Origin: a virus
IMG/VR virus record: IMGVR_UViG_3300045988_084534
Location: 1 to 64,000 of that record
Strand: one strand, 5' to 3'
Length of the DNA: 64,000 nucleotides
Positions 1 to 64,000 of the stretch are shown piece by piece. Each line of letters starts with the position of its first letter. Positions within the stretch are counted from its first letter, which is position 1. Below the pieces are notes generated by a model. The model did not search any database. It was not told where the DNA came from and saw only the letters and a list, made by a program, of their open reading frames with translations. The position numbers and the translations under genes are program-made.

Positions 1-65
1 CTGTAGCGGCTCTAGTGGACGTATATGGCGCGAACTATACCGGGAATATAGGAACATAGGGAAGC

Positions 66-98
66 AAAAAAAAAGCCCGTCAACGACCGTCAACGGGC
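66..98 (-). terminator. rho-independent terminator ending the leftward gene string
   Basis: Plus strand gcccgt(75-80)/acgggc(93-98) form a 6-bp stem. The A run 66-74 becomes a 9-nt U tract on the minus strand, just downstream of the stop of 108..395. Confidence 0.6.
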
Positions 99-107
99 AT
101 GATTCTA

Positions 108-395
108 TTATCGCCGTAAAACATACGGAGAAAATTCGTTCCCAGTATATTCGGGAATTTCTTCTAGCAATGGGAGCAACTGCCCGCACATATCACGCCC
201 GTGATTCGGCATTTCTTTGCGCGCTTCATCAGTGATGGGAGCCACGGCGCAACATCCACATGAACACTCAGGATTTCTGTATTTTTTCGCGGCTTTTTCA
301 GCTGCGGCAAGCGACTTGTGTACACTCACCACGCCGCCTCCGTGAAAAGCGGTGCGCACTACGGCATATTTTGTATTCTTGCTTGTGATTTTCAT
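108..395 (-). CDS. hypothetical Cys-rich protein (95 aa)
   Basis: ORF track; CSCGCC cluster; last gene before the terminator. Confidence 0.55.
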   Translation of the reverse strand: MKITSKNTKYAVVRTAFHGGGVVSVHKSLAAAEKAAKKYRNPECSCGCCAVAPITDEARKEMPNHGRDMCGQLLPLLEEIPEYTGNEFSPYVLRR

Positions 396-512
396 TTTAT
401 TTCACTCCTTTTAATTCTCAGACCGTCAGCGCCTTGCTACGGGCTTTTCAGCGCGTCCGGCTATATTTATATGATTTTTCTATTTGCGGCGTGTCGGGCT
501 TGCTATGGCGTT

Positions 513-746
513 TTAAGACAATTCAAGTTTGACAAGCTCCACGGCGGCAGCGTGCAACTGAGACGGCACGCTTGCAATATAGTCATATAACTCAGACGGA
601 AGCAAGTCGCAACCGACCGCTATATATCCGGCGCGTTCCGTCCAACGTGTATAAATATGGCACTTGTCACAATGGCGGCAATCTCCGCCGCATTTTTCTA
701 GTTTTCTTCCAGCCGTTTCCAGCTGTTTAATCTGTTTTTTCGTCAT
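513..746 (-). CDS. hypothetical protein with CGGDCRHCDKCH Cys cluster
   Basis: ORF track 513..761. I prefer the internal ATG (MTKKQ) because GGAGG lies 8 nt upstream. The alternative start is 761. Confidence 0.55.
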   Translation of the reverse strand: MTKKQIKQLETAGRKLEKCGGDCRHCDKCHIYTRWTERAGYIAVGCDLLPSELYDYIASVPSQLHAAAVELVKLELS

Positions 747-760
747 AGTAAAATCCTCCA

Positions 761-985
761 TTATTTACAATTTTTTACACTCTGTACCCGTCCGACCACC
801 TTGTAAAAAAGTGACAGAATTTCCGGGCGCGGATACTTCATTTTACAAAACTCATTAAACGTTGCAGGTTGGCAAGCACAAGCGGCTATATAATTCGTGT
901 CACTGTCTATATCATAGCCCACGGAGTCGGCCAGACGTTGCAGGGATAGCAATTTCTTATCCCAATATTTTACAGTATGTTTCAT
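761..985 (-). CDS. hypothetical protein (74 aa)
   Basis: ORF track 761..1051; the internal ATG (MKHTVKYW) is preceded by AGGAGG. Confidence 0.5.
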   Translation of the reverse strand: MKHTVKYWDKKLLSLQRLADSVGYDIDSDTNYIAACACQPATFNEFCKMKYPRPEILSLFYKVVGRVQSVKNCK

Positions 986-989
986 TTCT

Positions 990-1118
990 TTAACCTCCTG
1001 AAATAATTTTCTCCACCAAATACGGCACAAAGAACATAAACAATAAGCCAATTCCAGCTCCCAAAAATTGGAATGCCCAATAAATGGGATTCAAGCGGCG
1101 TTTGCGTCTTTTTTGCAT
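990..1118 (-). CDS. small putative membrane protein (42 aa; MQKRRKRRLNPIYWAFQFLGAGIGLLFMFFVPYLV...)
   Basis: Hand translation; below the 60-aa cutoff of the track. It has a basic N-terminus plus a hydrophobic helix, and its stop sits 4 nt from the next start. Confidence 0.4.
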   Translation of the reverse strand: MQKRRKRRLNPIYWAFQFLGAGIGLLFMFFVPYLVEKIISGG

Positions 1119-1199
1119 GATTACATCATCCTTTTTTATAAAATGTTCGTGGAATAGGGCTTTTTGAACGGAAACCCTTTAGAAACCGCGCGAAAATGT

Positions 1200-1538
1200 T
1201 TAACGTTCCATTTCCATATACTCTGCAATGATATTTTCGAGTTCGTCGCAAGCGTCCCAGTCGAGCGGAAATTCTTCTCGATCTCCGCCCCATGCACAAA
1301 CAACGGCGTGCAGCTCCGTGTCAACATAACAAGTCGGCCCGCCCAGTGTGACATAAAGCCGGACAAACTCAACCGTTTTCGTGCTGGAAATAAGAGCCGT
1401 ATAATCGAGCGCATCTGTCACATAGTCGTATAGACTCATTTTTTCGCCGTCGTCGTTTTCTAATTCCGTCGTGCCATTGTAAATGGTTTCGATCTCTTCT
1501 GCGACGCGCTGCGCGTATTCTCTGCATTCTTTTTTCAT
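1200..1538 (-). CDS. hypothetical acidic protein (112 aa)
   Basis: ORF track 1200..1553; the ATG (MKKECREY) is preceded by GGAGG. Confidence 0.6.
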   Translation of the reverse strand: MKKECREYAQRVAEEIETIYNGTTELENDDGEKMSLYDYVTDALDYTALISSTKTVEFVRLYVTLGGPTCYVDTELHAVVCAWGGDREEFPLDWDACDELENIIAEYMEMER

Positions 1539-1583
1539 TTTAGTTACCTCCATAAAATGTTTTGTTTGTTTGTTTGTGCCTTA

Positions 1584-1612
1584 AGTATAACCGATATTTT
1601 CTAGTATGTCAA
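1584..1612 (-). promoter_or_regulatory. sigma-A-type promoter for the leftward genes 1538<-
   Basis: Minus strand reads TTGACA (1612-1607), 17 nt, TATACT (1589-1584). The palindrome gtcaatcggcatattgac (1608-1625) overlaps the -35. Confidence 0.6.
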
Positions 1613-2032
1613 TCGGCATATTGACTAAATTTTATCGGTTGTTTTTGTTTATTTTAGCGGTCAGCCGGATATTTCACCGGCTTTTCCCGCGTCACTGCTG
1701 AGATATAATTTCTAGCAGTTTTTATACGGTTTGGATATTCACTGTTTTGATAGTAAATAGCTATGTTATGCAAGTAAAAAGTTAGAATATACTAGAATTA
1801 TATTGATTATTGTATAGATATGATATGTATATACTGTATAAATATTTATTGTATTCTATTAATTATAATAATTACAATATGGTAACAAGTAGTAACAGTT
1901 GTAATATGGTGTGATAGTACAATGTGGATAATTGTAAAGATATGGTAAATGGTATTTATTGAGAGAGTAAATGTGTGTTACTAAAATATGTAAACGAGTG
2001 TTTACCAAAAAGTGCATAATACCTAATACGCG

Positions 2033-2066
2033 CGTATGTGTCCCATTTTTTGGACACATATTTTTT
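2033..2066 (+). terminator. intrinsic terminator inside the ORF-free AT-rich region
   Basis: tatgtgtcc / ggacacata form a 9-bp stem with an 8-nt loop, followed by ttttttcg. Confidence 0.6.
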
Positions 2067-2256
2067 CGTGGTTATGACCACGGAATGATCTGATCAATAA
2101 GAAAAAATCATACTTTTTCACACTTTATCCTACTTTTTTACTAATACGCCCGCAAAGTGTTATTTTCCGGCGTTTTTTAAGATAACAACATTTTCCAGAA
2201 GGGGGCATAGTTATGGATGAAAGAAATTGAAATGGATGAAAATGGTATTTAGCACA

Positions 2257-2358
2257 ACAAGCCACATACCCTGTAATATCACATAGATTTTAACAAGCCA
2301 CATAGCCTGTAATCAGATGCGTATTATCACAAGTAACAATAAATCACAGAGCATGTAA
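2257..2358. repeat. direct repeats acaagccacata[c/g]cctgtaat (2257-2277, 2293-2313) plus a degenerate third copy (about 2340-2358)
   Basis: Read directly; the two good copies differ at 1 of 21 nt and are 36 nt apart. Confidence 0.7.
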
Positions 2359-2429
2359 TGGATTGGGGGGATTTTTATTTTTCTTATAAGTATCAAAAAA
2401 TTTCCCCCATCATAATAATTTACAATTTG

Positions 2430-2461
2430 TTAACAAATAAATGATTGAAATATGGTATAAT
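2430..2461 (+). promoter_or_regulatory. extended -10 promoter (TGgTATAAT) upstream of the rightward cassette
   Basis: tatggTATAAT with TATAAT at 2456-2461. The -35 is poor at 17-nt spacing (TTAACA sits at 20 nt). Confidence 0.45.
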
Positions 2462-2515
2462 TAGATAGTGAAAGTAAAAAAGTCTATATTCTATATGGGC
2501 GAATTGGACTTCAAA

Positions 2516-2583
2516 AAAATCTGCCCCAAAACGCCATATATGTAATATAGTATAATCATATATAGGGTTTGGGGGCAGATTTT
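2516..2583. terminator. long hairpin, copy 1 of a repeated bidirectional-terminator-like element
   Basis: aaaatctgccccaaa ... tttgggggcagatttt. The stem sequence and the loop segment catatatagggt recur at 4396-4446. Confidence 0.6.
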
Positions 2584-2671
2584 CAATCTGTTATATTTTA
2601 TAAGGCAACGTTTGCTGCCGCAAGCCGTTGTGAGTGATATGGGGCAGATTCGATTATTAGAAAGGAATGAT

Positions 2672-3769
2672 ATGTTGTATAATTTTAGCAAAGAGCAAGA
2701 AGGCACGATTTTGAATAAAGCAAAAAATCTTATTGGACAGTCAATGCGTTATTCAGAATTATGCCGTGCATTAGGAATAGTACCAGAAACAGCCGGTAAA
2801 AAGAAAGCAAGGCAACTCAGAGATTTCAATAATCTATTTGAGTACAGCGTTGAGCCAAACGGAAAACAAGTTAAATATGTTATTAATAAAGTTTATTCTG
2901 AGCCGCTTTTGCCATACTATGATAAAGATGAATGGTATATAGCCATCAAAACTCGCATTTGCGAAATATTACGAGACAATAATTATCAAGTGACATGGTT
3001 TACGAAAACGCCGTTACTGAGAAATTTAGGCGCAGTCAATGATAACTATGCCGTCATTATGAATTTGACCAAGCGGTTGCAGCTTGAAGATGTACTTGGG
3101 CGCGATATGTCAGTAGACCATGATGTATGTAGAATATTTGGGAATTTGCTGTCCGATAGAATATATGATGCTCTTAACCGAATGGCAGAGAAAGAAAAAA
3201 TCATAGCTTATTCAGATGGATATGTTGTAAGATACATAAAAGACGATATAACGCAATATCATTTAGTTCCTATGATGAGAGCTGAAGATAGTCAATTGGT
3301 AAAATCAGAACTTGGAGAATATTTACGCAACCTTGAAATAAAGGCGATAGATTATGCCATAGAGCAAAACAATCCAGATATTATAAAATACCAGCATTCT
3401 TTCAATAGAGATTTTTATAAGCACTTATATTATGATGATGTAGAGTCCTACTTAAATCAAGCATTTCTAACATCAGATGTTCAAAATTATTTATATGACA
3501 ACGGAATACATTTTGATAAAATAAAGGGGATATATTCAGTCAAATTTATTACTCCCATTCAGCGTCAAGTTGAATCTGAACTGAGATGGTTTGGTCAATC
3601 TCAGAAAATTATAAACAATGCGGCAAAAGAAAAACTACTTACAAGTAAAAGCAAAGAATTGAAAAGATATGAAGCAATGAAAAAAGGACTTATTGATATT
3701 TGTATTGATTTGTCAACTGAAACAAAATATGAAGATATGATAAAGGAGAATAACAATGCAGAAAATTAA
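2672..3769 (+). CDS. hypothetical protein (365 aa), first gene of the hairpin-bounded cassette
   Basis: ORF track 2612..3769; ATG at 2672 (MLYNFSK) follows gaaagga. No family recognised. Confidence 0.6.
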   Translation: MLYNFSKEQEGTILNKAKNLIGQSMRYSELCRALGIVPETAGKKKARQLRDFNNLFEYSVEPNGKQVKYVINKVYSEPLLPYYDKDEWYIAIKTRICEILRDNNYQVTWFTKTPLLRNLGAVNDNYAVIMNLTKRLQLEDVLGRDMSVDHDVCRIFGNLLSDRIYDALNRMAEKEKIIAYSDGYVVRYIKDDITQYHLVPMMRAEDSQLVKSELGEYLRNLEIKAIDYAIEQNNPDIIKYQHSFNRDFYKHLYYDDVESYLNQAFLTSDVQNYLYDNGIHFDKIKGIYSVKFITPIQRQVESELRWFGQSQKIINNAAKEKLLTSKSKELKRYEAMKKGLIDICIDLSTETKYEDMIKENNNAEN

Positions 3770-4388
3770 AACAAAACAAAATCTAGTTGGACAGAAATTC
3801 GGAATGTTGACTGTTATAGAAAGAGCTGACGATATTGGCGATAGAGTAGGCTGGCGTTGCAGATGTGATTGCGGAAATGTCATAGTAGTTAGAGATAATA
3901 ATTTAAAGCAAGGTTGCACAAAAAGTTGTGGGTGTTTATTAGGAAAATGGGAGCGCGGTACAGTCCGTCTCCCAAACACATATGAATTTGTAGATGATTA
4001 TGTTATTGGTCACGACCCAAAAGGAAAAGAATTTTATTTCGACAGACAAGATTATGATTTGGTGTCGCAGTATAAATGGACAATTCATCAGTACGGATAT
4101 GCAAGAACAAAAGTATGGAATGACGATGGAACATGGCAATTCATTTATATGCACCGCTTATTGATGGGATTCCCTGAAGGAATGGATATAGATCATATTA
4201 ACCACAAGCGGCACGATAATAGACGAGCCAATTTAAGAGTTGTTCCACACGGTGTAAATATGAAAAATACTACTAGAAGTCCAAGTGTTATTATCAAGAA
4301 ATATTGTGTCAAAGATCATGAAGAACTTGGATATTTTGACAACCGTAAAGAAGCAATTAAAGCATATCAAGAATATATTAGCCAATAA
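3756..4388 (+). CDS. HNH endonuclease with N-terminal Cys cluster and AP2-like C-terminus
   Basis: IYMHRLLMG..DIDHINHKRHDNRRANLRVV (HNH_3-type motif); CRCDCGN..CTKSCGC; the C-terminal GYFDNRKEAIKAYQEY resembles AP2. Confidence 0.8.
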   Translation: MQKIKTKQNLVGQKFGMLTVIERADDIGDRVGWRCRCDCGNVIVVRDNNLKQGCTKSCGCLLGKWERGTVRLPNTYEFVDDYVIGHDPKGKEFYFDRQDYDLVSQYKWTIHQYGYARTKVWNDDGTWQFIYMHRLLMGFPEGMDIDHINHKRHDNRRANLRVVPHGVNMKNTTRSPSVIIKKYCVKDHEELGYFDNRKEAIKAYQEYISQ

Positions 4389-4395
4389 TCAATAA

Positions 4396-4446
4396 AAAAT
4401 CTGCCCCAATTTCTTCCCTACATATATAGGGTCTTGGGGCAGATTT
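4396..4446. terminator. bidirectional terminator, copy 2 of the repeated hairpin
   Basis: aaaatctgccccaa / ttggggcagatttt, A tract upstream and T tract downstream, between convergent genes ending at 4388 and 4451. Confidence 0.75.
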
Positions 4447-4450
4447 TATT

Positions 4451-4726
4451 TTATTCAGTTTTTCCTATTCCATAATTGCAAAATCCATTTGGTTCAGGGT
4501 CATTCAGTCCAAACTTATTAAGACAATATGGCACATTTTCATCATTCAATCCGAAATATTCACAATCCTTACATCTCACTACCGGCACAGCATCAATAGT
4601 TGGTGCTTGGTCAACAGCGGTGTGAATAAGCCGAATTGCCGTACCGCCAGTTACGCTCCAATATTCGTCTGATAATTCATACGGTTTAGTATGCTCAAGT
4701 ACCCAATCAGCATCAATCAGTCGCAT
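4451..4726 (-). CDS. hypothetical protein (91 aa)
   Basis: ORF track; RBS aggagag. Confidence 0.65.
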   Translation of the reverse strand: MRLIDADWVLEHTKPYELSDEYWSVTGGTAIRLIHTAVDQAPTIDAVPVVRCKDCEYFGLNDENVPYCLNKFGLNDPEPNGFCNYGIGKTE

Positions 4727-4780
4727 TTTTCAACTCTCCTATTCCATGCTTTAATAATTGATGCACATCCACTCACCGTA

Positions 4781-5002
4781 TTACCAAAATGCACCTTCAT
4801 CATAATTTTCAACTCTTCTATTCCATGCGTCAATAGCATTTCTTTTTGTAACACCAAGAAAATATTCATAGCATTTTGTCTGGCATCCACAATTTTTACA
4901 AATTACAACGCAACATTTGCAACTATCCTTACCATCGCTATCTATAAATTCATTGATAACTGCTTCACCACCGCAAAACGGACATCTTTTCAACTCATCC
5001 AT
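4781..5002 (-). CDS. Lar-family restriction-alleviation-like Zn-ribbon protein
   Basis: CPFCGG ... CKNCGC ... AIDAWNRR, the pattern typical of Lar-like proteins. Confidence 0.6.
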   Translation of the reverse strand: MDELKRCPFCGGEAVINEFIDSDGKDSCKCCVVICKNCGCQTKCYEYFLGVTKRNAIDAWNRRVENYDEGAFW

Positions 5003-5005
5003 TTT

Positions 5006-5422
5006 TTAATCAATCCTTTCTTCAGCAATTCCATCAGCCGTACTATAACAAATATGCTTAATTCCCAATTCTTTTATATATTTCATACAAGCAGGACATG
5101 GACGCGCCATTGCCTTATTGCCATTTGCATATTCACGATATACATATAGCGTCGATTTGCTAAAATCAATATCCAGATATTTTACTTTGCTCAATGCCCT
5201 GATTTCAGCATGGAGCGAATTTATCACGCCGCTTTGATTGGGGTCAAATTCACGCTCTGCATTAAGCCGCTTTTGCAACGGGCTTGTTTTGGTGCTGTTG
5301 CATCCTGTAGCAAGCAATACGCCCTTATAATACAAAGCTGCGCCAAGGTGGTATCTAGGAAATTCAGATTCTTTGCTTGCTCTACAAGCTGATTCAATGC
5401 CGCGCTTAGTTCTCTGGTTCAT
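5006..5422 (-). CDS. dCMP (deoxycytidylate) deaminase
   Basis: HAE (SLHAEIRAL) and PCPAC zinc-ligand motifs of the cytidine/dCMP deaminase fold; 138 aa. Confidence 0.8.
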   Translation of the reverse strand: MNQRTKRGIESACRASKESEFPRYHLGAALYYKGVLLATGCNSTKTSPLQKRLNAEREFDPNQSGVINSLHAEIRALSKVKYLDIDFSKSTLYVYREYANGNKAMARPCPACMKYIKELGIKHICYSTADGIAEERID

Positions 5423-5579
5423 AATCTTTACTTAAATATTTATGACATTTGCAGATAATATCAATAGCTCTTTCTGCTGGAAAACAATCAATAATCCAAC
5501 ATCCGTATCGCTTAATGTCATCTACTTCAGCTTTCTTAAACGCCTCTACCGCATCATTAAGTTTGATATATTCAACCAT
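5406..5579 (-). CDS. small hypothetical protein (57 aa; MVEYIKLNDAVEAFKKAEVDDIKRYGCW...)
   Basis: Hand translation; below the track cutoff. It fills the gap between two genes and overlaps both neighbours (8 nt and 17 nt). Confidence 0.45.
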   Translation of the reverse strand: MVEYIKLNDAVEAFKKAEVDDIKRYGCWIIDCFPAERAIDIICKCHKYLSKDYEPEN

Positions 5580-6033
5580 TCTCAAGCTCCTTAATCAATC
5601 TATCAATATACCATCTTGCTTTTTTAACATCCTCAATACCATTCTTTTCTTCATAACGAAATAGGTACTTAATAGCATTCCCTACGCAAAACGCTTCAAT
5701 TCCTACTTTCCCAACTATTGCAGATTTAATACAATCAATACATTCAATGCCTCCCTGATTGTAGTGAGACGGATGATTGACCATATCAACATCAGGCTCT
5801 TTGTTGCAACAGTCGCCTTCATCATCTTCGCAAGCTGTTGGCTCAAGCTCTTTATACCAATTATAGCATTTGTTAAGCATATCGTCGCTCATTTCATCAA
5901 AGACACAAGCATAGGTATCTGTATATTCATCAGTTTCTTCGTCATATTTTTTAATCAATTCACATTCTTCGCATTTTTGACATTTGCTATCACAATAGTC
6001 TTCCAGCGCATTAACTTTTTCATCTCTTGTCAT
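5572..6033 (-). CDS. DUF3310-family protein
   Basis: NHPSHY..GGIECIDCI..GNAIKYLFRY..KARWYIDRL matches the DUF3310 signature as I remember it. Confidence 0.65.
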   Translation of the reverse strand: MTRDEKVNALEDYCDSKCQKCEECELIKKYDEETDEYTDTYACVFDEMSDDMLNKCYNWYKELEPTACEDDEGDCCNKEPDVDMVNHPSHYNQGGIECIDCIKSAIVGKVGIEAFCVGNAIKYLFRYEEKNGIEDVKKARWYIDRLIKELENG

Positions 6034-6035
6034 AT

Positions 6036-6236
6036 TTATTCATCCTCCATTATCCAATCTTCATCGAGTTTAGTTTTAACTGGCTCAAATGGGCGATATT
6101 CAATCTCGTCTTTTTCTTCATGTCGCCATCCACATCGCCCGCATTCATGTACAGTAATTGGTGGATAGGTATCAATACAAAAACATTGCAATTCGCATCC
6201 GCATTTAGGACAAGTAAAAATAATTATATTATTCAT
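6036..6236 (-). CDS. Zn-ribbon protein (66 aa)
   Basis: ORF track 6036..6254; the internal ATG follows GAGGAGG. Two CxxC pairs (CPKCG, CGRCG). Confidence 0.55.
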   Translation of the reverse strand: MNNIIIFTCPKCGCELQCFCIDTYPPITVHECGRCGWRHEEKDEIEYRPFEPVKTKLDEDWIMEDE

Positions 6237-6543
6237 CCTCCTCAGTTTTATCACGATCCATCAAAGCGTGACAATGCGGACACTGCTTTGGAGGATTAGT
6301 ATACTCTGCATCAAAAATCTTGTGGCAACAACTACACTCTCTAGTATCAAAACCCTGATTTCCCTCAATCCATCTTGCGTGTGCGCACATTGGATTTTCA
6401 CTTATGGTATAATATGTCATTTTATTAATAATCCAATTAAGCACGAACTTAGAATAACCATGTACATTTGGGCCATCATGGATGTCACATTCGTTATTAT
6501 TGAGCGTATCCATCAATTCATCAAGTTCAATATATTTTTTCAT
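6229..6543 (-). CDS. hypothetical Cys/His-rich protein (104 aa)
   Basis: ORF track; RBS GAGGAGG; CSCCH..CPHCH. Confidence 0.65.
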   Translation of the reverse strand: MKKYIELDELMDTLNNNECDIHDGPNVHGYSKFVLNWIINKMTYYTISENPMCAHARWIEGNQGFDTRECSCCHKIFDAEYTNPPKQCPHCHALMDRDKTEEDE

Positions 6544-6702
6544 TTATTCATCCTCCTCAACTGGAATAAAATTCTTTGCGCTGATATATCGCCATTCTTT
6601 AGCCACATAGATTAAAAATTGAGGATAACCAGCTTTATCATCTCGCACATTATAGACTGTGTAAATGTCGTTATCATATTGACTCTTAAATTTAACTTTC
6701 AT
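6544..6702 (-). CDS. small hypothetical protein
   Basis: ORF track 6544..6726. Several in-frame ATGs exist; 6702 has the best spacing to a GAGGA, so the start is uncertain. Confidence 0.45.
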   Translation of the reverse strand: MKVKFKSQYDNDIYTVYNVRDDKAGYPQFLIYVAKEWRYISAKNFIPVEEDE

Positions 6703-7489
6703 CTTCATCATCCTCACAATCTTCATCTACAAAATGGACATCTACATCTGTTGCGTATTTCCAAATATAGCCCTTGCATTGTTTTCTTTTACCCCTACAT
6801 ACATCCGATATATGAGAACCATTATACAAACCCAATGAATTTGCAGCTTCTACAATAGAGCCAAATTTTTGTATGAATTTTCCATCTAGCGCATATTGGT
6901 TGACGGAAACAGCGGACGGACATTTAGAACCTGTCTTTCCAAACATTGGATTCTTTTCACCAACAAACATATGATTTCCTTTCATGGGATTTTCATGCGT
7001 TTTATGCCATTCTTTAGACCTCTTAGATTGTTCTAGTTTCCATTCTTCTGTATGTTTAACACCTTTGCGTTGTTCACTCATACGTTTCTTTGCTTCTTCA
7101 GTATGATGCTTTCCATAGAAGGCGTTGTGTTCTCCTTTACGGGTTTCAGAGAATTTTTTCTTTGCTTCTTCGGTGTGATGCCTTCCAGCCATTGGAGCTG
7201 TGCCACCAATAGAGATATTAAATCCAATATTTTTGTCAGTAGATTTATATTCTGCTATATGCTTTATTTCCTCTGCACACGCTTCATCTTTTGTTAAATT
7301 GTCTAGCACCACTTCTCGAATGAACCCGTCCTCGCCATATTTATTTATGGTGTTTTGTAGTCGCGGATTTTCTCTATATCCAGCTTTCCATCTCTGTTGC
7401 AATGTCTTACTTGTAATTCCAAAATAAATTAGTCCGTTATGCTTACAAGTATATTTATATAGCTTCCATATTCTTTCTTCGTTATTCAT
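6692..7489 (-). CDS. free-standing GIY-YIG homing endonuclease with NUMOD3-like repeats
   Basis: LIYFGITS..QRW..NKYGEDGF..E..I (GIY-YIG core); repeated GxHHTEEAKKK..RKG modules. Confidence 0.85.
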   Translation of the reverse strand: MNNEERIWKLYKYTCKHNGLIYFGITSKTLQQRWKAGYRENPRLQNTINKYGEDGFIREVVLDNLTKDEACAEEIKHIAEYKSTDKNIGFNISIGGTAPMAGRHHTEEAKKKFSETRKGEHNAFYGKHHTEEAKKRMSEQRKGVKHTEEWKLEQSKRSKEWHKTHENPMKGNHMFVGEKNPMFGKTGSKCPSAVSVNQYALDGKFIQKFGSIVEAANSLGLYNGSHISDVCRGKRKQCKGYIWKYATDVDVHFVDEDCEDDEDES

Positions 7490-7629
7490 ATTTATCTCCC
7501 TTAAAGATTATTAAATTTTGGTAGTTAGCTTGTAGTTAAGGGCAACAAGCAAGTATGCGCATACCTGTCCTACCATCATTTAATTATACCACATTTTAGG
7601 AGATAATAGATGAACAATTAGTGAATTAT

Positions 7630-8793
7630 TTATGAATTTTCTGTGAACCAATCTTCATCAATAAAATGTACTTCTACGTTAAATTCATTACGAAGAATAT
7701 TAATTGCGTCAACCGGCTCACCGTAGAAAAATTCTTTACGAGTATTGTCTTTATTTACTCTATATTTATCAAGTCTCTTGTGCAACTGAGCTTCAAGCTC
7801 AAATACTGATTCAGAGAAAACAAGCCCGCGACATTTAAAAACAAATGGAACTGATGCCGATGATAATTCAGATAACCTAGTTAGAGGATTTAATCTTCTG
7901 GTACAACCTGCCTTGTAGATTCCGAGCATTGATTGAGTGGTAGCAATATATAACCAACCAGCGTTTGCATGAGATACGCGCCAATCAATATTTTTAATGC
8001 GCTTATCTACATTGCTCAGTTTTTCTTTTATTTTATCCTGTTCTTCCCTTGTGACGGCCTGTGCAAATAGTTTTTGAAGGTTTTTACGTTCTTCTTCAAG
8101 TCTTTGCTGTTCACGCTCAGCCTCAGCAAGCAACTGTTCTTGTTCTCTCAGTCTGCGCTTTTCTTCACGGATTCGCGCCTTTTCTTCTTTCTGTTTGACC
8201 TTGATAGCTAAGTTAATATCTAGCATATCAAGCCGCGCTTTGACATATTCAGCATTAAGCGCCAATCCGACTTTATTTGCTTTAGATTGATAAGAATTAA
8301 ATTTATTCTTAATCAATTCTTTGTTTTTTGCAATATTGCCTGTTGTCACAGATTTTTCCTTGCTGTCAATATATGCGTTACAACTGTAAACTAATCCGCG
8401 CCCATACACGTCCTGCACTTCTTTTCCGCGCCTATCTGATCCGTTTAGCGTATATCCTTGCTCAATGCGATATAGACCAGTATTCACAGCAGATTCAATT
8501 TTTCTTTGTAGCTCATATCTCTTATGCTCAAGTTCTTCTAGTGAATCCTGATAATATGGAATATTATAATCCTGCATTTCTTCAATGACATGGATTTGCC
8601 CGTTTAGAGCATCAAGGACGGATTGAGCTTCTTTTGCGGCGATTTCGGCACAATTAGCTTTATTCTGTCTAGCTGTAGTTAGGTCATCTAGTGCTTTAAT
8701 TTTTTCTTGCATTGCTTTTTGCCTAGCTTCAAGCAGAGCAATATTTTCTTCAATTGCCGCTTTCTTCTTGTTTAGCTTGAAAATCTCGAACAC
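7630..8793 (-). CDS. coiled-coil (DUF4041-like) protein with C-terminal T5orf172/MUG113 (GIY-YIG superfamily) domain
   Basis: GWLYIATT..GIYKAGCTRRLNPLTRLSEL..FELEAQLHKRL..EFF. The long E/K/Q-rich middle section looks coiled-coil. GTG at 8793 follows AAGGAGG. Confidence 0.65.
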   Translation of the reverse strand: MFEIFKLNKKKAAIEENIALLEARQKAMQEKIKALDDLTTARQNKANCAEIAAKEAQSVLDALNGQIHVIEEMQDYNIPYYQDSLEELEHKRYELQRKIESAVNTGLYRIEQGYTLNGSDRRGKEVQDVYGRGLVYSCNAYIDSKEKSVTTGNIAKNKELIKNKFNSYQSKANKVGLALNAEYVKARLDMLDINLAIKVKQKEEKARIREEKRRLREQEQLLAEAEREQQRLEEERKNLQKLFAQAVTREEQDKIKEKLSNVDKRIKNIDWRVSHANAGWLYIATTQSMLGIYKAGCTRRLNPLTRLSELSSASVPFVFKCRGLVFSESVFELEAQLHKRLDKYRVNKDNTRKEFFYGEPVDAINILRNEFNVEVHFIDEDWFTENS

Positions 8794-8980
8794 GTCTAGC
8801 CGCCTCCTTACCAAAAATCTTATCTATATGCTTATCAAAATCCAATGGATTGTTGCTCTTTGCTAAAATCTGCTTGGTGCTGGTATTATATAGCTCAAAT
8901 TGCACATTGCCGCAATCGTTGATAATCCAACCAGTATCACCATATCGGACTACAGCGTTAATTTTCTTTGTTCTTGGCAT
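8750..8980 (-). CDS. hypothetical protein (76 aa), first gene of the leftward operon
   Basis: ORF track; RBS gaggtgag; about 15 nt downstream of the predicted TSS of the 9001-9029 promoter. Confidence 0.65.
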   Translation of the reverse strand: MPRTKKINAVVRYGDTGWIINDCGNVQFELYNTSTKQILAKSNNPLDFDKHIDKIFGKEAARRVRDFQAKQEESGN

Positions 8981-9000
8981 TTATCTCACCTCACACTATG

Positions 9001-9029
9001 ATTATATCACATCAATTTGTACTTGTCAA
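9001..9029 (-). promoter_or_regulatory. consensus sigma-A promoter, leftward
   Basis: Minus strand reads TTGACA (9029-9024), 17 nt, TGaTATAAT (TATAAT at 9006-9001). Confidence 0.8.
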
Positions 9030-9064
9030 GCATAATTTTTGATGAATTGATTTTTCACATCAAT

Positions 9065-9104
9065 TTAACTATTATCTACGAATTTATGAGTAGATAATAG
9101 TTAA
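9065..9104. promoter_or_regulatory. perfect 15-bp inverted repeat with 10-nt spacer (candidate operator) in the divergent control region
   Basis: ttaactattatctac (9065-9079) and gtagataatagttaa (9090-9104). tcacatcaattt also occurs twice (about 9007 and 9054). Confidence 0.55.
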
Positions 9105-9189
9105 ATTGTAATTATATATTATTATATATACTAGATATTATAGCATAGAAAGTGTATAATGTCAATAGAAAAATTTTTTATTTTACTAC

Positions 9190-9218
9190 TTGACAAAGTT
9201 ATTAATATATGGTATAAT
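9190..9218 (+). promoter_or_regulatory. consensus sigma-A promoter, rightward
   Basis: TTGACA (9190-9195), 17 nt, TGgTATAAT (TATAAT at 9213-9218). Confidence 0.8.
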
Positions 9219-9313
9219 ATAGTAAATAAGTAAATACGTTAGTATTTACTTATACATTATTTCTTTCTTTTTGGTTCTTTTTCTTTCTTAGAATTTATAG
9301 ATAGGAGATAAAT

Positions 9314-9886
9314 ATGGAAAATAATAACATTGTATATAAGCATACGAATTTAGAGAATGGATTAGTGTACTATGGAATTACGGATAATTATGATACCAGA
9401 TGGGACAACGGCAAAGGTTATCAAGGTAATAAACAATTTTGGGATGATATTGTAAAATACGGATGGAAAAATTTTAAGCACGAAATAATTAAAAGCGGAC
9501 TTACTAGAGATGAGGCTAAATTTCTTGAGGCGCTCTTGATTCAAGAAACAAAATCATATTTGCCTGAAATTGGATATAATAAACAACTTGGCGAAAAATT
9601 AGAATATGAGGAAATTGGAGCACGAACAAGAAAAGAGAGAAAGAATAAAGCATATGGATTCAATGGGAATAAAAAAGCTGTTGTTTATAAAAACATAACA
9701 TATATGTCAATAACTGAGTTAGCAAATAAAATTGGAGACGACCCAATCGCATTGTCACAGATGCTAAGCCCTGCAAATAGTAGAAAGATGAGAGATGAAT
9801 ATGTTGCCAACGGTCTTAGATATGCAACAGAAGAAGAAGCATATGCTTGTATGAATGATAGATTCGAGCGTTATATTTTGGGCTAA
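9314..9886 (+). CDS. free-standing GIY-YIG homing endonuclease
   Basis: IVYKHTN..NGLVYYGIT..TRW..GKGY..KYGWKNF..EAKFLEALLI. Confidence 0.8.
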   Translation: MENNNIVYKHTNLENGLVYYGITDNYDTRWDNGKGYQGNKQFWDDIVKYGWKNFKHEIIKSGLTRDEAKFLEALLIQETKSYLPEIGYNKQLGEKLEYEEIGARTRKERKNKAYGFNGNKKAVVYKNITYMSITELANKIGDDPIALSQMLSPANSRKMRDEYVANGLRYATEEEAYACMNDRFERYILG

Positions 9887-9894
9887 TTTTAATA

Positions 9895-9923
9895 TTGACA
9901 AATAATTAATTATATGGTATAAT
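9895..9923 (+). promoter_or_regulatory. consensus sigma-A promoter upstream of the RNA polymerase operon
   Basis: TTGACA (9895-9900), 17 nt, TGgTATAAT (TATAAT at 9918-9923). Confidence 0.8.
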
Positions 9924-9952
9924 AGCATTAAGCTCAAGGAGGTGGTAAGAAA

Positions 9953-10096
9953 TTGTGGAGCGAAATGAGCTATAACTGGTATGTATCAACAGATACAGAG
10001 CCGGAAGTATGGGATAATGAATATGAGCCAACTGAGCGTGATTGGGCGCTTTGGATATATGGTAGTTCAGAGAATGAATTAGAGGTGATTTTTTGA
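9953..10096 (+). CDS. small acidic hypothetical protein (47 aa)
   Basis: Hand translation; TTG start 10 nt after AAGGAGG. Its stop overlaps the TTG start of the next gene (TTTTGA). Confidence 0.4.
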   Translation: MWSEMSYNWYVSTDTEPEVWDNEYEPTERDWALWIYGSSENELEVIF

Positions 10097-11793
10097 GCCT
10101 ACAGACGCAAATTTATTTACATTCAGTAGATACTAGCGCATTTTATGATAACAATGAGTTGTTAATACATAATCGGCTTGTAAGACTGTATTCTTTGAGA
10201 AAGCGATTATCAGATATTGATAAACCGAAAAAGAAAAAGTCTGGTGAACAATCGGATAAAAAAATATATAAACCAAAGAAATCTGCTGAACGCAAAGGAT
10301 GGGAGAAATCGCTTGAGGGTAAACTTAGTTGGAAAGTAAAATCTGTAAATCGTTTACTCAAAAAAGAAAAGGCGCGGCTATCTGAATTGCTCGATGACGC
10401 AGTAAGCCGAAATGTAACTAGAGAATTGCGTCAAGATGCTGTGACTGATAAGACAGTTGTTAATCTATTTGAATCCGATTTAACGCGCAGCTTAGGTCTT
10501 GAACCATTCAAGTTGACCGATGAGCTATTCATCATTAACGTATTTTTCTTTCAGGTGTTTAACAATCTAGTTCATCAAGGGTTTATCTACAATGGTGAAA
10601 AATATGTGTTTCTTACAGCATCAGCAGGACAGATAAGAACGAAAAGAGCTGTATTTGTTAAAGAATCGTCGTTTAAACGCATTGAGCAAAAATTGATGTG
10701 TGGTTTGACCATAGACGAGATCAATGAACGGGGAGGCATGAATCAGAATAAATTCCTTGCCTATTTAGCGCTTATGAACTCTGCTACTGATGTTTGGCAA
10801 GATTTCGATATTGACAAATCAATAGTAGTAGACGATTGGGAAACGGCTGTTCCGGGATTGGTTGACCACATTGACGGCGTGTCATATGAGATTCGGCGCG
10901 AAATGACAGAGACGATTATTCCTCATATGGACGGATGCGGCATCATGCTCAATGAAACAACAAGAATGGTGCGTATGCCATGGATAAAGGGATTGCTTGT
11001 TACATTTCCATTTGACAAGTTTATCAAAGAGAAATGCGGCGGGGAAGCGACTGTAACAGATATTTATGGCAACGAGCATAAAATCATAGAGGAAGATATA
11101 CGGTATATATTCACAAAAAGTCAATTTAAACTATGGAAATTTTATGATTCGTGGGATTGTTATAAGGCGCGATTCAAAAATTTTGGATGTAATGCTTGTT
11201 ATTGCAATATAGAAGAATCATATATTCCAAAAAGCCGTATTAACTATCAGATGCTACAGACATTAAGTGATATGACTGATAATGAGATTGACCGCATTAT
11301 CTCTAAGACGATACAAGAGATTGATGATGTTGGTAAAGATTATCAAGTTACTATGAGATTCCTTGGCGCAACAGAGAACAATCGTTATAAATCAGCTATG
11401 CAAGAGGCGTTGTTAATATACCCTGAGCTTTTCAAGGATTCATATAATCGAGAAATTCTGAAACAGACCAAAAAGAGTCTAGTTAAGCAAGCCAAGGGTG
11501 GGCGGCTTAGAGTAAATGGAAAATATTTGTTCTTAGCGCCTGACCTATATGCGTTTTGTGAATGGTTGTTCCAAGGACAACAGAACCCACAAGGATTGCT
11601 GGCAGATGGGGATGTATATACAAACCAGTATCGAGATGAGGAAACATTGGCTTGTTTGCGTTCGCCGCATCTATATCGAGAATGGGCAATTAGGACGAAT
11701 CGGCGCAGCTTAGAGCTTGATTATTGGTTTGGCGGAACTAAGTGTATATATACTAGTTGTCATGATTTAATCAGTAGATACTTAATGTTCGAT
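10093..11793 (+). CDS. YonO/QDE-1-like single-subunit RNA polymerase, exon 1 of 3
   Basis: 567 codons ending ..CLRSPHLYREW..LISRYLMFD. The ORF stops one codon after the proposed 5' splice site. Confidence 0.6.
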
Positions 11794-12762
11794 TAGTTAG
11801 TCGCAGTCGAACCCTATGGAAACATAGGGATATAAAACGGTGTGAAGGCGTAAATGCGCCATGTCAGAAATGGCAACGGGGAAAGTGAGTGCAACCCCGT
11901 AGGAAATAGAATGAATGAATTATTAAACTATAAGGAGGTGGAAAGATGTATAAAGAAGGAATTTATTGCCATTGTGCATATCGAGTAAATGAAAATGGTG
12001 ATTGCTATACACAAAATGGCAAATTTGAGTGGGTGCATAGAAAGTGGCGATATAACAGTGATGGGTATGCTGTTGTATCAGCTTGTGGTCTAAAGTCAGA
12101 CGGTACTAAAACATTCCGCTCACTTCATGTTCATGTATTAGTTGCGCGAGAATTTGTTGATGGATGGTTTGAAGGAGCAGAAGTAAATCATAAAGATTTT
12201 AACCGTGCCAATCCTGCTTGGTGGAATCTTGAGTGGTTAAGTCATAAAGATAATATTGCTTATTCGCATAAAGCTGGTAAGTATAAAGGACGGTTTGGTG
12301 AGGACAATCCAAACTATGGCAATGACACACTACACAAGAGATACGTCGCCGAGCCTGAATTTGCCAAAGAAAAGCAGTCTCGTCCAAGAGGACAAAACGG
12401 ACGTTCTGTGAAATGCTTATTATATTGTCATCAAAATATGTGTTTTGAGCATTGGTTTGATTGTCAGCGCGACGCAGTTGATTTTCTTGTTGATTATAAT
12501 GTTGTAAAGCCAACTTGTAATAAAGAGAGTATAATTAGTAAGCTGAAACAAGAAGATGGATATAAGGGTTGGTATCTTATTCAAGATAAATAATTCATTT
12601 ATTCAAAAACCTCTATCGACTATCGAAAGGATATAAATTAACCCGTACGGGTTAATTTAGAATAACCGAGTAGAGTAGGAGATGGGTGAAATTCCCATCT
12701 CCGAAGCGCACCGAGCCTAAACGGGAAACCGCATGGCTATGATATAGTCAGTAACTCCTATG
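11794..12762 (+). mobile_element. group I intron (RNAP intron 1) carrying an HNH endonuclease gene
   Basis: P1: ttcgaT (11788-93) pairs with Gtcgaa (11806-11), with U.G at the splice site. P7: gactatc (12618-24) / gatatagtc (12741-49). Ends in G12762. Removal restores the frame. Confidence 0.8.
11946..12593 (+). CDS. intron-encoded HNH homing endonuclease
   Basis: LHVHVLVAREF..GAEVNHKDFNRANPAWWNLEWLSHKDN (HNH_3-type); RBS AAGGAGG. Confidence 0.8.
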   Translation: MYKEGIYCHCAYRVNENGDCYTQNGKFEWVHRKWRYNSDGYAVVSACGLKSDGTKTFRSLHVHVLVAREFVDGWFEGAEVNHKDFNRANPAWWNLEWLSHKDNIAYSHKAGKYKGRFGEDNPNYGNDTLHKRYVAEPEFAKEKQSRPRGQNGRSVKCLLYCHQNMCFEHWFDCQRDAVDFLVDYNVVKPTCNKESIISKLKQEDGYKGWYLIQDK

Positions 12763-13041
12763 TGCGACGGAGATAAGGCACTTGTAGTTAAAGACCGTAC
12801 TTTGTCTACAGTTGCCAAACGCAATATGCAAGATATAGTCCCTCTAGCATATGACCTCAAAAAAGCCAAGGGCGGCTTATTAAATCCAGACAGTATGTAT
12901 AATGGAATGGTCAATGCTTATACTAAGGGCAATATCGGGCCGGTTAGTAATAACATTACAAAAATATGGAATAGTGGTGAAATTACACAAGAAGAACTAG
13001 ATGTAGTGAAATGGCTTTGTTTCGAGAATAATGCTGTGATT
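12763..13041 (+). CDS. RNA polymerase, exon 2 of 3
   Basis: Begins CDGDKALVV; joined to exon 1 it gives FD|CDGD (DxDGD motif). The 3' boundary is supported by P1 of intron 2. Confidence 0.6.
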
Positions 13042-14139
13042 AAGAATCGGTCACCTTACACAGTAATGTGTATGTAAAATCTGGTGAACCTACAAATGTA
13101 GGGTGTGCGGCGTATGCCGTGCTAACAGGGAAAGCTAAAATGTTTGTTAAAAGATACTAATAGGGAGAGGAGGTGTTTATGATGAAATTTATTAACGAAC
13201 AGGCAATGAAAAATAAGATTGGCATTTATAAGATTTCCAACATTGTGTCCGGGCGGGTATATGTCGGTCAGACCAGAGAACGATTTCAAAGAAGATATTG
13301 GCTACATCAATGGGAGTTAAGGAATGGATGCCATGACAATAAATATTTGCAGAACGCTTGGAACAAATACGGAGAAGATAGCTTTATATTTGAAGTAATA
13401 GAGATTTTACCACGAGAAGAAATAGATGAACGCGAGAGATATTGGATAGCATATTATCGTGAGAATGGTGGTTGCTATTGTATTCAAGATGGCGGGCAAC
13501 CAACAAATCTTGTGAAGTATGTATCACCTGAAGTTCGTAAGAGAGTTGGTGAAATGAACCGACAACGTATGCTTGGGTCTAAGTTGAGTGAAAAGACTAA
13601 GCAGAAAATGGCTGAAATTCGTACTGGTAAGCATCCGATTAGGAAGAATGATTTAATGACCGAAGATGAGGCAAGAACTGTTAAAGAAATGCTCGTTGCT
13701 GGTTATTCTAGTGGTGACATTGTAAAAATAACAGGTGTACCATATAAGGGCATAAACAGTATTATATCAAATAATAACTATGCTGCTATTAAGGTTGATG
13801 GTTGGGACGTATATATTGCCAATAGAATGAAATCTGTAAAGCATCGACTTACAAAAGAGCAGATTCTTCAGCTTGTTGAAGATTCAAAGAACGGAATGAG
13901 CAATGCGGAGTTGGCTAAAAAATATAGCATCGGTGAATGCTCAGTGCGCCGTCATATTAGATTAAATAAATAACAAACATCATGCCAATCTTGTGCCAAG
14001 CCTCGAAAGAGGAAGGTTAAACGACTATCCTGAAAAGGAGTACAGATGGGGTGAAATTCCCCATTTGGAAGTGCCAGACCCCTTGAATATCAAGGGTGAA
14101 GATATAGTCTAAACCCCTAATAAATATCGGGAAACCGAG
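13042..14139 (+). mobile_element. group I intron (RNAP intron 2) carrying a GIY-YIG endonuclease gene
   Basis: P1: gtgatT (13036-41) / Ggtcac (13049-54). P7: gactatc (14023-29) / gatatagtc (14101-09). Terminal G14139. It shares the tggggtgaaattcccca hairpin with intron 1. An alternative in-frame boundary pair is 13038/14141. Confidence 0.75.
13179..13973 (+). CDS. intron-encoded GIY-YIG homing endonuclease with C-terminal HTH-like region
   Basis: GIYKISN..GRVYVGQT..RR..H...L..G.H.N..LQNAWNKYGE..F; RBS GAGGAGG. Confidence 0.85.
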   Translation: MMKFINEQAMKNKIGIYKISNIVSGRVYVGQTRERFQRRYWLHQWELRNGCHDNKYLQNAWNKYGEDSFIFEVIEILPREEIDERERYWIAYYRENGGCYCIQDGGQPTNLVKYVSPEVRKRVGEMNRQRMLGSKLSEKTKQKMAEIRTGKHPIRKNDLMTEDEARTVKEMLVAGYSSGDIVKITGVPYKGINSIISNNNYAAIKVDGWDVYIANRMKSVKHRLTKEQILQLVEDSKNGMSNAELAKKYSIGECSVRRHIRLNK

Positions 14140-14844
14140 GGTATATATTACGATTGTGCAAAGACGCAGTGGTTACCACAGCGTCCAAAGAGAGTTAATT
14201 CAATTATCAAGCAATATACAAAAGCTCGTGTTCCAAATTTCTTCCAATATGCCAAAGACAAAGACCCGGATACCCAAGTAGAACCTCTCAACAATTCCAC
14301 GATGAATCGTATATCGGCTAAAATCCCTGCTTCCCGCATCCGCTATAATAACAAGATTGGGAAGTTCGACTGGACTATGCTGATAAATAAATCAGTCGAT
14401 TATACCACTAGAGAAAATTCCCCAATCATTGAACGTTATAATTGGTGGATGTGGAATCAGCGTCGATTTGATTATGGAGATGACCCGCATATCAATGAGG
14501 ATGATTTATATAAATATCGTCGAATTGCACAAGATATAGTGGAATATAGCAATGAGACGCTAGATGTTGTGGTTAATAGTTTGGTGGCTTATCTATATAC
14601 GGTCAAAAAATCAAGTAATAAGAAAATGCTGTGGGCTTGTTTTGGTTGGACGATTGTAGAGAATTTAAGAATCAATACGGCGCAACTTAATCCAATCTGC
14701 CCCATTTGCGGTAAGCGGTTCAAGCCGCGCGATATATGCCAGCATTATTGCTCAGAGGAATGCTATAAGAAAGCAGATAATCAGAGGCGCACTGAATCGC
14801 GTGAAGCCCCACCTGTCCGCACGGGGGATATGTTAAAACAGTAG
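14140..14844 (+). CDS. RNA polymerase, exon 3 of 3
   Basis: The frame is open from 14113. Exon 2 plus exon 3 join in frame (..NNAVI|GIYYDCAKTQW..). C-terminal CPICG..CQHYCSEEC Zn motif. Confidence 0.55.
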   Translation, partial: GIYYDCAKTQWLPQRPKRVNSIIKQYTKARVPNFFQYAKDKDPDTQVEPLNNSTMNRISAKIPASRIRYNNKIGKFDWTMLINKSVDYTTRENSPIIERYNWWMWNQRRFDYGDDPHINEDDLYKYRRIAQDIVEYSNETLDVVVNSLVAYLYTVKKSSNKKMLWACFGWTIVENLRINTAQLNPICPICGKRFKPRDICQHYCSEECYKKADNQRRTESREAPPVRTGDMLKQ

Positions 14845-14913
14845 GAAATATATGGATAAAATGAACTCACCACAATATGTTGTGGTAGACTAATAGGGAA
14901 AGGAACGATATAA

Positions 14914-15333
14914 TTGCATAAAAACAAATATCCTCGGCTTGGTAAAGCTGATATGAAAAAAGAGCTGATTCGGCGCACAGGGGTTGATTCAAAGATTATT
15001 GAAACTGTGCTAACGGCATATCATGACATCATCCGCGAGACACTACAGCATGGCGTGGAGTATTCTTTGCCCGATATTGGCGTTATTACATTCCGTGACT
15101 ACCCACCAAAGCCAGCCGGTGAATATTGGAACGGTTTCCAAAAGCGGCGTATGTACTACCCTGACAGGCGGGGTTATTATCGGCTGGAATTTAAGGCTGA
15201 GAAACATATGGCAAGTGCTGTTAAAAGCGGCACACTGTATGGGAAAGGCTCAACTAAAGAGGAATGGGATGCTTGGGTGTTGGAGAATTATCCTGATAAT
15301 CCAAAGTTTATGAAGGAAGAAGAAGATGGCTGA
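14914..15333 (+). CDS. HU/IHF-family DNA-binding protein
   Basis: MKKELI..VLTAYHDIIRETLQHGVEYSLPDIGVITFRD follows the HU helix-helix-beta-arm pattern. Start uncertain (TTG 14914 or ATG 14953). Confidence 0.6.
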   Translation: MHKNKYPRLGKADMKKELIRRTGVDSKIIETVLTAYHDIIRETLQHGVEYSLPDIGVITFRDYPPKPAGEYWNGFQKRRMYYPDRRGYYRLEFKAEKHMASAVKSGTLYGKGSTKEEWDAWVLENYPDNPKFMKEEEDG

Positions 15334-15889
15334 ACATAATAAACTGAATCAGCAATTTTATGAATATGCGGCTAATCTACTTGAATCTAAACCAGAGACA
15401 GTAAAGAAATATTGGCAAGCTTGTGTTGACACCATTGTTCATATGTTGCATTTTGATGGTAGATGCCAAATGCCGGGAGTTGGAACATTCGAGTTGAAAG
15501 AAGTCCCATCTTGGACTGGAATGGCAAAAGATGATAATGGTGAGCTTGTAGAGAGAACAATCCCGGCGTGGTTCAAAATTACATATAAAAGCAATGATGA
15601 TTTCATCAATAACGTCAATGGGCGTGGCGTTACAAAGAGATACCGTAAGCGTGTCCGTGAGCGTAAGTTGACACCTAACGATCTCAAGCTAATTACTCAA
15701 GCAGAAGCAGAACGAACAGCAAAACGCACACTAAAGCAGATGCAAGATGATCGCATTGAGCAAGCAAAGCAACAGAGTTATGATGATTTTATCAATGTAA
15801 TCAACAAGAAAAAAGAAGATTATGAACGGAAAAAGAAGGAAAAGGAACAGAAATTGAATGAATCTACAGAAGATACGACAAGCAACTGA
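15326..15889 (+). CDS. second HU/IHF-like protein with Lys/Glu-rich C-terminal tail
   Basis: ..YWQACVDTIVHMLHFDGRCQMPGVGTFELKEV..; overlaps the previous gene by 8 nt. Confidence 0.5.
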   Translation: MAEHNKLNQQFYEYAANLLESKPETVKKYWQACVDTIVHMLHFDGRCQMPGVGTFELKEVPSWTGMAKDDNGELVERTIPAWFKITYKSNDDFINNVNGRGVTKRYRKRVRERKLTPNDLKLITQAEAERTAKRTLKQMQDDRIEQAKQQSYDDFINVINKKKEDYERKKKEKEQKLNESTEDTTSN

Positions 15890-17042
15890 GCTGCTAGATA
15901 GCAAGTTGATTGACTTGCAGGAATGGACGGCGCGTTGTCTTGGTGAAGATTATAGGGGTGTTTGGTCAGAGGAATATTTACGGCGTTGTGCTGTATTTGT
16001 TCGCAATATGCTTAATAGCGCGGACGATTGTGAATCAGACGAAAAAGACAACAATATTCTATCACAGCTTAGAGAAGCTAAGATTGAGCTAGAGAAAGAA
16101 CGTAAGAAATTACAGAGTGAGAATATCCAGTATGTTCAGAATCAGCGTCTTGATGCAAGAGCAGACTTGATTCAAGAGAAGATTGCTGAGTCAATTAAGA
16201 ACCTTGAGCCGTTTACCATTCGAGATTTTAATAAGCTGCCACAAATGAATGTAAGTGGGCTTCTTTGTATTTCTGACCTTCATGCTGGCTCAACCTATGA
16301 AATCAAGGGTGCATATAATGAAATTGTAAATAAATACGATTTTGACATTATGAGGGCGCGGCTTGATGGGTTGCTCAATAAGATGTGCAATGATGACAAC
16401 TGCATCTGGCTTGATGATATTACTGTTGCCATACTTGGTGATTGCGTAGAGAATATTTTACGCACATCTAGCTTAACTAAGCTGAGAGAGCCGGTCCTTG
16501 ATACGGTTATCAAGTTGTCTGAATATCTAGCTGATTGGTTTGTTGAGTTACATGATCGGCTTGAAATTCCTGTTAATGTGGTGATGGTTGGTGGCAACCA
16601 TGATGTGTGCCGTCCATTGACATCTAAGCCTCAGTTTGAGGAAGAAAATTTAGGTAAAATCATTGTATGGTATCTACAAGAGCGGCTAAAGTCGGTAGAT
16701 GGCATTACAGTTGATGATTATACGGATTGTGCTATTAAATACATTAAGAATAATGCAATCATGCTTCATCATGGAGATGGCGGTGATATAGCTGAGACAA
16801 TGCGATATTTTGAAAATTTATATAATATTGACATTGACGAATGCTATGTTGGGCATCTACACAGACAAGAAATGAAAAATGCTGGCATTACTGAACTGGG
16901 TGATAAACTATGTTGGCGTGTTGGTTCGGTATGCGGCGTTGATGGATTTGCCAAGTCTATTCGTAAAGCATCAAGACCATCTTGTATGTTTACTACATAT
17001 TCAGAAGATGGCGCAGAGTGGCGCAAAACATTTTATCTTTAA
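15858..17042 (+). CDS. calcineurin-like metallophosphoesterase (SbcD/Mre11-like motifs)
   Basis: Ordered motifs ISDLHAG, ILGDCVEN, GGNHD, HHGDG, GHLHR. Confidence 0.75.
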   Translation: MNLQKIRQATELLDSKLIDLQEWTARCLGEDYRGVWSEEYLRRCAVFVRNMLNSADDCESDEKDNNILSQLREAKIELEKERKKLQSENIQYVQNQRLDARADLIQEKIAESIKNLEPFTIRDFNKLPQMNVSGLLCISDLHAGSTYEIKGAYNEIVNKYDFDIMRARLDGLLNKMCNDDNCIWLDDITVAILGDCVENILRTSSLTKLREPVLDTVIKLSEYLADWFVELHDRLEIPVNVVMVGGNHDVCRPLTSKPQFEEENLGKIIVWYLQERLKSVDGITVDDYTDCAIKYIKNNAIMLHHGDGGDIAETMRYFENLYNIDIDECYVGHLHRQEMKNAGITELGDKLCWRVGSVCGVDGFAKSIRKASRPSCMFTTYSEDGAEWRKTFYL

Positions 17043-17044
17043 TA

Positions 17045-17073
17045 TTGACAATCAATAGATTGTGTGATATAAT
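17045..17073 (+). promoter_or_regulatory. consensus sigma-A promoter firing into an ORF-free region
   Basis: TTGACA (17045-50), 17 nt, TGaTATAAT (TATAAT at 17068-73), starting 3 nt after the stop of the preceding gene. Confidence 0.8.
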
Positions 17074-17079
17074 ACAACC

Positions 17080-18056
17080 ATGGAATTGCGGCTAATATCT
17101 GCGGAGTTAGCCTTGGCTTGGGGATGCGTCCTACAAGTTTCATAATAGAGGAAAAGCCTGAACGCTTTTCGCTGTCATATGACAGAATTTATCTTATCGG
17201 TAGCGTCAGTTGCAAATGGCGCTACCAACCTTAATTCGATTCATTCTTTGCTAGGTGATTTGTGTTAATCATGCTTGCGGGGCGATTAACCCGCCTAGCA
17301 GAGTTGAATATAATCTAAGCCGTAATCTGCAATTCAGCAGAGCCTAATACGAGCATGACGTTGGTTGTGGCGGGCTACGTCAACATAGTATCGTAAACTG
17401 TATCGGCTCAGTTTTCATCTCGACCACGCAATCTCTAAAGTATCCCGTTTAAGTGAGCAACGGCGAATCTGTAAGTGGGCGTGTTGGAGATTTATAACCG
17501 ACAAAATCCTATCCTTGACGATAGGCATATAACAACAGGTGTGTTATATGAGCGTATGAAGCATATGGCTCGGTTGTCTTTGAGTTATATGTGGACGTTT
17601 ACATTGGGTTCTCAGCGCACCACAAGGCAACAAGAAAGCGCTGACCGACTATGCGGTAAAGATGGGACAACAGGCATTCATAGGAGCTGATGACGAACCA
17701 TGTAATTCCCAACATAGCGCCATGCGTGGGTGAAATAAGATGAGGCGCAAAAAACATAACAGTGAGTGGCGCTAGATGCCCGATGGCGCTTAATAAATGG
17801 GGTTTTAATAGTTGTATCTAGGTATATACTAAAACTGCCTGTCGCTACTACTCATTGGCGGCTATGAATATCCGAAAGGAGGTCACTTTCTCTTGAATTA
17901 TCCACTGGTTTATCCGAAGCATAATTGACGAAAGGAGGTGACAGTGGCGATAGCCACATATCTACAATAAGCCCAACTCAATGGGAACTGTTGTTTAACT
18001 GAATATTGAACCTTGACAAATACGAAGCAGCTAAGAGCAATCTTGGCTGCTTCGTC
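17080..18056 (+). ncRNA. candidate large structured noncoding RNA (about 975 nt), class unknown
   Basis: No credible ORF. At least 13 hairpins or nested stems were read by eye (e.g. 17090-17112, 17151-17170, 17199-17226, 17250-17299, 17526-17550, 17612-17644, 17716-17790, 18022-18055). It is locally GC-richer than its flanks. Confidence 0.5.
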
Positions 18057-18097
18057 ATATTTATAGGAAAATAAACGGAACGGAAAGGAATGAGAAT

Positions 18098-18922
18098 ATG
18101 TTTTGCCCATATTGTGGCAAGGAAAAGCAAGATAGCCAATTCTATAAAAGTCCAATCAAAACGGGCGAATATATTAAACCATGCAAATCATGTGTAACTG
18201 AGCTATATAAGCAAGCTCTTGAATCCACTAAAGACCAAGGCGCGGCATTATGGTCAACCTGTATGCAGACCGGCATTCCTATGAGACGGGCTGAATATAC
18301 TGCTTGCCTTGATACGCTAGAAAAGGCGGCTAAAGGCAAAAAGCCTAGTCTATTTATATTGTATCACACATATTTGTCTACATCGCCTGATAAATTAACA
18401 GGTGTATGGGATAGTGATATGGAGTTGTCTAATTTCAAGGATTTGGGCGATGTGGCTAAAGGTGAAACTGATGAAGTTGCGCTTAAAGCAAGATGGCGCA
18501 AACAATGGGGCGGCGACTATGAAGATGAGGACTGTCAGTGGCTAGATGATATGTTTGATAGTTATACATCTGGTGTATTTGAAATGGACACCGCCATGGA
18601 AATGCGCTATCGTGATTTGTGTAAGCTAGAACTTGAACAATATAAAAATGGTGTAAATAAAGATACACAGTCGCAGATTAAAACGCTTATGTCTCTACTT
18701 AAACTTGATGATTTTAAGAGCAATCAGAAGTCGGACGCTGAACGAGCATTTGAGAAACGAGTTGCAATTATAGAATCAACTAGACCGGCTGAATGTGAGG
18801 AATTAAAAGAATTTCTTGATAAAGTTGGCTATGAAAAAGAAAAAGCTATGATGATGCGTAGCTTGCGAAATGCAATTTGCAACACCCGCGAATATCCTGA
18901 TGTGAGCAAGGAGGAAGCTTGA
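18098..18922 (+). CDS. possible small terminase subunit (Zn-ribbon N-terminus)
   Basis: Called by position immediately upstream of, and coupled to, the large terminase. CPYCG..CKSC. No motif-level support for function. Confidence 0.4.
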   Translation: MFCPYCGKEKQDSQFYKSPIKTGEYIKPCKSCVTELYKQALESTKDQGAALWSTCMQTGIPMRRAEYTACLDTLEKAAKGKKPSLFILYHTYLSTSPDKLTGVWDSDMELSNFKDLGDVAKGETDEVALKARWRKQWGGDYEDEDCQWLDDMFDSYTSGVFEMDTAMEMRYRDLCKLELEQYKNGVNKDTQSQIKTLMSLLKLDDFKSNQKSDAERAFEKRVAIIESTRPAECEELKEFLDKVGYEKEKAMMMRSLRNAICNTREYPDVSKEEA

Positions 18923-20763
18923 TGGGGCGCTCTCAAATGGGTGGCATTCGTAGGGCGTACATGGCTGACAAGCTGCGTGGAACTGTATCTGGCAATGAGA
19001 ATATTGACACTGAAATAGAAGAACGAATAATAGATTGGAACACATTATATCGGTATAATTGGGACATCTATACAGAATTTCACCTTGATATATCATTAAA
19101 GCCGTATCAGCGTGACGCAATACACGAGATTGGAGTTAGTGACACATTTTTTTGGAGAGCGGGTCGTGGTGGCGCAAAATCGTTTGTTACAGCTTGTGCA
19201 GCAATGTGTAAGCTCATGCTCTATCCAAACTGTTGGATCGTTGTCACTGCATCCACAGTAGACCAAGCAAATGCTATTGTTGAAGATAAAATTCAAAGAG
19301 AATTGATAAACAAACTCTCACCTTATTTGAGATACTGTTACGAAAAACAATGGCTAGTTATTACTAAACCGGGTGATGGATATAGAATTGAAAACACACT
19401 TAACAACTCTGTTCTTCGTGTATTAGCGCCTGTTGAATCTAGCCGTCGTAGTCGTTCTAATTTTACAATTTATGATGAAGCGGCAGTTATGAAAAAATCT
19501 GCAATCGACCAGATTTTTGAAGGTATGGCGTTCCCAAGACAACCTCTTTATCTCAATAATCCAAAATACGCAAACAATAAAAGATGGCTTGAAGAACCAA
19601 AGAGCATCTATCTCACATCTTCTAAATATAAGTACCAGTGGTGGTATCGTACTTGGAAAGATTGTGTAACAGGATATTATATGGATAAAAAGTCTAGGTA
19701 TAATGTATTTGCGTCTGACTTCTTTGATAACATAGAGAACGGATTAAAAACATGGGGTGATTATCGCCAAAAGAAGCGCACTATGAACGACCAAGATTTC
19801 AGAATGGAAATGTTAAATGAGGCAATAGGCGAGAATGAAGATGCGTTTTTTACAATTAAGCAATTCAAAGAGAGTCAAATTATTGAGCGGTGCTTCCGTC
19901 CACCTACTGCGTTACAGTTCTTTGCTGGTGAACAACCTGACTTCCCAGAAAAGAAAGAGGATGAGATACGGTTGGTAATCATGGATATTGCTTTTGCGAA
20001 CACCACTGGTTGCACAAAGAATGATAATACTATTATCACGCTTATGTCGGCGCATTGGAATAGTAAAAAGAATAGATTTGAACGGCACATTGATTATATA
20101 GAAGGACATAACGCATCTGATACAATCGGTGCATCTGATAGATTTAGATACCTTAAATGGGTATATGACGCAGATTATGCCGCATTTGATGGAAGAAGTG
20201 GTGGCGAGGTTATATATAACCACTTAACCGAGCCATTGCCGATGCCTAATCTTGGTGCAAGGTGGAATGGTTGTGGGTTGAGTCCTGCTGAAAAATATCA
20301 TGTTGTATCTGATGCAAAGTTGACTGATTATCATAGTCGCGTTGTTGATAAAAATGCTGTTCCGTGCTTAATCCCGGTTATAGCTACTCCTGAAATAAAT
20401 AGCCAAGGTTGGCTATCATTGCGTAAACAGCTTGAAACCAATAATATGAAATTCCTTATTTCCATGCAAGATTATCAGAATGAGCTAACAGATAGCGGTG
20501 AATATTATCAATATACTGCTGAAGAATTAGCTAATCAGCTTGAGCCGTATGGTCAAACTGATATGATGGTTATAGAGGCGGTTAATCTAAAGACGGTCAT
20601 TAAGCAGGATAAAATCAAACTAGAAGAACCGCGCACAGGCACAAAGGATAGAATTGTAACCATTATGTATGGAAACTATATTATTGATTTGATTGAGAAC
20701 GCATGGCAGCAACAGTTGCAAGAAGATGAGTTTGATATAGACTCCATTCAATTAGTATATTGA
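18922..20763 (+). CDS. terL: terminase large subunit
   Basis: Walker A-like WRAGRGGAKS, Walker B-like FTIYDEAA; 613 aa; ATG follows AAGGAGGA. Confidence 0.8.
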   Translation: MGRSQMGGIRRAYMADKLRGTVSGNENIDTEIEERIIDWNTLYRYNWDIYTEFHLDISLKPYQRDAIHEIGVSDTFFWRAGRGGAKSFVTACAAMCKLMLYPNCWIVVTASTVDQANAIVEDKIQRELINKLSPYLRYCYEKQWLVITKPGDGYRIENTLNNSVLRVLAPVESSRRSRSNFTIYDEAAVMKKSAIDQIFEGMAFPRQPLYLNNPKYANNKRWLEEPKSIYLTSSKYKYQWWYRTWKDCVTGYYMDKKSRYNVFASDFFDNIENGLKTWGDYRQKKRTMNDQDFRMEMLNEAIGENEDAFFTIKQFKESQIIERCFRPPTALQFFAGEQPDFPEKKEDEIRLVIMDIAFANTTGCTKNDNTIITLMSAHWNSKKNRFERHIDYIEGHNASDTIGASDRFRYLKWVYDADYAAFDGRSGGEVIYNHLTEPLPMPNLGARWNGCGLSPAEKYHVVSDAKLTDYHSRVVDKNAVPCLIPVIATPEINSQGWLSLRKQLETNNMKFLISMQDYQNELTDSGEYYQYTAEELANQLEPYGQTDMMVIEAVNLKTVIKQDKIKLEEPRTGTKDRIVTIMYGNYIIDLIENAWQQQLQEDEFDIDSIQLVY

Positions 20764-21000
20764 TATTTGCCTATGAAGCGGCGGCTATGTTGGTGTGTTG
20801 CCGTTGAGGTACTATTAGGGTTGTGTGAAATCCAAGTTCCAACTTAGGTTTAGTCAAAAGCCGAAAATAAAAACACTCAAAAATATAAAACGAGCAGATA
20901 GGGAGGACAAGTAGCTCAATGAACTTTGGCATACGTTAATGAAGTCCATAATCTAACTGCTCTAATATATAAACAATAAAACAAAGAAAGGAGGTTGAAG

Positions 21001-22578
21001 ATGCCAAAAAATAATAAAGATGTGAAGCTGTCTAAAAATGACCTTCAGGACATTATTGATTTTAGTGCAGGTCTGATGGCGGTTGATAATTTCTATTCAC
21101 CATTTCTGAGCAATCAGCTATTGACTAATCTAAACAATAATCCGCGCTTACCTAATGCGGAAGCGGTAAAAAAGGCACTCAATGATTATAAGAATAGCGG
21201 CGCTGATTTACAGGGGTTTGTAGAATTTGCATCAGCGTTTGATATGATTTTCAAGCGCACTTTATATTCTTATGCAAATGCGCTATCTTTCGACCTTCAG
21301 ATAACGTGCAAAAACGCATATACAAAAGGCGACTATGAATCAGAGGAATATAAGAAAGATCGACAGACAGTAGATAATTTTCTTACTAACTTTGATTATA
21401 AGAAAGAGTTCTACAATGTTCTGCTAAACGTTCTAAAGCGCGACTCATATTTTACTTGGTTTAGAAAAACTAAGAGCGGCAATCGCGGTAAGATGAAGTA
21501 TGCTCTACAAATTATGCCGCAGGATTATTGTATGCTTACAGGATACTTTGAAAAAGGACTGCTGTGGTCTTTTAACGTAATGTATTTCGTACAGCCGGGC
21601 GTAGATATTGAGGGGTTTGACCCAAGTCTTAAAAAGACGTATCTCGATGCGATTGAAAATGCGGAGCTAAATTATAGACCATCTGCACCACTAGACCAAC
21701 GAACTGGCTCATATGCTCTATGGGCAGATGTATCACCACTTAATGGTGCTTATGCTTGGAAATTTTCTACAGACAACTTTGCCAGCAATCCCTTCTTAGC
21801 ACCATATGTAGCAAATGTTCTACGCAGTGATGAGGTTGGCGAATTACAGTATAATAAAGACCTTATCTCTGCTGCTGGTATTCTAGCTGGTGAGATTAGA
21901 TTATTTGATTCAGCCAAGTCGGGTACGAAGGCGAATCAGTTCGCTATTGACCCGAAAACGCTTGGAGCATTTATGCAAAAGGCTGCTAATGGATTAAAGA
22001 ATACTGTCAAATTGGCAGCTATGCCGCTTGAGAATATTAAGTTCTTCCAATTTGAGGACAAGAACCCAAATAGCTATACAAATGAACTAACTACAACGGC
22101 TGGCATTGGTACTGGCATTAGCCGTGTTATCTATTCATCTGATAAGATGAGCAATGCAGAACTAGAGGCGGCGCTTAACGAGGTTTATCAGACTATGAAG
22201 CCAATGTATGCTCAGTTTAATAATTTCCTTGATTTCTATGTAAATCAAATGACGAGCAAATATAAGTTCAAGTTTGAGTTCGTTGGCTCTAACTATCAAT
22301 TTGAGCGAGATGCCCGATTTGATAAGATGATGAAGATGGCTGATAAGGGGCTTGTGCTCAATTCGTCTGCATGGGCTAGTGCTGTTGGCATGAATCCTGT
22401 TACATTTGATAGGATGCTTGCTGAGAGTAAATATACTGGATGGATTGATAAGTATTCAACTATGATGCTTAATGCTAATACATCGTCTTACAAAGATAAT
22501 GAGGGTGGTAGACCGCGCAAATCAGGCTCGTCTTTAACTGAATCAGGCGAAGCAAGCCGAGAAACATTAGAGGAATGA
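21001..22578 (+). CDS. portal protein (by position and size)
   Basis: 525 aa, first large ORF after terL, RBS AAGGAGG. No specific motif recognised. Confidence 0.55.
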   Translation: MPKNNKDVKLSKNDLQDIIDFSAGLMAVDNFYSPFLSNQLLTNLNNNPRLPNAEAVKKALNDYKNSGADLQGFVEFASAFDMIFKRTLYSYANALSFDLQITCKNAYTKGDYESEEYKKDRQTVDNFLTNFDYKKEFYNVLLNVLKRDSYFTWFRKTKSGNRGKMKYALQIMPQDYCMLTGYFEKGLLWSFNVMYFVQPGVDIEGFDPSLKKTYLDAIENAELNYRPSAPLDQRTGSYALWADVSPLNGAYAWKFSTDNFASNPFLAPYVANVLRSDEVGELQYNKDLISAAGILAGEIRLFDSAKSGTKANQFAIDPKTLGAFMQKAANGLKNTVKLAAMPLENIKFFQFEDKNPNSYTNELTTTAGIGTGISRVIYSSDKMSNAELEAALNEVYQTMKPMYAQFNNFLDFYVNQMTSKYKFKFEFVGSNYQFERDARFDKMMKMADKGLVLNSSAWASAVGMNPVTFDRMLAESKYTGWIDKYSTMMLNANTSSYKDNEGGRPRKSGSSLTESGEASRETLEE

Positions 22579-22582
22579 TATT

Positions 22583-23095
22583 ATGATGTTATCAGAAAGA
22601 ACAAGTGAAGCCCTAGATATTCTAGTTGGGCAGTATTTCCAGTTGAACCGCACGTTCGATAGGTGCGTGTCGTGGATGGAAGTAAAATTTGCTATGCCAA
22701 ATGCCGCAAATATTATCCATCATAAATTAGCGCATCTATGGCCGCTTATGGCTGATACTGTGAGCGACTTTAAGCATCAGTGGAATATTACCACATATTA
22801 TCCTGAGACGCGCGGCGATAAGCGCACATATGATAATCTTGAGCAAATGATGGGTACTATGCTTAGAGAAACGCTTGACCTATATCAAGTTATTAAGCAG
22901 ACGTATTATATTGCTAAAGAAGAAAAAGATTTTAACGCAAATGCTATGCTACAAGATTTGATGGAAGATATGAACAAAGTCGTAGCGCAGATTATTCTAT
23001 TGGATGATAAAGCTAAACAAATGCCAACAGAATATGATGAATATGATCGGCATATTGACAGTTGGGGAATTGTTGGCTTGGAGGATTATCAATGA
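22583..23095 (+). CDS. hypothetical protein (170 aa)
   Basis: ORF track; RBS. Confidence 0.65.
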   Translation: MMLSERTSEALDILVGQYFQLNRTFDRCVSWMEVKFAMPNAANIIHHKLAHLWPLMADTVSDFKHQWNITTYYPETRGDKRTYDNLEQMMGTMLRETLDLYQVIKQTYYIAKEEKDFNANAMLQDLMEDMNKVVAQIILLDDKAKQMPTEYDEYDRHIDSWGIVGLEDYQ

Positions 23096-23268
23096 TTATC
23101 CTTGGAATCCCAAAGAATCCAGAAGATTATTTCATTGCTGATAGCGCGCTTGCTTGGGAACTTGATAAGGCTGGATTTTCCGCTAAATACCTAGACGAGG
23201 ACGCGCATTATTATAAGCGCAATGCAAAATTGCTAAAATGGTTAAATAAGAATGGAATGGAAGGATAA
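23092..23268 (+). CDS. small hypothetical protein (58 aa)
   Basis: ATGA overlap with the previous stop; GGAGG 7 nt upstream. The track start at 23062 is less likely. Confidence 0.5.
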   Translation: MIILGIPKNPEDYFIADSALAWELDKAGFSAKYLDEDAHYYKRNAKLLKWLNKNGMEG

Positions 23269-23294
23269 TACGCCGAGAAAGGAGGAGGCTATGA

Positions 23295-23714
23295 TTGGAA
23301 ACAGTCAAGAATATTGCCGCAATTTTAGGAGCAATCCTTTCGCTAGCAGCGGTTATTACCCTATGTTGCAAACCTATTAAACTCTATATTGCGAATGCTC
23401 TAAAGAAATATCAGAGTGAACAAGATGATAAATTAAAGCAAAATACCCTCAAAGCGACGCTCAAGAGAATTGAGAGTAAGCTAGATGCAACTGTAGCATA
23501 TACAACTGAGGCGTGTCGTGGTGAAATCAAAAATATGTTCTACAGATATATGGAAAACAAGACACTGCCATATTATGAAAAGATGCACATGTTGCAGATT
23601 GAGGATATTTATGTCAATAAGCTGCAAAAGAACCATTATACTAAGGGGCTTATTGAAGAAATGAAAACGTGGTCTGTTGACTATACTGGTGTTGATTCAC
23701 AAAATGTCAATTAA
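23295..23714 (+). CDS. hypothetical protein with N-terminal TM helix
   Basis: TTG start 6 nt after GGAGGAGG; the hydrophobic stretch IAAILGAILSLAAVITLCC. Confidence 0.6.
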   Translation: METVKNIAAILGAILSLAAVITLCCKPIKLYIANALKKYQSEQDDKLKQNTLKATLKRIESKLDATVAYTTEACRGEIKNMFYRYMENKTLPYYEKMHMLQIEDIYVNKLQKNHYTKGLIEEMKTWSVDYTGVDSQNVN

Positions 23715-23805
23715 CCATAAATGGGCGGCTTGGGCATAGTGCTCTTTGGGCCACTGTAGACGGGATGAATATCTCGTTATATCCTTGAAGAAAGGAGGAA
23801 GATGA

Positions 23806-25317
23806 TTGGAAAAAACAATTAAATTTGAAGCATCAAGTATCAAGCATATTGATATGAGCGAATACGATAATGATGATTATATGGTAGGTCGGACGGCATT
23901 TTTATCAACACGTCCAAACTCGCATGATATTGTCATTCCAGAAAATGTACTCAGAGAATATGCGCCGTCTGTACTAGGTAAATGGGTCACTGCTGAGGTT
24001 AAATTTAATGATTGCACTACACATACCAATGGGCAATCAATCGTAGGGATTGTGCCGAAAGAACAGGACGTTGAGTTTGTCGAAGCTGATGATGGTTATC
24101 TTGATGCTTATGTTGATTGTATTATTAGTAAACGATATGCTAAAGAATATTGTAATGTTTTCTCAGAAGATGATGCACAACGCTCTGTAAGTATTGAGGC
24201 TACATTCTCAATGGTTGACGAACATGAATGTGATGGATTTGATATCAAAACGATAACAACCCTCGGAAGAACAGTGCGCCCATCTGTGCCTGACGCAAAT
24301 ATTACAATCGTTAGATTCTCAGAGGAAGATGCGGAGAGCTATTACAGTAATCTACATAAATCTGATTCTCTATCTAATCTAAAGCAATTTGTCGAAGAAA
24401 GGAAACAATCAATGGCTGAAAAGAAAACGTATAAGATTGACAAGTCTAAAGAAGCCATGTCTACGGCTGATTGGGGCGATTATGATAAGGCGGCTATGAG
24501 AGATAAAATCATGGAGGCTAAGAATCGTGACACACTTGTTAAATCTGTATATCTACTTGTAGAAGATGGTTGGAAAGATGCGCCATCTGAACACCTCAAG
24601 TACCCAGTTATGATGCTTGAAGGTGACAAATTCATCTATAACCGAAACGCTCTGAGCGCTGCACTAGCATATGCAAAGCAGAATGATGAGACTGAGGTTG
24701 TAAATAAAATTAAGGCTATCTATAAGAAGTTAGACCTTGATGACGATTCTGAAAGAAAGGAGGAGGCTAAAATGGAAGAAATTAAAGAACTCGCCGCCAC
24801 TGAGGTTGAGGCTGAATCCACTCTTGAGGAAAAGAAAGAAGAAATGGCCGAGACAGAGACTGAGGTTAAGGCTGAAGAACCAAACTGTGACGATTGCGAT
24901 GAGCATGACCACGATGATGGGCATGAGGAAGAAATGTCTGCAGACGAAATGAAGGCAAAGATGGCTGAACTCGAAAAGGACATTGAATCCCGCGATAATA
25001 TCATCATGGAAAAGGACGCAGAACTAGAAGAACTGCGCAAGTTTAAGGCAGAAGTTGAGGAACAGCGTAAGGCTGCAACCGTTGAATCTATTATGGCTGA
25101 ATGCAAGGAATATATGTCTGATGAGCAGTATAAGGAAATGCGCGAAGAAGGCATGGCTTGCAAGATGGCTGAGATTGATGGCTGGACAAATAAGGTCAAG
25201 GCTGTATCTTTCTCTGCTGTAAAGAAGAATGTAAAGAAAACAAATGATGGGCTGTTCCGCTTTGCGGCTCCTATCGACAACAACAAGAAATCCAACTCTG
25301 TTTGGGATAGAATTTAA
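23806..25317 (+). CDS. head-morphogenesis protein: possible prohead protease/scaffold-type protein with acidic coiled-coil C-half
   Basis: Lies upstream of the capsid gene. The E/K-rich C-terminal half (EELRKFKAEVEEQRK..) is typical of scaffolds. The protease assignment is not motif-supported. Confidence 0.45.
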   Translation: MEKTIKFEASSIKHIDMSEYDNDDYMVGRTAFLSTRPNSHDIVIPENVLREYAPSVLGKWVTAEVKFNDCTTHTNGQSIVGIVPKEQDVEFVEADDGYLDAYVDCIISKRYAKEYCNVFSEDDAQRSVSIEATFSMVDEHECDGFDIKTITTLGRTVRPSVPDANITIVRFSEEDAESYYSNLHKSDSLSNLKQFVEERKQSMAEKKTYKIDKSKEAMSTADWGDYDKAAMRDKIMEAKNRDTLVKSVYLLVEDGWKDAPSEHLKYPVMMLEGDKFIYNRNALSAALAYAKQNDETEVVNKIKAIYKKLDLDDDSERKEEAKMEEIKELAATEVEAESTLEEKKEEMAETETEVKAEEPNCDDCDEHDHDDGHEEEMSADEMKAKMAELEKDIESRDNIIMEKDAELEELRKFKAEVEEQRKAATVESIMAECKEYMSDEQYKEMREEGMACKMAEIDGWTNKVKAVSFSAVKKNVKKTNDGLFRFAAPIDNNKKSNSVWDRI

Positions 25318-25343
25318 TTTATTATAAAGGAGATTATATAATT

Positions 25344-25829
25344 ATGGCACATACTATTGTGAACGGTATGCACTGTGCATATATGAACGTTGATGCTTAC
25401 AATTTCTGCGGTATCGCCAATGCTGATATTGATAACGGCACTATTCTTACTCTTGGTGATATGAAGCTCAAGACTAATGATGGCGGCTTTGAGTTTGCTG
25501 TTACCGCTGGTGGCGACGGTGAGTTTATTGCTATTACCCCTGAAGTTGGTTATGGTCTTGAAGCTCAGATTTATGCTGACCCCCGCTACTTTACTAACAA
25601 GGCTGGCAAGCCTATCTCTGTAAAGCGTCTAGTCAAGGGCGACTCCATTGAGATTACTGTCGATGGTTTTACTGCTGACCCCGCTGATTCTGCTTATGCT
25701 AAGGTTGATGCTACTGGTAAGCTAACCGGTCAGGCGACTGCTACTGGTGCTGCATTCAAGGTTCTTTCCACTCATAATATGGATGTTGGTTCTGAAATCG
25801 TCAAGACTTGGATTCTAATGAAGATTTAA
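25344..25829 (+). CDS. head-associated protein (161 aa), possibly decoration/auxiliary
   Basis: Called by position. Its codon usage (gct/ggt/ctt-rich) is the same as the adjacent capsid gene. Confidence 0.45.
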   Translation: MAHTIVNGMHCAYMNVDAYNFCGIANADIDNGTILTLGDMKLKTNDGGFEFAVTAGGDGEFIAITPEVGYGLEAQIYADPRYFTNKAGKPISVKRLVKGDSIEITVDGFTADPADSAYAKVDATGKLTGQATATGAAFKVLSTHNMDVGSEIVKTWILMKI

Positions 25830-25867
25830 TCTTGCGATATTGAATAATATATAAAGGAGATAATACT

Positions 25868-26959
25868 ATGATTTCTAATGAACTAATCACCTTTGCCAAG
25901 GGCAATGCTGATTTCTATACTGCATACGAAGATTATCATAATCATAAGGCTGCTACTCAGTGGAACGAGAAGCTAGGCGCATACGATACTAATGTTGCTC
26001 TTTCCGAGAAGTCTGAGAAGGTATATCATGCTTACTTTGCAGAAATTGAAAAGATGTCCAACTGCCCTCTAACTGAGGCTAACCGCGACGCATGGTTTGC
26101 TAACCCAGTTGTTCGTTGGGCAGAGCTTGCTGTTGAGAATGCAATGCTCAACCTTATTCTTCCTGCATATGTTCAGGCTGCATTTGCTCCATTCGTCAAT
26201 ATGCGTCTAACTGGTTACGCTGATGCTATTCATGTTGAAGTTCCTGCCAAGACTCTATTCACTAATAGCCTTGGTGCAAAGGGTGAGCGTGTAACTCATC
26301 GTCAGAGAAAGTTCCGTGGCGACCTCGTTCTAAGCCCTGTTGAGCATATCATTACCGAGTATGTTGATATGGCTCGTGTTTATGCTCGTAAGGATGATAT
26401 TGCTGAAGCTATGCACCGTGTCGTTATTTCTGCCGAAATCGGCATGAATAACGAAATCAACAAGGCTCTCAATGCCGGTCTAGCTGGCGCTTCTCAGCCT
26501 TCTCAGTTCAAGGAGTCTGGCGCATTTGATGCTAAGAAGCTAGTTCAGCTTGCACAGCGAGTTCAGGCTTATAACGGCATGGCAAAGCCCATCATTCTTG
26601 GTACTGCTGCCGCTCTTATGAATGTTCTACCTGATAGTGCTATGGGTTATCGTGTGAACATTGATGGTAAGGAAGGCGTTGTTTCCTTCGTCAAGAATTT
26701 CTACGGTTTTGATGTTTATGAACTACCTCAGGCTCCTACTGGCACTGCTGATTTCGGCATGGCTCTATCCGATACTGCTCTTTACGTTGTCAGCCCCGCT
26801 GTCAACAAGGTCATCGAAGGCGCTGTTGTTACCGCTATGACCAACGGCAATCAGTTCTATGATAATGCTGACCTTACCTCTAATGGTACTCTCCGCAAGG
26901 CATATGACTTCCAGTTCTCTGGTGGCGCGTTCATCGGTTACTACAATATTACCGAGTAA
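25868..26959 (+). CDS. major capsid protein (by position, size, codon bias)
   Basis: 363 aa, strong RBS, distinctive highly-expressed-type codon usage, followed directly by a strong terminator. Confidence 0.6.
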   Translation: MISNELITFAKGNADFYTAYEDYHNHKAATQWNEKLGAYDTNVALSEKSEKVYHAYFAEIEKMSNCPLTEANRDAWFANPVVRWAELAVENAMLNLILPAYVQAAFAPFVNMRLTGYADAIHVEVPAKTLFTNSLGAKGERVTHRQRKFRGDLVLSPVEHIITEYVDMARVYARKDDIAEAMHRVVISAEIGMNNEINKALNAGLAGASQPSQFKESGAFDAKKLVQLAQRVQAYNGMAKPIILGTAAALMNVLPDSAMGYRVNIDGKEGVVSFVKNFYGFDVYELPQAPTGTADFGMALSDTALYVVSPAVNKVIEGAVVTAMTNGNQFYDNADLTSNGTLRKAYDFQFSGGAFIGYYNITE

Positions 26960-26970
26960 TTTATATATTT

Positions 26971-27000
26971 GAGAGGGGTTAATAGCCCCTCTCTATTTAT
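26971..27000 (+). terminator. intrinsic terminator after the capsid gene
   Basis: gagagggg ttaatag cccctctc followed by a T-rich tail. Confidence 0.75.
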
Positions 27001-27029
27001 AACGGAAATAAGAAAGGAAAATAAAAGGA

Positions 27030-27677
27030 ATGGCAAACACTACTAATAAATCTACTACAACTACATCAAAGACAACCACAAAGAAAGAAGCCGTGCCTGT
27101 TGTTGATACAGAGAAGGAACAGCTCAAGGCGCAGCTTGCAGAACAGCAGAAGCGCATGGAAGAAATGATGGCGCAGATGCAGGTTCTTATGCAAGCACAG
27201 AGCAATACTGTAGCACCTGTTAGCTCAGCTAATCCTAACAAGCAGATTGTATTTATCAATATGACCGCTGGTGGTTTGAACCTCAAGGGAACTCGTATGT
27301 ATCATATTGATAATCAGTTTGGCACTAAGAGCGTACAGGAATCTGAGGCTCGTGTTATTGTGGCAAATATGCCCAATACTATTGCTAGTGGCTATGTATA
27401 TATTCCAGATAATGAGTTCCTAGAATCTTGTAACATGGGCGGCGTATATGATGGTATGCTCAATGATGAGCAGATGAAAACGCTACTTAATCAGGACGCG
27501 AATTATGTCTGTGATGTATTTGAAAATGCGACTGATTCTCAAAAGCGCATCATTATTGACATGGTTTCTGATAGACAGCTTAACGGTAAGCCTGTTGACG
27601 CTAATATTCTAGTTCGTCTTGGCAAGCTGACAGGAGTAGATTTCTTAGATATTGAACCCCTTGATGACAAGGAGTGA
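27030..27677 (+). CDS. hypothetical structural protein with Thr-rich N-terminus
   Basis: ORF track; RBS. Confidence 0.6.
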   Translation: MANTTNKSTTTTSKTTTKKEAVPVVDTEKEQLKAQLAEQQKRMEEMMAQMQVLMQAQSNTVAPVSSANPNKQIVFINMTAGGLNLKGTRMYHIDNQFGTKSVQESEARVIVANMPNTIASGYVYIPDNEFLESCNMGGVYDGMLNDEQMKTLLNQDANYVCDVFENATDSQKRIIIDMVSDRQLNGKPVDANILVRLGKLTGVDFLDIEPLDDKE

Positions 27678-27683
27678 TAAATT

Positions 27684-28124
27684 ATGGCAACATCATTTGA
27701 TGTTATTGGACAAAGAGCATTAAGTGTAATTGATGACTATAAATTGCGCAAGCTATATGATGCAAACATTGAGCTGTTTTACGACAAGATTGATGGTTGG
27801 GTCATTAGTTCAGCCGCAAAGTTTATAGAATGTGAGCAACCCCTAACATACGATTTAGAGCTTAGACAATTTGACGCAGATTTAACAGATTTAGAGATTC
27901 AGATTCTTGCCGAATATTGGGTTATATACTGGTGGCGCGGCGAGACGGACGTAGCAACACAGATTGCGCAAAAACTTAAAGTTCCATCATCTTTCCAGAT
28001 GGATGGTGTATCCTCGCAGAATTTCAAAGAAAAACAGAACGTCATTGATAAGCTAGAAGAAGATGTAGATAGGCTCATTCACGATAAATATCAGCTCTTA
28101 TATCTATCCTCCTATAATTATTAA
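27684..28124 (+). CDS. head-tail connector/adaptor candidate
   Basis: Position only. Confidence 0.4.
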   Translation: MATSFDVIGQRALSVIDDYKLRKLYDANIELFYDKIDGWVISSAAKFIECEQPLTYDLELRQFDADLTDLEIQILAEYWVIYWWRGETDVATQIAQKLKVPSSFQMDGVSSQNFKEKQNVIDKLEEDVDRLIHDKYQLLYLSSYNY

Positions 28125-28138
28125 AGAGGGGTGGATAT

Positions 28139-28405
28139 ATGAGTAGAACAGACAAGCAAGATAAAATTCATGCTTTATATAAAGTCCTGTTGTTGTTTGA
28201 AGATTTGACCAGTCTTGAGCCGACAATCGAAGAAGCCGACTATACAGCATATTGTGAGCGGCTATCTGTGCGATTTAGGGCGGTTGATGGAGAAATCGCT
28301 GATACATTGGCAGGATTAAGCAAAATGGGGCTTGAGCTTACTCATCCTATTATTCGTTCATGTGTATTGCGCATGACGAACAGGATTGAAAGGATGGGTG
28401 ATTGA
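28139..28405 (+). CDS. hypothetical protein (88 aa)
   Basis: ORF track; RBS. Confidence 0.6.
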   Translation: MSRTDKQDKIHALYKVLLLFEDLTSLEPTIEEADYTAYCERLSVRFRAVDGEIADTLAGLSKMGLELTHPIIRSCVLRMTNRIERMGD

Positions 28406-28406
28406 T

Positions 28407-29159
28407 ATGGCATATGAGGTGTTCCAATATCAATCAAACCCTAATGATTATTACCGCGATTTGACGCAAGAATACATTTGTGCGCAATGGGATAACACGT
28501 CTGCTAAAACTCCTGAAAATGGCGGTGAATTACTAGAACAAAATGGAATAGGATATAATGAATATAGTTGTGTTCAAGCATGGGTTGCGCCTACTGTGGC
28601 AACTACGAGTACAGGTTACAAGGATACTGCTGATTTCCTACAGCTAATATTCAGAGATATTAACCATCTATCAATTAGAGGACTATATTATCAATTCCAT
28701 AACGATTTTTGGATTGCCCATGATTCTGGTGAATTTGATGGCTTGCCTCGTGGTGTCGGTGTGCGCCGTTGCAACAATGTTATGCGGATTAAAGATGAGG
28801 TCAATGACACAACCTTTAGTGCACCATGCGTTGTTGAATATGATATGCAATCGCCATCCCCACAGGTAAGTACACCTATTATTACGCCAAATAACCATGC
28901 CGTTGTTATGGTACAGGGCAATGAGGATGTATATAGACTATTCAAGCTAAATACCAGATATATTCTAGGCGGCAGACCATTTAAGCTGTTATCATATCAG
29001 AATGCAATCAATTCTGTTGGTATAAAAAAGCCAACGCTGCTTTATCTTGACCTATATCTTGATGAGGCTCATGCTGGTGATGATATTGAGAATCAGCTTG
29101 CGGATAATAGCTCTGTTGATTATCCAATGGATGAAAACACGCCATTTCCAATGGGCTAA
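28407..29159 (+). CDS. hypothetical structural protein (250 aa)
   Basis: ORF track 28386..29159; ATG 28407 (MAYEVFQY) is preferred. Confidence 0.6.
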   Translation: MAYEVFQYQSNPNDYYRDLTQEYICAQWDNTSAKTPENGGELLEQNGIGYNEYSCVQAWVAPTVATTSTGYKDTADFLQLIFRDINHLSIRGLYYQFHNDFWIAHDSGEFDGLPRGVGVRRCNNVMRIKDEVNDTTFSAPCVVEYDMQSPSPQVSTPIITPNNHAVVMVQGNEDVYRLFKLNTRYILGGRPFKLLSYQNAINSVGIKKPTLLYLDLYLDEAHAGDDIENQLADNSSVDYPMDENTPFPMG

Positions 29160-29173
29160 AGGAGGGCGGTTAG

Positions 29174-29752
29174 ATGTATAATTCATTAAGTCGTTTACCG
29201 ACAATACCATATAATATTATGGTATACCTAGCAAAATCGACCGACCCTATTGCTGAGGTCTTTTGGAAGATGCTGGCATATAAGGACTATAAGGCGTTGA
29301 GCCATGAGCCGCTTACATTTCAACAGAAGATGAAGCTAGTATGGGCACAGAATAAGCAGGACACATATAGTGTATTTTTAACCAATCTGATTGAGGATGC
29401 TATGGCTGAATCTAAGCAGATCGTTAAGATATATCAGTATTATATTCATGCTTCTGAACTATATACTAGTACAGTAGTCTATGCGTTTGATTGTCTATAT
29501 GGCGGTCAAATGAGCCTAGTTGAATATAACGGCATTCCTGTTAATCGTGGCGATTTATTCATTCATTGTGTATTATCGCTACTCAACGGCGCAGAAGTAG
29601 GTGGTGTTGGGCAGATAGTATTTTTAGATGATATGAGCCGATATAATGCGGCGAGATCAACAATTGGCAATAATAAAACATTTACAGGCGTACAACTATA
29701 TATGAGCGTAAAGGTAGGGGACACAGGAAGGAAGGACGGCTGTGGCGCTTGA
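29174..29752 (+). CDS. hypothetical structural protein (192 aa)
   Basis: ORF track; RBS AAGGAGG. Confidence 0.6.
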   Translation: MYNSLSRLPTIPYNIMVYLAKSTDPIAEVFWKMLAYKDYKALSHEPLTFQQKMKLVWAQNKQDTYSVFLTNLIEDAMAESKQIVKIYQYYIHASELYTSTVVYAFDCLYGGQMSLVEYNGIPVNRGDLFIHCVLSLLNGAEVGGVGQIVFLDDMSRYNAARSTIGNNKTFTGVQLYMSVKVGDTGRKDGCGA

Positions 29753-30566
29753 TTTTAAGCTATTAGAAAAAGCCTATTTCTATTTTGATAAGCCAGTTCC
29801 CTACAAGCTGAATAATGAAAAAAATGTTTTAATAAAGCCTATATATGTACCAGATGAGGAGATTTTTTTGGCAAGCGCTAACATCTTGCAAATAGACAAG
29901 AACTCGTCCTCATCTGTTGAAATAATCCAGATGTCCTATTTGGACTTTTTAATTGATATATTGCTACCAGCAGACGAATCCGGCACATTATGTGATAAAC
30001 TGTATAACATCCTGCATCTTTGCTTGGGTATTGAGGATTTTTGGATAAAGACAGATGACAAGGGGCGGCATTCTCTATATGCGAAGAAAGAAGATATAGA
30101 AATTAACCGCAGACAATTTGACGATATTCGGCGCATTATCATGTATCAGAATATTTTAGGATATGATGATGAATATATCGATCCAGAGATTAAAGCAATG
30201 ATGGCAAAGGTAGATCAGATAAAGGGCGGCGATATAGAGATGCCATCTATTGAGCGGCAGTTCGCTATTGTCACGGCTCATTGTGGCTTATCTAAATCAG
30301 AGCAGATGAAAATGACTATGCGTTCACATCAATTGCTATTCAAGGAATGCGCGGCAGAAGTGGACTTTATCACGATTCGACCCATTGCCTTGAATAATGG
30401 CAAAGCAAAAGATTTGGAACACTGGATTTTCCGCAAAAAGCACGACAAATTTGATGGATACATGGTATCTATGAAAGATTATAAAAAGAGCTTTGGCGGT
30501 GAAGGTAATATATCTCAAATGAATCCTAATAGCGAAATAGCTAAATTATTAAGCAAACAAAATTAA
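29742..30566 (+). CDS. hypothetical structural protein (274 aa)
   Basis: GTG start after aggaaggaagga; overlaps the previous gene by 11 nt. Confidence 0.6.
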   Translation: MALDFKLLEKAYFYFDKPVPYKLNNEKNVLIKPIYVPDEEIFLASANILQIDKNSSSSVEIIQMSYLDFLIDILLPADESGTLCDKLYNILHLCLGIEDFWIKTDDKGRHSLYAKKEDIEINRRQFDDIRRIIMYQNILGYDDEYIDPEIKAMMAKVDQIKGGDIEMPSIERQFAIVTAHCGLSKSEQMKMTMRSHQLLFKECAAEVDFITIRPIALNNGKAKDLEHWIFRKKHDKFDGYMVSMKDYKKSFGGEGNISQMNPNSEIAKLLSKQN

Positions 30567-30580
30567 GGAGGAAAAATTTA

Positions 30581-31645
30581 ATGAGCGAAAGATTCCTTGC
30601 CAATGTTGGCACTGCGCTTATTTTTAAGGGCGACGAATTTGTTGCGGTTGCGGATACCCTGACAGAAAACACATTCTCTTTCAGTGCAACTCCTAACGAA
30701 GTTCGTGGCGGCAAGTCTAATCCGCTACTCGGTCGTTGGTTTAGCGACTCTACAATGAATGTCACTCTTACTAACGCTACTTTTAAGCTAGAGTATCTAG
30801 CATGGACTCTTGGCACGACTATTGAACAGGGCGGTACTGGTATCTATGAATCCACTGGTGACGGTGAGAAGGTCGTTACCGCTGGTAGCATTGAGCTGAC
30901 CCAGAAGCCCGCCGCATTCAATGGCACAATGATTGGCTGGTACAAGAAGCCCGCTGATGTTGCTTGGTCTATTGGTCAGATTACTACAACTGCAAATAAG
31001 TATTATCTTGGGATTCCTAATTCTCAGGTCAATGAGTTCTACTGCGTTAAGTATCCATATATGGACGAGAATGCCCGTATGATTACGATTCCCGCTGACT
31101 TCAATCCAGAAGAGCTGCACGTTGTTATTCTTAATGACGAGTATAATGCTGATGCTGGCTCTAGCTCTCGTTCTGTTGTTGGTCGTCTAATCACAGATAT
31201 TCCTCGTCTTGGTCTTGACCCCTCACAGGATTTGACGCTAAATGCGACCAGCTCTGCGCCTACTCAGCTAAGTGGTACTGCATTCCGTTACAACCTTGGT
31301 GGCGGCTGTACTTCTGAGGCGGCATATGGCACGATGACCGAGCAGGTCTATGATGCTAAGTGGCAGGACAATGTAATTGCTCTAGCCGCTGAGAACGTTG
31401 ATGTTTCACTAGCCGCTAATGAGACTGAAACCGCTGTCATTCGCGCCGTCTTTGGTGCTGGCGTGGCTTCTAAGGTGTATGACAACTCTTATTTCACTTT
31501 CACTAGCTCTGCGGATGGTACTGCCACTGTGGATAACAAGGGTGTTATCAAGGGTGTTGCGGCAGGCACGGCTTACATTTCTGCACAGCTAACCGGCTAT
31601 GATAAGGTTGCTCCTGCAATCATTGAGGTAGAGGTTACTGCTTAA
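30581..31645 (+). CDS. major tail (tube) protein with C-terminal Big_2-like Ig domain
   Basis: Called by position. The C-terminus TVDNKGVIKGVAAGTAYISAQLTG..IEVEV is Big_2-like. A strong terminator follows. Confidence 0.55.
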   Translation: MSERFLANVGTALIFKGDEFVAVADTLTENTFSFSATPNEVRGGKSNPLLGRWFSDSTMNVTLTNATFKLEYLAWTLGTTIEQGGTGIYESTGDGEKVVTAGSIELTQKPAAFNGTMIGWYKKPADVAWSIGQITTTANKYYLGIPNSQVNEFYCVKYPYMDENARMITIPADFNPEELHVVILNDEYNADAGSSSRSVVGRLITDIPRLGLDPSQDLTLNATSSAPTQLSGTAFRYNLGGGCTSEAAYGTMTEQVYDAKWQDNVIALAAENVDVSLAANETETAVIRAVFGAGVASKVYDNSYFTFTSSADGTATVDNKGVIKGVAAGTAYISAQLTGYDKVAPAIIEVEVTA

Positions 31646-31654
31646 TTCATTTAA

Positions 31655-31685
31655 TAGGGAGGGCAATAGTCCTCCCTATTTTTTA
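31655..31685 (+). terminator. intrinsic terminator after the major tail gene
   Basis: tagggagg gcaatagt cctcccta + tttttt. Confidence 0.8.
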
Positions 31686-31698
31686 ACTTGGAGGATAT

Positions 31699-32016
31699 AT
31701 GTGTAAATATGCTAAAGAAAACATATGTACCGTGACAAATGAAATATGCCCATGGATGTTTTTATGCTCTAAAGATGGGCAATGGAAGCCAAATAAATAT
31801 ATGCCGCAAGATTGCCCACAAGCAAGCAAAGCTGAGATTCCAAGCGGATATTATAATGTGCGCATGATTAAGGGTGACTGGCTATATGTGGATCTAGGCG
31901 ACAGAACAATCAAGCTAAAGAACACATTATCATATGTGCCGAAATTTGTCAAGCTGATTAAAAGAAACGGTGAATATAGGATTAAAAAGGAAGGTAAAGG
32001 AAATGAAGGAAATTAA
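31699..32016 (+). CDS. hypothetical Cys-containing protein (105 aa)
   Basis: ORF track; RBS ggagga. Confidence 0.55.
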   Translation: MCKYAKENICTVTNEICPWMFLCSKDGQWKPNKYMPQDCPQASKAEIPSGYYNVRMIKGDWLYVDLGDRTIKLKNTLSYVPKFVKLIKRNGEYRIKKEGKGNEGN

Positions 32017-32395
32017 GAAAGAAAACAAACTATATCTAAATGATTACGACATCAATGTTAGCCCATATTTGACATATGCTGAGATTCAGACGATTGCCAA
32101 CAAGGTCAAGGCGCTGGATTCTTGGGCAGAGCGTGAAGAAACGATTGATATGTATGTGCTATATTTTGCCACTGATATTGGCAAGGCAAATATTGATAAT
32201 TACAATCACGATACATGGCTAAAATCTGGTATCATTGATGCCGTCAAGAGTTGTATTAAGAATCTTGAGCAAATTACAGAAGCAATCAAATATGAGGAAA
32301 GCCCGATGCGCATTCTAATGCAGATTTCTAAGGAAATGCCGGAATTTAGCAAGAAGCTGGATGAGGTGCTTAAAGATGCCCCAAGCAAAAAATGA
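32003..32395 (+). CDS. hypothetical protein (130 aa), possible tail assembly chaperone by position
   Basis: ORF track 31970..32395; ATG 32003 is preferred. Confidence 0.45.
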   Translation: MKEIKKENKLYLNDYDINVSPYLTYAEIQTIANKVKALDSWAEREETIDMYVLYFATDIGKANIDNYNHDTWLKSGIIDAVKSCIKNLEQITEAIKYEESPMRILMQISKEMPEFSKKLDEVLKDAPSKK

Positions 32396-32930
32396 GGAAG
32401 AGCTAAGAAAGGCGCTAAGGCCAGCCATTCAAAAGGCGTGTAATTATGTCATCCAAAAGATATGGAATGAAAACAGGGAAATTGTGCGTGTTGTAGTATA
32501 TGAAGCTGGTATACCAGAAGAATATAATAGAACTATGGGATTTTTGAATGCGTGGGAATATACCCAAGAATCACATAATCCGACAAACAAAGATGGCTAT
32601 GCTAAATTTTATTACAAGCCAAACGAAATGAATGTTGGTAGTACGAATTATGGCGCTTCTGACTATGCTCAACATATTGGCGTATCTGGTGAATATCAAG
32701 GTAAGGATGCAAGATATTATCTAGCTGACATTATATATCATATGAACGGATGCAAAGGCGCGGGTGATGCGTTTGGCGATGGATATTGGCGCAAAGCTAG
32801 AAACGCATGGATTGAACTCAACAAGCGCATAGGTAGGCGCAAAATAAAGCAATGGTTCAAAGAGGGCTTTGAGAAAGCTGGTCTTACTGTAAAAATGCAC
32901 AATGAGCCTATTAAAGTGACGGAGAGTTAG
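32376..32930 (+). CDS. hypothetical protein (184 aa)
   Basis: ORF track 32361..32930; ATG 32376 follows gaggtg. Confidence 0.55.
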   Translation: MPQAKNEEELRKALRPAIQKACNYVIQKIWNENREIVRVVVYEAGIPEEYNRTMGFLNAWEYTQESHNPTNKDGYAKFYYKPNEMNVGSTNYGASDYAQHIGVSGEYQGKDARYYLADIIYHMNGCKGAGDAFGDGYWRKARNAWIELNKRIGRRKIKQWFKEGFEKAGLTVKMHNEPIKVTES

Positions 32931-32931
32931 T

Positions 32932-33435
32932 ATGATTATATGTGGTATTGATGCAAGCACCTCTTGCACTGGATGGAGCATTTTCAAAGATGACAAATTG
33001 ATTACATATGGTGCGATTAAGCCGCATGGTGAAGATTGGCGCGGCAGAGTTATGGATTTAACTATGGCGCTTTCAGAGATATTCAAAATCCATAGACCAA
33101 ATATTATATATATGGAAGATGTGCCAATGAAAAAAGGCTCTTTGACCATTGAAAAGCTAGGAGCGGTTCAAGGTGTTGTATTGGCATTATGTGCGGCATG
33201 TAAAATCAAGCCATGCTTCTTGTTGCCAAGTAAATGGCGTAGCGACCTTAATCTTTTTGATGGAACTAGAGCTGGTCTACAAAGAGATGTTCTGAAGAAA
33301 AAAGCCATAGAGATGGTGAATGAGGAATTTGGATTAAATTTAACATGGGTTGCTCCAAGTAGCAAAAAAAACGACGATGATATAGCAGAGTCCATTTTGA
33401 TTGCTTACTCACAGATAAAACAAAGGGGAGTGTGA
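32932..33435 (+). CDS. RuvC-like Holliday junction resolvase
   Basis: ICGIDASTSCTGW, IYMEDV and DDDIAESILIA are the acidic catalytic positions of the RuvC/RNase H fold. Confidence 0.75.
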   Translation: MIICGIDASTSCTGWSIFKDDKLITYGAIKPHGEDWRGRVMDLTMALSEIFKIHRPNIIYMEDVPMKKGSLTIEKLGAVQGVVLALCAACKIKPCFLLPSKWRSDLNLFDGTRAGLQRDVLKKKAIEMVNEEFGLNLTWVAPSSKKNDDDIAESILIAYSQIKQRGV

Positions 33436-33438
33436 TGA

Positions 33439-33730
33439 ATGGCAAAAACAAACAGTAATTACTCCATCATTGCTGATGTTGAGCTTGAGCTAAAAAATGC
33501 GCAAAAACAATTAAACGAGTTTAGGAAAGATAATAAATTAAATCTTGACTTAAATGTTAAAGGTTCTAAAAGTTTATCTGACGCAGATGGTAAAGTAAAA
33601 AAATTAGATGATTCTACCAGAGACCTAGTTTTTACATATCAGCAATTTAGACAGGTGCTAGATTCTGTTGTTGATGTTACTGGCAAAATGGTGGAACAAG
33701 TCAAGACGCTGGATGCGGCACAGACAGAGT
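33439..33730 (+). CDS. tail tape measure protein, exon 1 of 5
   Basis: Coiled-coil N-terminus. The ORF terminates 8 codons after the proposed splice site. Confidence 0.7.
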
Positions 33731-34997
33731 TAATCTTTAGCTCGCTTTCGTTGTAAAACGATTGAAAAATAACCCATTGAATTGCTGGAAACCCCTTAGA
33801 GCTGTCATGCTAAAGCGGAGAGATGAAATACGCTCAAACGTAAATGCTTGAAAAGTTGATAGATTGGGCAATCAGCAGCTAAGACCCGAATAGGGTAAAG
33901 TTCAACGACTATCCCGTAAGGGAGTACACTACAAGCGATTGGTAGTGGAAGTGGTGGGTATCCTAATAGGATAAAGATATAGTCTGGTCTTATAAGAAAT
34001 TATAAGCGCGTAAGCGAATGTAGGAGTAGCGTCCTTTTAATGTAATGATAAGACAAATATTCATAAGGAGGTGAATATGTGTATAGAAGAAAAATAGATT
34101 ATAATTTAGTAAAATCTGAGTTTGATGAGCGTGGATACGAATTATTATCTACAGAATATGTGAATAATGTTACGAAATTGCAATATGTTTGCCCAAAACA
34201 CAGAAACAAAGGTATTTTAGAAACTACATTTGCTAATTTTACAAAGGGAAAAGGATGCCCATATTGTGCAAATAGAGTAAAAAAGACACAAGAAGAATAT
34301 GAGGCAGAGTTAGCAATAAAAAAGCCAACAATTAAAGTAATTGGGAAATATATAAATCTTAAAACAAAGATAGAACATGAATGTGTTGTCTGTGGCTATC
34401 GTTGGGATGTATTGCCAGATAATATGCTACATATGTCAAACGGTTGTCCTAAATGCGGGAAAAGAGCACCATTGAATCAAAATGAGTTAATAAATAGGAT
34501 TGCTAAAATAGATGATTCTATTGAGGTTGTTGGAGAATATTATAATACTGCAACGAAAATGTCTTTTAGGTGTAAGAAATGTGGAAATGTTTGGGAGGCT
34601 AAACCAAATAATATATTGAATGGCAAAGGATGTCCAAATTGCAAATCGTCTAAAGGAGAAAAAGAGGTTGCACGCATTCTTGATGAACTCGATGTATTGT
34701 ATAAACCACAATTTAAGTTTCAGGATTGTAAAGATGAATTGCCACTTCCATTTGACTTTTATCTTCCAGATTATAATATTTGCATAGAATATGATGGTGG
34801 ACAACATTATAAGCCATGCACATTCGGTGGTATTTCTAAAGAGCAAGCAAGAGTGAATTTTGAGCTTGCTAAGAAACATGATAGAATCAAAGATGCGTAT
34901 TGCAAACAACACAACATAAAATTAGTAAGAATCCCGTATTGGGAATATAAAAATATAAGAAATATATTATCATTACATTTACATTAAACACAAAACG
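33731..34997 (+). mobile_element. group I intron (TMP intron 1) with PD-(D/E)XK-type endonuclease gene
   Basis: P1: gagT (33727-30) / Gctc (33740-43). P7: gactatc (33907-13) / gatatagtc (33976-84). Ends in G34997. The join gives ..AAQTEFKKVSDLSG.., which is in frame. Confidence 0.8.
34079..34987 (+). CDS. intron-encoded endonuclease: three Zn-ribbon modules plus C-terminal Vsr/PD-(D/E)XK-like nuclease
   Basis: Repeated C..H/CPxC modules (CPKH..CPYC, CVVCG..CPKCG, CKKCG..CPNC). C-terminal FDFYLP..ICIEYDGGQHY..DRIKDAYC..NIKLVRIPY. Confidence 0.65.
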   Translation: MYRRKIDYNLVKSEFDERGYELLSTEYVNNVTKLQYVCPKHRNKGILETTFANFTKGKGCPYCANRVKKTQEEYEAELAIKKPTIKVIGKYINLKTKIEHECVVCGYRWDVLPDNMLHMSNGCPKCGKRAPLNQNELINRIAKIDDSIEVVGEYYNTATKMSFRCKKCGNVWEAKPNNILNGKGCPNCKSSKGEKEVARILDELDVLYKPQFKFQDCKDELPLPFDFYLPDYNICIEYDGGQHYKPCTFGGISKEQARVNFELAKKHDRIKDAYCKQHNIKLVRIPYWEYKNIRNILSLHLH

Positions 34998-35086
34998 TTA
35001 AGAAGGTCTCTGACCTGTCTGGTAAAGCATTAGACGCTTATCAAGACAAATTATCAAAAGCCGGTAAGACGGTAGGACGAACTGGT
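34998..35086 (+). CDS. tail tape measure protein, exon 2 of 5 (89 nt)
   Basis: Encodes (F)KKVSDLSGKALDAYQDKLSKAGKTVGRTG. Exons 1+2 total 381 nt, which is in frame. Confidence 0.65.
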
Positions 35087-35423
35087 AAACCAAATCGGTC
35101 TGAGCCAGTATGTACAGATGGTAAATGTGCATAAGGAACAGCCCCTAAACCCTTGAAAGCCTCAAGAGCCTTATCACTACAACATGAGGATGAGATATGC
35201 CTGAGTGTGAATGATTCATTAGTAATGAACAATTAGTGCGAAAGCAGAAAGACGATAAGGATGATTCCATGGGCGAAAGACCTAAAGAATCTGTCATAAA
35301 TAATGTATGATAAAAGGGCAGATTGGGCGCGAAGCCGTGATGAGCGGTGTGTCAACAGAATATACAGGGCGGCCCTCCAAATATATAGGGTGAAGAATTA
35401 TTCGGGAAGGGATTGAAAACCTC

Positions 35424-35452
35424 TTGACAAATTATCTAAGATGTGCTATTGT
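35424..35452 (+). promoter_or_regulatory. sigma-A-like promoter inside the intron, upstream of the cargo ORF
   Basis: TTGACA (35424-29), 17 nt, TGcTATTGT (35447-52). Confidence 0.55.
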
Positions 35453-35487
35453 ATAGATACAATAAATAAAGAAACGAGGTATCTATT

Positions 35488-35703
35488 ATGTTCTTGTCTG
35501 TTATGACCTTTATTATCATTGGCCCGATGCTTGTTATCTCTGGGATTGTCGCGCTGATTAAGGAGCTTTCAAACAGCGGGAAAGGCGATAATCAGAGTCA
35601 GTCGAATCAGAATAAATATAACATTCGCTATGAAACGCCGGAAGAAGAAGAGCGGCGAATCAATGAATGGGGTTATGATGATGAAAGGTGGGGCAGATTG
35701 TGA
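35488..35703 (+). CDS. intron-borne small membrane protein (71 aa), function unknown
   Basis: RBS acgaggt 7-8 nt upstream of the ATG. The N-terminal hydrophobic stretch MFLSVMTFIIIGPMLVISGIVALI looks like a TM helix, followed by a charged tail. The stop lies 5 nt before P7'. Confidence 0.6.
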   Translation: MFLSVMTFIIIGPMLVISGIVALIKELSNSGKGDNQSQSNQNKYNIRYETPEEEERRINEWGYDDERWGRL

Positions 35704-35784
35704 TTTTTGTATATATCTGGTTTGCTATTATGATTGTATTTACCATTCTTTGTGTATTTGATTTTAGATAATTTGTAATCACTG

Positions 35785-35997
35785 TCAGAAATGATTTCTG
35801 CTGCATCGCAGTTCAGAAAATCAGGTTTCAATGATGAAGATGCGGCGACATTAGCCAAGGTTGCGGCGCAGTATCAGAACGTAGCCGACACAGCGGTATC
35901 AGCAGAAGATGCAGCAGCTTCTATTACTTCTCAGATTCGTGCATTTGGTGAAGATGCGGCATTTGCTACTACTGTAATTGATGCTTACAACGAGGTT
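35785..35997 (+). CDS. tail tape measure protein, exon 3 of 5
   Basis: SEMISAASQFRKSGFNDEDAATLAKV..AYNEV; 213 nt, in frame. Confidence 0.7.
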
Positions 35998-37233
35998 TAA
36001 TTTTGTAGACCTCTATAAACAGGGTGAATTGCTGGAAACCTAAACTCATATAGAGCATGGTAATCAGCAGCCAAGATTGAGATGAAATGCTCAATAAGGT
36101 TCAGAGACTATCGAAAGCATAATAAATAAAAGTGGGAATATACCACTTGAAGTGAGTAGAGTACACAGTAGTGCTAACTGTGGAAGTGCCCTGCCCTCAT
36201 ATTATATGAGGTGATGATATAGTCCATTCCTATGAGAAATCATAGGCGAGAACTCTATAATAGGTATAATATTTGAAAGAAAAGAAGTTTTGTGTATATG
36301 TGCATATGTTTCCAAATGGGAAAAGATACATTGGTATAACCAGCAAGCGCCCAAATGACAGATGGGAGAGAGGTAGTGGGTATCGTGATAGCTTACCAAT
36401 GCGTAATGCAATAAATAAATATGGATGGGATAATATAGAGCACATAATACTATTTGATGGATTGACACAAGAAGAGGCTTGCAAAAAGGAAGTTGAACTT
36501 ATAGAGAAATATAAAACAAACATTCATAAATACGGCAATCAATATGGATACAACTTAACTGATGGAGGCGAAGGCACTACTGGGCATAAGGTGTCAGAAG
36601 AAAGAAAAGAAATTATGCGCCAACTAAAATTGGGTAAAGTTGGAAAGGATTGTCCAAATTCTCGCCCGATTGTTTGTGATGGGGTTGAGTATGAGAGTTT
36701 AACTGACTTTAAGAATAAGAATAATCATCCAAAAGGCAATATCGCAGCTTGGTTAAATGGTACAGTAGGAATGCCAGAATATTGGTATAATAAACGACTA
36801 CATTATAAAGATTTGGGATTCGATGTTGTTAAATTAGCAGACAATAAAAACCGTGCTAAAAAAGTTGTTGCAGATGGAATTATGTTTGATACGTTAGAAG
36901 ATTGTGCTAATTATTTTGGAGTAGATGCACCAAGGATATGTAATTATCTAAATGGTAAAAATGCTACACCAGACAGAATCATAAATGCAGGACTTAGATA
37001 TGAAGATGAAGATGTGCATGAATTTAAAAGGCAAACTAAAAGAAGTAAGAATAAAATAAAATGTGAAATAGATGGCATTCAATTTAATACACAAGCAGAC
37101 TTAGCGAAATATATAAAAGAAAATAAGGCGACTTTATGGGCTTGGTTTGCTGGGAAAAATCCAATGCCAGAGAAATATGTAAAGAGAGGAATAAAAATTA
37201 TAGAGTAATCTCGGCTCAACTTAGCAAATTGAG
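35998..37233 (+). mobile_element. group I intron (TMP intron 3) with GIY-YIG endonuclease gene
   Basis: P1: gaggtT (35992-97) / Gacctc (36008-13). P7: gactatc (36106-12) / gatatagtc (36216-24). Ends in G37233. Confidence 0.8.
36273..37208 (+). CDS. intron-encoded GIY-YIG homing endonuclease
   Basis: FCVYVHMFPNGKRYIGITS..RW..GSGY..NAINKYGW..EEACKKEVELI; TTG start with a weak RBS. Confidence 0.8.
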   Translation: MKEKKFCVYVHMFPNGKRYIGITSKRPNDRWERGSGYRDSLPMRNAINKYGWDNIEHIILFDGLTQEEACKKEVELIEKYKTNIHKYGNQYGYNLTDGGEGTTGHKVSEERKEIMRQLKLGKVGKDCPNSRPIVCDGVEYESLTDFKNKNNHPKGNIAAWLNGTVGMPEYWYNKRLHYKDLGFDVVKLADNKNRAKKVVADGIMFDTLEDCANYFGVDAPRICNYLNGKNATPDRIINAGLRYEDEDVHEFKRQTKRSKNKIKCEIDGIQFNTQADLAKYIKENKATLWAWFAGKNPMPEKYVKRGIKIIE

Positions 37234-37709
37234 TCAAATATCAAGGCAAACAATTTTAGTGTAGGCACTAATGATTTAGCAAGTGCCATGGAAGTTGCGT
37301 CTAGTGGGCTTGCAACATATGGGAATGAATTTTCTGAGGTACTAGGATTAGTAACAGCAGGCACAGAAATTATGCAAGGGAGATCATTGCAGGTTGCACG
37401 CGGGTTATCAACGATTGCCTCCCGCATTGCAAAAAATCAAGATGCCCTTGCAGAATATGGAATAGCAGTTCAAGATGCCAATGGCAATCTAAAGAGCACA
37501 TATGATGTTCTTGCAGAATTAAAGCCAAAATGGGATCAAATGACCGATGCTCAAAGAGTAGCATTGGGTGACACTCTTGCTGGAACCAATCAATACAAAG
37601 TCCTTGCCGCCGTACTCCAGAATTTTGAGCACGCAACAGCGGCGACTGAAACAGCCCTTAATTCCGCTGGCTCTGCGGCACAGGAAAACGCGAAGTACCT
37701 AGAGAGCCT
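37234..37709 (+). CDS. tail tape measure protein, exon 4 of 5
   Basis: SNIKANNFSVGTNDLASAMEVASSGLATYG..GRSLQVARGLSTIASR..LGDTLAGTNQYKVL is typical of the TP901-type TMP core. Confidence 0.75.
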
Positions 37710-38033
37710 TAACAAAATGGGGTTCTATAAACAAGTCTAATTGCGGGAACACCCTTAGAGCCTTATCAACCAAGTTTTAATAGGAATATTAAGATGGCGA
37801 GGTTAGTGACCGAGGTATGGTAAAATTGATAAGGATTGGGCAACCAGACGCAACCAAGCGTCCAGAACGGACGAAGGCTCATCGACCATCCCTTAATATG
37901 GGAGTAGGAGAAAGTGCTAGTCTCCGAAATGGCTTGACTTGCATAAGCAAGTATGATATGGTCAGTTCTCATATGAAAATATGAGCGGTAGATGTCTACG
38001 ACTAAGATTTAGCACATCTTAGTGAACATAAAG
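37710..38033 (+). mobile_element. ORF-less group I intron (TMP intron 4, 324 nt)
   Basis: P1: agccT (37705-09) / Gggtt (37720-24). P7: gaccatc (37884-90) / gatatggtc (37955-63), which is a compensated variant of the family P7. Ends in G38033. The join gives ..YLESLEAREQSIKAEF.. Confidence 0.7.
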
Positions 38034-41000
38034 CGAAGCCCGCGAACAATCCATCAAAGCAGAATTTGAGGATTTTGCAAATCGCGTATTATCCAAAGAA
38101 GTAGTAGCAGGATTTTATGATGCTACTGAAGCGGCATTACAATTTATTAACACAGATTTTGGTGCAGCCACCACGAGAATCATAGGCACAACAACGGCTA
38201 TTACAAGTCTGGTTGGTATTCTTGGCACAATGGGCGCAAAATTGGTGCTTGTTGGTAAACAGCTACAGGCGGCTGGTGCGGCTAATGGCGTTCTTGGATT
38301 CCTTACTACGCCTAAGACACTGCTTATTATAGCTGGCGTGGTAGCCGCTATTGCTGGCTTAGTTGAGGTTATTAAGTCGGTTGAAAAAGCTCAATATGAG
38401 GCAAATCATGCTTTTGAGATAGCAAATCAAAAATTATCTGAGACACAAAACGAAATTAAGTCTACTGAGGAAAATTTACAAAGTTATAAAAATTCTCTTA
38501 AAGAACTTAATGATGTGGCTGAAAAAGATAGAGGTCTTGCTTGGCAACAAGAACGTGCTGAAATTGAATTAAATATTCAAAGTACAGAGACATACTTAAA
38601 GCTGTTAGAGCAAAAAGCCAAGTTAGAAGCGCAAACGGCGTATGAATCTAAGTTGCCAACTGGTTATACACTTGCAGGCAACCTAAACGAAAATAAATAT
38701 AAGACCGAAGATTATTTTGGCGACTATTTTGCACCTGGCAATTCCCAAGTACAGTTGTCTATGGAGCAAGCTGGTGTTATAACGGCTGTGTATGACAGCG
38801 AATACGAGGCATTATCTAACATCGTTTTAGCACTTGCAAATGCTACAGATGAGCGCTATAGATACATCGAGGCAGAAGATTTAGCTCAACTTGAAGGCAA
38901 ATCAACTGAAGAACAAATTCAGATTATGACTGATTTGTTAGGTAATTTGGGAATCAAGTTGTCCGCTACCACTGAAACGGCTACGCAATCTTTTGCCGCA
39001 ATGGATAATCTTGCCAATAAATCTGGAGAACTTTCAACTAAAGAGAAAGATTTGGCGCAACGATACTTAGACCTGTATCGAAATATTGTTATCCTTGGTG
39101 TGGCAACCGATGAACAAACAAACAGCTATATTCAACTATTGGCTAGAATGTCTGCATTTGACTTGGAGACGGCTAGCACAACAGAAAAGATTAGTTGGTT
39201 AGCAAATGCTTTTGGTATAACAGCTAGTGAATCTGCAAATCTATTATATGCAACTGGTCAATTATCTCTGATTCAGGCTCAAGCTGCACGCGACATGGTA
39301 CAACTTTCTAACGGTATGTGGGCTGCTAAATCTGCGTGTAAACAACTTGACGATGGGACATGGGAATTAAAAGAAAATTTAGACGAAACCGACGATTCAG
39401 CAGAAGACTTGTCCGATTCTCTCAATGCCTATCAAAAATCCATCAAGCAAGTAACCGATGATGAAAAAGCATTTGTCAATTCGCTATTTGATATGAATGG
39501 CAATTTGACCAAAGCGGCTCAACAAGCTCTTACCGCTGATAGTGCTATGGCGAGTTATGCACAGAAAATCCTAGAGGCTCAACAAGCACAAACGCAGTCT
39601 GATTATTCTAATTTAATACTTCAAATTGGTAAGGTTGGAGAAGCAGCTTACGTTAGTAGTAATAGATTACAGTCTTTGATTGCTAGCATTCCGGGCGTTA
39701 CTTCTAGTACATGGTCTGCTGAAAATCAGGAATCTGTGATGCGCCGATTGTTTAACAAGCAAACGGGCAAGAACTGGAAACAAGACGCGGCAGCATATAG
39801 TGAATGGTCATCGAATTATTTGTTAAATTTGAGCCAAAAAAAATATGAAGAACGCTTAAAAGAGCTACAAAATCAAGCAAATGCTATATCTTCATTTGTT
39901 CCATCTACAGGTGGCGGAGGTGGCTCATCTTCTACAACATCTCAAAAATCCCCGGCTCAAATTGCGGCAGAAGCGGCAACGAAAGCGGCTAAGTATAGAC
40001 TAGATGCCTTACAAGATGAGCTTGATGCGCTCAACGATGAAAAATCGGCACTAGAAGATGAAATTCAGCGAATCCAAGATGAGGTCAAGGCTGAATATCA
40101 GGCTGAGATTGATATTCTCAACGATAAGAAAGAGGCTATCCAAGAGGCATATGAGGCATGGGAAGAAGATGCTGATGCTGTACTTGATAGACTCAAAGCA
40201 GAAAAGGACGCTATTCAAGCAGTCATTGACGCTATTGACAAAGAGAAAGAACAACTTGAAGCGGCGACCGCCTATGCTACTGAATATGCCTCTAGGCAGA
40301 TTGATGAAATTGACGCGCGGCTAGATGAGCTAGATGCCCGTGAAGCCGAAATCAATAAAAAATATGATGACGAGCTAGACAAGCTAAAAGCGACCAATAA
40401 AGAGCTGGACAAGCAAATTGAGCGCGAGAAGCTGCTACAAAATCTAGCATCTGCTAAAAATAAGAAAAAGCGGGTATATTCGGCGCAACAGGGTTATATC
40501 CTAGTTGATGATATTGCCGCAATTTCTAAAGCACAGGCAGAGCTTGATAAATTTGACCGTCAGCAAAAACAATCTCTTGAGAAACAGGAGATTGAAAATA
40601 AACGCAAACAAGAGCTGTTAGCATCTGGTGTCGAGGCTGAACGCGCGGCATTAGAAGAGCAGAAAAAGCTCTGGGAAGAATATAGTAAAAAATGGTCTAG
40701 TATTGTTTCTGACTATGAGTTCAAGCAAAATAGACTAGCTTATATTCAGCGATATGGTAAGGCTATTGAGCAACAGAACTGGCAACAGCGCAATAGAACG
40801 GTTGACCAAGCTACCAAAGAATACGCTGATATTATGGCGCGGCTATTGGCTGAACAAGAGCGGATGGCGGCTAAAGAGGCTGAAATTGCGGCTCAAGAGG
40901 CGGCAATGGACGAAGCCAGAATTGCCAATCAGAAAGCAACTGCCGCTATTGAAAAGCAAATCAGCGACCTACAAGATGAAATGGTGGCGGCTCAAGAAGC

Positions 41001-41652
41001 CAGAACTCGCAAGCAAGTAGAATCTCTAAATGCACTGGCTGATGCTATCGAGGACGCTCAAAGGCGTGTTAATCAAGCGCAGAAAGATTATGACTCCGCA
41101 CAAGAAGATGAGGGCGCATATGATGTAGATAAGCCGCGTGTTCTAAAGCAAGTGGGCGGCAAAGCTCCCGATGATGCCAAGGTAGGCGATTATATTGCTA
41201 CGGCAGATGGCATTTATCATATTACTGGCGGATACGCTGGACATTGGAAGAGTAGACGAGTGAGCGGTACTGAGGGGCGTTCCGACTTAAATAATGCGAG
41301 AGCAGCGGCTAATTGGCTAGTTAAAAATGGCTATTTGACCGCTGGCGAATTTGGCTATAGGAGCGGAACAACATCTGCCACACCGGGCTTACATATGCTC
41401 GGTGAAAATGGCCCAGAGCTAGGCGTGTTAAGTCGCGGCGATGGGGTCATCCCAGCCGATATAACCAGAAACCTGATGAACATAGGCAAGAATCCAGAGA
41501 AATTTGCAAATGCCGCTGTTGCCAGAAATGGCGGCGATATTATCATGCAAGGCGTTACTTTGGCATTCCCCAATGTGCGTGATGGCAGTGATGCCGCAAC
41601 ATTCACTAAGAATTTTGTCAACTTGGCGCATCAATATGCCTATAAGCGATAA
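38034..41652 (+). CDS. tail tape measure protein, exon 5 of 5
   Basis: The frame is open from 38032. TM segment (LLIIAGVVAAIAGLV), very long coiled-coil, C-terminal GENGPELGVLSRGDGVIP. The spliced total is 4689 nt, or 1562 aa. Confidence 0.8.
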
Positions 41653-41659
41653 ATTGAAT

Positions 41660-41694
41660 AAGAGGGGTTGGGCATCCCGCCCCTCTTATATATT
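41660..41694 (+). terminator. hairpin terminator after the tape measure gene
   Basis: aagagggg..cccctctt with an inner ggg/ccc stem; the T tract is weak. Confidence 0.55.
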
Positions 41695-41715
41695 AAAACA
41701 AGGAGGCAATGATAT

Positions 41716-41958
41716 ATGACATCTGCAAAAGATTTACTAGATGCTATAAATTTGCTGATAGATAAAAAGCTAGAAAAAACGGCGCAAATATATACCTGTA
41801 TCGTTACCTCTGTGAACACGACCACAAAAAAATGTACAGTTACAATGGGCGGTGTTAGCATCAATGTGCAATATTACGGGAATGCGCCGACACCGGGAAA
41901 AGCATATCGTGTATTTGTACCACAGGGCAATACCAGTGATGCTTTTATTATCAATTAA
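41716..41958 (+). CDS. hypothetical tail protein (80 aa)
   Basis: ORF track; RBS AAGGAGG. Confidence 0.6.
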   Translation: MTSAKDLLDAINLLIDKKLEKTAQIYTCIVTSVNTTTKKCTVTMGGVSINVQYYGNAPTPGKAYRVFVPQGNTSDAFIIN

Positions 41959-41972
41959 GGAGGCGCAATATA

Positions 41973-43079
41973 TTGGCATTAACTATACCAACATTAAATC
42001 AGGTTGCCGCATTTGATGCGGGGTATCCGCAGACATTTACATTCAATGTTATTGGCGGCGACCAAGTAACGGGCAGTATATTGACCATTAAAACAAATGA
42101 TGCGGCGGCAACCACAGTTTCTACGATTGAAACCACGTCATTTGATTATATAGTAACATTGCCAGCGGGTAGATTGACCAATGGCACATATTATCAGGCA
42201 TATATTCAGACTAAGAACGCGGCGGGTGATACATCCGACCCGTCCAACATCATCCAGTTCTATTGCTATACAACGCCTGTCTTTGAGTTCGACCCAGCCG
42301 TTGTTACAGTAGGCAATTCTAGCGCGTCATTTAATGTGACATATGATCAGCTTCAGAAAGAGCCGCTTGTTCAATATAGATTCTATCTATATAATCAGGC
42401 TGGTATTAGAATTTCAGACAGTGGCGTGATTTACACAAATAGTACAGATGTGCCGTTTAGCGGCTCATATCTATTCACAGGATTTTCTAATAATACAACA
42501 TATCAGATTGAATGTGTGGGCGTTACATCTGGTAATACATCTATCACTACGGGGCGTTCTACATTTACTGTATCATATGAATCGCCATCTGTCTACTCAG
42601 ATTTTATAGTCACTAATAACTGCGAAGGCGGCTATATGACCATAACATCTAATGTTGTCGGCATTGATGGTACAGTATTCCCAGAGCCGCCAAAATATGT
42701 AGATGACCCATATTCAACACAGGTAGTTCCAAAGAAAGAGTTGGATGTTACAGATAGTGACTCATATGTCGTATGGGATACTGGATATATCGTTACGGAC
42801 AATTATGCTCTTGGTGCGTGGATTAGAAACCCCAATCCAAACAGTATGCTAATAGAGCTAAAGAATAATGACGGCGATATGGTGCAATTATGGTATATGA
42901 CTAATGATGAAAAATCATGGATGGAACTATATGTAACACCAAGCGGCGATTTATGGAAATATGAAATTAAGAGCGCAGAAATCGCCGCACCGTCACATGA
43001 TGAACAGCTATTTATCAAGCTGATATGTGAGAACAACCTATACGATATTAGTATAACTAATAGGGGGGCAGTGGTATGA
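41973..43079 (+). CDS. tail/baseplate structural protein (368 aa; distal-tail candidate by position)
   Basis: First large ORF after the TMP; TTG start after AAGGAGG. Confidence 0.5.
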   Translation: MALTIPTLNQVAAFDAGYPQTFTFNVIGGDQVTGSILTIKTNDAAATTVSTIETTSFDYIVTLPAGRLTNGTYYQAYIQTKNAAGDTSDPSNIIQFYCYTTPVFEFDPAVVTVGNSSASFNVTYDQLQKEPLVQYRFYLYNQAGIRISDSGVIYTNSTDVPFSGSYLFTGFSNNTTYQIECVGVTSGNTSITTGRSTFTVSYESPSVYSDFIVTNNCEGGYMTITSNVVGIDGTVFPEPPKYVDDPYSTQVVPKKELDVTDSDSYVVWDTGYIVTDNYALGAWIRNPNPNSMLIELKNNDGDMVQLWYMTNDEKSWMELYVTPSGDLWKYEIKSAEIAAPSHDEQLFIKLICENNLYDISITNRGAVV

Positions 43080-43987
43080 TTGGTATTCTAGGATATAATT
43101 TTTGTCGTGATGAAGATTGCCTAAATCCATATCCTACTCATGCTAATACGGTGCAATTTACTAGAGCGAGCAATGCTGTTTATGGGCATCTTAATATCAC
43201 ATCGAATATAGCCAATCCATATCCTGACGAAAATCCACCAACAGCATGGGATTTTAATACCATCATCAATATTGATTTTGATGGGGATGTATCTGGCGGC
43301 TCGTCTGAAGGCGTAGAGGATATTATTGCTGTAAGAATCAAGCGGCGCATTCATGGTGAATTTGATTGGATGACAATTAAGGAATTTACAATCACCAGTT
43401 CAGACCAGCTCAAATTTACCACTACAGATAATCTTGGGCTGAATTTCACCACATATGATTATGCTTTTGTTCCCGTTACGAATCAGGGTGAGGGCAATTA
43501 TATTATTGCTGAAAGCAAGCTGTCAGAATTTGATGGTGTATTCATTTGTGACCAAGAGACCATCCATAAATTTGAGGCGGGTGTTGAATATGGCACTAAT
43601 GATTATGTCCAGAAAATCGGCACGTTTGAGCCATATGGCAGGCAATATCCAGTTGTTATTAGTAATGGTCTAATCAATTATCAGACTGGTTCATTGACTG
43701 GCACAATTCTACCAGTTGATTATACATCCAATGGTAGGCTCAATCGCCAAGAAATGGTTGAAATTAAAAAGACGCTGGCGGCATTCATGACCAATAAGAA
43801 GCCAAAAATCATCAAGGATTTTAATGGCAACGCATGGCTCATTTATATTATTGATAATGTGTCTATTGATTACAAGAACAATTGGGGAATGGGCATTGCC
43901 GACATTACAGCCACATGGATTGAAACGGGTGATGTAAATAACAAGAGCGACCTGTATAAAAACGGATTAATTCCAACGGAGGTATAA
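43076..43987 (+). CDS. tail/baseplate structural protein (303 aa)
   Basis: ATGA coupling. Confidence 0.55.
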   Translation: MIGILGYNFCRDEDCLNPYPTHANTVQFTRASNAVYGHLNITSNIANPYPDENPPTAWDFNTIINIDFDGDVSGGSSEGVEDIIAVRIKRRIHGEFDWMTIKEFTITSSDQLKFTTTDNLGLNFTTYDYAFVPVTNQGEGNYIIAESKLSEFDGVFICDQETIHKFEAGVEYGTNDYVQKIGTFEPYGRQYPVVISNGLINYQTGSLTGTILPVDYTSNGRLNRQEMVEIKKTLAAFMTNKKPKIIKDFNGNAWLIYIIDNVSIDYKNNWGMGIADITATWIETGDVNNKSDLYKNGLIPTEV

Positions 43988-43988
43988 T

Positions 43989-45443
43989 ATGGCATATAAT
44001 GTTGTAACCTCTGATTTAGATATTATCCGGCAACAGAGCATCAAGAAAATAATTCGGCTATATATACTAGATTTTAACTATGCTCGTGTTGCTGAAATCA
44101 GCGGTAATATGTTGGCTATGAATGTATCTATTGATTCAGAGTCAGATTTGCGCCGTAGCTGTAGCATTGAGCTTGTAGTAGTAGATGATTCATATAATGT
44201 AGCCGCTGGTGGACGTATATGGTTAGACAAATATATCCAACCATATATTGGCTATGAGAACATTCATACTGGTGAAGTACAGTGGTATAATCAGGGCATA
44301 TATTTAATCAATGCTCCAAGCTGGCAATATGACGCTGAAACAAAGGTGCTCTCTTTTGCTGGGCTTGATTTGATGAGCAAATTGACGGGTTTGCGCAATG
44401 GGCAGCTAGAGGGCTTGACATATAGTATCCCAGCAGGACAAAATGTGCGCAATGTTATCATTGACACGATTAAATTGGCTGGATTCAATAATTATATTGT
44501 ATCAGAATGTAGAAGCAAGAACGGCGCAATCGTGCTTACTCCATATAATATAGAAATATCGGCAGGCGGCACAGTATATGATATTTTGAGCGAATTGCGC
44601 GACATTATGCCCAATTATGAGATATTCTTTGATGTTGACGGCGTGTTTATTTATCAACCAATTCCAACTGGACAGAATGTTCCTGTTAAAATTGATGACA
44701 CAATGTTAAAAAATGTGCTGCTCAATGAAGCCGTAGATACAGATTTTGAGACAGTTAAGAACTATATTGAGGTATATGGGCAAACATATGACCCCGATTA
44801 TTATTCGGCTACGACCACATATTCAGGCGGCGTATTGAATCTAACCGTGTCCAGCTTGTCTACAGCAGCGGCTAGTGTTCCAAATGGTATATTGATTGGA
44901 TTTACAGCGCCACAAGATATTAACGGCGCAATCAATGTTAAATTAAACAATCTGACATCTGCAATGCCGCTAATTGACCAATATGGTGAATCGACATATA
45001 GTCTTGTATCAGGTGGCTATTACATTATCCAATGGAATTATACAGATGCGTCAACATCGCCATACTATTATATTGGCAAGCAACAAATCAGCGCCATAGC
45101 AAAAGACGATAATCCAGATAGCCCATTTTATATTAGTGGTTCAGTCGGCATGATTAGAGAGGTACTGTCTGGAGGCGAATATGATAATATTATCACAGAT
45201 TCATTAGCCCAGCAACAGGCAGATTATTCTTTGTGGCAAAAGACCCGATTACAGGATTCTATTGCATTAAGCATTACGCCTGTACCATGGCTTGATGTCA
45301 ATGATATTATCGGGCATAAGGCTGTTGGCGCATCAGAAGCAAAAAAATATATAGTGAAAAACATATCAACGGATTATGGGCAGGTCGATGGTATGCAGAC
45401 AATCACGGCTATTACCTATTATCCGTTATATCCAGATATTTAA
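43989..45443 (+). CDS. tail/baseplate structural protein (484 aa)
   Basis: ORF track; RBS. Confidence 0.55.
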   Translation: MAYNVVTSDLDIIRQQSIKKIIRLYILDFNYARVAEISGNMLAMNVSIDSESDLRRSCSIELVVVDDSYNVAAGGRIWLDKYIQPYIGYENIHTGEVQWYNQGIYLINAPSWQYDAETKVLSFAGLDLMSKLTGLRNGQLEGLTYSIPAGQNVRNVIIDTIKLAGFNNYIVSECRSKNGAIVLTPYNIEISAGGTVYDILSELRDIMPNYEIFFDVDGVFIYQPIPTGQNVPVKIDDTMLKNVLLNEAVDTDFETVKNYIEVYGQTYDPDYYSATTTYSGGVLNLTVSSLSTAAASVPNGILIGFTAPQDINGAINVKLNNLTSAMPLIDQYGESTYSLVSGGYYIIQWNYTDASTSPYYYIGKQQISAIAKDDNPDSPFYISGSVGMIREVLSGGEYDNIITDSLAQQQADYSLWQKTRLQDSIALSITPVPWLDVNDIIGHKAVGASEAKKYIVKNISTDYGQVDGMQTITAITYYPLYPDI

Positions 45444-45459
45444 TAAGGAGGGAATATAA

Positions 45460-45786
45460 GTGAGTACGGTTTTCCCCTCGGAAATTCAAACTTTTCCAAC
45501 AATGCAAGATATGAGCGCCAGTGATGCCGCGCTGGTTAAGCAATATCAAGAGTTAATGAAGCAAGGCAGAATCAATTCTGCTAGAGATGTATTGGCGCAA
45601 ATCAGCAATTATCAGAATAAGCTAGTGACCGCAGAATTACTCAATACAATGAACGATACCATTGTGGCGCTAGAAGGATATTATACAACGAGATTTAGCC
45701 CAGCATATGTTGTATCTGCCACACAGCCAGCTAAACAGGATGTCGGTGATTTCTGGTTTAAGGTCAATAAGGAGACAAGTGTCTGA
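45460..45786 (+). CDS. hypothetical structural protein, paralog A
   Basis: GTG start after AAGGAGG; its pattern is related to the next ORF. Confidence 0.55.
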   Translation: MSTVFPSEIQTFPTMQDMSASDAALVKQYQELMKQGRINSARDVLAQISNYQNKLVTAELLNTMNDTIVALEGYYTTRFSPAYVVSATQPAKQDVGDFWFKVNKETSV

Positions 45787-46094
45787 TGAAATATCAAGAT
45801 ATACATAGAAGTGATGCGGCAATTTGGGCACAATATAAACAATATATTGACGAAGGAAAATATACTGAGGCTGCTAGTTTGATTGATGGGCTTGATGATA
45901 AGGCGCTCATTGCTAATGTATTTAATTACATGACAGGGCAAGATGGCGATTATAGTAAACCCAATCTCAAGACGCTACAAGAGCACCAAAGTAGCACATT
46001 CAAGCAAGACAGGATTCAAGTTGCTACTGAGCCGCCAGCCAATATGAAAGCAGGGGATGTATATTTTCATTTCGACAGAGAAATAAGAGGGTGA
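45786..46094 (+). CDS. hypothetical structural protein, paralog B
   Basis: TGATG coupling. Shares the ..QY...GK/R...A..L.. pattern and the C-terminal GD.(W/Y)F motif with 45460..45786. Confidence 0.55.
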   Translation: MKYQDIHRSDAAIWAQYKQYIDEGKYTEAASLIDGLDDKALIANVFNYMTGQDGDYSKPNLKTLQEHQSSTFKQDRIQVATEPPANMKAGDVYFHFDREIRG

Positions 46095-46098
46095 ATAT

Positions 46099-46407
46099 AT
46101 GGCGACAACAAAACAAATTACAATGACAGAATATAATGGCACGGATTATGACGTGATATTGCCAAAATCTGTATATACAGTGACTGGCACGTTATTAGGT
46201 ACGGGATGGTCGAACAATCAGCAAACAATCAATATCCCGCAGGTTATGGCTGATAGTGCAGTTATCGTATCCTCTACACCTGCTGATGCTGACAAGTATA
46301 CCAATTCTGGCATTCTATGCACGGCTCAGGGTGATGGTACATTGACATTTACAAGAAAGAGGGCGGCAACATCCGCCAATATTGGAGTTAATATTTTCAT
46401 TCTTTAA
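46099..46407 (+). CDS. hypothetical structural protein (102 aa)
   Basis: ORF track; RBS. Confidence 0.55.
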   Translation: MATTKQITMTEYNGTDYDVILPKSVYTVTGTLLGTGWSNNQQTINIPQVMADSAVIVSSTPADADKYTNSGILCTAQGDGTLTFTRKRAATSANIGVNIFIL

Positions 46408-46422
46408 TAAGGAGGCGATGTC

Positions 46423-47298
46423 ATGTTAATGAATGTTCGCCCATCTTATCCAGAATTAGAGTATATCAATATTATTGACATCACGCCAGAAGATAGAACA
46501 TTTACAAGTGATATAGGTATAAGAAGCGTAAGTACATGGGGGCCTCTATATTATGAGGGTGAAGCATATCCACAAAAAGATACAGCGACATATTATCCGA
46601 GCGGACACACACCTCCGGGATATATAAGGTATGGTTTCAGAAATTTTACTGTTCATCCAATATCACAAGCCGAATTAACTGTTGCTGGCACTGAATCAGA
46701 GCAGACATTTCAGCCAAGCAACAATGATGCTTTCTTATATAACAAAGTGACCGTTACTCCAAATCTATTACAGTCAAAACCACCAGTTACGCCATCTGCG
46801 ACATCTCAACCTGTTACACCAGATAGTGGATATTATGCGTTGAATAGTGTTACCGTTAAGGGCTTGCCACTTGAAACAAAGAATGTTCCAAGCATTACGC
46901 AAAACGACCAAGTTTTTACGCCATCTAGCGGATATTATGGCTTTAAGCAAATCAATGTTCCAGCTAGTACCACATTGAAGATGTTGACCGTTACGCGCAA
47001 TAGACCAGATAATATTCCAAATACTGTGGGATTTTCAACGATATATACAATATCTATTTTGACCACTAATAGCATGGGATATACAGAGTATCAGAACGGA
47101 GTAAATATGATAACGGGCAGTTCTAGTCTAGGTGGTGTGGCAACAATTATTTGGGGTTATGGTGGAGATAGTATGCTTCAACAAGTGGTCAATTTCAATG
47201 AATTGGTAACTGTGACTAGTTCAACTATCAACATAAATATAAGTCAATTTGATCTTCGGTTCTCTGGCGAATATCAAGTGTTTATAACGGGGGCGTAA
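46423..47298 (+). CDS. SGYYG-repeat structural protein 1
   Basis: Modules ..QPVTPDSGYYALNSVTVKG.. and ..QVFTPSSGYYGFKQINVPA.. Confidence 0.6.
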   Translation: MLMNVRPSYPELEYINIIDITPEDRTFTSDIGIRSVSTWGPLYYEGEAYPQKDTATYYPSGHTPPGYIRYGFRNFTVHPISQAELTVAGTESEQTFQPSNNDAFLYNKVTVTPNLLQSKPPVTPSATSQPVTPDSGYYALNSVTVKGLPLETKNVPSITQNDQVFTPSSGYYGFKQINVPASTTLKMLTVTRNRPDNIPNTVGFSTIYTISILTTNSMGYTEYQNGVNMITGSSSLGGVATIIWGYGGDSMLQQVVNFNELVTVTSSTININISQFDLRFSGEYQVFITGA

Positions 47299-47300
47299 AT

Positions 47301-48182
47301 ATGATTATTAACAAAAGCCCCAAGGAACTGCTTGGGTTACAAGAGAAAACAATGGAATATGGTGAACATATAACCCCAGATGCAGGTTATATGGGTTTTA
47401 GCAAGGTCACTATCAAAGGAATAACAAAGAGCGACGAATATGTTACGCCGGGAACGACTGAAATCGTGCTAACTACGCCAAGTGGCGGCGCAGATACGAT
47501 TGGCAGTGTGACAGTAAATGGAGTAAAGACGGATACGCTTACTGTATCCCCTAGTCAACAGACACAGGAATTTACGCCAACAGCGCCGTCATCAGGATAT
47601 GATAAGGTGGTTGTTAAAGCTGCTCCAAAATCTATTCTATTTGCCAATCCACAAGAATCCGATGTAACATACACAAAGAATGTCGGCGATTATGGTATTG
47701 GCAGCTTGCTTGTAAAATCTGCGGCGCTACAAGAGAGGACGATATATCCTTCAACATCACCGCAGACCATTAAGCCGGAATCTGGATATTATGGTATTAG
47801 CAAAGTGACTATCAAAGGCGGCACGACCTTAAAAAGCTATGAAAGGATATATCGTGGAGCTGGCGATTATTCTTATTGGGATGCTAATGTACCAATAAAT
47901 GAATTTATAGCAAATCCTACTTGTATTATAGTGTATGCTATCAACGATATGGACGCAGAGGGTGATGTCTATAATCTATTTTCATTAACGGCATATCAAT
48001 CCAATGGACGAATGTATGTAGATGATGGATATATGAGAACAAGGACTGCAAGCATTGCTGATATGTCATATACAACGATTGGCAATAATAGGATGGGCTT
48101 TAATCTGCCTATATATAATAGTAATGATAGAGCGCTATATAAATCTGGGATGTTTTATTTCATTGGTATTTATGGTACATAA
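47301..48182 (+). CDS. SGYYG-repeat structural protein 2
   Basis: Modules HITPDAGYMGFSKVTIKG, EFTPTAPSSGYDKVVVKA, TIKPESGYYGISKVTIKG. Confidence 0.6.
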   Translation: MIINKSPKELLGLQEKTMEYGEHITPDAGYMGFSKVTIKGITKSDEYVTPGTTEIVLTTPSGGADTIGSVTVNGVKTDTLTVSPSQQTQEFTPTAPSSGYDKVVVKAAPKSILFANPQESDVTYTKNVGDYGIGSLLVKSAALQERTIYPSTSPQTIKPESGYYGISKVTIKGGTTLKSYERIYRGAGDYSYWDANVPINEFIANPTCIIVYAINDMDAEGDVYNLFSLTAYQSNGRMYVDDGYMRTRTASIADMSYTTIGNNRMGFNLPIYNSNDRALYKSGMFYFIGIYGT

Positions 48183-48203
48183 AAGGATAAGGAGGGAAAA
48201 TAC

Positions 48204-48410
48204 ATGACAAATATTGAATTGGCAAAAAAGCACGAAGATGTAGCTAAGAAATATAAGACAGTATATATGTGGGGCTGTTTTGGTCATCCAGTGACCGAGG
48301 CGATTATCAGAGAAAAGGCGGCGCAATATCCTAGTTGGTATACAGCGGCAAAGCAGAGAGAACTAAGAAAGCTGGTCGGCAAGGGATATTTTGCATTTGA
48401 CTGTGTAAAT
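48204..48410 (+). CDS. NlpC/P60-like cell-wall endopeptidase (endolysin), exon 1 of 2 (3' boundary +/-15 nt)
   Basis: ..YMWGCFG..GYFAFDCVN contains the catalytic-Cys FDC motif. The ORF stops 8 codons later. Confidence 0.6.
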
Positions 48411-50064
48411 CTCACTGACTTTAGTGCGCAATAATAGTAATGTTATTGTGTGTTTATTTGAATTGCTGGAAACCCCTTAGAGACATATCAACCACAACGT
48501 AGCTATGAAATATGGGCAAGCGTGATGGTTTGAAAATGATATAGATTGGGCAATCAGCAGCGAAGCTCCGAATAGGAGAACGTTCAACGACTATCCTGTT
48601 AGAGGGAGTACAACGCAAACGATTGGCGTTGGAAGCGGATAAGACCCTATTATATAGGGTGATGATATAGTCTCATCTCATATGAAAGTATGAGGAAAAT
48701 TGTTTGAGTTCACTTATAATACTATAAAAGCAAGGAGGTGGGTATGTGGACAAAAACAGACAACATTACAAGATGTCATTGCTTAAATGGTGTGAATCGA
48801 ATAATAGTAATTTGGTTTACGAATGGGATGAAGCAAATGAAATGGCTATGAACGAGATTGGGTCAAGTAGTGGAATAAAAGTGAAATGGATATGCTCTAG
48901 GTGTGGTTTTCATTTTGAGCAAAGACCTTCAGATAGGGTGAGGGGGCATGGTTGTCCAAAGTGTGCTAGAAAATCTCATTCAAGCGTCCCCGAAACGATA
49001 TGTTATTTGGCTATCAAGCAGTATTTTTCAGATGCGATACATGGATATAAAACCGATTGGCTTGGACGTAAAGAATTGGACATCTTTATCCCATCTATTA
49101 GTGTTGGCATTGAATATGATGGAAATTCTTGGCATAATAAATCCAGAAAACGAACAGATAATGACAAGACGTGGCTATGCGCCCAGCATAATATCTTGAT
49201 CTATCGTATAAGAGAAAACGGATGCGAACCAATGGACGACGAGTCAAATAATATTTATTACAAGCCAAGCAAACAATACAATGCTCTTAAGTATTCTATT
49301 ATAGATGTACTAATGAGGCTTGGACATAATAATGTTGCTTTTGATGACTGGGAGTCGCTTATTAATAAGTCTAAATGTGAATTTTCCAGTATTGAAAGAA
49401 GTAAATCTATTGGTGTAATAAATCCAGAATTTAGTGCAAAATGGGATTACGACAAAAATTATCCTTTAACGCCATATGATATATTGGCTCATTCCAATCA
49501 TAAAGTATGGTTAAGATGTGATAAAGGACATTTGTATAAAAGAGCGCCAAACTATTCAAATCAAAAAGAATGCCCCATATGTATAAATAAAATTGTGCTT
49601 GAGGGCTATAATGATTTGGCAACAATAAGACCAGATTTGGCGTTGGATTGGAATTATGATAGAAATGGCGAATTAAAGCCAACGGAAATAACGTTCGGTT
49701 CTAATCGACGTATTTGGTGGAAATGCCATGCTTGCGGAAACGAATTTCAATCATCTCCAAATGCTAGAAAAGATAATATGGGACATTGTTCAAAATGTGT
49801 GTTCACCAATGGCAATGAAACATTATCAAAAAACAAAGCGGTTAATAATAGTCTTGCTGAGTTTTATCCAGAAATCGCAAAAGAATGGGATTATAACAAT
49901 AATGAAAGAACGCCAGACAATGTTGCAAGGATGTCTGGATTGGAAGCGTGGTGGATTTGTTCAAACGGTCATTCTTGGAAGGCTAGTGTTCATAGTCGAA
50001 CGCATGATGGGAAAAAGTGTCCATATTGTAAACAAACTCAAACAATAAACTGCTAGGCGTAGTG
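48411..50064 (+). mobile_element. group I intron in the endolysin gene with a large Zn-ribbon/PD-(D/E)XK endonuclease gene (boundaries approximate)
   Basis: Core elements match TMP intron 1: a 23-nt identity at 48460-82 and the agattgggcaatcagcagc segment at 48543-61. P7: gactatc (48589-95) / gatatagtc (48664-72). The best P1 is gtaaaT (48405-10) / Gtttat (48452-57). Confidence 0.7.
48746..50056 (+). CDS. intron-encoded endonuclease: N-terminal Zn-ribbon plus Vsr/PD-(D/E)XK-like nuclease, then three W-D-Y/Zn-ribbon repeats
   Basis: CSRCG..CPKC; ELDIFIPSISVGIEYDGNSWH..; the repeats (WDYDKN..CPIC, LDWNYDRN..CHACG..CSKC, KEWDYNNN..CPYC) resemble the DUF4379-type zinc-ribbon. Confidence 0.65.
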   Translation: MDKNRQHYKMSLLKWCESNNSNLVYEWDEANEMAMNEIGSSSGIKVKWICSRCGFHFEQRPSDRVRGHGCPKCARKSHSSVPETICYLAIKQYFSDAIHGYKTDWLGRKELDIFIPSISVGIEYDGNSWHNKSRKRTDNDKTWLCAQHNILIYRIRENGCEPMDDESNNIYYKPSKQYNALKYSIIDVLMRLGHNNVAFDDWESLINKSKCEFSSIERSKSIGVINPEFSAKWDYDKNYPLTPYDILAHSNHKVWLRCDKGHLYKRAPNYSNQKECPICINKIVLEGYNDLATIRPDLALDWNYDRNGELKPTEITFGSNRRIWWKCHACGNEFQSSPNARKDNMGHCSKCVFTNGNETLSKNKAVNNSLAEFYPEIAKEWDYNNNERTPDNVARMSGLEAWWICSNGHSWKASVHSRTHDGKKCPYCKQTQTINC

Positions 50065-50565
50065 AACCTAGTTGAAAGAAAATGTAAAGGAATTTTATGG
50101 GGCTGGAATGGTAATGCTAGGTCATATACAGGCGGCGCAAGATATGCTAGTAATGGCGTACCAGATGTTAGCGCAGATGGCATGATTGGCAAATGTAAGA
50201 ATGTATCAACCACTGGCTGGGATAAGCTGGAAATTGGCGAAGGGCTATGGATGCCCGGACACTGGGGTCTATATATTGGCAATGGTCTAGCAGTAGAATG
50301 CACGCCTATTTGGAAGAATGGTGTGCAAATCACGGCTGTTGGCAACATTGGTAATAAAGCAGGATATAATAGCCGCAAATGGACTAAACATGGAAAATTA
50401 CCATATATTACCTATGTTCAGCCAGAGCCAGATACAGATGATAAGCATGAGGCGAATAAAGCCAAAGTAAAGGCGCGATTCGGCTTTACAGACAGCACTA
50501 TTAAATGGCTTGATTCTTATAAATATAATAAAGACATCATGGACAAGCTGGCTAATAAAGGCTAA
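50065..50565 (+). CDS. NlpC/P60-like endolysin, exon 2 of 2 (5' boundary +/-15 nt)
   Basis: ..KGILWGWNG..GGARYASNGVPD..WMPGHWGLYIGNGLAVECTP.. supplies the His of the NlpC/P60 catalytic set. Confidence 0.6.
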   Translation, partial: NLVERKCKGILWGWNGNARSYTGGARYASNGVPDVSADGMIGKCKNVSTTGWDKLEIGEGLWMPGHWGLYIGNGLAVECTPIWKNGVQITAVGNIGNKAGYNSRKWTKHGKLPYITYVQPEPDTDDKHEANKAKVKARFGFTDSTIKWLDSYKYNKDIMDKLANKG

Positions 50566-50576
50566 GAGGTGAATCT

Positions 50577-51335
50577 ATGATTATCAATGCAAATCAAGGT
50601 GGTGGCGGTAATCTACAAGAAAAGACCGCCACCCCATCTACTGCACAACAGATTATTACCCCAGATAGTCAATATGATGGCTTGAGCAAGGTGACTATTG
50701 CGCCTACGCCGCTAGAGGAAAAAACCGTAAAATCATCAACAGCGCAACAGACAATCACACCAACATCGCCTAATATCGGATTTAGTAGTATTACTGTCGA
50801 GCCTAATCTATTACAAACAAAATCTGTGACATTGCCTACTAGCCAGCCGATTCAACCAGATACTGGATATTATGGATTATCGGGAGTCAATGTATTAGCG
50901 CCACTATATCCATTAAACGTAACACCCACATCAACACAGCAAACATTTAATGTTCCTAGTGGATATTATGGGCATGGTACTGTTACTGTTGGAGCAGCAC
51001 CGCAGAATACGGGTTGGTATAAATATTTAACTCTGACAAACACAACCTCTTTATCTATATCGAATCCGGGAATTGATGAAATTCTTATCTGTATGATAAT
51101 GTCACAAGGAACAAATTTACAATATAACTATATTAAAAGTCTACAAATTGTCGGAGACCAATTCTGGAAGGGAGTTTCTGGCAGTGGAGAATTTATTAAC
51201 AGTTCGGATTTTTCTGGTGGTAGTATTTCTATCAATAGTTCAACAATTTCTATTATATTACCACAATATAACGGCACACAATTATATTTTAATGACTCAT
51301 ATTGTATAACATTTAGCGGAACTAAGATACCATAA
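50577..51335 (+). CDS. SGYYG-repeat structural protein 3
   Basis: Modules QIITPDSQYDGLSKVTIAP, TITPTSPNIGFSSITVEP, IQPDTGYYGLSGVNVLA, NVPSGYYGHGTVTVGA. Confidence 0.6.
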   Translation: MIINANQGGGGNLQEKTATPSTAQQIITPDSQYDGLSKVTIAPTPLEEKTVKSSTAQQTITPTSPNIGFSSITVEPNLLQTKSVTLPTSQPIQPDTGYYGLSGVNVLAPLYPLNVTPTSTQQTFNVPSGYYGHGTVTVGAAPQNTGWYKYLTLTNTTSLSISNPGIDEILICMIMSQGTNLQYNYIKSLQIVGDQFWKGVSGSGEFINSSDFSGGSISINSSTISIILPQYNGTQLYFNDSYCITFSGTKIP

Positions 51336-51357
51336 TTGATAAAGGAGGTCGGTAGAG

Positions 51358-52068
51358 GTGAATATAACATTAACGGGCACAAAAGTCAAGCTCGATAATC
51401 GCACATTAGCATTTGAGGGCAATAATGGCGTTGATGATATTATTGTCACTGTGGACACTGACCCGTCATGGACATATAAACTAGACATTGATTACGCAAA
51501 TGAGAATTGTTGTTGCGGCGACGAGCATTATAATATCATTCAGCTAAATAGAGAGGGTGATGTGTGCTCGGTTACGCTAACAATGGGTATGTTGCCGCAT
51601 AATGGCAGATATATCATGCAGTTGCGCGGAATCAATGAGGACGGACGGGTGTATCACAGTGATTTATTTGAAGTATGGGTAAAGAAATCAATCAACCCGT
51701 GGAAAATATATACGCCTGTTCCAAGCGAATTTTTACAAATTGAACAAAATATTACAGAGGCGAATCAGCATCCTCCTTATCCAGACCCCAATGGTTCAGG
51801 CTACTGGATGATATGGAATACTGAGAAGCGGCAATACGAGCTTAGTGATATTCCTATAACAGGTGGGAGTGGCGATAAAACTTTTACGTTCGCCCAAGTA
51901 ACAGCATCGGATACATGGGTTATTCATCACGGATTAAATAAGCATCCGTCTGTAACCGTGGTAGATTCAGGGAACAATGTTGTCTTGGGCGCAGTGGAAT
52001 ATGTTGATTTGAATAATTGTATATGTAAATTCAACGCGCCTTTTTCTGGTAAGGCGTATTTGAATTAA
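51358..52068 (+). CDS. hypothetical tail-associated protein (236 aa)
   Basis: GTG start after AAGGAGG. Confidence 0.55.
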   Translation: MNITLTGTKVKLDNRTLAFEGNNGVDDIIVTVDTDPSWTYKLDIDYANENCCCGDEHYNIIQLNREGDVCSVTLTMGMLPHNGRYIMQLRGINEDGRVYHSDLFEVWVKKSINPWKIYTPVPSEFLQIEQNITEANQHPPYPDPNGSGYWMIWNTEKRQYELSDIPITGGSGDKTFTFAQVTASDTWVIHHGLNKHPSVTVVDSGNNVVLGAVEYVDLNNCICKFNAPFSGKAYLN

Positions 52069-52088
52069 ATAAGGAGGAAGTATAAATT

Positions 52089-53837
52089 ATGGCTACAAAG
52101 AAAATTCTAGCAAATTTAGACCTTGTGCAAAATGAGTTACAAAATGCCGTGATTCAGGTGTTAGCTAGTGACCCTGCTACTGGCAAATTAGGGCAAATTT
52201 ATTACAATAGCGCAAGTAAGGCGCTCATGCAATATGATGGTGCAAAGTGGAATAGGGTTGGTGTTGTATATCAGCAAGAATCAACCACTGGCGCTGTTAT
52301 TACAGGACTTGATGATGCTGGCAATGTTACCACTACTAATGTAACCGGCTTAACTCTTGCTGATTATACACCTGTTGAGGGTGGCTATGTCAGCACAAAT
52401 ATGAGTCTAGAGGACGCGCTTAACGCTCTTGATACAGCCGTTAAGAATGCCGTAGCTGGTGGTGGTGAAGAGAACCAGAACGCATGGTCTAAAATTTCTA
52501 TTCCGGCTCAGAGTAAGGCTGATACGGCAGTTGCTGGTCAGCTTGAGGATACAACGCTAAGCTCTGATGCTAAAGTTGATACGTTCACAATCAAGACTGG
52601 GAATAAGTGGATTGATGTCAATGGCTCTGGCAAAACGGTTAATATTGGGCATAGCCTATCTGGCGCAACGGCTGGTGTATATGGCGCATCAAATACTGTT
52701 GCCAAAATTACGGTTGATAAAGCTGGTCATGTGACCGAAGTAAATAACGTAGAAATCACCCCAGAGGCTATTGGAGCGGCTACTACAGCAGAGGTAGAGG
52801 CAGCACAGAATGCGGCTACTGCGGCACAAGCAAGCGCAGATGCAAAGGTGGCTTCTGTCACTGCTACTGAAAATGGCGGCATTGATATTGGCGGCACTAA
52901 GACAGCTCCTACTGTTGGTATCAAGCTAGACCCAACACAGGGAAATGCGGCTACTCTAGGAGCGGCTGGTTTAATGGTCACGATCCCAGAAGTAAATATT
53001 CCTGATTATACCATTGTCAAGCTAGGCACAGCAACAGAGGGCTATATTGCCACATACCAGCTTCAGAAAGATGGCGTTCAGGCTGGTGTAAATATTGATA
53101 TTCCAAAGGATTATCTAGTCAAATCGGCTGAAATCAAAACATCTACAGGTGAGGGCGACCCATCTGGTCTACCTGAAGGCTCTAAATATATTGATTTTGT
53201 CATCAATACTAAGGTCGGCACAGGTGAAGAAAGCCATATTTACCTAGACGTTCAGAGCCTAGTTGACGCTTATACAGCTGGCAATGGCATCGAGATTAGT
53301 GAAGCTAATGTTGTCTCAGCAAAGGTCGTTGCGGCTAATGGTCTGTCTGTTGATACAGATGGCATTAAGATGGGTGTGGCTTCTACTACTGAGGCAGGTG
53401 CAATGAGCGCGACTGACAAGACCAAGCTAGATGGTATTGATACTGGCGCTACTGCCAACACCATCACCCTGAATGGCACAGCGACTAAAACTCCTAGCTT
53501 CTATGCACCTACTACGGCTGGTACTAAGGGGCAACAGCTAGTATCTAATGGCACAGACGCACCTGTATGGCAGGATATGCCAACCAACCTCAAGAAATAT
53601 ACGGCAACTAATGGTGCTATTACGGCGGCTGGTGGTGCATTCTCTTGGACTATTGCTGCCGCTACTCATGGCGTTTCTAGCCCTATCACAGTACAGGTAT
53701 ATGAGGTGGCAACTGGCGGCATGGTGCTAACAGATGTTGGCGTTGCCGCAAATGGCGATGTGACTATTGGTATTAACGACACTGCGTCTGTTGGCACATT
53801 GACTGCTGGTACATATCGCGTAGTTATTATCGGATAA
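52089..53837 (+). CDS. tail fibre protein
   Basis: N-terminal LDLVQNELQNA; Ala/Gly/Thr-rich shaft; the TEAGAMSATDKTKLDGI motif is common in phage fibres. Confidence 0.65.
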   Translation: MATKKILANLDLVQNELQNAVIQVLASDPATGKLGQIYYNSASKALMQYDGAKWNRVGVVYQQESTTGAVITGLDDAGNVTTTNVTGLTLADYTPVEGGYVSTNMSLEDALNALDTAVKNAVAGGGEENQNAWSKISIPAQSKADTAVAGQLEDTTLSSDAKVDTFTIKTGNKWIDVNGSGKTVNIGHSLSGATAGVYGASNTVAKITVDKAGHVTEVNNVEITPEAIGAATTAEVEAAQNAATAAQASADAKVASVTATENGGIDIGGTKTAPTVGIKLDPTQGNAATLGAAGLMVTIPEVNIPDYTIVKLGTATEGYIATYQLQKDGVQAGVNIDIPKDYLVKSAEIKTSTGEGDPSGLPEGSKYIDFVINTKVGTGEESHIYLDVQSLVDAYTAGNGIEISEANVVSAKVVAANGLSVDTDGIKMGVASTTEAGAMSATDKTKLDGIDTGATANTITLNGTATKTPSFYAPTTAGTKGQQLVSNGTDAPVWQDMPTNLKKYTATNGAITAAGGAFSWTIAAATHGVSSPITVQVYEVATGGMVLTDVGVAANGDVTIGINDTASVGTLTAGTYRVVIIG

Positions 53838-53855
53838 TATAAGGAATCTAATTAA

Positions 53856-53893
53856 ATATCCCCATGATTGGGATATTGTGGGGATATATTTTT
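53856..53893 (+). terminator. intrinsic terminator after the fibre gene
   Basis: atatcccca / tggggatat form a 9-bp stem, followed by attttt. Confidence 0.7.
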
Positions 53894-53909
53894 AGAAAGG
53901 AGGAATTTT

Positions 53910-54197
53910 ATGAAGGAGACATGGGTATGGAATAAAGCTATCCCGCAACGAGATACAAACTATAGTATTGGTTTTATTTCAAATGGTAAAAATTTTAACA
54001 CGATATATTTTTATGCTGATATAACAAGCAGTATGTCATATGATAGTGTAACGGTTGTAACTGGTACAGAAAATATGAGTCATTGGACGAATGAAGCATA
54101 TCGAACCGTTACATTTTCAACCTCGCCAACAGGCGACCTATTAACATACCTACAAGCTAATGCCACAAAACAATCTGCGGGGGGGGTATTGGCTTGA
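53910..54197 (+). CDS. hypothetical protein (95 aa)
   Basis: ATG after AAGGAGG. The track start at 53868 lies inside the terminator. Confidence 0.5.
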   Translation: MKETWVWNKAIPQRDTNYSIGFISNGKNFNTIYFYADITSSMSYDSVTVVTGTENMSHWTNEAYRTVTFSTSPTGDLLTYLQANATKQSAGGVLA

Positions 54198-55252
54198 AGA
54201 ATCTATCATCGTATAATCAAGATGTATCTGTACCTCGTAAAAAAGATGTTGATGCAAAACAAGATAAAATAACTGTCAACGGAATCGTCCAAGGAGATGG
54301 CAACGGCAATTTTTCTGCGGCGCAAACGGTCAATGGCGAGACCATCGAATTAAACGCCACCGCTGTTGGGCTTGGAAATGTTGATAACACGAGCGATGCC
54401 AATAAGCCGATCAGCACAGCGACACAAGAGGCATTGGACGGCAAACAGGACAAAATCACCGCCTCCGGCATTCTCAAGGGCGATGGTGCTGGTGGTGTAT
54501 CAGCGGCTGTTGCCAATACGGATTATGCTACTTGCACGAATTTGAGGAATGGTAGTGCTGAAGGTAGCATAAGAACTATAAGTGCAACAGAGGAAAGCTC
54601 GACATATACTATAGGAGGATATGCATTAGCGGAAGGATATGATACACGTTCGTCTGGAAACTATAGTCATGCTGAAGGATTTAAAACAAATGCTTCTGGA
54701 GAATATAGTCATGCCGAAGCATATAGAACAAAGGCTTCTGGTGCACAGAGTCACGCAGAAGGATCTTGGACACAAGCCTTGGATAGCAGCAGCCACTCAG
54801 AAGGGAATCGCACAATAGCTTCCGCTGAATTTAGCCATGCAGAAGGAGATAGTACAAAAGCTCAAGGTAAAACTTCTCATTCCGAAGGAACAGGAACAAT
54901 AGCTAATCATCTCTCTCAACATGTTCAAGGTGAATACAATATTCCTGACGCTTCTACTACTGTTGCTACAGAGCGTGGTAATTACGCCCATATTGTGGGT
55001 AACGGCACATCTTCTGCAAGTTCCAACGCCCACACTCTTGATTGGTCAGGTAATGCTTGGTTTGCTGGTGATGTATATGTGGGCAGCACAAGCGGCACGA
55101 ATAAAGATGATGGAAGCAAAAAGCTGATAAAAGAGGGCGATGCTGGATTATTGCCTACCGTTACGACCGCTGACAACGGGAAATTCCTGCGAGTAGTCAA
55201 TGGCGCGTGGGCGGCGGCTACGGTCGATAATGCGAATGGAGGTGCATTCTGA
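54194..55252 (+). CDS. tail fibre protein with YadA-head-like SHAEG repeats
   Basis: VGLGNVDNTSDANKPIS motif; about 6 tandem units of roughly 14 aa (SHAEG/SHSEG..T.A.G). Confidence 0.6.
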   Translation: MKNLSSYNQDVSVPRKKDVDAKQDKITVNGIVQGDGNGNFSAAQTVNGETIELNATAVGLGNVDNTSDANKPISTATQEALDGKQDKITASGILKGDGAGGVSAAVANTDYATCTNLRNGSAEGSIRTISATEESSTYTIGGYALAEGYDTRSSGNYSHAEGFKTNASGEYSHAEAYRTKASGAQSHAEGSWTQALDSSSHSEGNRTIASAEFSHAEGDSTKAQGKTSHSEGTGTIANHLSQHVQGEYNIPDASTTVATERGNYAHIVGNGTSSASSNAHTLDWSGNAWFAGDVYVGSTSGTNKDDGSKKLIKEGDAGLLPTVTTADNGKFLRVVNGAWAAATVDNANGGAF

Positions 55253-56661
55253 TGGCAGCACCTGAACCTTCCTCCATCATTGAATATCTGACAAACAGCA
55301 CTGACCTGACAAAGGTCGCAGATGCAATCCGCGCGAAGGGCGGTACAACCGAACAGCTTATCTACCCGGACGGCTTTGTAACGGCGATTGAGGATATTCC
55401 GACTGGCGGCACGCCATCTGAACCGCCTGCGGAGGCGGACATCAACTTTTACGATTACGACGGCACATTACTCTACGCGTGGACGCTCGCCGAGCTGGCG
55501 GGCAAGACGGCGCTGCCAGACCTGCCGACACGCACGGGGCTGATTTGTCAGGGCTGGAACTGGACGCTGGAAAACATTAAGGCGCAGGGGACACCGATCA
55601 ATGTCGGCGCGAATTACATCACGGACGACGGCGCGACGCGATTTTATCTGGACATCCCGGAGGGCGGCGTGCTGACGATGCCGCTGATGATCGCACAATC
55701 GGTATCAGGAGGCGTGACGATCTCATGGGGCGATGGACAGACGGAAACCATCTCCGGCACGGGAAATGTACAGACCTCGCACACCTATGCAACGCCCGGC
55801 AAGTACACACTCAGTCTCCTGCCAGCAGAGGGCTGTGAAATCAATTTTGGGCATTCTGTTGCCGAGCAGAACGTATTCGGAAGCATCAGCAACAATAATC
55901 TTGCACTGCAAGCAAATGTGAAAAAAGTGGAGCTAGGGCGTGGATTTTCAGGACTTCGCGCATTCTCGCTCCAGAATATGCGGGCGGTAACGTGCATCTC
56001 AATGCCTGCCGGAATTACATCCATGAATAGCGCCTGTGTTGCACAGTGTGAAGCGCTGAAAGCGATCGCGCTGCCAAAAAACCTTACTACACTGGGCGGA
56101 TCGGTGCTTACTTCGTGCACAAGCCTTGCCGTCGTTGCGGCATCGGACAGCACATATCCAGCGAATAACTTTTTGAGAGGTGCTTACGCCGCTCATAAGC
56201 TCATATTCCGCAAAGCGCTGAAAAGTATCGGAAACCTTGCGTTCCAGAACTGCTATGCTTTGTCTGCGGTGTATGGGATCGGCAACGTCACAAGCATGGG
56301 GAACAATGCTTTCCAAAACTGCCGGAACTTGTGCAATGATCTGCCTGCTCTAAAAATCACAAGCGTTCCGGCGAGTTGCTTCAGTGGATGCTATTCCCTC
56401 AGCAGACTGAGATTCACAGGGGCAATTACCAACATTGCGGCAGGTGCATTCACGAACTGTTATGGCATTATGCTCTACGACTTTACGGGATGTACCGCCG
56501 TGCCGACATTGGCGAACACCAACGCGTTCACGGGTATCAATGCAAATTGTAAAATCCAAGTTCCGGCGTCGTTGGTGGACGAATGGAAAGCCGCCACGAA
56601 CTGGGCGACGTATGCAGACTACATCGTGGGTATCGCGCAAGGTGGAGGGAGTGCAAATTAA
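55252..56661 (+). CDS. BspA-type leucine-rich-repeat protein (candidate receptor-binding protein) in a GC-rich island
   Basis: Repeats of the form ..I(G/A)..AF..C..L..I.LP..(I/V)T.I.. (AFQNCYALSAV, AFQNCRNL, CFSGCYSLSRL, AFTNCYGI). Confidence 0.65.
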   Translation: MAAPEPSSIIEYLTNSTDLTKVADAIRAKGGTTEQLIYPDGFVTAIEDIPTGGTPSEPPAEADINFYDYDGTLLYAWTLAELAGKTALPDLPTRTGLICQGWNWTLENIKAQGTPINVGANYITDDGATRFYLDIPEGGVLTMPLMIAQSVSGGVTISWGDGQTETISGTGNVQTSHTYATPGKYTLSLLPAEGCEINFGHSVAEQNVFGSISNNNLALQANVKKVELGRGFSGLRAFSLQNMRAVTCISMPAGITSMNSACVAQCEALKAIALPKNLTTLGGSVLTSCTSLAVVAASDSTYPANNFLRGAYAAHKLIFRKALKSIGNLAFQNCYALSAVYGIGNVTSMGNNAFQNCRNLCNDLPALKITSVPASCFSGCYSLSRLRFTGAITNIAAGAFTNCYGIMLYDFTGCTAVPTLANTNAFTGINANCKIQVPASLVDEWKAATNWATYADYIVGIAQGGGSAN

Positions 56662-57018
56662 ATGATAATCAGAGAACACTACAAAACGCGCAGTGACGGC
56701 GTGGAGCTGTATAGGACGTATTCGGACGCAGGTTATCTCATCCGGCAGGTGGAAACCGGCGCGGAATACTCCGAGGCGATTGATATTGCGGACGCGCCAT
56801 ATACCTACACGGAAACGGACAAGCCGGATGTGAGCGGCATTGAGCCGATCCCCGCAGAGCGCGGCATGGAGTACACCTATGGGCAGTATTACGCCGACCC
56901 GGAGGACGGCGCGCTGTACCTCTGCGGAGTGCCCGGACAGGAGAGCACAGGGACGGTCGTGCTGGACTATCTGCCGCATGAGCTAGTTGGACAATATTTC
57001 GAGGCGGTGAAGCAATGA
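56662..57018 (+). CDS. hypothetical protein (118 aa), GC-rich island
   Basis: ORF track; adjacent ATG; same high-GC composition as 55252..56661. Confidence 0.55.
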   Translation: MIIREHYKTRSDGVELYRTYSDAGYLIRQVETGAEYSEAIDIADAPYTYTETDKPDVSGIEPIPAERGMEYTYGQYYADPEDGALYLCGVPGQESTGTVVLDYLPHELVGQYFEAVKQ

Positions 57019-57488
57019 ATATACTTGGAGTAAACGGAAAGCCTGTTGTGGTGGGCGGTAAGGTCATTTTGCCGCCGAGTGGCGTGGACGTGAGATTGAA
57101 TGCTATTACACCTGAAAGATACCAGTATGTTGAAGATGAGAATAAAGCCACTTTAGATTTGAGTGGATTGATTACGGGCAACTATTTTATATGCTTTTTT
57201 AGTTTTGAAGGAATACAAAGAATCAATGGGAAATCCGTGGAAATCACTATTTCATTTCAATCTATGGGTTCTAATTTTATGGGTGGCGCTATTCGTGGAA
57301 CAGGTGTGTTTTTCTATCGTGATGGTTCTAATGGAGCTGCATCGATAAACGCTTACTTGGAAAGCGGCAGCGATCATGTTTATGATATTTCTAACGACTT
57401 TACAACGTTGTTAGATTCTGAAGGTTATATCATGGCAAATTGTAGGATAGATCAAGTGAATGCTTCTTATGTAGTCAGTTGGAACTAA
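57015..57488 (+). CDS. hypothetical protein (157 aa)
   Basis: ATGA coupling. Composition returns to AT-rich. Confidence 0.55.
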   Translation: MNILGVNGKPVVVGGKVILPPSGVDVRLNAITPERYQYVEDENKATLDLSGLITGNYFICFFSFEGIQRINGKSVEITISFQSMGSNFMGGAIRGTGVFFYRDGSNGAASINAYLESGSDHVYDISNDFTTLLDSEGYIMANCRIDQVNASYVVSWN

Positions 57489-57512
57489 TAGTGGAGAGGA
57501 AGGTAATATAAT

Positions 57513-57836
57513 ATGTCTACAACACAAATTATTAACATTATTGTAGCAGTTCTTAGTGGACTAGCGGCTTGTATTCCACTAGTAGTTAAGCTAGTAGAAT
57601 ATGTAAAGAAAGCCACCCAAGAAAAGAATTGGGCTGGGCTACTTGGACTAGTTATGAAGTTAATTGCTCAAGCAGAGCAGAAATTTACTGATGGCGCGAC
57701 CCGTAAAGAATGGGTTATGGCTATGGTTCAGACAAGCGCAGAATATGTAAATTATCCATTAGATACTCAAGCTCTAAGCAATATGATTGATGAGCTAGTC
57801 AAGTTGACCAACAAAGTTAATGTTGACAAGAAATGA
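57513..57836 (+). CDS. holin, LL-H-like
   Basis: N-terminal hydrophobic stretch IINIIVAVLSGLAACIPLVV, then ..KLIAQAEQKF.DG..RKEWV.., resembling LL-H family holins. Confidence 0.55.
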   Translation: MSTTQIINIIVAVLSGLAACIPLVVKLVEYVKKATQEKNWAGLLGLVMKLIAQAEQKFTDGATRKEWVMAMVQTSAEYVNYPLDTQALSNMIDELVKLTNKVNVDKK

Positions 57837-58087
57837 GTAAATTAAATTATAAGCGAAAATGGCAAAAAGGGCAGATGGCTCGGACGTTAGTAATATACTG
57901 CGTCCGAGCTATTACCTTAGTGGCAGTATGGGCAGTAGCCGTCAAAACATATGCCGTCATTAGATATGGCGCAACGGATATTAGCGACGTGCTGATTTAT
58001 GTTGCATCGGCATTTGGCGGAGAATTGCTCTTACTAGCTTTTAAGCGCGTATTTGCCAAAAAGAATGAAAATACAGATATAGAATAG
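57833..58087 (+). CDS. two-TM small membrane protein (holin/antiholin candidate)
   Basis: Two hydrophobic segments; ATGA coupling to the holin-like gene. Confidence 0.5.
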   Translation: MSKLNYKRKWQKGQMARTLVIYCVRAITLVAVWAVAVKTYAVIRYGATDISDVLIYVASAFGGELLLLAFKRVFAKKNENTDIE

Positions 58088-58099
58088 AAAGGATAATGT

Positions 58100-58288
58100 A
58101 TGATAACCCTATATCGCCCAGCAGGATATGATAATCCAAGAGCGCCAGAATTTATAGGACGCTCTATTGATACTAAACCAACTGATGTAGAAAACGGCGC
58201 AAGCTACATTGAACTAGATACTGGACGCGTATACCGTTATGACAAGGAAAACAACTTATGGATTGAGGGAAAGGAACAGCGCCAATGA
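58100..58288 (+). CDS. 62-aa protein paralogous to the N-terminus of the next fibre gene
   Basis: MITLYRPAGYD..NGASYIELDTGRVYRY..NLWIE versus MITLTRPAYYD..NGDEYYEIDTAKFFRY..HEWIE. Confidence 0.55.
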   Translation: MITLYRPAGYDNPRAPEFIGRSIDTKPTDVENGASYIELDTGRVYRYDKENNLWIEGKEQRQ

Positions 58289-60177
58289 TTACATTAACCA
58301 GACCGGCTTATTACGACAAGTATAGATATGCCCAATATTGTGGATTAGAGAAAGATGACAAATCAACAATATCAGCAAACAATGGCGACGAATATTATGA
58401 AATAGATACGGCTAAATTTTTTAGATATAATGAAACAAGCCATGAATGGATAGAGCAACCAAGTGATGCCGCACCTATTGATACTGGTTTGCCGCCTATG
58501 ACCAGTGAGACAGTAGGGCATTTTCTTAGTAATGATGGTTCTGTGACAAAATGGCAACCAATAGCATCTAAGAATTTTGTGATTGGGCTTACTGAACACG
58601 TTGACAATGGTACATATACTGCGGATAAGACATGGGTCGAAATTAAGACGGCTTATGATGAATTACAGAATATAGTCATTAGGCATGATAGTGCAGAAAT
58701 GCCATTGATGAACGTGCAACTAGCAAATAATGGCGATGCGACATTCTTATTTGGTCATGTTGAGATACAAACTGGCGGTCAGCGCATTGTGACACGAGGC
58801 ATTCAATATAGTCATATAGGCGCAACAGATACATGGAGCGACTATGATATGGAGGCTGATTTATCTGAATATCTGCCATTAGCTGGCGGCAATATGCAAG
58901 GCGCATTGACTTTGGCTGGCGCTCCAACAGAAGATAATCATGCCGCAAATAAAGAATATGTGGATAAGCGCAATCTTGAAGTAAAGTTCACACAAGACGC
59001 CACTGCTGGTATTACTACACCTACTGAAATTCGTGAAATTACACAAGCGGTTATAAATAATCGTACTGTTACGGCTACTCTTGATGGTGATACATATATG
59101 CTCATGTCGGCATCTGCGGCTGATGCTTCATTTGTTAGAACTGAGGGCAATACAGTAAGCGTATTAAGATATAATATAGATGATGCTGGTTGGGCAAAAG
59201 AACAAACCACCCTGTTAGATACAAAGGGTGGCACAATGACTGGCAATATTGATATGGCGGCACATAGTATTATCAATGTGCAGAAAATTCATATTGACGG
59301 GCAAGCTAATTTGTATCTTGGCTCTGTTGCTGAAAAGGCTGGAACAACCGGCGCTCGTTTGACAGGAGCGATAAGTGGTGGTGCGGCATTCGTTAAGCCA
59401 GACAAGCAATCTGAGTATGTGCCTGTATCAGTTGGCGCACCAACTGCATCTGAGCACGCTGTCAACTTAGGGCATTTAACACAGCCACTATTAGCAGATG
59501 CGCCAGCTTCAGACGAATGTATATCCAACAAGAAATATGTTGATGACCAAGTGGCTACAAGAGTTCCATTAGTAACAGCCAATCAAGGTCAAATTAAGGC
59601 GTATGTGCAAAATGGCACTAAGCCTGATGTATGCCTAGTATCAGATGGTGGAACGGCTCTGTGTATTGCTCGATATACAGCCAAAGGACACCTGATTGAC
59701 CAGACTGCACCCACAGAGAACAATCACTTGACTAATAAGCAGTATGTAGACACAAAGGTGGCTCAGACAGGTGGTAACATATCTGGCGACTTAATGATTG
59801 GCGGTTCATTAACAATCAACGGAATTGGCTCAATGATGGGTACGCCCACACAGAATGTTGACATTGTGAATAAGGGCTACTTAGATTCATCTATAAGTGA
59901 TGTTATAAGAAAATCTAGCGTTACGGTAGGCGCAAATTCTAGTGTAAATGTTCCTTTGTCAAACGGCGCATATTTACTTACTGTATCAGATGATATGCAC
60001 GGTGGTCTAGTATTTGTATCTGTTTATCCTTCAGGCGAAACAATAAATGGTCTAGTTAATTTGAATAATTGGAAATGTGAAAGAATTAGTAGTGGTAGTG
60101 GCGTGACGTTGACAAATAGCGCCACATCCGATATGACGGTATATATTACCTCTATTGGAGAAGGAACATATAGATGA
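58285..60177 (+). CDS. tail fibre protein
   Basis: Repeated LxLxGGxMxGxL and ..H..NK.YVD motifs (at least 4 copies), typical of phage fibres. Confidence 0.65.
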   Translation: MITLTRPAYYDKYRYAQYCGLEKDDKSTISANNGDEYYEIDTAKFFRYNETSHEWIEQPSDAAPIDTGLPPMTSETVGHFLSNDGSVTKWQPIASKNFVIGLTEHVDNGTYTADKTWVEIKTAYDELQNIVIRHDSAEMPLMNVQLANNGDATFLFGHVEIQTGGQRIVTRGIQYSHIGATDTWSDYDMEADLSEYLPLAGGNMQGALTLAGAPTEDNHAANKEYVDKRNLEVKFTQDATAGITTPTEIREITQAVINNRTVTATLDGDTYMLMSASAADASFVRTEGNTVSVLRYNIDDAGWAKEQTTLLDTKGGTMTGNIDMAAHSIINVQKIHIDGQANLYLGSVAEKAGTTGARLTGAISGGAAFVKPDKQSEYVPVSVGAPTASEHAVNLGHLTQPLLADAPASDECISNKKYVDDQVATRVPLVTANQGQIKAYVQNGTKPDVCLVSDGGTALCIARYTAKGHLIDQTAPTENNHLTNKQYVDTKVAQTGGNISGDLMIGGSLTINGIGSMMGTPTQNVDIVNKGYLDSSISDVIRKSSVTVGANSSVNVPLSNGAYLLTVSDDMHGGLVFVSVYPSGETINGLVNLNNWKCERISSGSGVTLTNSATSDMTVYITSIGEGTYR

Positions 60178-60192
60178 AAGGAATGATTGAAT

Positions 60193-60723
60193 ATGGCTAA
60201 TTTTTGTGGTGGCATTCGCTTAGGCGATGGACTCAAGATTATTAACGGGGTGATTTGTGATGCAAATGCAACAACTGTTGATAGAAGTAAAGCAGTATCT
60301 ACTTGCGGTCAACTCTGGGATGGCGCATTATTTACCGTGGTTAAAGTTGGCGGCGCTGGTTATATCACTCTACATGGTTCGGAAGGCGAAGAAATTGGTG
60401 CGCCTATTGTGGGTCGTGGGAATTGCGGCGTTGGTCTTGATGGACGTTTTTTCAAGGTAGTAAAGGGCGCTGTTACGCTACAAGAGGGCTTCCTACTTAC
60501 TGTTGATGTAACACCAAAGGATGCTATTATCACCGTGACTGATGTTGATGGTGAAGTGATTGACCCAGTTAGTGGCAATGCCAAGCAATTCTTACTAAAG
60601 GGCATTGGCGACACATATACTGTTACAGCTACTAGAGAAGGATATACTACTGAAGCCAAACAAGTCAAGAATACAGGCGACCAGACGTTTACTATTGTAA
60701 TGAAAGAAGCTACTGGCGACTAA
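60193..60723 (+). CDS. protein with C-terminal PEGA/CarboxypepD_reg-like beta-sandwich
   Basis: LLTVDVTPKDAIITVTDVDGEVI..YTVTATREGYTTEAKQV. ATG 60193 is preferred over TTG 60187. Confidence 0.5.
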   Translation: MANFCGGIRLGDGLKIINGVICDANATTVDRSKAVSTCGQLWDGALFTVVKVGGAGYITLHGSEGEEIGAPIVGRGNCGVGLDGRFFKVVKGAVTLQEGFLLTVDVTPKDAIITVTDVDGEVIDPVSGNAKQFLLKGIGDTYTVTATREGYTTEAKQVKNTGDQTFTIVMKEATGD

Positions 60724-60733
60724 TATAAATTTA

Positions 60734-60783
60734 TAGGGAACATGAAATAGATAATTATATCTACCATGTTCCCTATTTTTTTT
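60734..60783. terminator. bidirectional terminator between convergent late and leftward genes
   Basis: tagggaacatg / catgttcccta form an 11-bp stem, followed by tttttttt. Confidence 0.8.
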
Positions 60784-60974
60784 CACTGCCTATCTCTTAG
60801 CCCTTGCTCATATCCAGATTCATATGCGGCATCAGCATTCCTAGCATCCTTATTGTGTTTATTGGCAATAAGCTCCAATAGATTACCAGTCGTGCCATCT
60901 TGGGTCATATAGATAGTATCGCCCCATTCATCATCTAGCTCATACCAATCACCGATTCTTCTAAATTTCCACAT
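60783..60974 (-). CDS. hypothetical protein (63 aa)
   Basis: ORF track; RBS gaggatga. Confidence 0.55.
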   Translation of the reverse strand: MWKFRRIGDWYELDDEWGDTIYMTQDGTTGNLLELIANKHNKDARNADAAYESGYEQGLRDRQ

Positions 60975-60976
60975 TA

Positions 60977-61207
60977 CTAATCATCCTCTTCATCCATTTC
61001 ATCATAGGCTGTCATATATCCTATGTCATATCCCATACCATAATTATCTACACAAATAGTCAATAAATCATACCACATAGCAACTGTATCTTCTGTTGTT
61101 GTCATAGACGTTTCGATAATAGGCTCATCATGTGGGTTGGTCAGGTCAATAAGTTCAATCCATGAGTCATTATCCGTGATATGTAGAGTAGGGATAATCA
61201 TAATCAA
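60977..61207 (-). CDS. hypothetical acidic protein
   Basis: ORF track. Start uncertain (TTG 61207 or ATG 61201). Confidence 0.5.
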   Translation of the reverse strand: MIMIIPTLHITDNDSWIELIDLTNPHDEPIIETSMTTTEDTVAMWYDLLTICVDNYGMGYDIGYMTAYDEMDEEDD

Positions 61208-61662
61208 GTACCAGTAGAGCCAAAGCCGTTTGAGCCGCGCTCAGTAGAATCTAGCTCATCTACTTCAATGATTTCTATATCATAATAATTTAGTAGAGTA
61301 AATTGGGCGATTCTATCACCTTGACGGACAATTCGTGGCGTATCGCTATCATTATATAGAGGCACTAGCCATTCGCCTGTATACTGCTCATCAATCACGG
61401 CTACACAGTTAGCTGGTCTTAGCCCCTGTTTAGTAGCAAGCCCAGAGCGGGCAAATACAGCCGCCCAATAGCCATGAGGGATATTAGTGGCAAATCCGGC
61501 TGGGATTTTTACTGTACTATGAGGCTCAATGACCACTGTATCAAAATACATAGATTGAACATCGGCATAAATATCGAAGCAAGCATCTGTGGGATGACTT
61601 TTTTGTGGTAGTTTGGCGGTATTTGATAGTCGCTTAATTTTTAATTCAAGCATTGGCATCAT
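61204..61662 (-). CDS. dut: dUTP diphosphatase (trimeric dUTPase)
   Basis: DACFDIYA, FARSGLA, GDRIAQ and ERGSNGFGSTG are the canonical dUTPase motifs. The start could be 61659 or 61653. Confidence 0.85.
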   Translation of the reverse strand: MMPMLELKIKRLSNTAKLPQKSHPTDACFDIYADVQSMYFDTVVIEPHSTVKIPAGFATNIPHGYWAAVFARSGLATKQGLRPANCVAVIDEQYTGEWLVPLYNDSDTPRIVRQGDRIAQFTLLNYYDIEIIEVDELDSTERGSNGFGSTGT

Positions 61663-62263
61663 ATCCTCTCTGTGTCAATTCCATGAACATTGGTAATTTT
61701 TCAATTGCATCACATAGACAAGCCCAGTCAGGTAGGGCATGATTGCGGCGCTGTTGATAAATTGTCTTGAGTTGTCTATAATTAGTGGTCATTGCAGCTG
61801 TAAGCTCAAAACCGCTGGGAATATTATATAGCATTTCAAGCCGCGCCTCTTTAATCATATCATCAAAGACAGAAATGCCCATTTTCTTTAGTTTAACAAG
61901 TCGATTATATTCAGCAATCTTTTCATTTAGAATATCAATAGCTCTAGGGTCTACATAGCGATTACACTGCATTCTTGGGTTCATATTTTGAAGTTTGTGC
62001 ATTGTAGAGCATGAAGATACAAAATCTAACCAGTGGTAGCGCTCAAATTCGACCCATGCTTTCTCGCTAATTGTTAGGTCAAACTGGACAATAATACCAG
62101 TCAAGAATTGGTCATGTCCAGTACCAGTAGGGCAAGTAGAGCAAGCCTTAATGCCATCTGTGAGGTCGGCGGTCAAGCCGTCAAGCTCAACCGCCTTTGG
62201 ATACTTAGCCGCCCTAATCGCCTCATCTAGTCCATATACACGAACATTAGATACATTAGGCAA
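61646..62263 (-). CDS. ThyX-fold-like protein with degenerate active-site motif (function uncertain)
   Basis: TGHDQFL..VQFDLTISEKAWVEFERYHWLDFVSSCS aligns by eye to ThyX GHES..F.I.GVSR....Q..RHR..S....S.R, but RHR is RYH here. Confidence 0.3.
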   Translation of the reverse strand: MPNVSNVRVYGLDEAIRAAKYPKAVELDGLTADLTDGIKACSTCPTGTGHDQFLTGIIVQFDLTISEKAWVEFERYHWLDFVSSCSTMHKLQNMNPRMQCNRYVDPRAIDILNEKIAEYNRLVKLKKMGISVFDDMIKEARLEMLYNIPSGFELTAAMTTNYRQLKTIYQQRRNHALPDWACLCDAIEKLPMFMELTQRGYDANA

Positions 62264-62539
62264 TTAGTAGTCCTCCTCCTCCATGATTTCATCGGTCACA
62301 TCCACTACTTCAACATCGACAAGTGTCAGATTTGACCCATCTTCAATCATATCGTATGTAACACGCACTACCTCACAGCACATCTCTGGCATATCAGTGT
62401 CGTCATGTTCATTGGTCGGTAGCCACACATATTCGCCAACACGCGGAATAATCATACGGGCGGCATGGGTGTATTCAAATGTATGCTCAGGACGGCACTC
62501 CACTGAGCCGTCAACAAAATATCTTAGCTTAAATGTCAT
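62264..62539 (-). CDS. hypothetical acidic protein (91 aa)
   Basis: ORF track 62264..62590; the internal ATG follows GGGAGG. Confidence 0.55.
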   Translation of the reverse strand: MTFKLRYFVDGSVECRPEHTFEYTHAARMIIPRVGEYVWLPTNEHDDTDMPEMCCEVVRVTYDMIEDGSNLTLVDVEVVDVTDEIMEEEDY

Positions 62540-62543
62540 ATTT

Positions 62544-62768
62544 TTAATCCTCCCAATTATATGGCTTGCAGAAATAGCTAATCTCATCACCTGAGATATA
62601 TTTCTGCATAATCACATACATCTCTCTATCTTCATCTTTGCCATCTAGTGGTAGCCACACTAGGTCGCCTTTGCACGGTTCTGACATAAAGTCAAATTCA
62701 TCACATGAGCAAATCCAGTCCTCATTGCCTGGCTTACCTAGATAAAAATTGATACGATTTTCTGTCAT
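62544..62768 (-). CDS. hypothetical protein (74 aa)
   Basis: ORF track; RBS gggaagg. Confidence 0.6.
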   Translation of the reverse strand: MTENRINFYLGKPGNEDWICSCDEFDFMSEPCKGDLVWLPLDGKDEDREMYVIMQKYISGDEISYFCKPYNWED

Positions 62769-62784
62769 TTTAGTTTACCTTCCC

Positions 62785-63201
62785 TTATTCACATTTTGTC
62801 CAGCCACATGACTTACAAATTTTGCAACCGCCCTCAAACATAACGGGTTCACCGCATTCAGGGCATACCTCTGTTGAAATTGTGGCTAGTGCATTGCTCA
62901 ACTTTTTAATGCTGTCTGTTGCTTTATTAGTAGCCTCTCTTAGATTCTTAGTCACATTAACCACATCATCCTCTTTATCATCTAGTTCACTCTGCATCTC
63001 ATTATACATATCTACTAGAGCATTACCAATAGCCATAGGACAACAAGACCCCTTACTGGTATCATGGTGAGTTGCCTTGCGAGTAGCATAAGATGGGCAT
63101 ACACCAGTTGAATCAAGCTGGTCTTTGATGGTCATAATATCCACACCAGCGCGGCATAGTAGACTGACCATGCGGCTTAGACCTGTCATGAAATTTGCAC
63201 A
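62785..63201 (-). CDS. nrdJ: ribonucleotide reductase (class II, NrdJ-like) C-extein
   Basis: Starts at Cys+1 after the intein. GLSRMVSLLCRAGVD..QL plus the C-terminal CPECGEPVMFEGGCKICKSCGWTKCE tail is as in B12-dependent RNRs (from memory). Confidence 0.5.
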   Translation of the reverse strand, partial: CANFMTGLSRMVSLLCRAGVDIMTIKDQLDSTGVCPSYATRKATHHDTSKGSCCPMAIGNALVDMYNEMQSELDDKEDDVVNVTKNLREATNKATDSIKKLSNALATISTEVCPECGEPVMFEGGCKICKSCGWTKCE

Positions 63202-64000
63202 ATTTCCAGTAATAAAGATTTTACCATTACGACGCAACACAAGCAAACCGCTTGGAACTGTAAAACAATAAGATTTGCCGTCGATTGGTTTATAATCTTC
63301 AATAGTTGCAGTTGATAAGCCATGTACGTTTTGGGTTGTCCAACGCACTCTATAACTATCTTGAATATTTTGTGTTCCGTTGTTCAATGAAATTGTAGCT
63401 CTAAAACCAAGCCTTGTCAATGCAAACTGGATAAAATCAGCTTCGTGCTTTTTTGACGTATAATAAGAACCAAGTCGGTTTCCTTCGCCAACAGAGCCAT
63501 CCCAATATACACACTCATCCACAATACATTTTAATTGCTCATCATTACAAGCATACCATTTTGGTGTAAATTGCTTGTCAATAAACCATTGTTTAACACT
63601 TGGAATTGGATGAATATAAAACACGGTATATTCGGTATTGTTGATGTTTTTTTCAGTCCATCCAATATCACAATTTGTTAGTAGTTGACGAATACGAATT
63701 TTCTTTCTATCTTTTTTTACGTTAATAACAATTTTATTTCCATCAAATGTACCATCCGCATAAATTGCAACAAGTAGTCTAATTATCTCATTACTAAGCG
63801 GAATACCATTTGTATTCATAGAGAAGGTGGTTGGAATATGACGATTTTTAGAACCAGCCATGAAATCTTTTACAGTAATAATTTCATGGGTTAATTTGCT
63901 TCTAATTCCAGACATATATTTTGCATAATTTTTATACAAATACATTCTATGATCTTCTGAAAGAACCATATCCAATCCAGTTGTATTGTGGAAATATTTC
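63202..64000 (-). mobile_element. intein with LAGLIDADG homing endonuclease (N-terminal part outside the window)
   Basis: LLVAIYADGTF and CVYWDGSVG dodecapeptide motifs. C-terminal ..LVLRRNGKIFITGN|C junction. The ORF is open to the window edge. Confidence 0.7.

Follow-up and report, generated by a model that had tools for sequence, protein, structure and literature searches.

The second of the four introns in the tape-measure gene of this phage is best explained as a group I-type, self-splicing element that has no homing endonuclease and carries a conserved cassette of small membrane proteins with its own promoter. We put the probability of this reading at roughly 0.72, a figure that covers the anatomy and the expression logic and excludes any guess at the function of the proteins. 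Phage group I introns are regarded as selfish elements whose persistence depends on homing endonucleases, and the reviews and full-text literature searched described cargo of another kind in bacteria or phages only for the transposase-bearing IStrons. The initial annotation of the window (the whole 64,000-nt stretch of viral DNA analyzed) had proposed a membrane-protein cargo with its own promoter and no endonuclease, and this central claim is upheld by helix covariation, dN/dS, promoter conservation, and nuclease-free relatives. The intron as a whole, its 3′ domain, and the cassette comprise the following features.

35087-35784, + strand: whole intron, 698 nt, second of four in the tape-measure gene
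35405-06 and 35782-83, + strand: P9.0, GG (35405-06) with 35782-83, paired in 30-31 of 31 sequences
35407-11 and 35420-25, + strand: P9 hairpin, AAGGG with CCUCUU
35427-35442, + strand: 5′ strand of the P9.1-like helix, a 16-nt inverted repeat with 35761-76
35424-35452, + strand: sigma-A-type promoter (TTGACA 35424-29, 17-nt spacer, TG 35444-45, TATTGT 35447-52)
35453-35486, + strand: leader hairpin, AUAGAUAC (35453-60) with GUAUCUAU (35479-86), beginning directly after the −10 box
35476-35479, + strand: Shine-Dalgarno sequence GAGG; the leader hairpin ends between it and the AUG
35488-35703, + strand: ORF A, 71 aa, with a transmembrane helix at the N-terminus followed by a linker that varies and an acidic tail that is conserved, KYNIRYETPEEEERRINEWGYDDERWGRL
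35700-35771, + strand: putative ORF B, 23 codons (MIFVYIWFAIMIVFTILCVFDFR), hydrophobic, with a GTG start overlapping the ORF A stop (GTGA)
35761-35784, + strand: 3′ strand of P9.1 (35761-76), tail AAUCACUG, P9.0 half (35782-83), and terminal G35784

The P9.1-like helix would close a 318-nt loop and return the 3′ splice site (G35784, P9.0, and P10) to the core, and this loop would act as an expression cassette made up of a consensus host-type extended −10 promoter, a leader, a Shine-Dalgarno sequence, ORF A, and ORF B. The energy of the duplex is −17.4 kcal/mol, a value attained by none of 200 shuffles, and a duplex of 12-21 bp occupies the P9.1 position in all relatives, with rewritten sequences and many compensatory changes. 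P9 is also rewritten in other clades (CAAAGU/ACUUUG, AAGUA/UACUU, and CGAGA/UCUCG). At the DNA level, the 5′ strand of P9.1 overlaps the −35 box (ACA) and the spacer of the promoter. The initial annotation had instead placed the cargo in P8, with the 3′ strand of P7 at 35709-19. However, that stretch loses its complementarity outside the window's own clade, lies inside ORF B, and has no conserved counterpart elsewhere. With the true P7 formed by 35356-63 and 35398-404, P8 amounts to a short hairpin (35372-91) and is not the site of the ORF, which instead follows P9 on the 3′ side, within the loop of the 16-bp helix 35427-42/35761-76.

ORF A was found where it had first been reported, with an N-terminal helix predicted at residues 2-30 (pLDDT 84-92) and no nuclease domain found. 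The AlphaFold2 model of the whole protein has a mean pLDDT of 67 and is confident for the transmembrane helix only. The reading frame is conserved in related phages, where its homologues form 26 clusters (59-93% identity), with indels in multiples of three, a conserved Shine-Dalgarno sequence, and a dN/dS of 0.21-0.29. Synonymous sites in ORF A are saturated, in contrast to the ribozyme cores, whose alignment varies at only a few positions. ORF B, which had been missed, would place its last codons and stop within the 3′ strand of P9.1, and in L001, L008, L009, L010, and L012 ORF A is likewise followed by a counterpart of 22-28 aa. Across related introns, each carries one to three small transmembrane ORFs, two families of which comprise 26 and 887 clusters, and the window's cassette is without the third ORF that some relatives carry. 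The cargo family consists of membrane proteins of ~60-110 aa with a shared C-terminal motif, [KE]YDN[DE][WYF]G.., and the survey of related introns that had been proposed as a check returned this type of cargo, with a nuclease ORF found in none of ~45. Taken at the level of sequence, the diversifying part of the intron that is under protein-level selection appears to be the membrane-protein cassette with its promoter.

What these proteins do can only be approached by analogy. Searches of Pfam, PHROGs, and PADLOC with seven different cargo proteins returned nothing above threshold, with sub-threshold matches to generic small transmembrane families only, and no match to known exclusion, holin, or toxin families. 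The leading guess, a tentative one, is that the cargo is an early-expressed, envelope-acting factor that, for example, blocks the DNA entry of later phages, as do HK97 gp15 and T4 Imm. HK97 gp15 is an inner-membrane protein that blocks DNA entry by related phages in a tail-dependent manner, and its gene, like the present cassette, is a small membrane-protein gene with its own promoter, located in the tail operon by the tape-measure gene (PMC3594210). This moron, however, is intergenic, has a terminator, is expressed from the prophage, and belongs to the YebO family (PMC3594210), whereas the present cassette lies inside a tape-measure intron, has no terminator, does not resemble gp15 in sequence, and probably belongs to a virulent phage. 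No integrase was detected in the ORFs scanned, and the DNA pattern of the intron core, which was sought as a marker of prophage copies or of the host, was absent from 185,579 reference genomes; expression from a prophage is therefore unlikely, and the phage is probably virulent. A search of genomes with the tube protein returned one mis-binned metagenome-assembled contig. Thus, neither the terminator of its own nor the expression from a repressed prophage that is typical of a moron was found here.

Alternatively, the target of the cargo may be host defenses or the cycle of the phage itself and not competing phages, with the proteins serving, for example, as (i) a holin/antiholin-type lysis timer, (ii) an inhibitor of host division or of envelope functions, or (iii) an inhibitor of a membrane-bound defense effector, a proposal that is also possible but that we would not back at even odds. 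Small single- or multi-pass membrane proteins with charged tails would suit such roles, the fast turnover of copy number and sequence fits an arms race, the phage appears virulent, and the weak, sub-threshold similarity is to other small transmembrane families only. On the other hand, no holin, spanin, or anti-defense family was matched, and a host-type consensus promoter fits early expression rather than expression at the time of lysis.

The promoter was first noted as a sigma-A-like site, and as a sequence match this stands: TTGACA (35424-29), N17, and TGcTATTGT give 10 of 12 matches plus the TG. All 30 distinct sequences retain TTGACA, TG, and TAnnnT, and the spacer is always 17 nt long even though at least five unrelated spacer sequences occur. 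It is unlikely, though worth weighing, that the promoter is non-functional even though both intron and protein are real, with late translation from the pre-mRNA or the excised intron, and that TTGACA...TAnnnT is conserved for the sake of P9, P9.1, and the leader hairpin. In most clades the TTG is the end of the 3′ strand of P9, the ACA and the spacer form the 5′ strand of P9.1, and the −10 region adjoins a covarying hairpin, and this AT-rich region shows no enrichment of single promoter-like matches (37 found versus 27 expected). Part of the conservation of the −35 box and the spacer could accordingly be RNA-driven, given the overlap with P9/P9.1 in most clades. RNA pairing does not account so readily for the clades L023, L025, and L049, in which the box is shifted by 11 nt relative to P9 and still reads TTGACA, for the constancy of the spacer length, or for the TG at −15/−14, which is invariant and lies outside every supported helix. 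The strict motif also occurs at seven sites in the window, six besides the one in the intron, versus 0.06 expected, and these others are mostly upstream of genes. Sequence conservation thus points to a promoter belonging to the cassette itself, as in morons, and no terminator-like site was found 3′ of the cassette. The leader hairpin that follows covaries (in L038, AAUCAACC pairs with GGUUGAUU) and is predicted for the majority of clades, with z of −3 to −5, although three clades lack it. A small hairpin over the −10 box (35447-64) was considered and set aside, being poorly kept among relatives.

Under the preferred reading, transcripts from the internal promoter, probably made early and by the host RNA polymerase, would start inside the P9.1 loop, contain neither the ribozyme nor the 5′ arm of the leader hairpin, and simply be translated. 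Late read-through transcripts of the tail operon would contain the whole ribozyme, and on these the leader hairpin could, in most clades, cover the spacer between the Shine-Dalgarno sequence and the AUG. Ribosomes would thereby be kept off P9.1, so that the intron would splice on read-through RNA and tape-measure protein would be made. Selection on the cargo, not homing, would then explain why an intron without an endonuclease is retained in every close relative.

[quoted passage not shown] Since T4 intron endonuclease genes have promoters of their own, an internal promoter alone is not unusual, and an RNA hairpin in the T4 introns hides the ribosome-binding site on read-through transcripts only (PMC2988022). 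In contrast, the T4 introns carry homing endonucleases that mobilize them and have a late or middle promoter within an early gene (PMC2988022). Here the cargo is one to three small membrane proteins and never a nuclease, and the timing is reversed, with a host-type consensus promoter within a late tail gene. The present intron differs further in its core, which is not IA-like and escapes Rfam.

A more far-reaching and more doubtful proposal is that the intron, instead of being a selfish passenger, is a domesticated gene-nesting device with RNA-sorted transcripts, whose cargo acts against the tape-measure-mediated entry of rivals, and that it perhaps represents an undescribed group I subclass. 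A fast-evolving, early membrane-protein cassette would in that case be housed inside a late tape-measure gene, P9.1 and the leader hairpin would sort transcripts between translation of the cargo and splicing for the tape measure, and the ribozyme may have a rearranged, possibly pseudoknotted P4/P5.

The case for the intron itself, which the preferred reading presupposes, draws on both its boundaries and its RNA structure. The proposed boundaries held exactly: tblastn with an uninterrupted relative breaks between GRTG and SEM, which leaves 35087-35784 as the intervening sequence with the exons in frame, and distant tape-measure homologues that are intron-less are contiguous at the junction (GRTG-[ST]E). 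The intron ends, as first proposed, in G35784, and all relatives likewise terminate in G. Removal of all four introns yields an uninterrupted spliced ORF of 1558 aa, in which PF10145 matches residues 114-311 (positions 2-201 of the 201 in the model) across the junction at 127/128. The expected ligated-exon junction should read GGU/UCAGA, and spliced RNA would contain CGAACYGGTTCAGARATG. A sequence search of the PDB with the N-terminus of the tape-measure protein gave no match. Public gene callers split this protein into separate ORFs of 142 and ~1420 aa. The catalytic part of the RNA was modeled with the following elements.

35081-35109, + strand: P1, exon ACUGGU (35081-86) with guide GCCAGU (35104-09); U35086·G35104 at the 5′ splice site
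35099-103 and 35785-35789, + strand: P10, guide half UCUGA with UCAGA at the start of the 3′ exon; pairing seen in 31 of 31 sequences
35110-35132, + strand: P2 hairpin (35110-16/35126-32) with invariant loop GAUGGUAAA
35141-35370, + strand: P3, GCCC (35141-44) with GGGC (35367-70), enclosing the P4-P6 domain
35150-54 and 35314-18, + strand: tentative P4, CCCUU with AAGGG, invariant among the sequences compared
35169-75 and 35254-60, + strand: P5a, with compensatory changes
35263-91, + strand: hairpin with compensatory changes, containing a GAAA tetraloop stem (35271-82)
35293-311, + strand: hairpin with compensatory changes
35329-31 and 35350-52, + strand: P6, its register corrected from L048, L066, and L073
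35334-37 and 35345-48, + strand: P6a, with compensatory changes
35353-35363, + strand: J6/7 (CAA) and the 5′ strand of P7 (C35356, bulged A35357, G35358, AAUA(U))
35372-35404, + strand: P8 hairpin (35372-76/35387-91), covarying; J8/7, GAAGAA (35392-97), between P8 and the 3′ strand of P7; and that strand, (U)UAUUCG (35398-404), covarying

The 13-helix model shows compensatory changes at 23 of 70 pairs, with 96.2% of cells paired; slid controls gave at most 4 pairs with such changes, and none of 500 shuffles attained 23. RNAalifold independently recovered P1, P2, P5a, P6a, P7, P8, and P9. P1, with its U·G at the splice site, was among the helices first recognized; all 33 sequences have it, with two compensatory positions, where exon and intron covary between C-G and G-C and between C-G and U-A. 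The exon half of P10 (35785-89) is invariant and hence without covariation. P1 with its U·G, P10, and the terminal G were seen in ~45 related loci. P2 has compensatory changes in four of its seven pairs and occurs in three sequence versions, and P8 accommodates a 30-nt insertion in its loop in L066.

The topology of the core includes a P3/P7 pseudoknot, and P3, P7, and P8 each show compensatory changes: C-G becomes U-A in 6 sequences in P3 and in 24 of 33 in P7, where A-U also becomes G-C or C-G in 6. The canonical P7 layout is C, a bulge, and G-C, and P7 here follows it as C, A-bulge, and G-C, from which we infer that G35358-C35403 is the guanosine-binding pair. An RNAalifold pairing of 35141-44 with 35316-19, which varies to U·G only, was passed over for the P3 given above. 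P4 and its surroundings never vary, and two candidate pairings there (35150-54/35314-18 and 35159-62/35325-28) are not jointly nestable. Pairing CAUGGGC (35268-74) with GCCGUG (35334-39) as P4 was rejected since 35334-37 covaries with 35345-48 in P6a, and a P6 register of 35326-30/35349-53, broken by L048 and L066, was replaced. All catalytic helices (P1-P9) lie within the first ~340 nt, which places the entire predicted core 5′ of the ORF.

By structural and comparative evidence, 35087-35784 is therefore a predicted group I-type self-splicing intron with the boundaries first given. That part of the initial annotation is supported by P1, P10, the terminal G, and a covarying core, but its description of the intron as an ordinary member of a local family is not. 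The same gene contains three classical group I introns.

33731-34997: classical group I intron, RF00028 at 98.6 bits
35998-37245: classical group I intron, RF00028 at 82.7 bits
37710-38033: classical group I intron, RF00028 at 40 bits

These neighbors share with the present intron the logic of the U·G, the guide sequence, and the terminal G, as well as AGAUUGGGC and a P5-extension module; the 9-mer (35321-29), which had correctly been pointed out as a shared core, recurs in introns 1 and 4. Intron 1 further resembles the present intron in layout, with the complete core at the 5′ end and the ORF at the 3′ end. The neighbors, however, are IA-like with P7.1/P7.2, carry HNH-type or GIY-YIG genes or no ORF, and match RF00028, whereas the present intron has no P7.1/P7.2, carries membrane-protein cargo, has two alternative P4-P5 pairings, and receives no Rfam score. 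RF00028 did not report it at E≤10 even in a 371-nt search, and on one relative the model gave 11.6 bits (E=2), which is not a usable match. As RF00028 covers only part of group I diversity, this miss weighs little against the structural evidence.

It is highly improbable that there is no intron at all, such that the 142-aa and ~1420-aa ORFs encode two distinct proteins and the conserved 340 nt serve the small genes as a leader or as a regulatory RNA. Such a view would agree with the two ORFs annotated by public gene callers, with the failure of Rfam to find a group I intron, and with an ATG at codon 3 of exon 3, but that ATG (35791) has no preceding Shine-Dalgarno sequence, and the view leaves aside the covariation of the last exon bases with the guide sequence, the presence of P10, a terminal G, and a P3/P7 pseudoknot with canonical P7, and the single Pfam domain that crosses a junction at which other homologues are contiguous. 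Least credible of all is that the ORF is a chance frame in intron filler or the decaying remnant of an endonuclease gene, for which we counted the common degeneration of intron endonuclease genes and the loss of a third ORF from the window's cassette, but which is at odds with the dN/dS of 0.2-0.3, the in-frame indels and conserved Shine-Dalgarno sequence, the occurrence of the cargo in hundreds of clusters, and the lack of residual nuclease similarity.

Every tape-measure homologue with at least 74% identity has the intron, and only homologues with 33-34% identity are without it; no close relative with an empty site was found. The patchy presence and absence among close relatives that marks a homing intron was likewise not seen. 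Gut phages of ~80-100 kb that form an abundant clade have the intron fixed in their tape-measure gene; an intron that appears to have no endonuclease is thus retained across the clade at a single codon of an essential structural gene. A BLAST search of GenBank phages returned no close relative, just a 50-nt match of the module to MT837526. A fungal mitochondrial rnl group I intron encodes Rps3, a non-endonuclease gene kept by selection on the gene, but that case is organellar and concerns a housekeeping gene that is often fused to endonuclease remnants and has no separate promoter. The IStrons of Clostridioides difficile likewise have genes other than homing endonuclease genes near the 3′ end of the intron and retain splicing, but their cargo is an IS605-type element (TnpA/TnpB) that gives mobility (PMC3984707; PMC10690162). 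In comparison, the present cargo has no recognizable mobility function, and the intron occurs at one fixed site.

If confirmed, these findings would mean that (i) a self-splicing intron can be a safe harbor for accessory genes inside essential genes, (ii) there is a case in which benefit from the cargo, not homing, explains the persistence of the intron, and (iii) a family of membrane proteins is available for the study of exclusion or envelope function. Two practical gaps are also exposed, namely, a ribozyme missed by Rfam and a tape-measure protein that is split in public gene calls.

The window, from an uncultivated phage, encodes its structural region, with genes for a tail tube of the YomU type and a tape-measure protein (TMP) that matches PF10145. 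Four intervening sequences interrupt the TMP gene (33439-41652), whose exon 2 is only 89 nt long.

Intervening sequences of the TMP gene
33731-34997: intron 1, ORF for a 302-aa zinc-ribbon/HNH-type endonuclease; RF00028 match at 33721-34006, 98.6 bits
35087-35784: intron 2, no match to the Rfam group I model
35998-37245: intron 3, GIY-YIG ORF; RF00028 match at 35988-36246, 82.7 bits
37710-38033: intron 4, without ORF; RF00028 match at 37700-37985, 40 bits, E = 6e-9 in a narrow search

Intron 2 was not matched by the Rfam model in either a 5-kb search or a 371-nt search at E <= 10. At 40 bits, intron 4 lies below the RF00028 gathering threshold of 50 and is therefore missed by a standard Rfam scan, its match appearing only in the narrow search at an E-value threshold; a fifth intron match in the window lies at 48397-48694.

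The boundaries first annotated for intron 2 were confirmed by a relative without introns 1, 3, and 4, which aligned in five blocks with one break exactly at GRTG|SEM, between 35086 and 35785. Joining exons 33439-33730, 34998-35086, 35785-35997, 37246-37709, and 38034-41652 gave one 1558-aa ORF whose sole stop is terminal, and in which PF10145 (residues 114-311; full profile, 2-201 of 201) crosses junction 127|128. GRTG-[ST]E is contiguous in the insertion-free, distant TMP genes of loci L072, L098, L101, and L122 (33-34% identity). Public gene predictions for loci L001, L005, L006, and L075 divide TMP into a 141-142-aa ORF and a 1420-1590-aa ORF, the larger beginning at the Met of ...SEM...; this division is an annotation artefact, because the intron interrupts the gene.

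A 13-helix model of the ribozyme core, counted on 33 distinct aligned 5' parts, was paired in 96.2% of cells. Both sides had changed at 23 of 70 pairs (161 cells) and, in six slid controls, at 1-4 pairs; none of 500 shuffles reached the observed compensatory value, and RNAalifold independently recovered most of the helices. Both the helix order (P3, P4-P6, P7, P3', P8, P7', P9) and the layout of P7 (C, bulge, G-C) are of group I design.

Core pairings of intron 2 and their variation among relatives
P1, exon 35081-86 with guide 35104-09: U35086·G35104 invariant; compensatory changes
P2, 35110-16/35126-32: three versions; compensatory changes
P3, 35141-44/35367-70: C-G to U-A in six sequences
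P5a, 35169-75/35254-60: compensatory changes
Stem 35263-67/35287-91, enclosing a GAAA-tetraloop hairpin (35271-82): compensatory changes
Hairpin 35293-311: variable length; compensatory changes
P6a, 35334-37/35345-48: compensatory changes
P7, C35356, bulged A35357, and 35358-63 with 35398-404: C-G to U-A; A-U to G-C or C-G
P8, 35372-76/35387-91: compensatory changes
P9, 35407-11/35420-25: wholly rewritten in three clades
P9.0, 35405-06 with 35782-83: present throughout, as is the terminal G
P10, UCUGA 35099-103 with UCAGA 35785-89: present in all

The J6/7-P7 (GUCAACAGAAUA) and J8/7-P7' (GAAGAAUUAUUC) segments are likewise of group I type, their equivalents in intron 1 being GUUCAACGACUA and AAGAUAUAGUC. 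The original register of P6 was corrected to 35329-31/35350-52 by divergent members (L048, L049, L063, L066, and L073), where G·U is replaced by C-G or A-U, and a G opposite U by A. For P4, there are two candidates: (i) CCCUU (35150-54) with AAGGG (35314-18), which gives A-rich J3/4, J4/5, and J5/4, or (ii) GCCU (35159-62) with GGGC (35325-28), which adjoins P6 and matches the position of P5 in neighboring introns. Both pairings are invariant, in part because the search key covered 35313-34, and together they would form a pseudoknot. Unlike the neighboring IA-type introns, intron 2 lacks P7.1/P7.2. The P2 loop (GAUGGUAAA, 35118-35126), whose invariance suggests a tertiary contact, has a perfect 9-nt complement at 35738-35746, within the ORF B region, which was noticed in the window and otherwise just in L005 and L006, the nearest relatives. 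A P5-extension module (window 35165-35213) recurs with 88% identity over 50 nt in a human-gut phage (MT837526.1, 1440-1720), as part of a classical group I intron that interrupts another gene; this hints that peripheral modules are exchanged between introns.

The initial annotation had placed P7' at 35709-19 and the cargo ORF between P7 and P7', at the P8 position. Neither placement holds, because 35709-19 complements 35356-65 in the window's own clade only and is part of a coding mini-ORF; elsewhere, the cargo-region segment that best complements the 5' strand of P7 falls at arbitrary sites. Instead, the genes are held in a loop closed by a P9.1-like helix directly after P9, a 16-nt inverted repeat (35427-42/35761-76; -17.4 kcal/mol, reached by 0 of 200 shuffles) beyond which 8 nt remain, the last being G35784. 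All relatives have a duplex of 12-21 bp joining these two places. Where the helix could be aligned, C-G becomes U-A in nine sequences and U-A becomes C-G or G-C in seven, and in L023, L025, L048, and L049, the sequences are wholly different and the duplex is still formed. The final codons of the last cargo ORF, with its stop, fall in the 3' strand of this helix. In intron 1, the core is likewise followed by the ORF, with only 10 nt past the stop codon.

The cargo of intron 2 comprises two ORFs. ORF A (35488-35703, 71 aa) encodes a transmembrane helix (residues 2-30, pLDDT 84-92 in an AlphaFold2 prediction), a variable linker whose indels are multiples of three, and a tail that is almost invariant, KYNIRYETPEEEERRINEWGYDDERWGRL. 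Its pairwise dN/dS is 0.21-0.29, and its synonymous sites are saturated between clades, while the aligned ribozyme cores differ at few positions only. ORF B (35700-35771), hydrophobic and 23 codons long, has a start that overlaps the ORF A stop (GTGA) and possibly gives the cassette a second membrane peptide, of very small size; counterparts of 22-28 aa with ATGA or GTGA overlaps occur in L001, L008, L009, L010, and L012. In other relatives, the cargo is one to three ORFs of ~60-110 aa, each with one to three hydrophobic segments, from several sequence families, one of which alone has 887 clusters. No nuclease ORF was present in intron 2 at any of ~45 loci, in keeping with the non-endonuclease membrane cargo first proposed, and Pfam, PHROG, and PADLOC searches with the cargo proteins gave no family above threshold. 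Many of these proteins end in [KE]YDN[DE][WYF]G[YIV]I, common to otherwise unrelated-looking cargo (L001, L012, L014, L019/L025, L022, L028, L048, and L049), or in the A family version, NEWG[YL]DD.RWG[KR]L. This common C-terminal motif suggests one cytoplasmic binding partner.

The promoter-like site noted earlier is borne out by conservation, with TTGACA, a spacer of exactly 17 nt, TG at -15/-14, and a TAnnnT hexamer in 30/30 distinct sequences (full consensus, TGCTATAAT, in L048). Judging from these sequences, RNA pairing alone does not explain the conservation, because the spacers represent at least five unrelated sequences, and the L023, L025, and L049 clades have the box shifted 11 nt from P9. 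In the window, the strict form of the motif was counted seven times versus 0.06 expected.

Further exact TTGACA-N14-TGnTAnnnT matches, mostly upstream of genes
9029, 9165 (-), 9190, 9895: divergent cluster at 9.0-9.9 kb that looks like an early control region
17045 (+)
31952 (-): antisense inside tail genes, no obvious ORF behind

We infer that these sites are the class of phage promoters that host polymerase uses, probably early on. Immediately 3' of the -10 box, most clades have a predicted leader hairpin (35453-60/35479-86) with a 3' arm that occupies the SD-AUG spacer; three clades lack it, and covariation was seen in L038, L042, and L010. A transcript begun 6-8 nt past the -10 box would lack the 5' arm of this hairpin.

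The ~45 loci were assembled from contigs of the 26 homologue clusters of the 71-aa protein and from protein-pattern, DNA-pattern, and TMP-based scans; the source samples were human-gut and similar metagenomes. At every locus, the intervening sequence is 601-1066 nt long and interrupts the identical codon position. The intron is present in every TMP homologue of >=74% identity, and no empty site was found among those of close relatives. The L011 contig, probably a chimeric assembly, jumps at 2300-2726 from ORF A to unrelated, GC-richer coding sequence and was left out of the cargo analysis. No close relative was found among GenBank phages.

A moron expressed from a prophage is unlikely, because no integrase was seen among the larger ORFs scanned, the DNA pattern of the intron core was not found in 185,579 reference genomes, and no terminator was found after the cassette; the cargo is more probably a virulent phage's early gene. 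By position, the nearest functional analogue is gp15 of HK97, whose gene neighbors the tape-measure gene; this small inner-membrane protein stops DNA from entering in a tail-dependent way (PMC3594210). That the cargo might act similarly is a tentative reading, since it has no sequence similarity to gp15, and roles in lysis timing, the host envelope, or anti-defence are about as likely.

Phage group I intron ORFs with their own promoter are already known from T4 (PMC2988022), as is non-endonuclease cargo near the intron 3' end from IStrons (PMC3984707). Full-text literature searches turned up no account of membrane-protein genes carried in a phage group I intron. What is new is the combination of cargo class, cargo diversification, promoter/P9.1 overlap, and a core unrecognized by Rfam, together with an intron that lacks an endonuclease and appears to be fixed throughout an abundant clade.

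Elsewhere in the window, a RuvC-like 167-aa ORF (32932-33435) lies immediately 5' of the TMP gene amid tail-assembly genes, as in all relatives examined, and a drum RNA (RF02958, 53.5 bits) lies at 20768-20881, upstream of the structural genes.

What the first reader, a model, noticed from the sequence alone, without database searches (positions are those of the whole stretch)
48204..50565. Endolysin (NlpC/P60-like) split just after its catalytic FDC motif by a 1.65-kb intron; near-duplicate VNL coding at both boundaries makes the exact junction ambiguous
Exon 1 ends ..GYFAFDCVNL and then reaches a stop. Exon 2 supplies ..KGILWGWNG..PGHWGLYIG..ECTP, the His part of an NlpC/P60 active site. The intervening block has the same core as TMP intron 1 plus a 436-aa nuclease ORF. 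The sequence after the Cys codon in exon 1 (gta aat ctc act gac = VNLTD) is mirrored at the start of exon 2 (gtg aac cta gtt gaa = VNLVE), with synonymous differences in the three shared codons. Several splice-site pairs obey the U...G rule and stay in frame (e.g. 48410/50065, 48402/50057, 48412/50058), giving different peptides around the active site. The best P1 I can draw is 48405-10 with 48452-57. The mirrored coding stretch could be a footprint of homing or co-conversion, or of exon duplication at insertion. Introns in lysin genes are known in Streptococcus thermophilus phages.
Basis: partly seen in the sequence, partly recalled or inferred. Interest (0 to 1): 0.65.

Follow-up and report, generated by a model that had tools for sequence, protein, structure and literature searches.

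The report
Mobile intron splitting a phage lysin
A gut-phage cell-wall-degrading enzyme gene is interrupted, four codons after its catalytic cysteine, by a mobile self-splicing group I intron carrying its own homing nuclease; this is a known kind of element, with the unusual detail that the 5' splice site is a C-G pair instead of the near-universal U-G wobble.

Summary
The split gene is real. Exon 1 (48204-48415) and exon 2 (50085-50565) flank a 1669-nt group I intron (48416-50084; Rfam RF00028, 93.9 bits). Its 436-aa ORF (48746-50056) is a homing endonuclease: DUF4379 zinc fingers plus an EDxHD/Vsr-like nuclease core.

The junction is not ambiguous. More than 3700 uninterrupted homologs read FDCVNLT|KGILWGW. 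A 95%-identical intron-less phage matches the window's DNA up to 48415 and again from about 50086.

The "mirrored VNL" (50062-50070) lies inside a conserved intron hairpin that is also present in ORF-less intron copies. It is intron, not exon.

Seven intron alleles plus a sister intron in the tape-measure gene give 28 compensated base pairs, so the ribozyme is under structural selection. They place P1 at 48413-17/48422-26 and P2 at 48427-36/48441-50.

The splice-site pair is C48415-G48424, where the sister intron has U-G. The guide CUUUAGUG is the exact complement of the ligated junction CAC|UAAAG.

Evidence for mobility is presence/absence polymorphism, ORF-less derivatives and a co-conversion-like tract (13 of 33 differences within 46 nt, p about 2e-8).

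Verdict: a new member of a known kind, with a non-canonical 5' splice site that needs experimental confirmation.

The parts
48190..48195 (+). Ribosome-binding site (AGGAGG) of the lysin gene, 8 nt upstream of ATG 48204
   Evidence: Read directly from the sequence.
48204..48415 (+). Lysin exon 1 (Met1 to the first two bases of Thr71). The catalytic Cys67 codon is 48402-48404.
   Evidence: ORF list. Alignment to continuous homologs. DNA identity to the intron-less allele L001 runs to 48415.
48416..50084 (+). Group I intron, 1669 nt, beginning with U48416 and ending with ωG50084
   Evidence: Rfam RF00028. Boundaries come from intron-less homologs and from nine intron alleles sharing ...CTCAC|TGACTTTAGTGCG and ...AATG|TAARG.
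48413..48426 (+). P1 hairpin: C13-G26, A14-U25 and C15-G24 (splice-site pair), then U16-A23 and G17-U22, with loop ACUU. The 5' splice site lies between C48415 and U48416.
   Evidence: It is the minimum-free-energy fold in all five alleles folded. In the RNAalifold consensus it occupies columns 18-23/27-32. There the sister intron has A-U, G-C and U-G where the lysin alleles have C-G, A-U and C-G.
48419..48426 (+). Internal guide sequence CUUUAGUG. GUG pairs with the end of exon 1 (P1). CUUUA pairs with the start of exon 2 (P10).
   Evidence: It is the exact reverse complement of the ligated junction CAC|UAAAG. Alleles with AAG keep the pairing as G-U.
48427..48450 (+). P2: a 10-bp hairpin (48427-36 with 48441-50) with a GUAA tetraloop. 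The in-frame stop of exon-1 read-through (TAA 48432-34) lies inside it.
   Evidence: RNAalifold columns 33-42/47-56 show double compensatory changes at 48429/48448 and 48430/48447. It is also the minimum-free-energy fold.
48397..48694 (+). Extent of the Rfam RF00028 match, which begins in exon 1; the intron's own core (P1-P9) runs from 48416 to 48694
   Evidence: In the consensus fold, 28 of 90 predicted pairs are kept through changes on both sides.
48699..48710 (+). 5' strand of the peripheral stem (provisionally called P9.1) whose loop holds the endonuclease gene. It pairs with 50035-50046.
   Evidence: ATTGTTTGAGTT is the reverse complement of AACTCAAACAAT. The ORF-less allele L087 equals window 48416-48707 plus 50040-50084.
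48733..48738 (+). Ribosome-binding site (AGGAGG) of the endonuclease gene, 7 nt before GTG 48746
   Evidence: Read directly from the sequence. The N-terminus MDKNRQHYKM is shared with the homolog P0124.
48746..50056 (+). Homing endonuclease gene, 436 aa: one DUF4379 zinc finger, a nuclease core, then three DUF4379 fingers
   Evidence: Pfam PF14311, four stretches, E = 3.5e-56. PHROG matches annotated as HNH endonuclease, endonuclease and homing endonuclease. AlphaFold model with mean pLDDT 83.2.
48983..49225 (+). Nuclease core (residues 80-160) of the Vsr/DUF559/EDxHD type. Conserved residues are S80, E83, D112, E123, D125, H130, K141 and E157.
   Evidence: Alignments A3 and A4. Pfam matches to REase_MTES_1575 in 12 of 13 members, DUF2726 in 11, DUF559 in 5 and Vsr in 1. 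I-Bth0305I (3r3p) matches by fold at prob 0.84 and TMt 0.58 and by profile at E = 0.39.
50035..50046 (+). 3' strand of the P9.1 stem. It overlaps the last codons of the endonuclease gene.
50053..50071 (+). Terminal intron hairpin (provisionally P9.2): CUAGG / CGUAGUGAA / CCUAG.
   Evidence: Conserved in all nine 3' junction alleles, including ORF-less L087 and L138. The only change is one loop base.
50072..50084 (+). 3' tail UUGAAAGAAAAUG, ending in ωG50084
   Evidence: The exon 2 start is fixed by homologs.
50085..50565 (+). Lysin exon 2 (third base of Thr71 to the stop codon). It includes His130 (50260-62) and Glu142 (50296-98). Bases 50085-50089 (UAAAG) form P10 with 48419-23.
   Evidence: The spliced CDS is 693 nt, the same length as the intron-less allele.
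48386..48401 (+). 5' co-conversion-like tract: a cluster of mostly synonymous differences from the otherwise 95.6%-identical intron-less phage
50085..50097 (+). 3' co-conversion-like tract. It includes U50085, which makes Thr71 = ACU. That codon is absent from 82 intron-less alleles.

Best explanation
Bases 48416-50084 are a mobile group I intron inserted after the second base of the Thr71 codon of a phage NlpC/P60-like peptidoglycan hydrolase. That is four codons after the catalytic Cys67.

Splicing:
- The pre-mRNA folds into a group I ribozyme.
- A short P1 (exon CAC with guide GUG) presents the bond between C48415 and U48416 for attack by free guanosine. The splice-site pair is a Watson-Crick C-G rather than the usual U-G wobble.
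- The guide's CUUUA then pairs with the first five exon-2 bases (P10), and the terminal G50084 occupies the G-site.
- The exons are ligated to ...CUC AC|U AAA GGA... This yields a 230-aa lysin, FDCVNLTKGILWGW, colinear with intron-less homologs.
- Unspliced transcripts stop at UAA 48432-34.

Mobility:
- The loop of a peripheral 3' hairpin carries a homing endonuclease gene with its own ribosome-binding site. The protein combines DUF4379 zinc fingers with an EDxHD/Vsr-like nuclease.
- It presumably cuts intron-less lysin alleles of co-infecting phages near the insertion site.
- Repair then copies the intron together with short flanking exon tracts.

Shown: the intron core, the insertion point, the allele polymorphism, structural covariation, the clustered flanking substitutions and the family resemblance of the endonuclease.

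Inferred: splicing in vivo, use of C at -1, endonuclease activity and its target.
For: Intron and junction:
- Rfam RF00028 full-length match.
- More than 3700 continuous homologs carry FDCVNLT-KGILWGW.
- The intron-less allele L001 lies in a phage 95.6% identical over 7.1 kb. Its exon identity to the window stops at 48415 and resumes from about 50086.
- Nine intron alleles in lysins 64-96% identical have identical boundaries.
- Synonymous variation runs right up to both boundaries: 48404, 48407 and 48410 on one side, 50088 on the other.

RNA structure:
- RNAalifold on 7 alleles plus TMP intron 1 finds 28 of 90 pairs compensated.
- The P1 columns place C48415-G48424 at the position of TMP1's U33730-G33740, with both neighbouring pairs compensated.
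- P2 (48427-36/48441-50) also shows compensated pairs.
- P1 plus P2 is the minimum-free-energy fold in all five alleles tested.
- The guide is the exact complement of the ligated junction.
- The sister intron TMP1 gives an in-frame join with canonical U-G and ωG, using the same guide architecture.

Flanking exon sequence:
- Thr71 is ACU in all intron alleles and in 0 of 82 intron-less alleles.
- 13 of 33 differences from the intron-less allele lie within 46 nt of the junction. Hypergeometric p = 1.9e-8, and 0 of 20000 permutations reach this.

ORF-less derivatives: L087 and L138.

Lysin: PHROG endolysin family. The AlphaFold model (pLDDT 83.7) best matches the autolysin Acd24020 catalytic domain 7cfl at prob 1.0 and TMt 0.66. 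There is also a weak match to the NlpC/P60 enzyme CwlO at the GHxG motif.

Endonuclease. This class was described in PMC12350094.

Feasibility of a short guide: the Anabaena intron works with a 3-nt guide (PMC12355055).
Against: - No RNA data exist, so splicing itself is inferred.
- The last exon base is C, whereas U-1 paired to G is conserved and required in studied introns. In Tetrahymena a C-1/G22 substitution raises P1 undocking about 80-fold (PMC1891724).
- P1 has only three exon base pairs.
- P1 is invariant among the lysin alleles, so its support comes from comparison with the sister intron, not from covariation within the lineage.
- Rfam's model places the P1 U inconsistently: at the 48406 equivalent in the window and L134, and at the 48416 equivalent in L087.
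- The endonuclease core matches known families only weakly in this particular protein. Its own Pfam E-values are 0.046 and above, although relatives score better.
Confidence: 0.78

Rival explanations
1. The ribozyme uses a canonical U-G 5' splice site at U48406 paired with G48426, as in the Rfam alignment, together with ωG50084. This gives UGU GU|U AAA, an in-frame product FDCV-KGILWGW of 227 aa that lacks Asn-Leu-Thr.
For: - The Rfam covariance model aligns its conserved U to 48406 in the window and in L134.
- The join is in frame.
- A helix 48400-07/48425-32 is 95% paired across five alleles.
- A U-G pair fits the chemistry known from model introns.
Against: - Bases 48427-48432 belong to P2, which has true compensatory changes at 48429/48448 and 48430/48447. 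Once P2 is included, the long helix disappears from the minimum-free-energy fold in all alleles.
- It is 1-2.3 kcal/mol less stable even in the truncated context.
- Bases 48407-48415 are identical to exon sequence in the intron-less allele and vary only at a codon third position.
- All homologs keep four residues between Cys67 and the invariant Lys72.
- There is no P10 in that register.
- The sister intron's wobble G aligns with G48424, not G48426.
- The model's placement of this U changes between near-identical alleles.
Confidence: 0.06
2. One reading: exon 2 begins upstream at 50057-50065, so that the second 'VNL' is translated. The duplication would be a footprint of homing or of exon duplication at insertion.
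For: - The candidate junctions obey U...G and stay in frame.
- The in-frame tripeptide match has a crude chance of about 0.4%.
- The 8-mer GTGAACCT also equals the commonest intron-less exon form.
Against: - All the listed uninterrupted full-length homologs read C-x4-K. The proposed joins would add 3-6 residues to the catalytic helix 67-75.
- The stretch is invariant in all intron alleles, including ORF-less ones, while the real VNL codons drift synonymously.
- It forms a stem-loop.
- It lies 15 nt upstream of the point where exon identity to the intron-less allele resumes.
Confidence: 0.02
3. The intron no longer splices, or never did. The lysin is then inactivated, or it is made as two separate polypeptides from ORF 48204-48434 and the GTG-initiated ORF 50062-50565.
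For: - The 5' splice-site pair is non-canonical.
- Exon 2 has an in-frame GTG or ATG start (MNLVERKC... or MKEQC...) that gene callers use.
Against: - Both exons stay intact in nine alleles across diverged phages, with mostly synonymous differences.
- The ribozyme core shows 28 compensated pairs, which indicates selection on RNA structure.
- No ribosome-binding site precedes 50062.
- The split falls inside the catalytic helix, between Cys67 and Lys72.
Confidence: 0.06

Closest known systems
Group I introns in phage lysin genes: Streptococcus thermophilus phages (Foley, Bruttin & Brussow 2000, J Virol 74:611; seen only as a citation in PMC11878797) and, from memory, the lysK intron of Staphylococcus phage K
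   Same: [quoted passage not shown] It is widespread among related phages, and ORF-containing and deletion (ORF-less) derivatives coexist at one site.
   Different: The host enzyme differs (an NlpC/P60-like peptidase of uncultured human-gut phages), as do the insertion point and the endonuclease family. Here the last exon base is C, not U. I could not read the Foley paper in the held library, so detailed comparison rests on its title and on memory.
EDxHD/Vsr-like homing endonucleases: I-Bth0305I (PMC3239194) and the outgroup with CapR/DUF4379/DUF723-like repeats described in phage group I and II introns (PMC12350094)
   Same: An intron-encoded nuclease with a Vsr-type core. E83, D112, D125, H130 and D137/139 correspond to E170, D196, N208, H213 and D222 of I-Bth0305I. 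The core is fused to an array of small DNA-binding modules.
   Different: I-Bth0305I uses NUMOD/HTH modules with a C-terminal nuclease. The 2025 outgroup has 3-5 repeats followed by a C-terminal nuclease; the TMP intron 1 ORF of this window has that layout. The lysin-intron protein instead has the nuclease between one N-terminal and three C-terminal DUF4379 fingers. Sequence and fold similarity to 3r3p are weak.
TMP intron 1 of the same window (33731-35006)
   Same: The core is 74% identical, with the same guide architecture (N|U...CUUUAG NNN followed by a P2 with a GUAA loop). Its ORF is also a zinc-finger plus Vsr-like nuclease protein.
   Different: TMP1 has the canonical U33730-G33740 pair. 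Its ORF lies in a different 3' context, and it lacks the CUAGG...CCUAG terminal hairpin.
Anabaena pre-tRNA-Leu group I intron (PMC12355055)
   Same: It works with a guide of only 3 nt. Compensatory changes that keep guide-exon pairing are largely tolerated in a circularisation assay.
   Different: It is a tRNA intron without an ORF, and its natural splice-site pair is U-G. The paper does not report a natural C-G site.

Membership tests
Group I self-splicing intron (Rfam RF00028) | Conserved catalytic core (P3-P9, G-binding P7) recognised by the family covariance model | tested here: met
   93.9 bits against a gathering score of 50, covering model positions 1-253. Alleles score 93.6-96.3 bits. 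28 of 90 consensus pairs are compensated.
Group I self-splicing intron (Rfam RF00028) | Terminal guanosine (ωG) as the last intron base | tested here: met
   G50084 immediately precedes the homolog-defined start of exon 2. It is conserved in all nine 3' junctions.
Group I self-splicing intron (Rfam RF00028) | U as the last exon base, forming a U-G wobble with the guide sequence in P1 | tested here: not met
   The homolog-defined junction has C48415 paired with G48424, in the column where the sister intron has U-G. This holds in all seven 5' junctions. The feature is near-universal rather than strictly definitional, so the element is still filed as a group I intron.
Group I self-splicing intron (Rfam RF00028) | P10 pairing between the guide and the first exon-2 bases | tested here: met
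   UAAAG (50085-89) pairs with CUUUA (48419-23). It is retained as G-U in the AAG alleles.
Group I self-splicing intron (Rfam RF00028) | Guanosine-dependent self-splicing | not testable with these tools
   Needs an in-vitro splicing assay or cDNA.
Mobile (homing) intron | Presence/absence polymorphism at one site among otherwise near-identical genomes | tested here: met
   L001 and L002 lack the intron at 95.6% flanking identity. All 82 lysin alleles recovered in L001-L082 (two metagenome contigs and 80 IMG/VR loci) are intron-less. Nine intron alleles occupy the same site.
Mobile (homing) intron | Co-conversion of flanking exon sequence | tested here: met
   13 of 33 differences lie within 46 nt of the junction, p = 1.9e-8. 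The ACU Thr codon is found only in intron alleles. Selection for guide pairing could produce the same pattern.
Mobile (homing) intron | The encoded endonuclease cleaves the intron-less allele | not testable with these tools
   Needs the purified protein and an intron-less target.
EDxHD / Vsr-like homing endonucleases | Conserved E...D...(N/D)...H...D catalytic residues on a Vsr-type fold | tested here: inconclusive
   The motif residues are present and conserved. Pfam Vsr-superfamily relatives match: PF18741 in 12 of 13 members (best E = 2.4e-7), plus DUF559 and Vsr. The 3r3p matches are weak, at fold prob 0.84 with E = 0.58 and profile E = 0.39.
NlpC/P60 (papain-like) cell-wall peptidases | Cys at the N-terminus of a helix, a His on a beta-strand and a third polar residue about 12 residues later, on the NlpC/P60 fold | tested here: met
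   C67, H130 and E142 are invariant in 19 homologs. Helix 67-75 starts at Cys67. The best PDB fold match is the Acd24020 catalytic domain at prob 1.0 and TMt 0.66. A weak match to CwlO covers the GHxG motif.
NlpC/P60 (papain-like) cell-wall peptidases | Match to the Pfam NlpC/P60 model | tested here: not met
   Neither half of the protein gives a Pfam hit at E <= 0.1, and there is no NCBIfam hit. It is a divergent family, recognised only by PHROG 3513 'endolysin'.

The most novel reading that the evidence does not exclude
The Watson-Crick C-G pair at the 5' splice site, forced by insertion after the second base of a Thr codon and fixed in every allele, may not be a neutral oddity. It could make the first splicing step slow or dependent on a cofactor, so that the intron acts as a delay or timer on lysin production in the phage late phase. 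At minimum, this lineage would be a natural, evolutionarily stable exception to the U-G rule, showing how a ribozyme compensates for loss of the wobble-receptor contact.
Probability: 0.12. Interest if true: 0.65.

Novelty: new member of a known kind. Interest (0 to 1): 0.4.

Why it matters
For annotation, this phage's lysin should be recorded as a single 230-aa protein joined at 48415|50085, not as two fragments.

For intron biology, the locus offers a compact natural series at one site. It includes intron-less alleles, ORF-less alleles and alleles with three endonuclease variants. It also has a visible co-conversion tract and a sister intron in the same genome that carries the canonical U-G.

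That series makes the role of the 5' splice-site wobble directly testable in a natural context. One could, for example, swap C48415 to U, or compare splicing kinetics with TMP intron 1.

It also adds a lysin-gene example, and a new domain order, to the recently recognised zinc-finger/EDxHD-like homing endonucleases.

Tried and rejected
1. A bipartite 'bulged P1' with an outer exon-intron helix (48400-05/48427-32). It appeared as the minimum-free-energy fold of a 41-nt fragment and was 98% paired in five alleles. I rejected it because those intron bases form P2, which has real compensatory changes, and because the helix vanishes when P2 is included.
2. Rfam's P1 placement as evidence for the splice site. 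I rejected it because the placement differs between near-identical alleles.
3. A metagenome scan with an intron 5' pattern returned only a chance match and a contig already held. A peptide-pattern search for the endonuclease in IMG/VR found nothing.
4. I looked for an allele with a compensatory change in CAC/GUG, using the last protein search and two further contig look-ups. Two new alleles turned up, but P1 is invariant in them.
5. Literature searches for a catalogue of natural group I introns lacking U at -1 found none in the held library. Rarity is therefore stated from general knowledge plus PMC1891724.
6. Sequence searches of the endonuclease core against PDB and NCBIfam gave nothing significant.
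7. An Rfam search at E <= 1 across 34990-35900, for a possible third TMP intron, found nothing credible.
Full report
**What is in the sequence**

The coordinates given are exactly a gene, from ATG 48204 (RBS AGGAGG 48190-95) to stop 50563-65. It is broken into an ORF ending ...FDCVNLTDFSAQ* (48204-48434) and an ORF containing KGILWGWNG...PGHWGLYIG...ECTP (50062-50565). A 436-aa ORF lies between them at 48746-50056. Rfam finds a full-length group I intron core at 48397-48694 (RF00028, 93.9 bits, E = 7e-23). It also finds two more group I introns upstream, at 33721-34006 and 35988-36246.

**Where the junction is**

A search with a provisional exon join returned more than 3700 homologs, and most of the full-length hits listed are continuous proteins of about 225-245 aa. 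The closest is P0001, at 95% identity and 230 aa. In alignment they all read FDC-VNLT-KGILWGW, with four residues between the invariant Cys67 and the invariant Lys72.

The DNA encoding P0001 (L001) comes from a phage that is 95.6% identical to the window over 7.1 kb of flanks. Its lysin reads ...TGT GTA AAT CTC ACG AAG GGC.... Identity with the window runs up to 48415 and resumes from about 50086.

The intron is therefore 48416-50084, 1669 nt. It could equally be written 48417-50085, because a T is repeated at both ends. The spliced CDS is 693 nt, the same length as the intron-less gene.

Each would add 3-6 residues inside the helix that begins at Cys67 (residues 67-75 in the model).

**The 'mirrored VNL'**

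I recovered nine further copies of the 3' junction and seven of the 5' junction from other metagenomic contigs. These are L083-86, L087, L088, L133, L134, L135/136, L137 and L138. Their lysin exons are 64-96% identical to the window's.

- All of them share ...AAYCTCAC|TGACTTTAGTGCG... at the 5' end and ...CTAGGnGTAGTGAACCTAGyTGAAAGAAnAATG|TAARG... at the 3' end.
- The true exon codons for Val-Asn vary synonymously among alleles (GTA/GTT/GTG, AAT/AAC).
- GTGAACCTAG never varies, and it is present in two ORF-less introns (L087, L138).
- It forms the loop and 3' strand of a hairpin, CUAGG/CGUAGUGAA/CCUAG (50053-50071).

It is intron RNA, not coding sequence. A crude simulation puts the chance of such an in-frame tripeptide match at about 0.4%, and this is a post-hoc figure. 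The 8-mer GTGAACCT also equals the commonest intron-less exon form. I cannot exclude an ancient exon-derived origin for that hairpin, but it has no bearing on the junction.

**The splice-site pairings**

With ωG at G50084, the last exon base is C48415, which is the second base of the Thr71 codon. An RNAalifold consensus of seven lysin-intron alleles plus TMP intron 1 gives 90 pairs, of which 28 are maintained through changes on both sides. The ribozyme is therefore under selection for structure.

- **P1.** P1 is the hairpin 48413-17/48422-26. In its columns the lysin alleles have C-G, A-U and C-G where TMP intron 1 has A-U, G-C and U-G. The two outer pairs are compensated, and C48415-G48424 sits exactly where the sister intron has its canonical U33730-G33740 wobble.
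- **P2.** P2 is a 10-bp hairpin with a GUAA loop (48427-36/48441-50). It has real compensations at 48429/48448 and 48430/48447.
- **Thermodynamics.** P1 directly abutting P2 is the minimum-free-energy fold in all five alleles folded.
- **Guide.** The guide CUUUAGUG (48419-26) is the exact reverse complement of the ligated junction CAC|UAAAG. That gives a 3-bp P1 and a 5-bp P10. Alleles with Lys = AAG keep P10 through a G-U pair.
- **Relatives.** Other relatives with the same guide architecture show a U opposite the G that follows CUUUA. TMP intron 1 gives an in-frame join with canonical rules.

**Rivals for the 5' splice site**

Rfam's model aligned its conserved U to U48406, paired with G48426, in the window. 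With ωG50084 that would give an in-frame product lacking Asn-Leu-Thr. I took this seriously.

A helix 48400-07/48425-32 is 95% paired in five alleles. However, all its variation is one-sided, and its 3' strand overlaps P2, which has true covariation. The helix disappears from the fold once P2 is included. The model also moves its U to the 48416 equivalent in the near-identical L087.

Bases 48407-15 are identical to exon sequence in the intron-less allele. I first entertained a bulged bipartite P1, which was an artefact of folding a fragment that lacked the 3' strand of P2.

**How unusual is C at -1**

U-1 paired to G is described as conserved and required. In the Tetrahymena ribozyme, C-1/G22 raises P1 undocking about 80-fold (PMC1891724). 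The Anabaena intron shows that a 3-nt guide is workable, and that changes preserving guide-exon pairing are largely tolerated in a circularisation assay (PMC12355055).

I found no catalogue of natural exceptions in the held literature. Use of C48415 is therefore the best-supported inference, and it is a non-canonical feature that needs an RNA experiment.

**Evidence of mobility**

1. **Polymorphism.** There is presence/absence polymorphism between near-identical phages. All 82 lysin alleles recovered in L001-L082 (two metagenome contigs and 80 IMG/VR loci) are intron-less.
2. **Clustered differences.** Of 33 differences between the spliced window gene and the intron-less allele, 13 lie between -32 and +13 of the junction (48386-48401 and 50085-50097). 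The hypergeometric p is 1.9e-8, and 0 of 20000 permutations reach this. Eleven of the 13 are synonymous.
3. **Thr71 codon.** Thr71 is ACU in every intron allele and never in the 82 intron-less alleles, which use ACA 46 times, ACG 32 times and ACC 4 times. Leu70 is always CTC in intron alleles, against CTC/CTG/CTT in the intron-less ones. This pattern fits co-conversion during homing, selection for guide pairing, or both.
4. **ORF-less derivatives.** L087 corresponds to window 48416-48707 plus 50040-50084. The endonuclease cassette (48708-50039) therefore sits in the loop of a peripheral stem, 48699-48710/50035-50046.
5. **Endonuclease variants.** Variants of 361-436 aa, 66-69% identical, occupy the same intron in other alleles.

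**The intron protein**

Pfam finds four DUF4379 treble-clef zinc fingers. PHROGs gives families annotated as HNH endonuclease, endonuclease and homing endonuclease.

Homolog alignment shows a conserved core: S80-x-P-E83 ... ELD112IFIPS ... IE123YD125G..WH130 ... D..K141..LC ... IRE157. Members of this core match Pfam REase_MTES_1575 (12 of 13, best E = 2.4e-7), DUF2726, DUF559 and Vsr.

The model (pLDDT 83.2) matches PD-(D/E)XK enzymes and the I-Bth0305I catalytic domain 3r3p, at prob 0.84, TMt 0.58 and 3.1 Å over 76 columns. A profile search gives 3r3p at E = 0.39, with the expected motif register. The residues correspond to E170/D196/N208/H213/D222 of I-Bth0305I (PMC3239194).

A 2025 paper describes exactly this kind of protein in phage group I and II introns: arrays of CapR/DUF4379/DUF723-like modules plus an EDxHD/Vsr-related nuclease (PMC12350094). 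The class is therefore known. The domain order here is one finger, then the nuclease, then three fingers, whereas that paper describes a C-terminal nuclease.

**The host gene**

Neither Pfam nor NCBIfam recognises it. PHROG 3513 'endolysin' does.

The AlphaFold model of the corrected join (pLDDT 83.7) best matches the catalytic domain of the C. difficile autolysin Acd24020. From my own knowledge that is an NlpC/P60 enzyme (7cfl, prob 1.0, TMt 0.66). A profile search weakly hits the NlpC/P60 endopeptidase CwlO at the GHxG motif.

C67, H130 and E142 are invariant. Some homologs carry LysM or SH3 cell-wall-binding domains, and a holin gene follows the lysin in L083.

**Comparison with what is known, and verdict**

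Group I introns in phage lysin genes, with ORF-containing forms and deletion derivatives, are established. The precedent is Foley et al. 2000, which I saw only as a citation. The endonuclease class was described in 2025.

This is a new, well-documented member of a known kind, found in uncultured gut phages. Its one unusual feature is a Watson-Crick C-G at the 5' splice site, fixed across all alleles.

I put confidence in the overall model at 0.78, and interest at 0.4.

Noticed in passing
window 33731-35006 and 34079-34987: TMP intron 1 carries a 302-aa ORF made of zinc-finger repeats followed by a C-terminal Vsr/EDxHD-like core (FDFYLPDYNICIEYDGGQHY...). This is the layout described in PMC12350094. 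Canonical U33730-G33740 and ωG35006 give an in-frame join ...AQTE-F-SDLSGKALDAY....
   Followed up: partly
window 35988-36246 and 36273-37208: TMP intron 2 (RF00028, 82.7 bits) is followed by a 311-aa ORF whose N-terminus looks like a GIY-YIG homing endonuclease. One phage therefore carries at least three group I introns and two endonuclease families.
   Followed up: no
window ~35085-35790: After TMP intron 1 the tape-measure reading frame stops at about 35132, and a TMP-like ORF resumes only at 35791. The ~700 nt between have no long ORF and no Rfam match even at E <= 1. This may be a third intervening sequence that current models do not recognise.
   Followed up: partly
window 20768-20881: A match to the drum RNA family (RF02958, 53.5 bits against a gathering score of 43) on the + strand.
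   Followed up: no
L137 3160-3200 versus window 33880-33905: The lysin-intron allele L137 has a core hairpin (GCTAAGACCCGAATAGGGTAAAG) identical to that of TMP intron 1 of the window, and unlike the other lysin-intron alleles. This suggests recombination between the two intron lineages.
   Followed up: no
window 50062-50069: The intron hairpin 8-mer GTGAACCT equals the commonest exon form at the insertion site in intron-less alleles (GTGAACCTCAC). The sister intron TMP1 lacks this hairpin. It could be chance or an ancient captured exon fragment.
   Followed up: partly
window 46423-48182 and 50577-52068: The lysin is flanked on both sides by paralogous ORFs with repeated T-P-x-x-G-Y-Y-G-x-S-x-V-T-V motifs that look like tail or fibre proteins. 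No holin gene lies immediately downstream, unlike in L083. The enzyme could therefore be virion-associated rather than a classical endolysin.
   Followed up: no
L089 5073-5389 and 5486-5822; L096 6551-6927 and 8325-8678: Large IMG/VR phage contigs (about 150 kb) carry two group I introns close together in one region. One of each pair belongs to the same CUUUAG-guide family.
   Followed up: no
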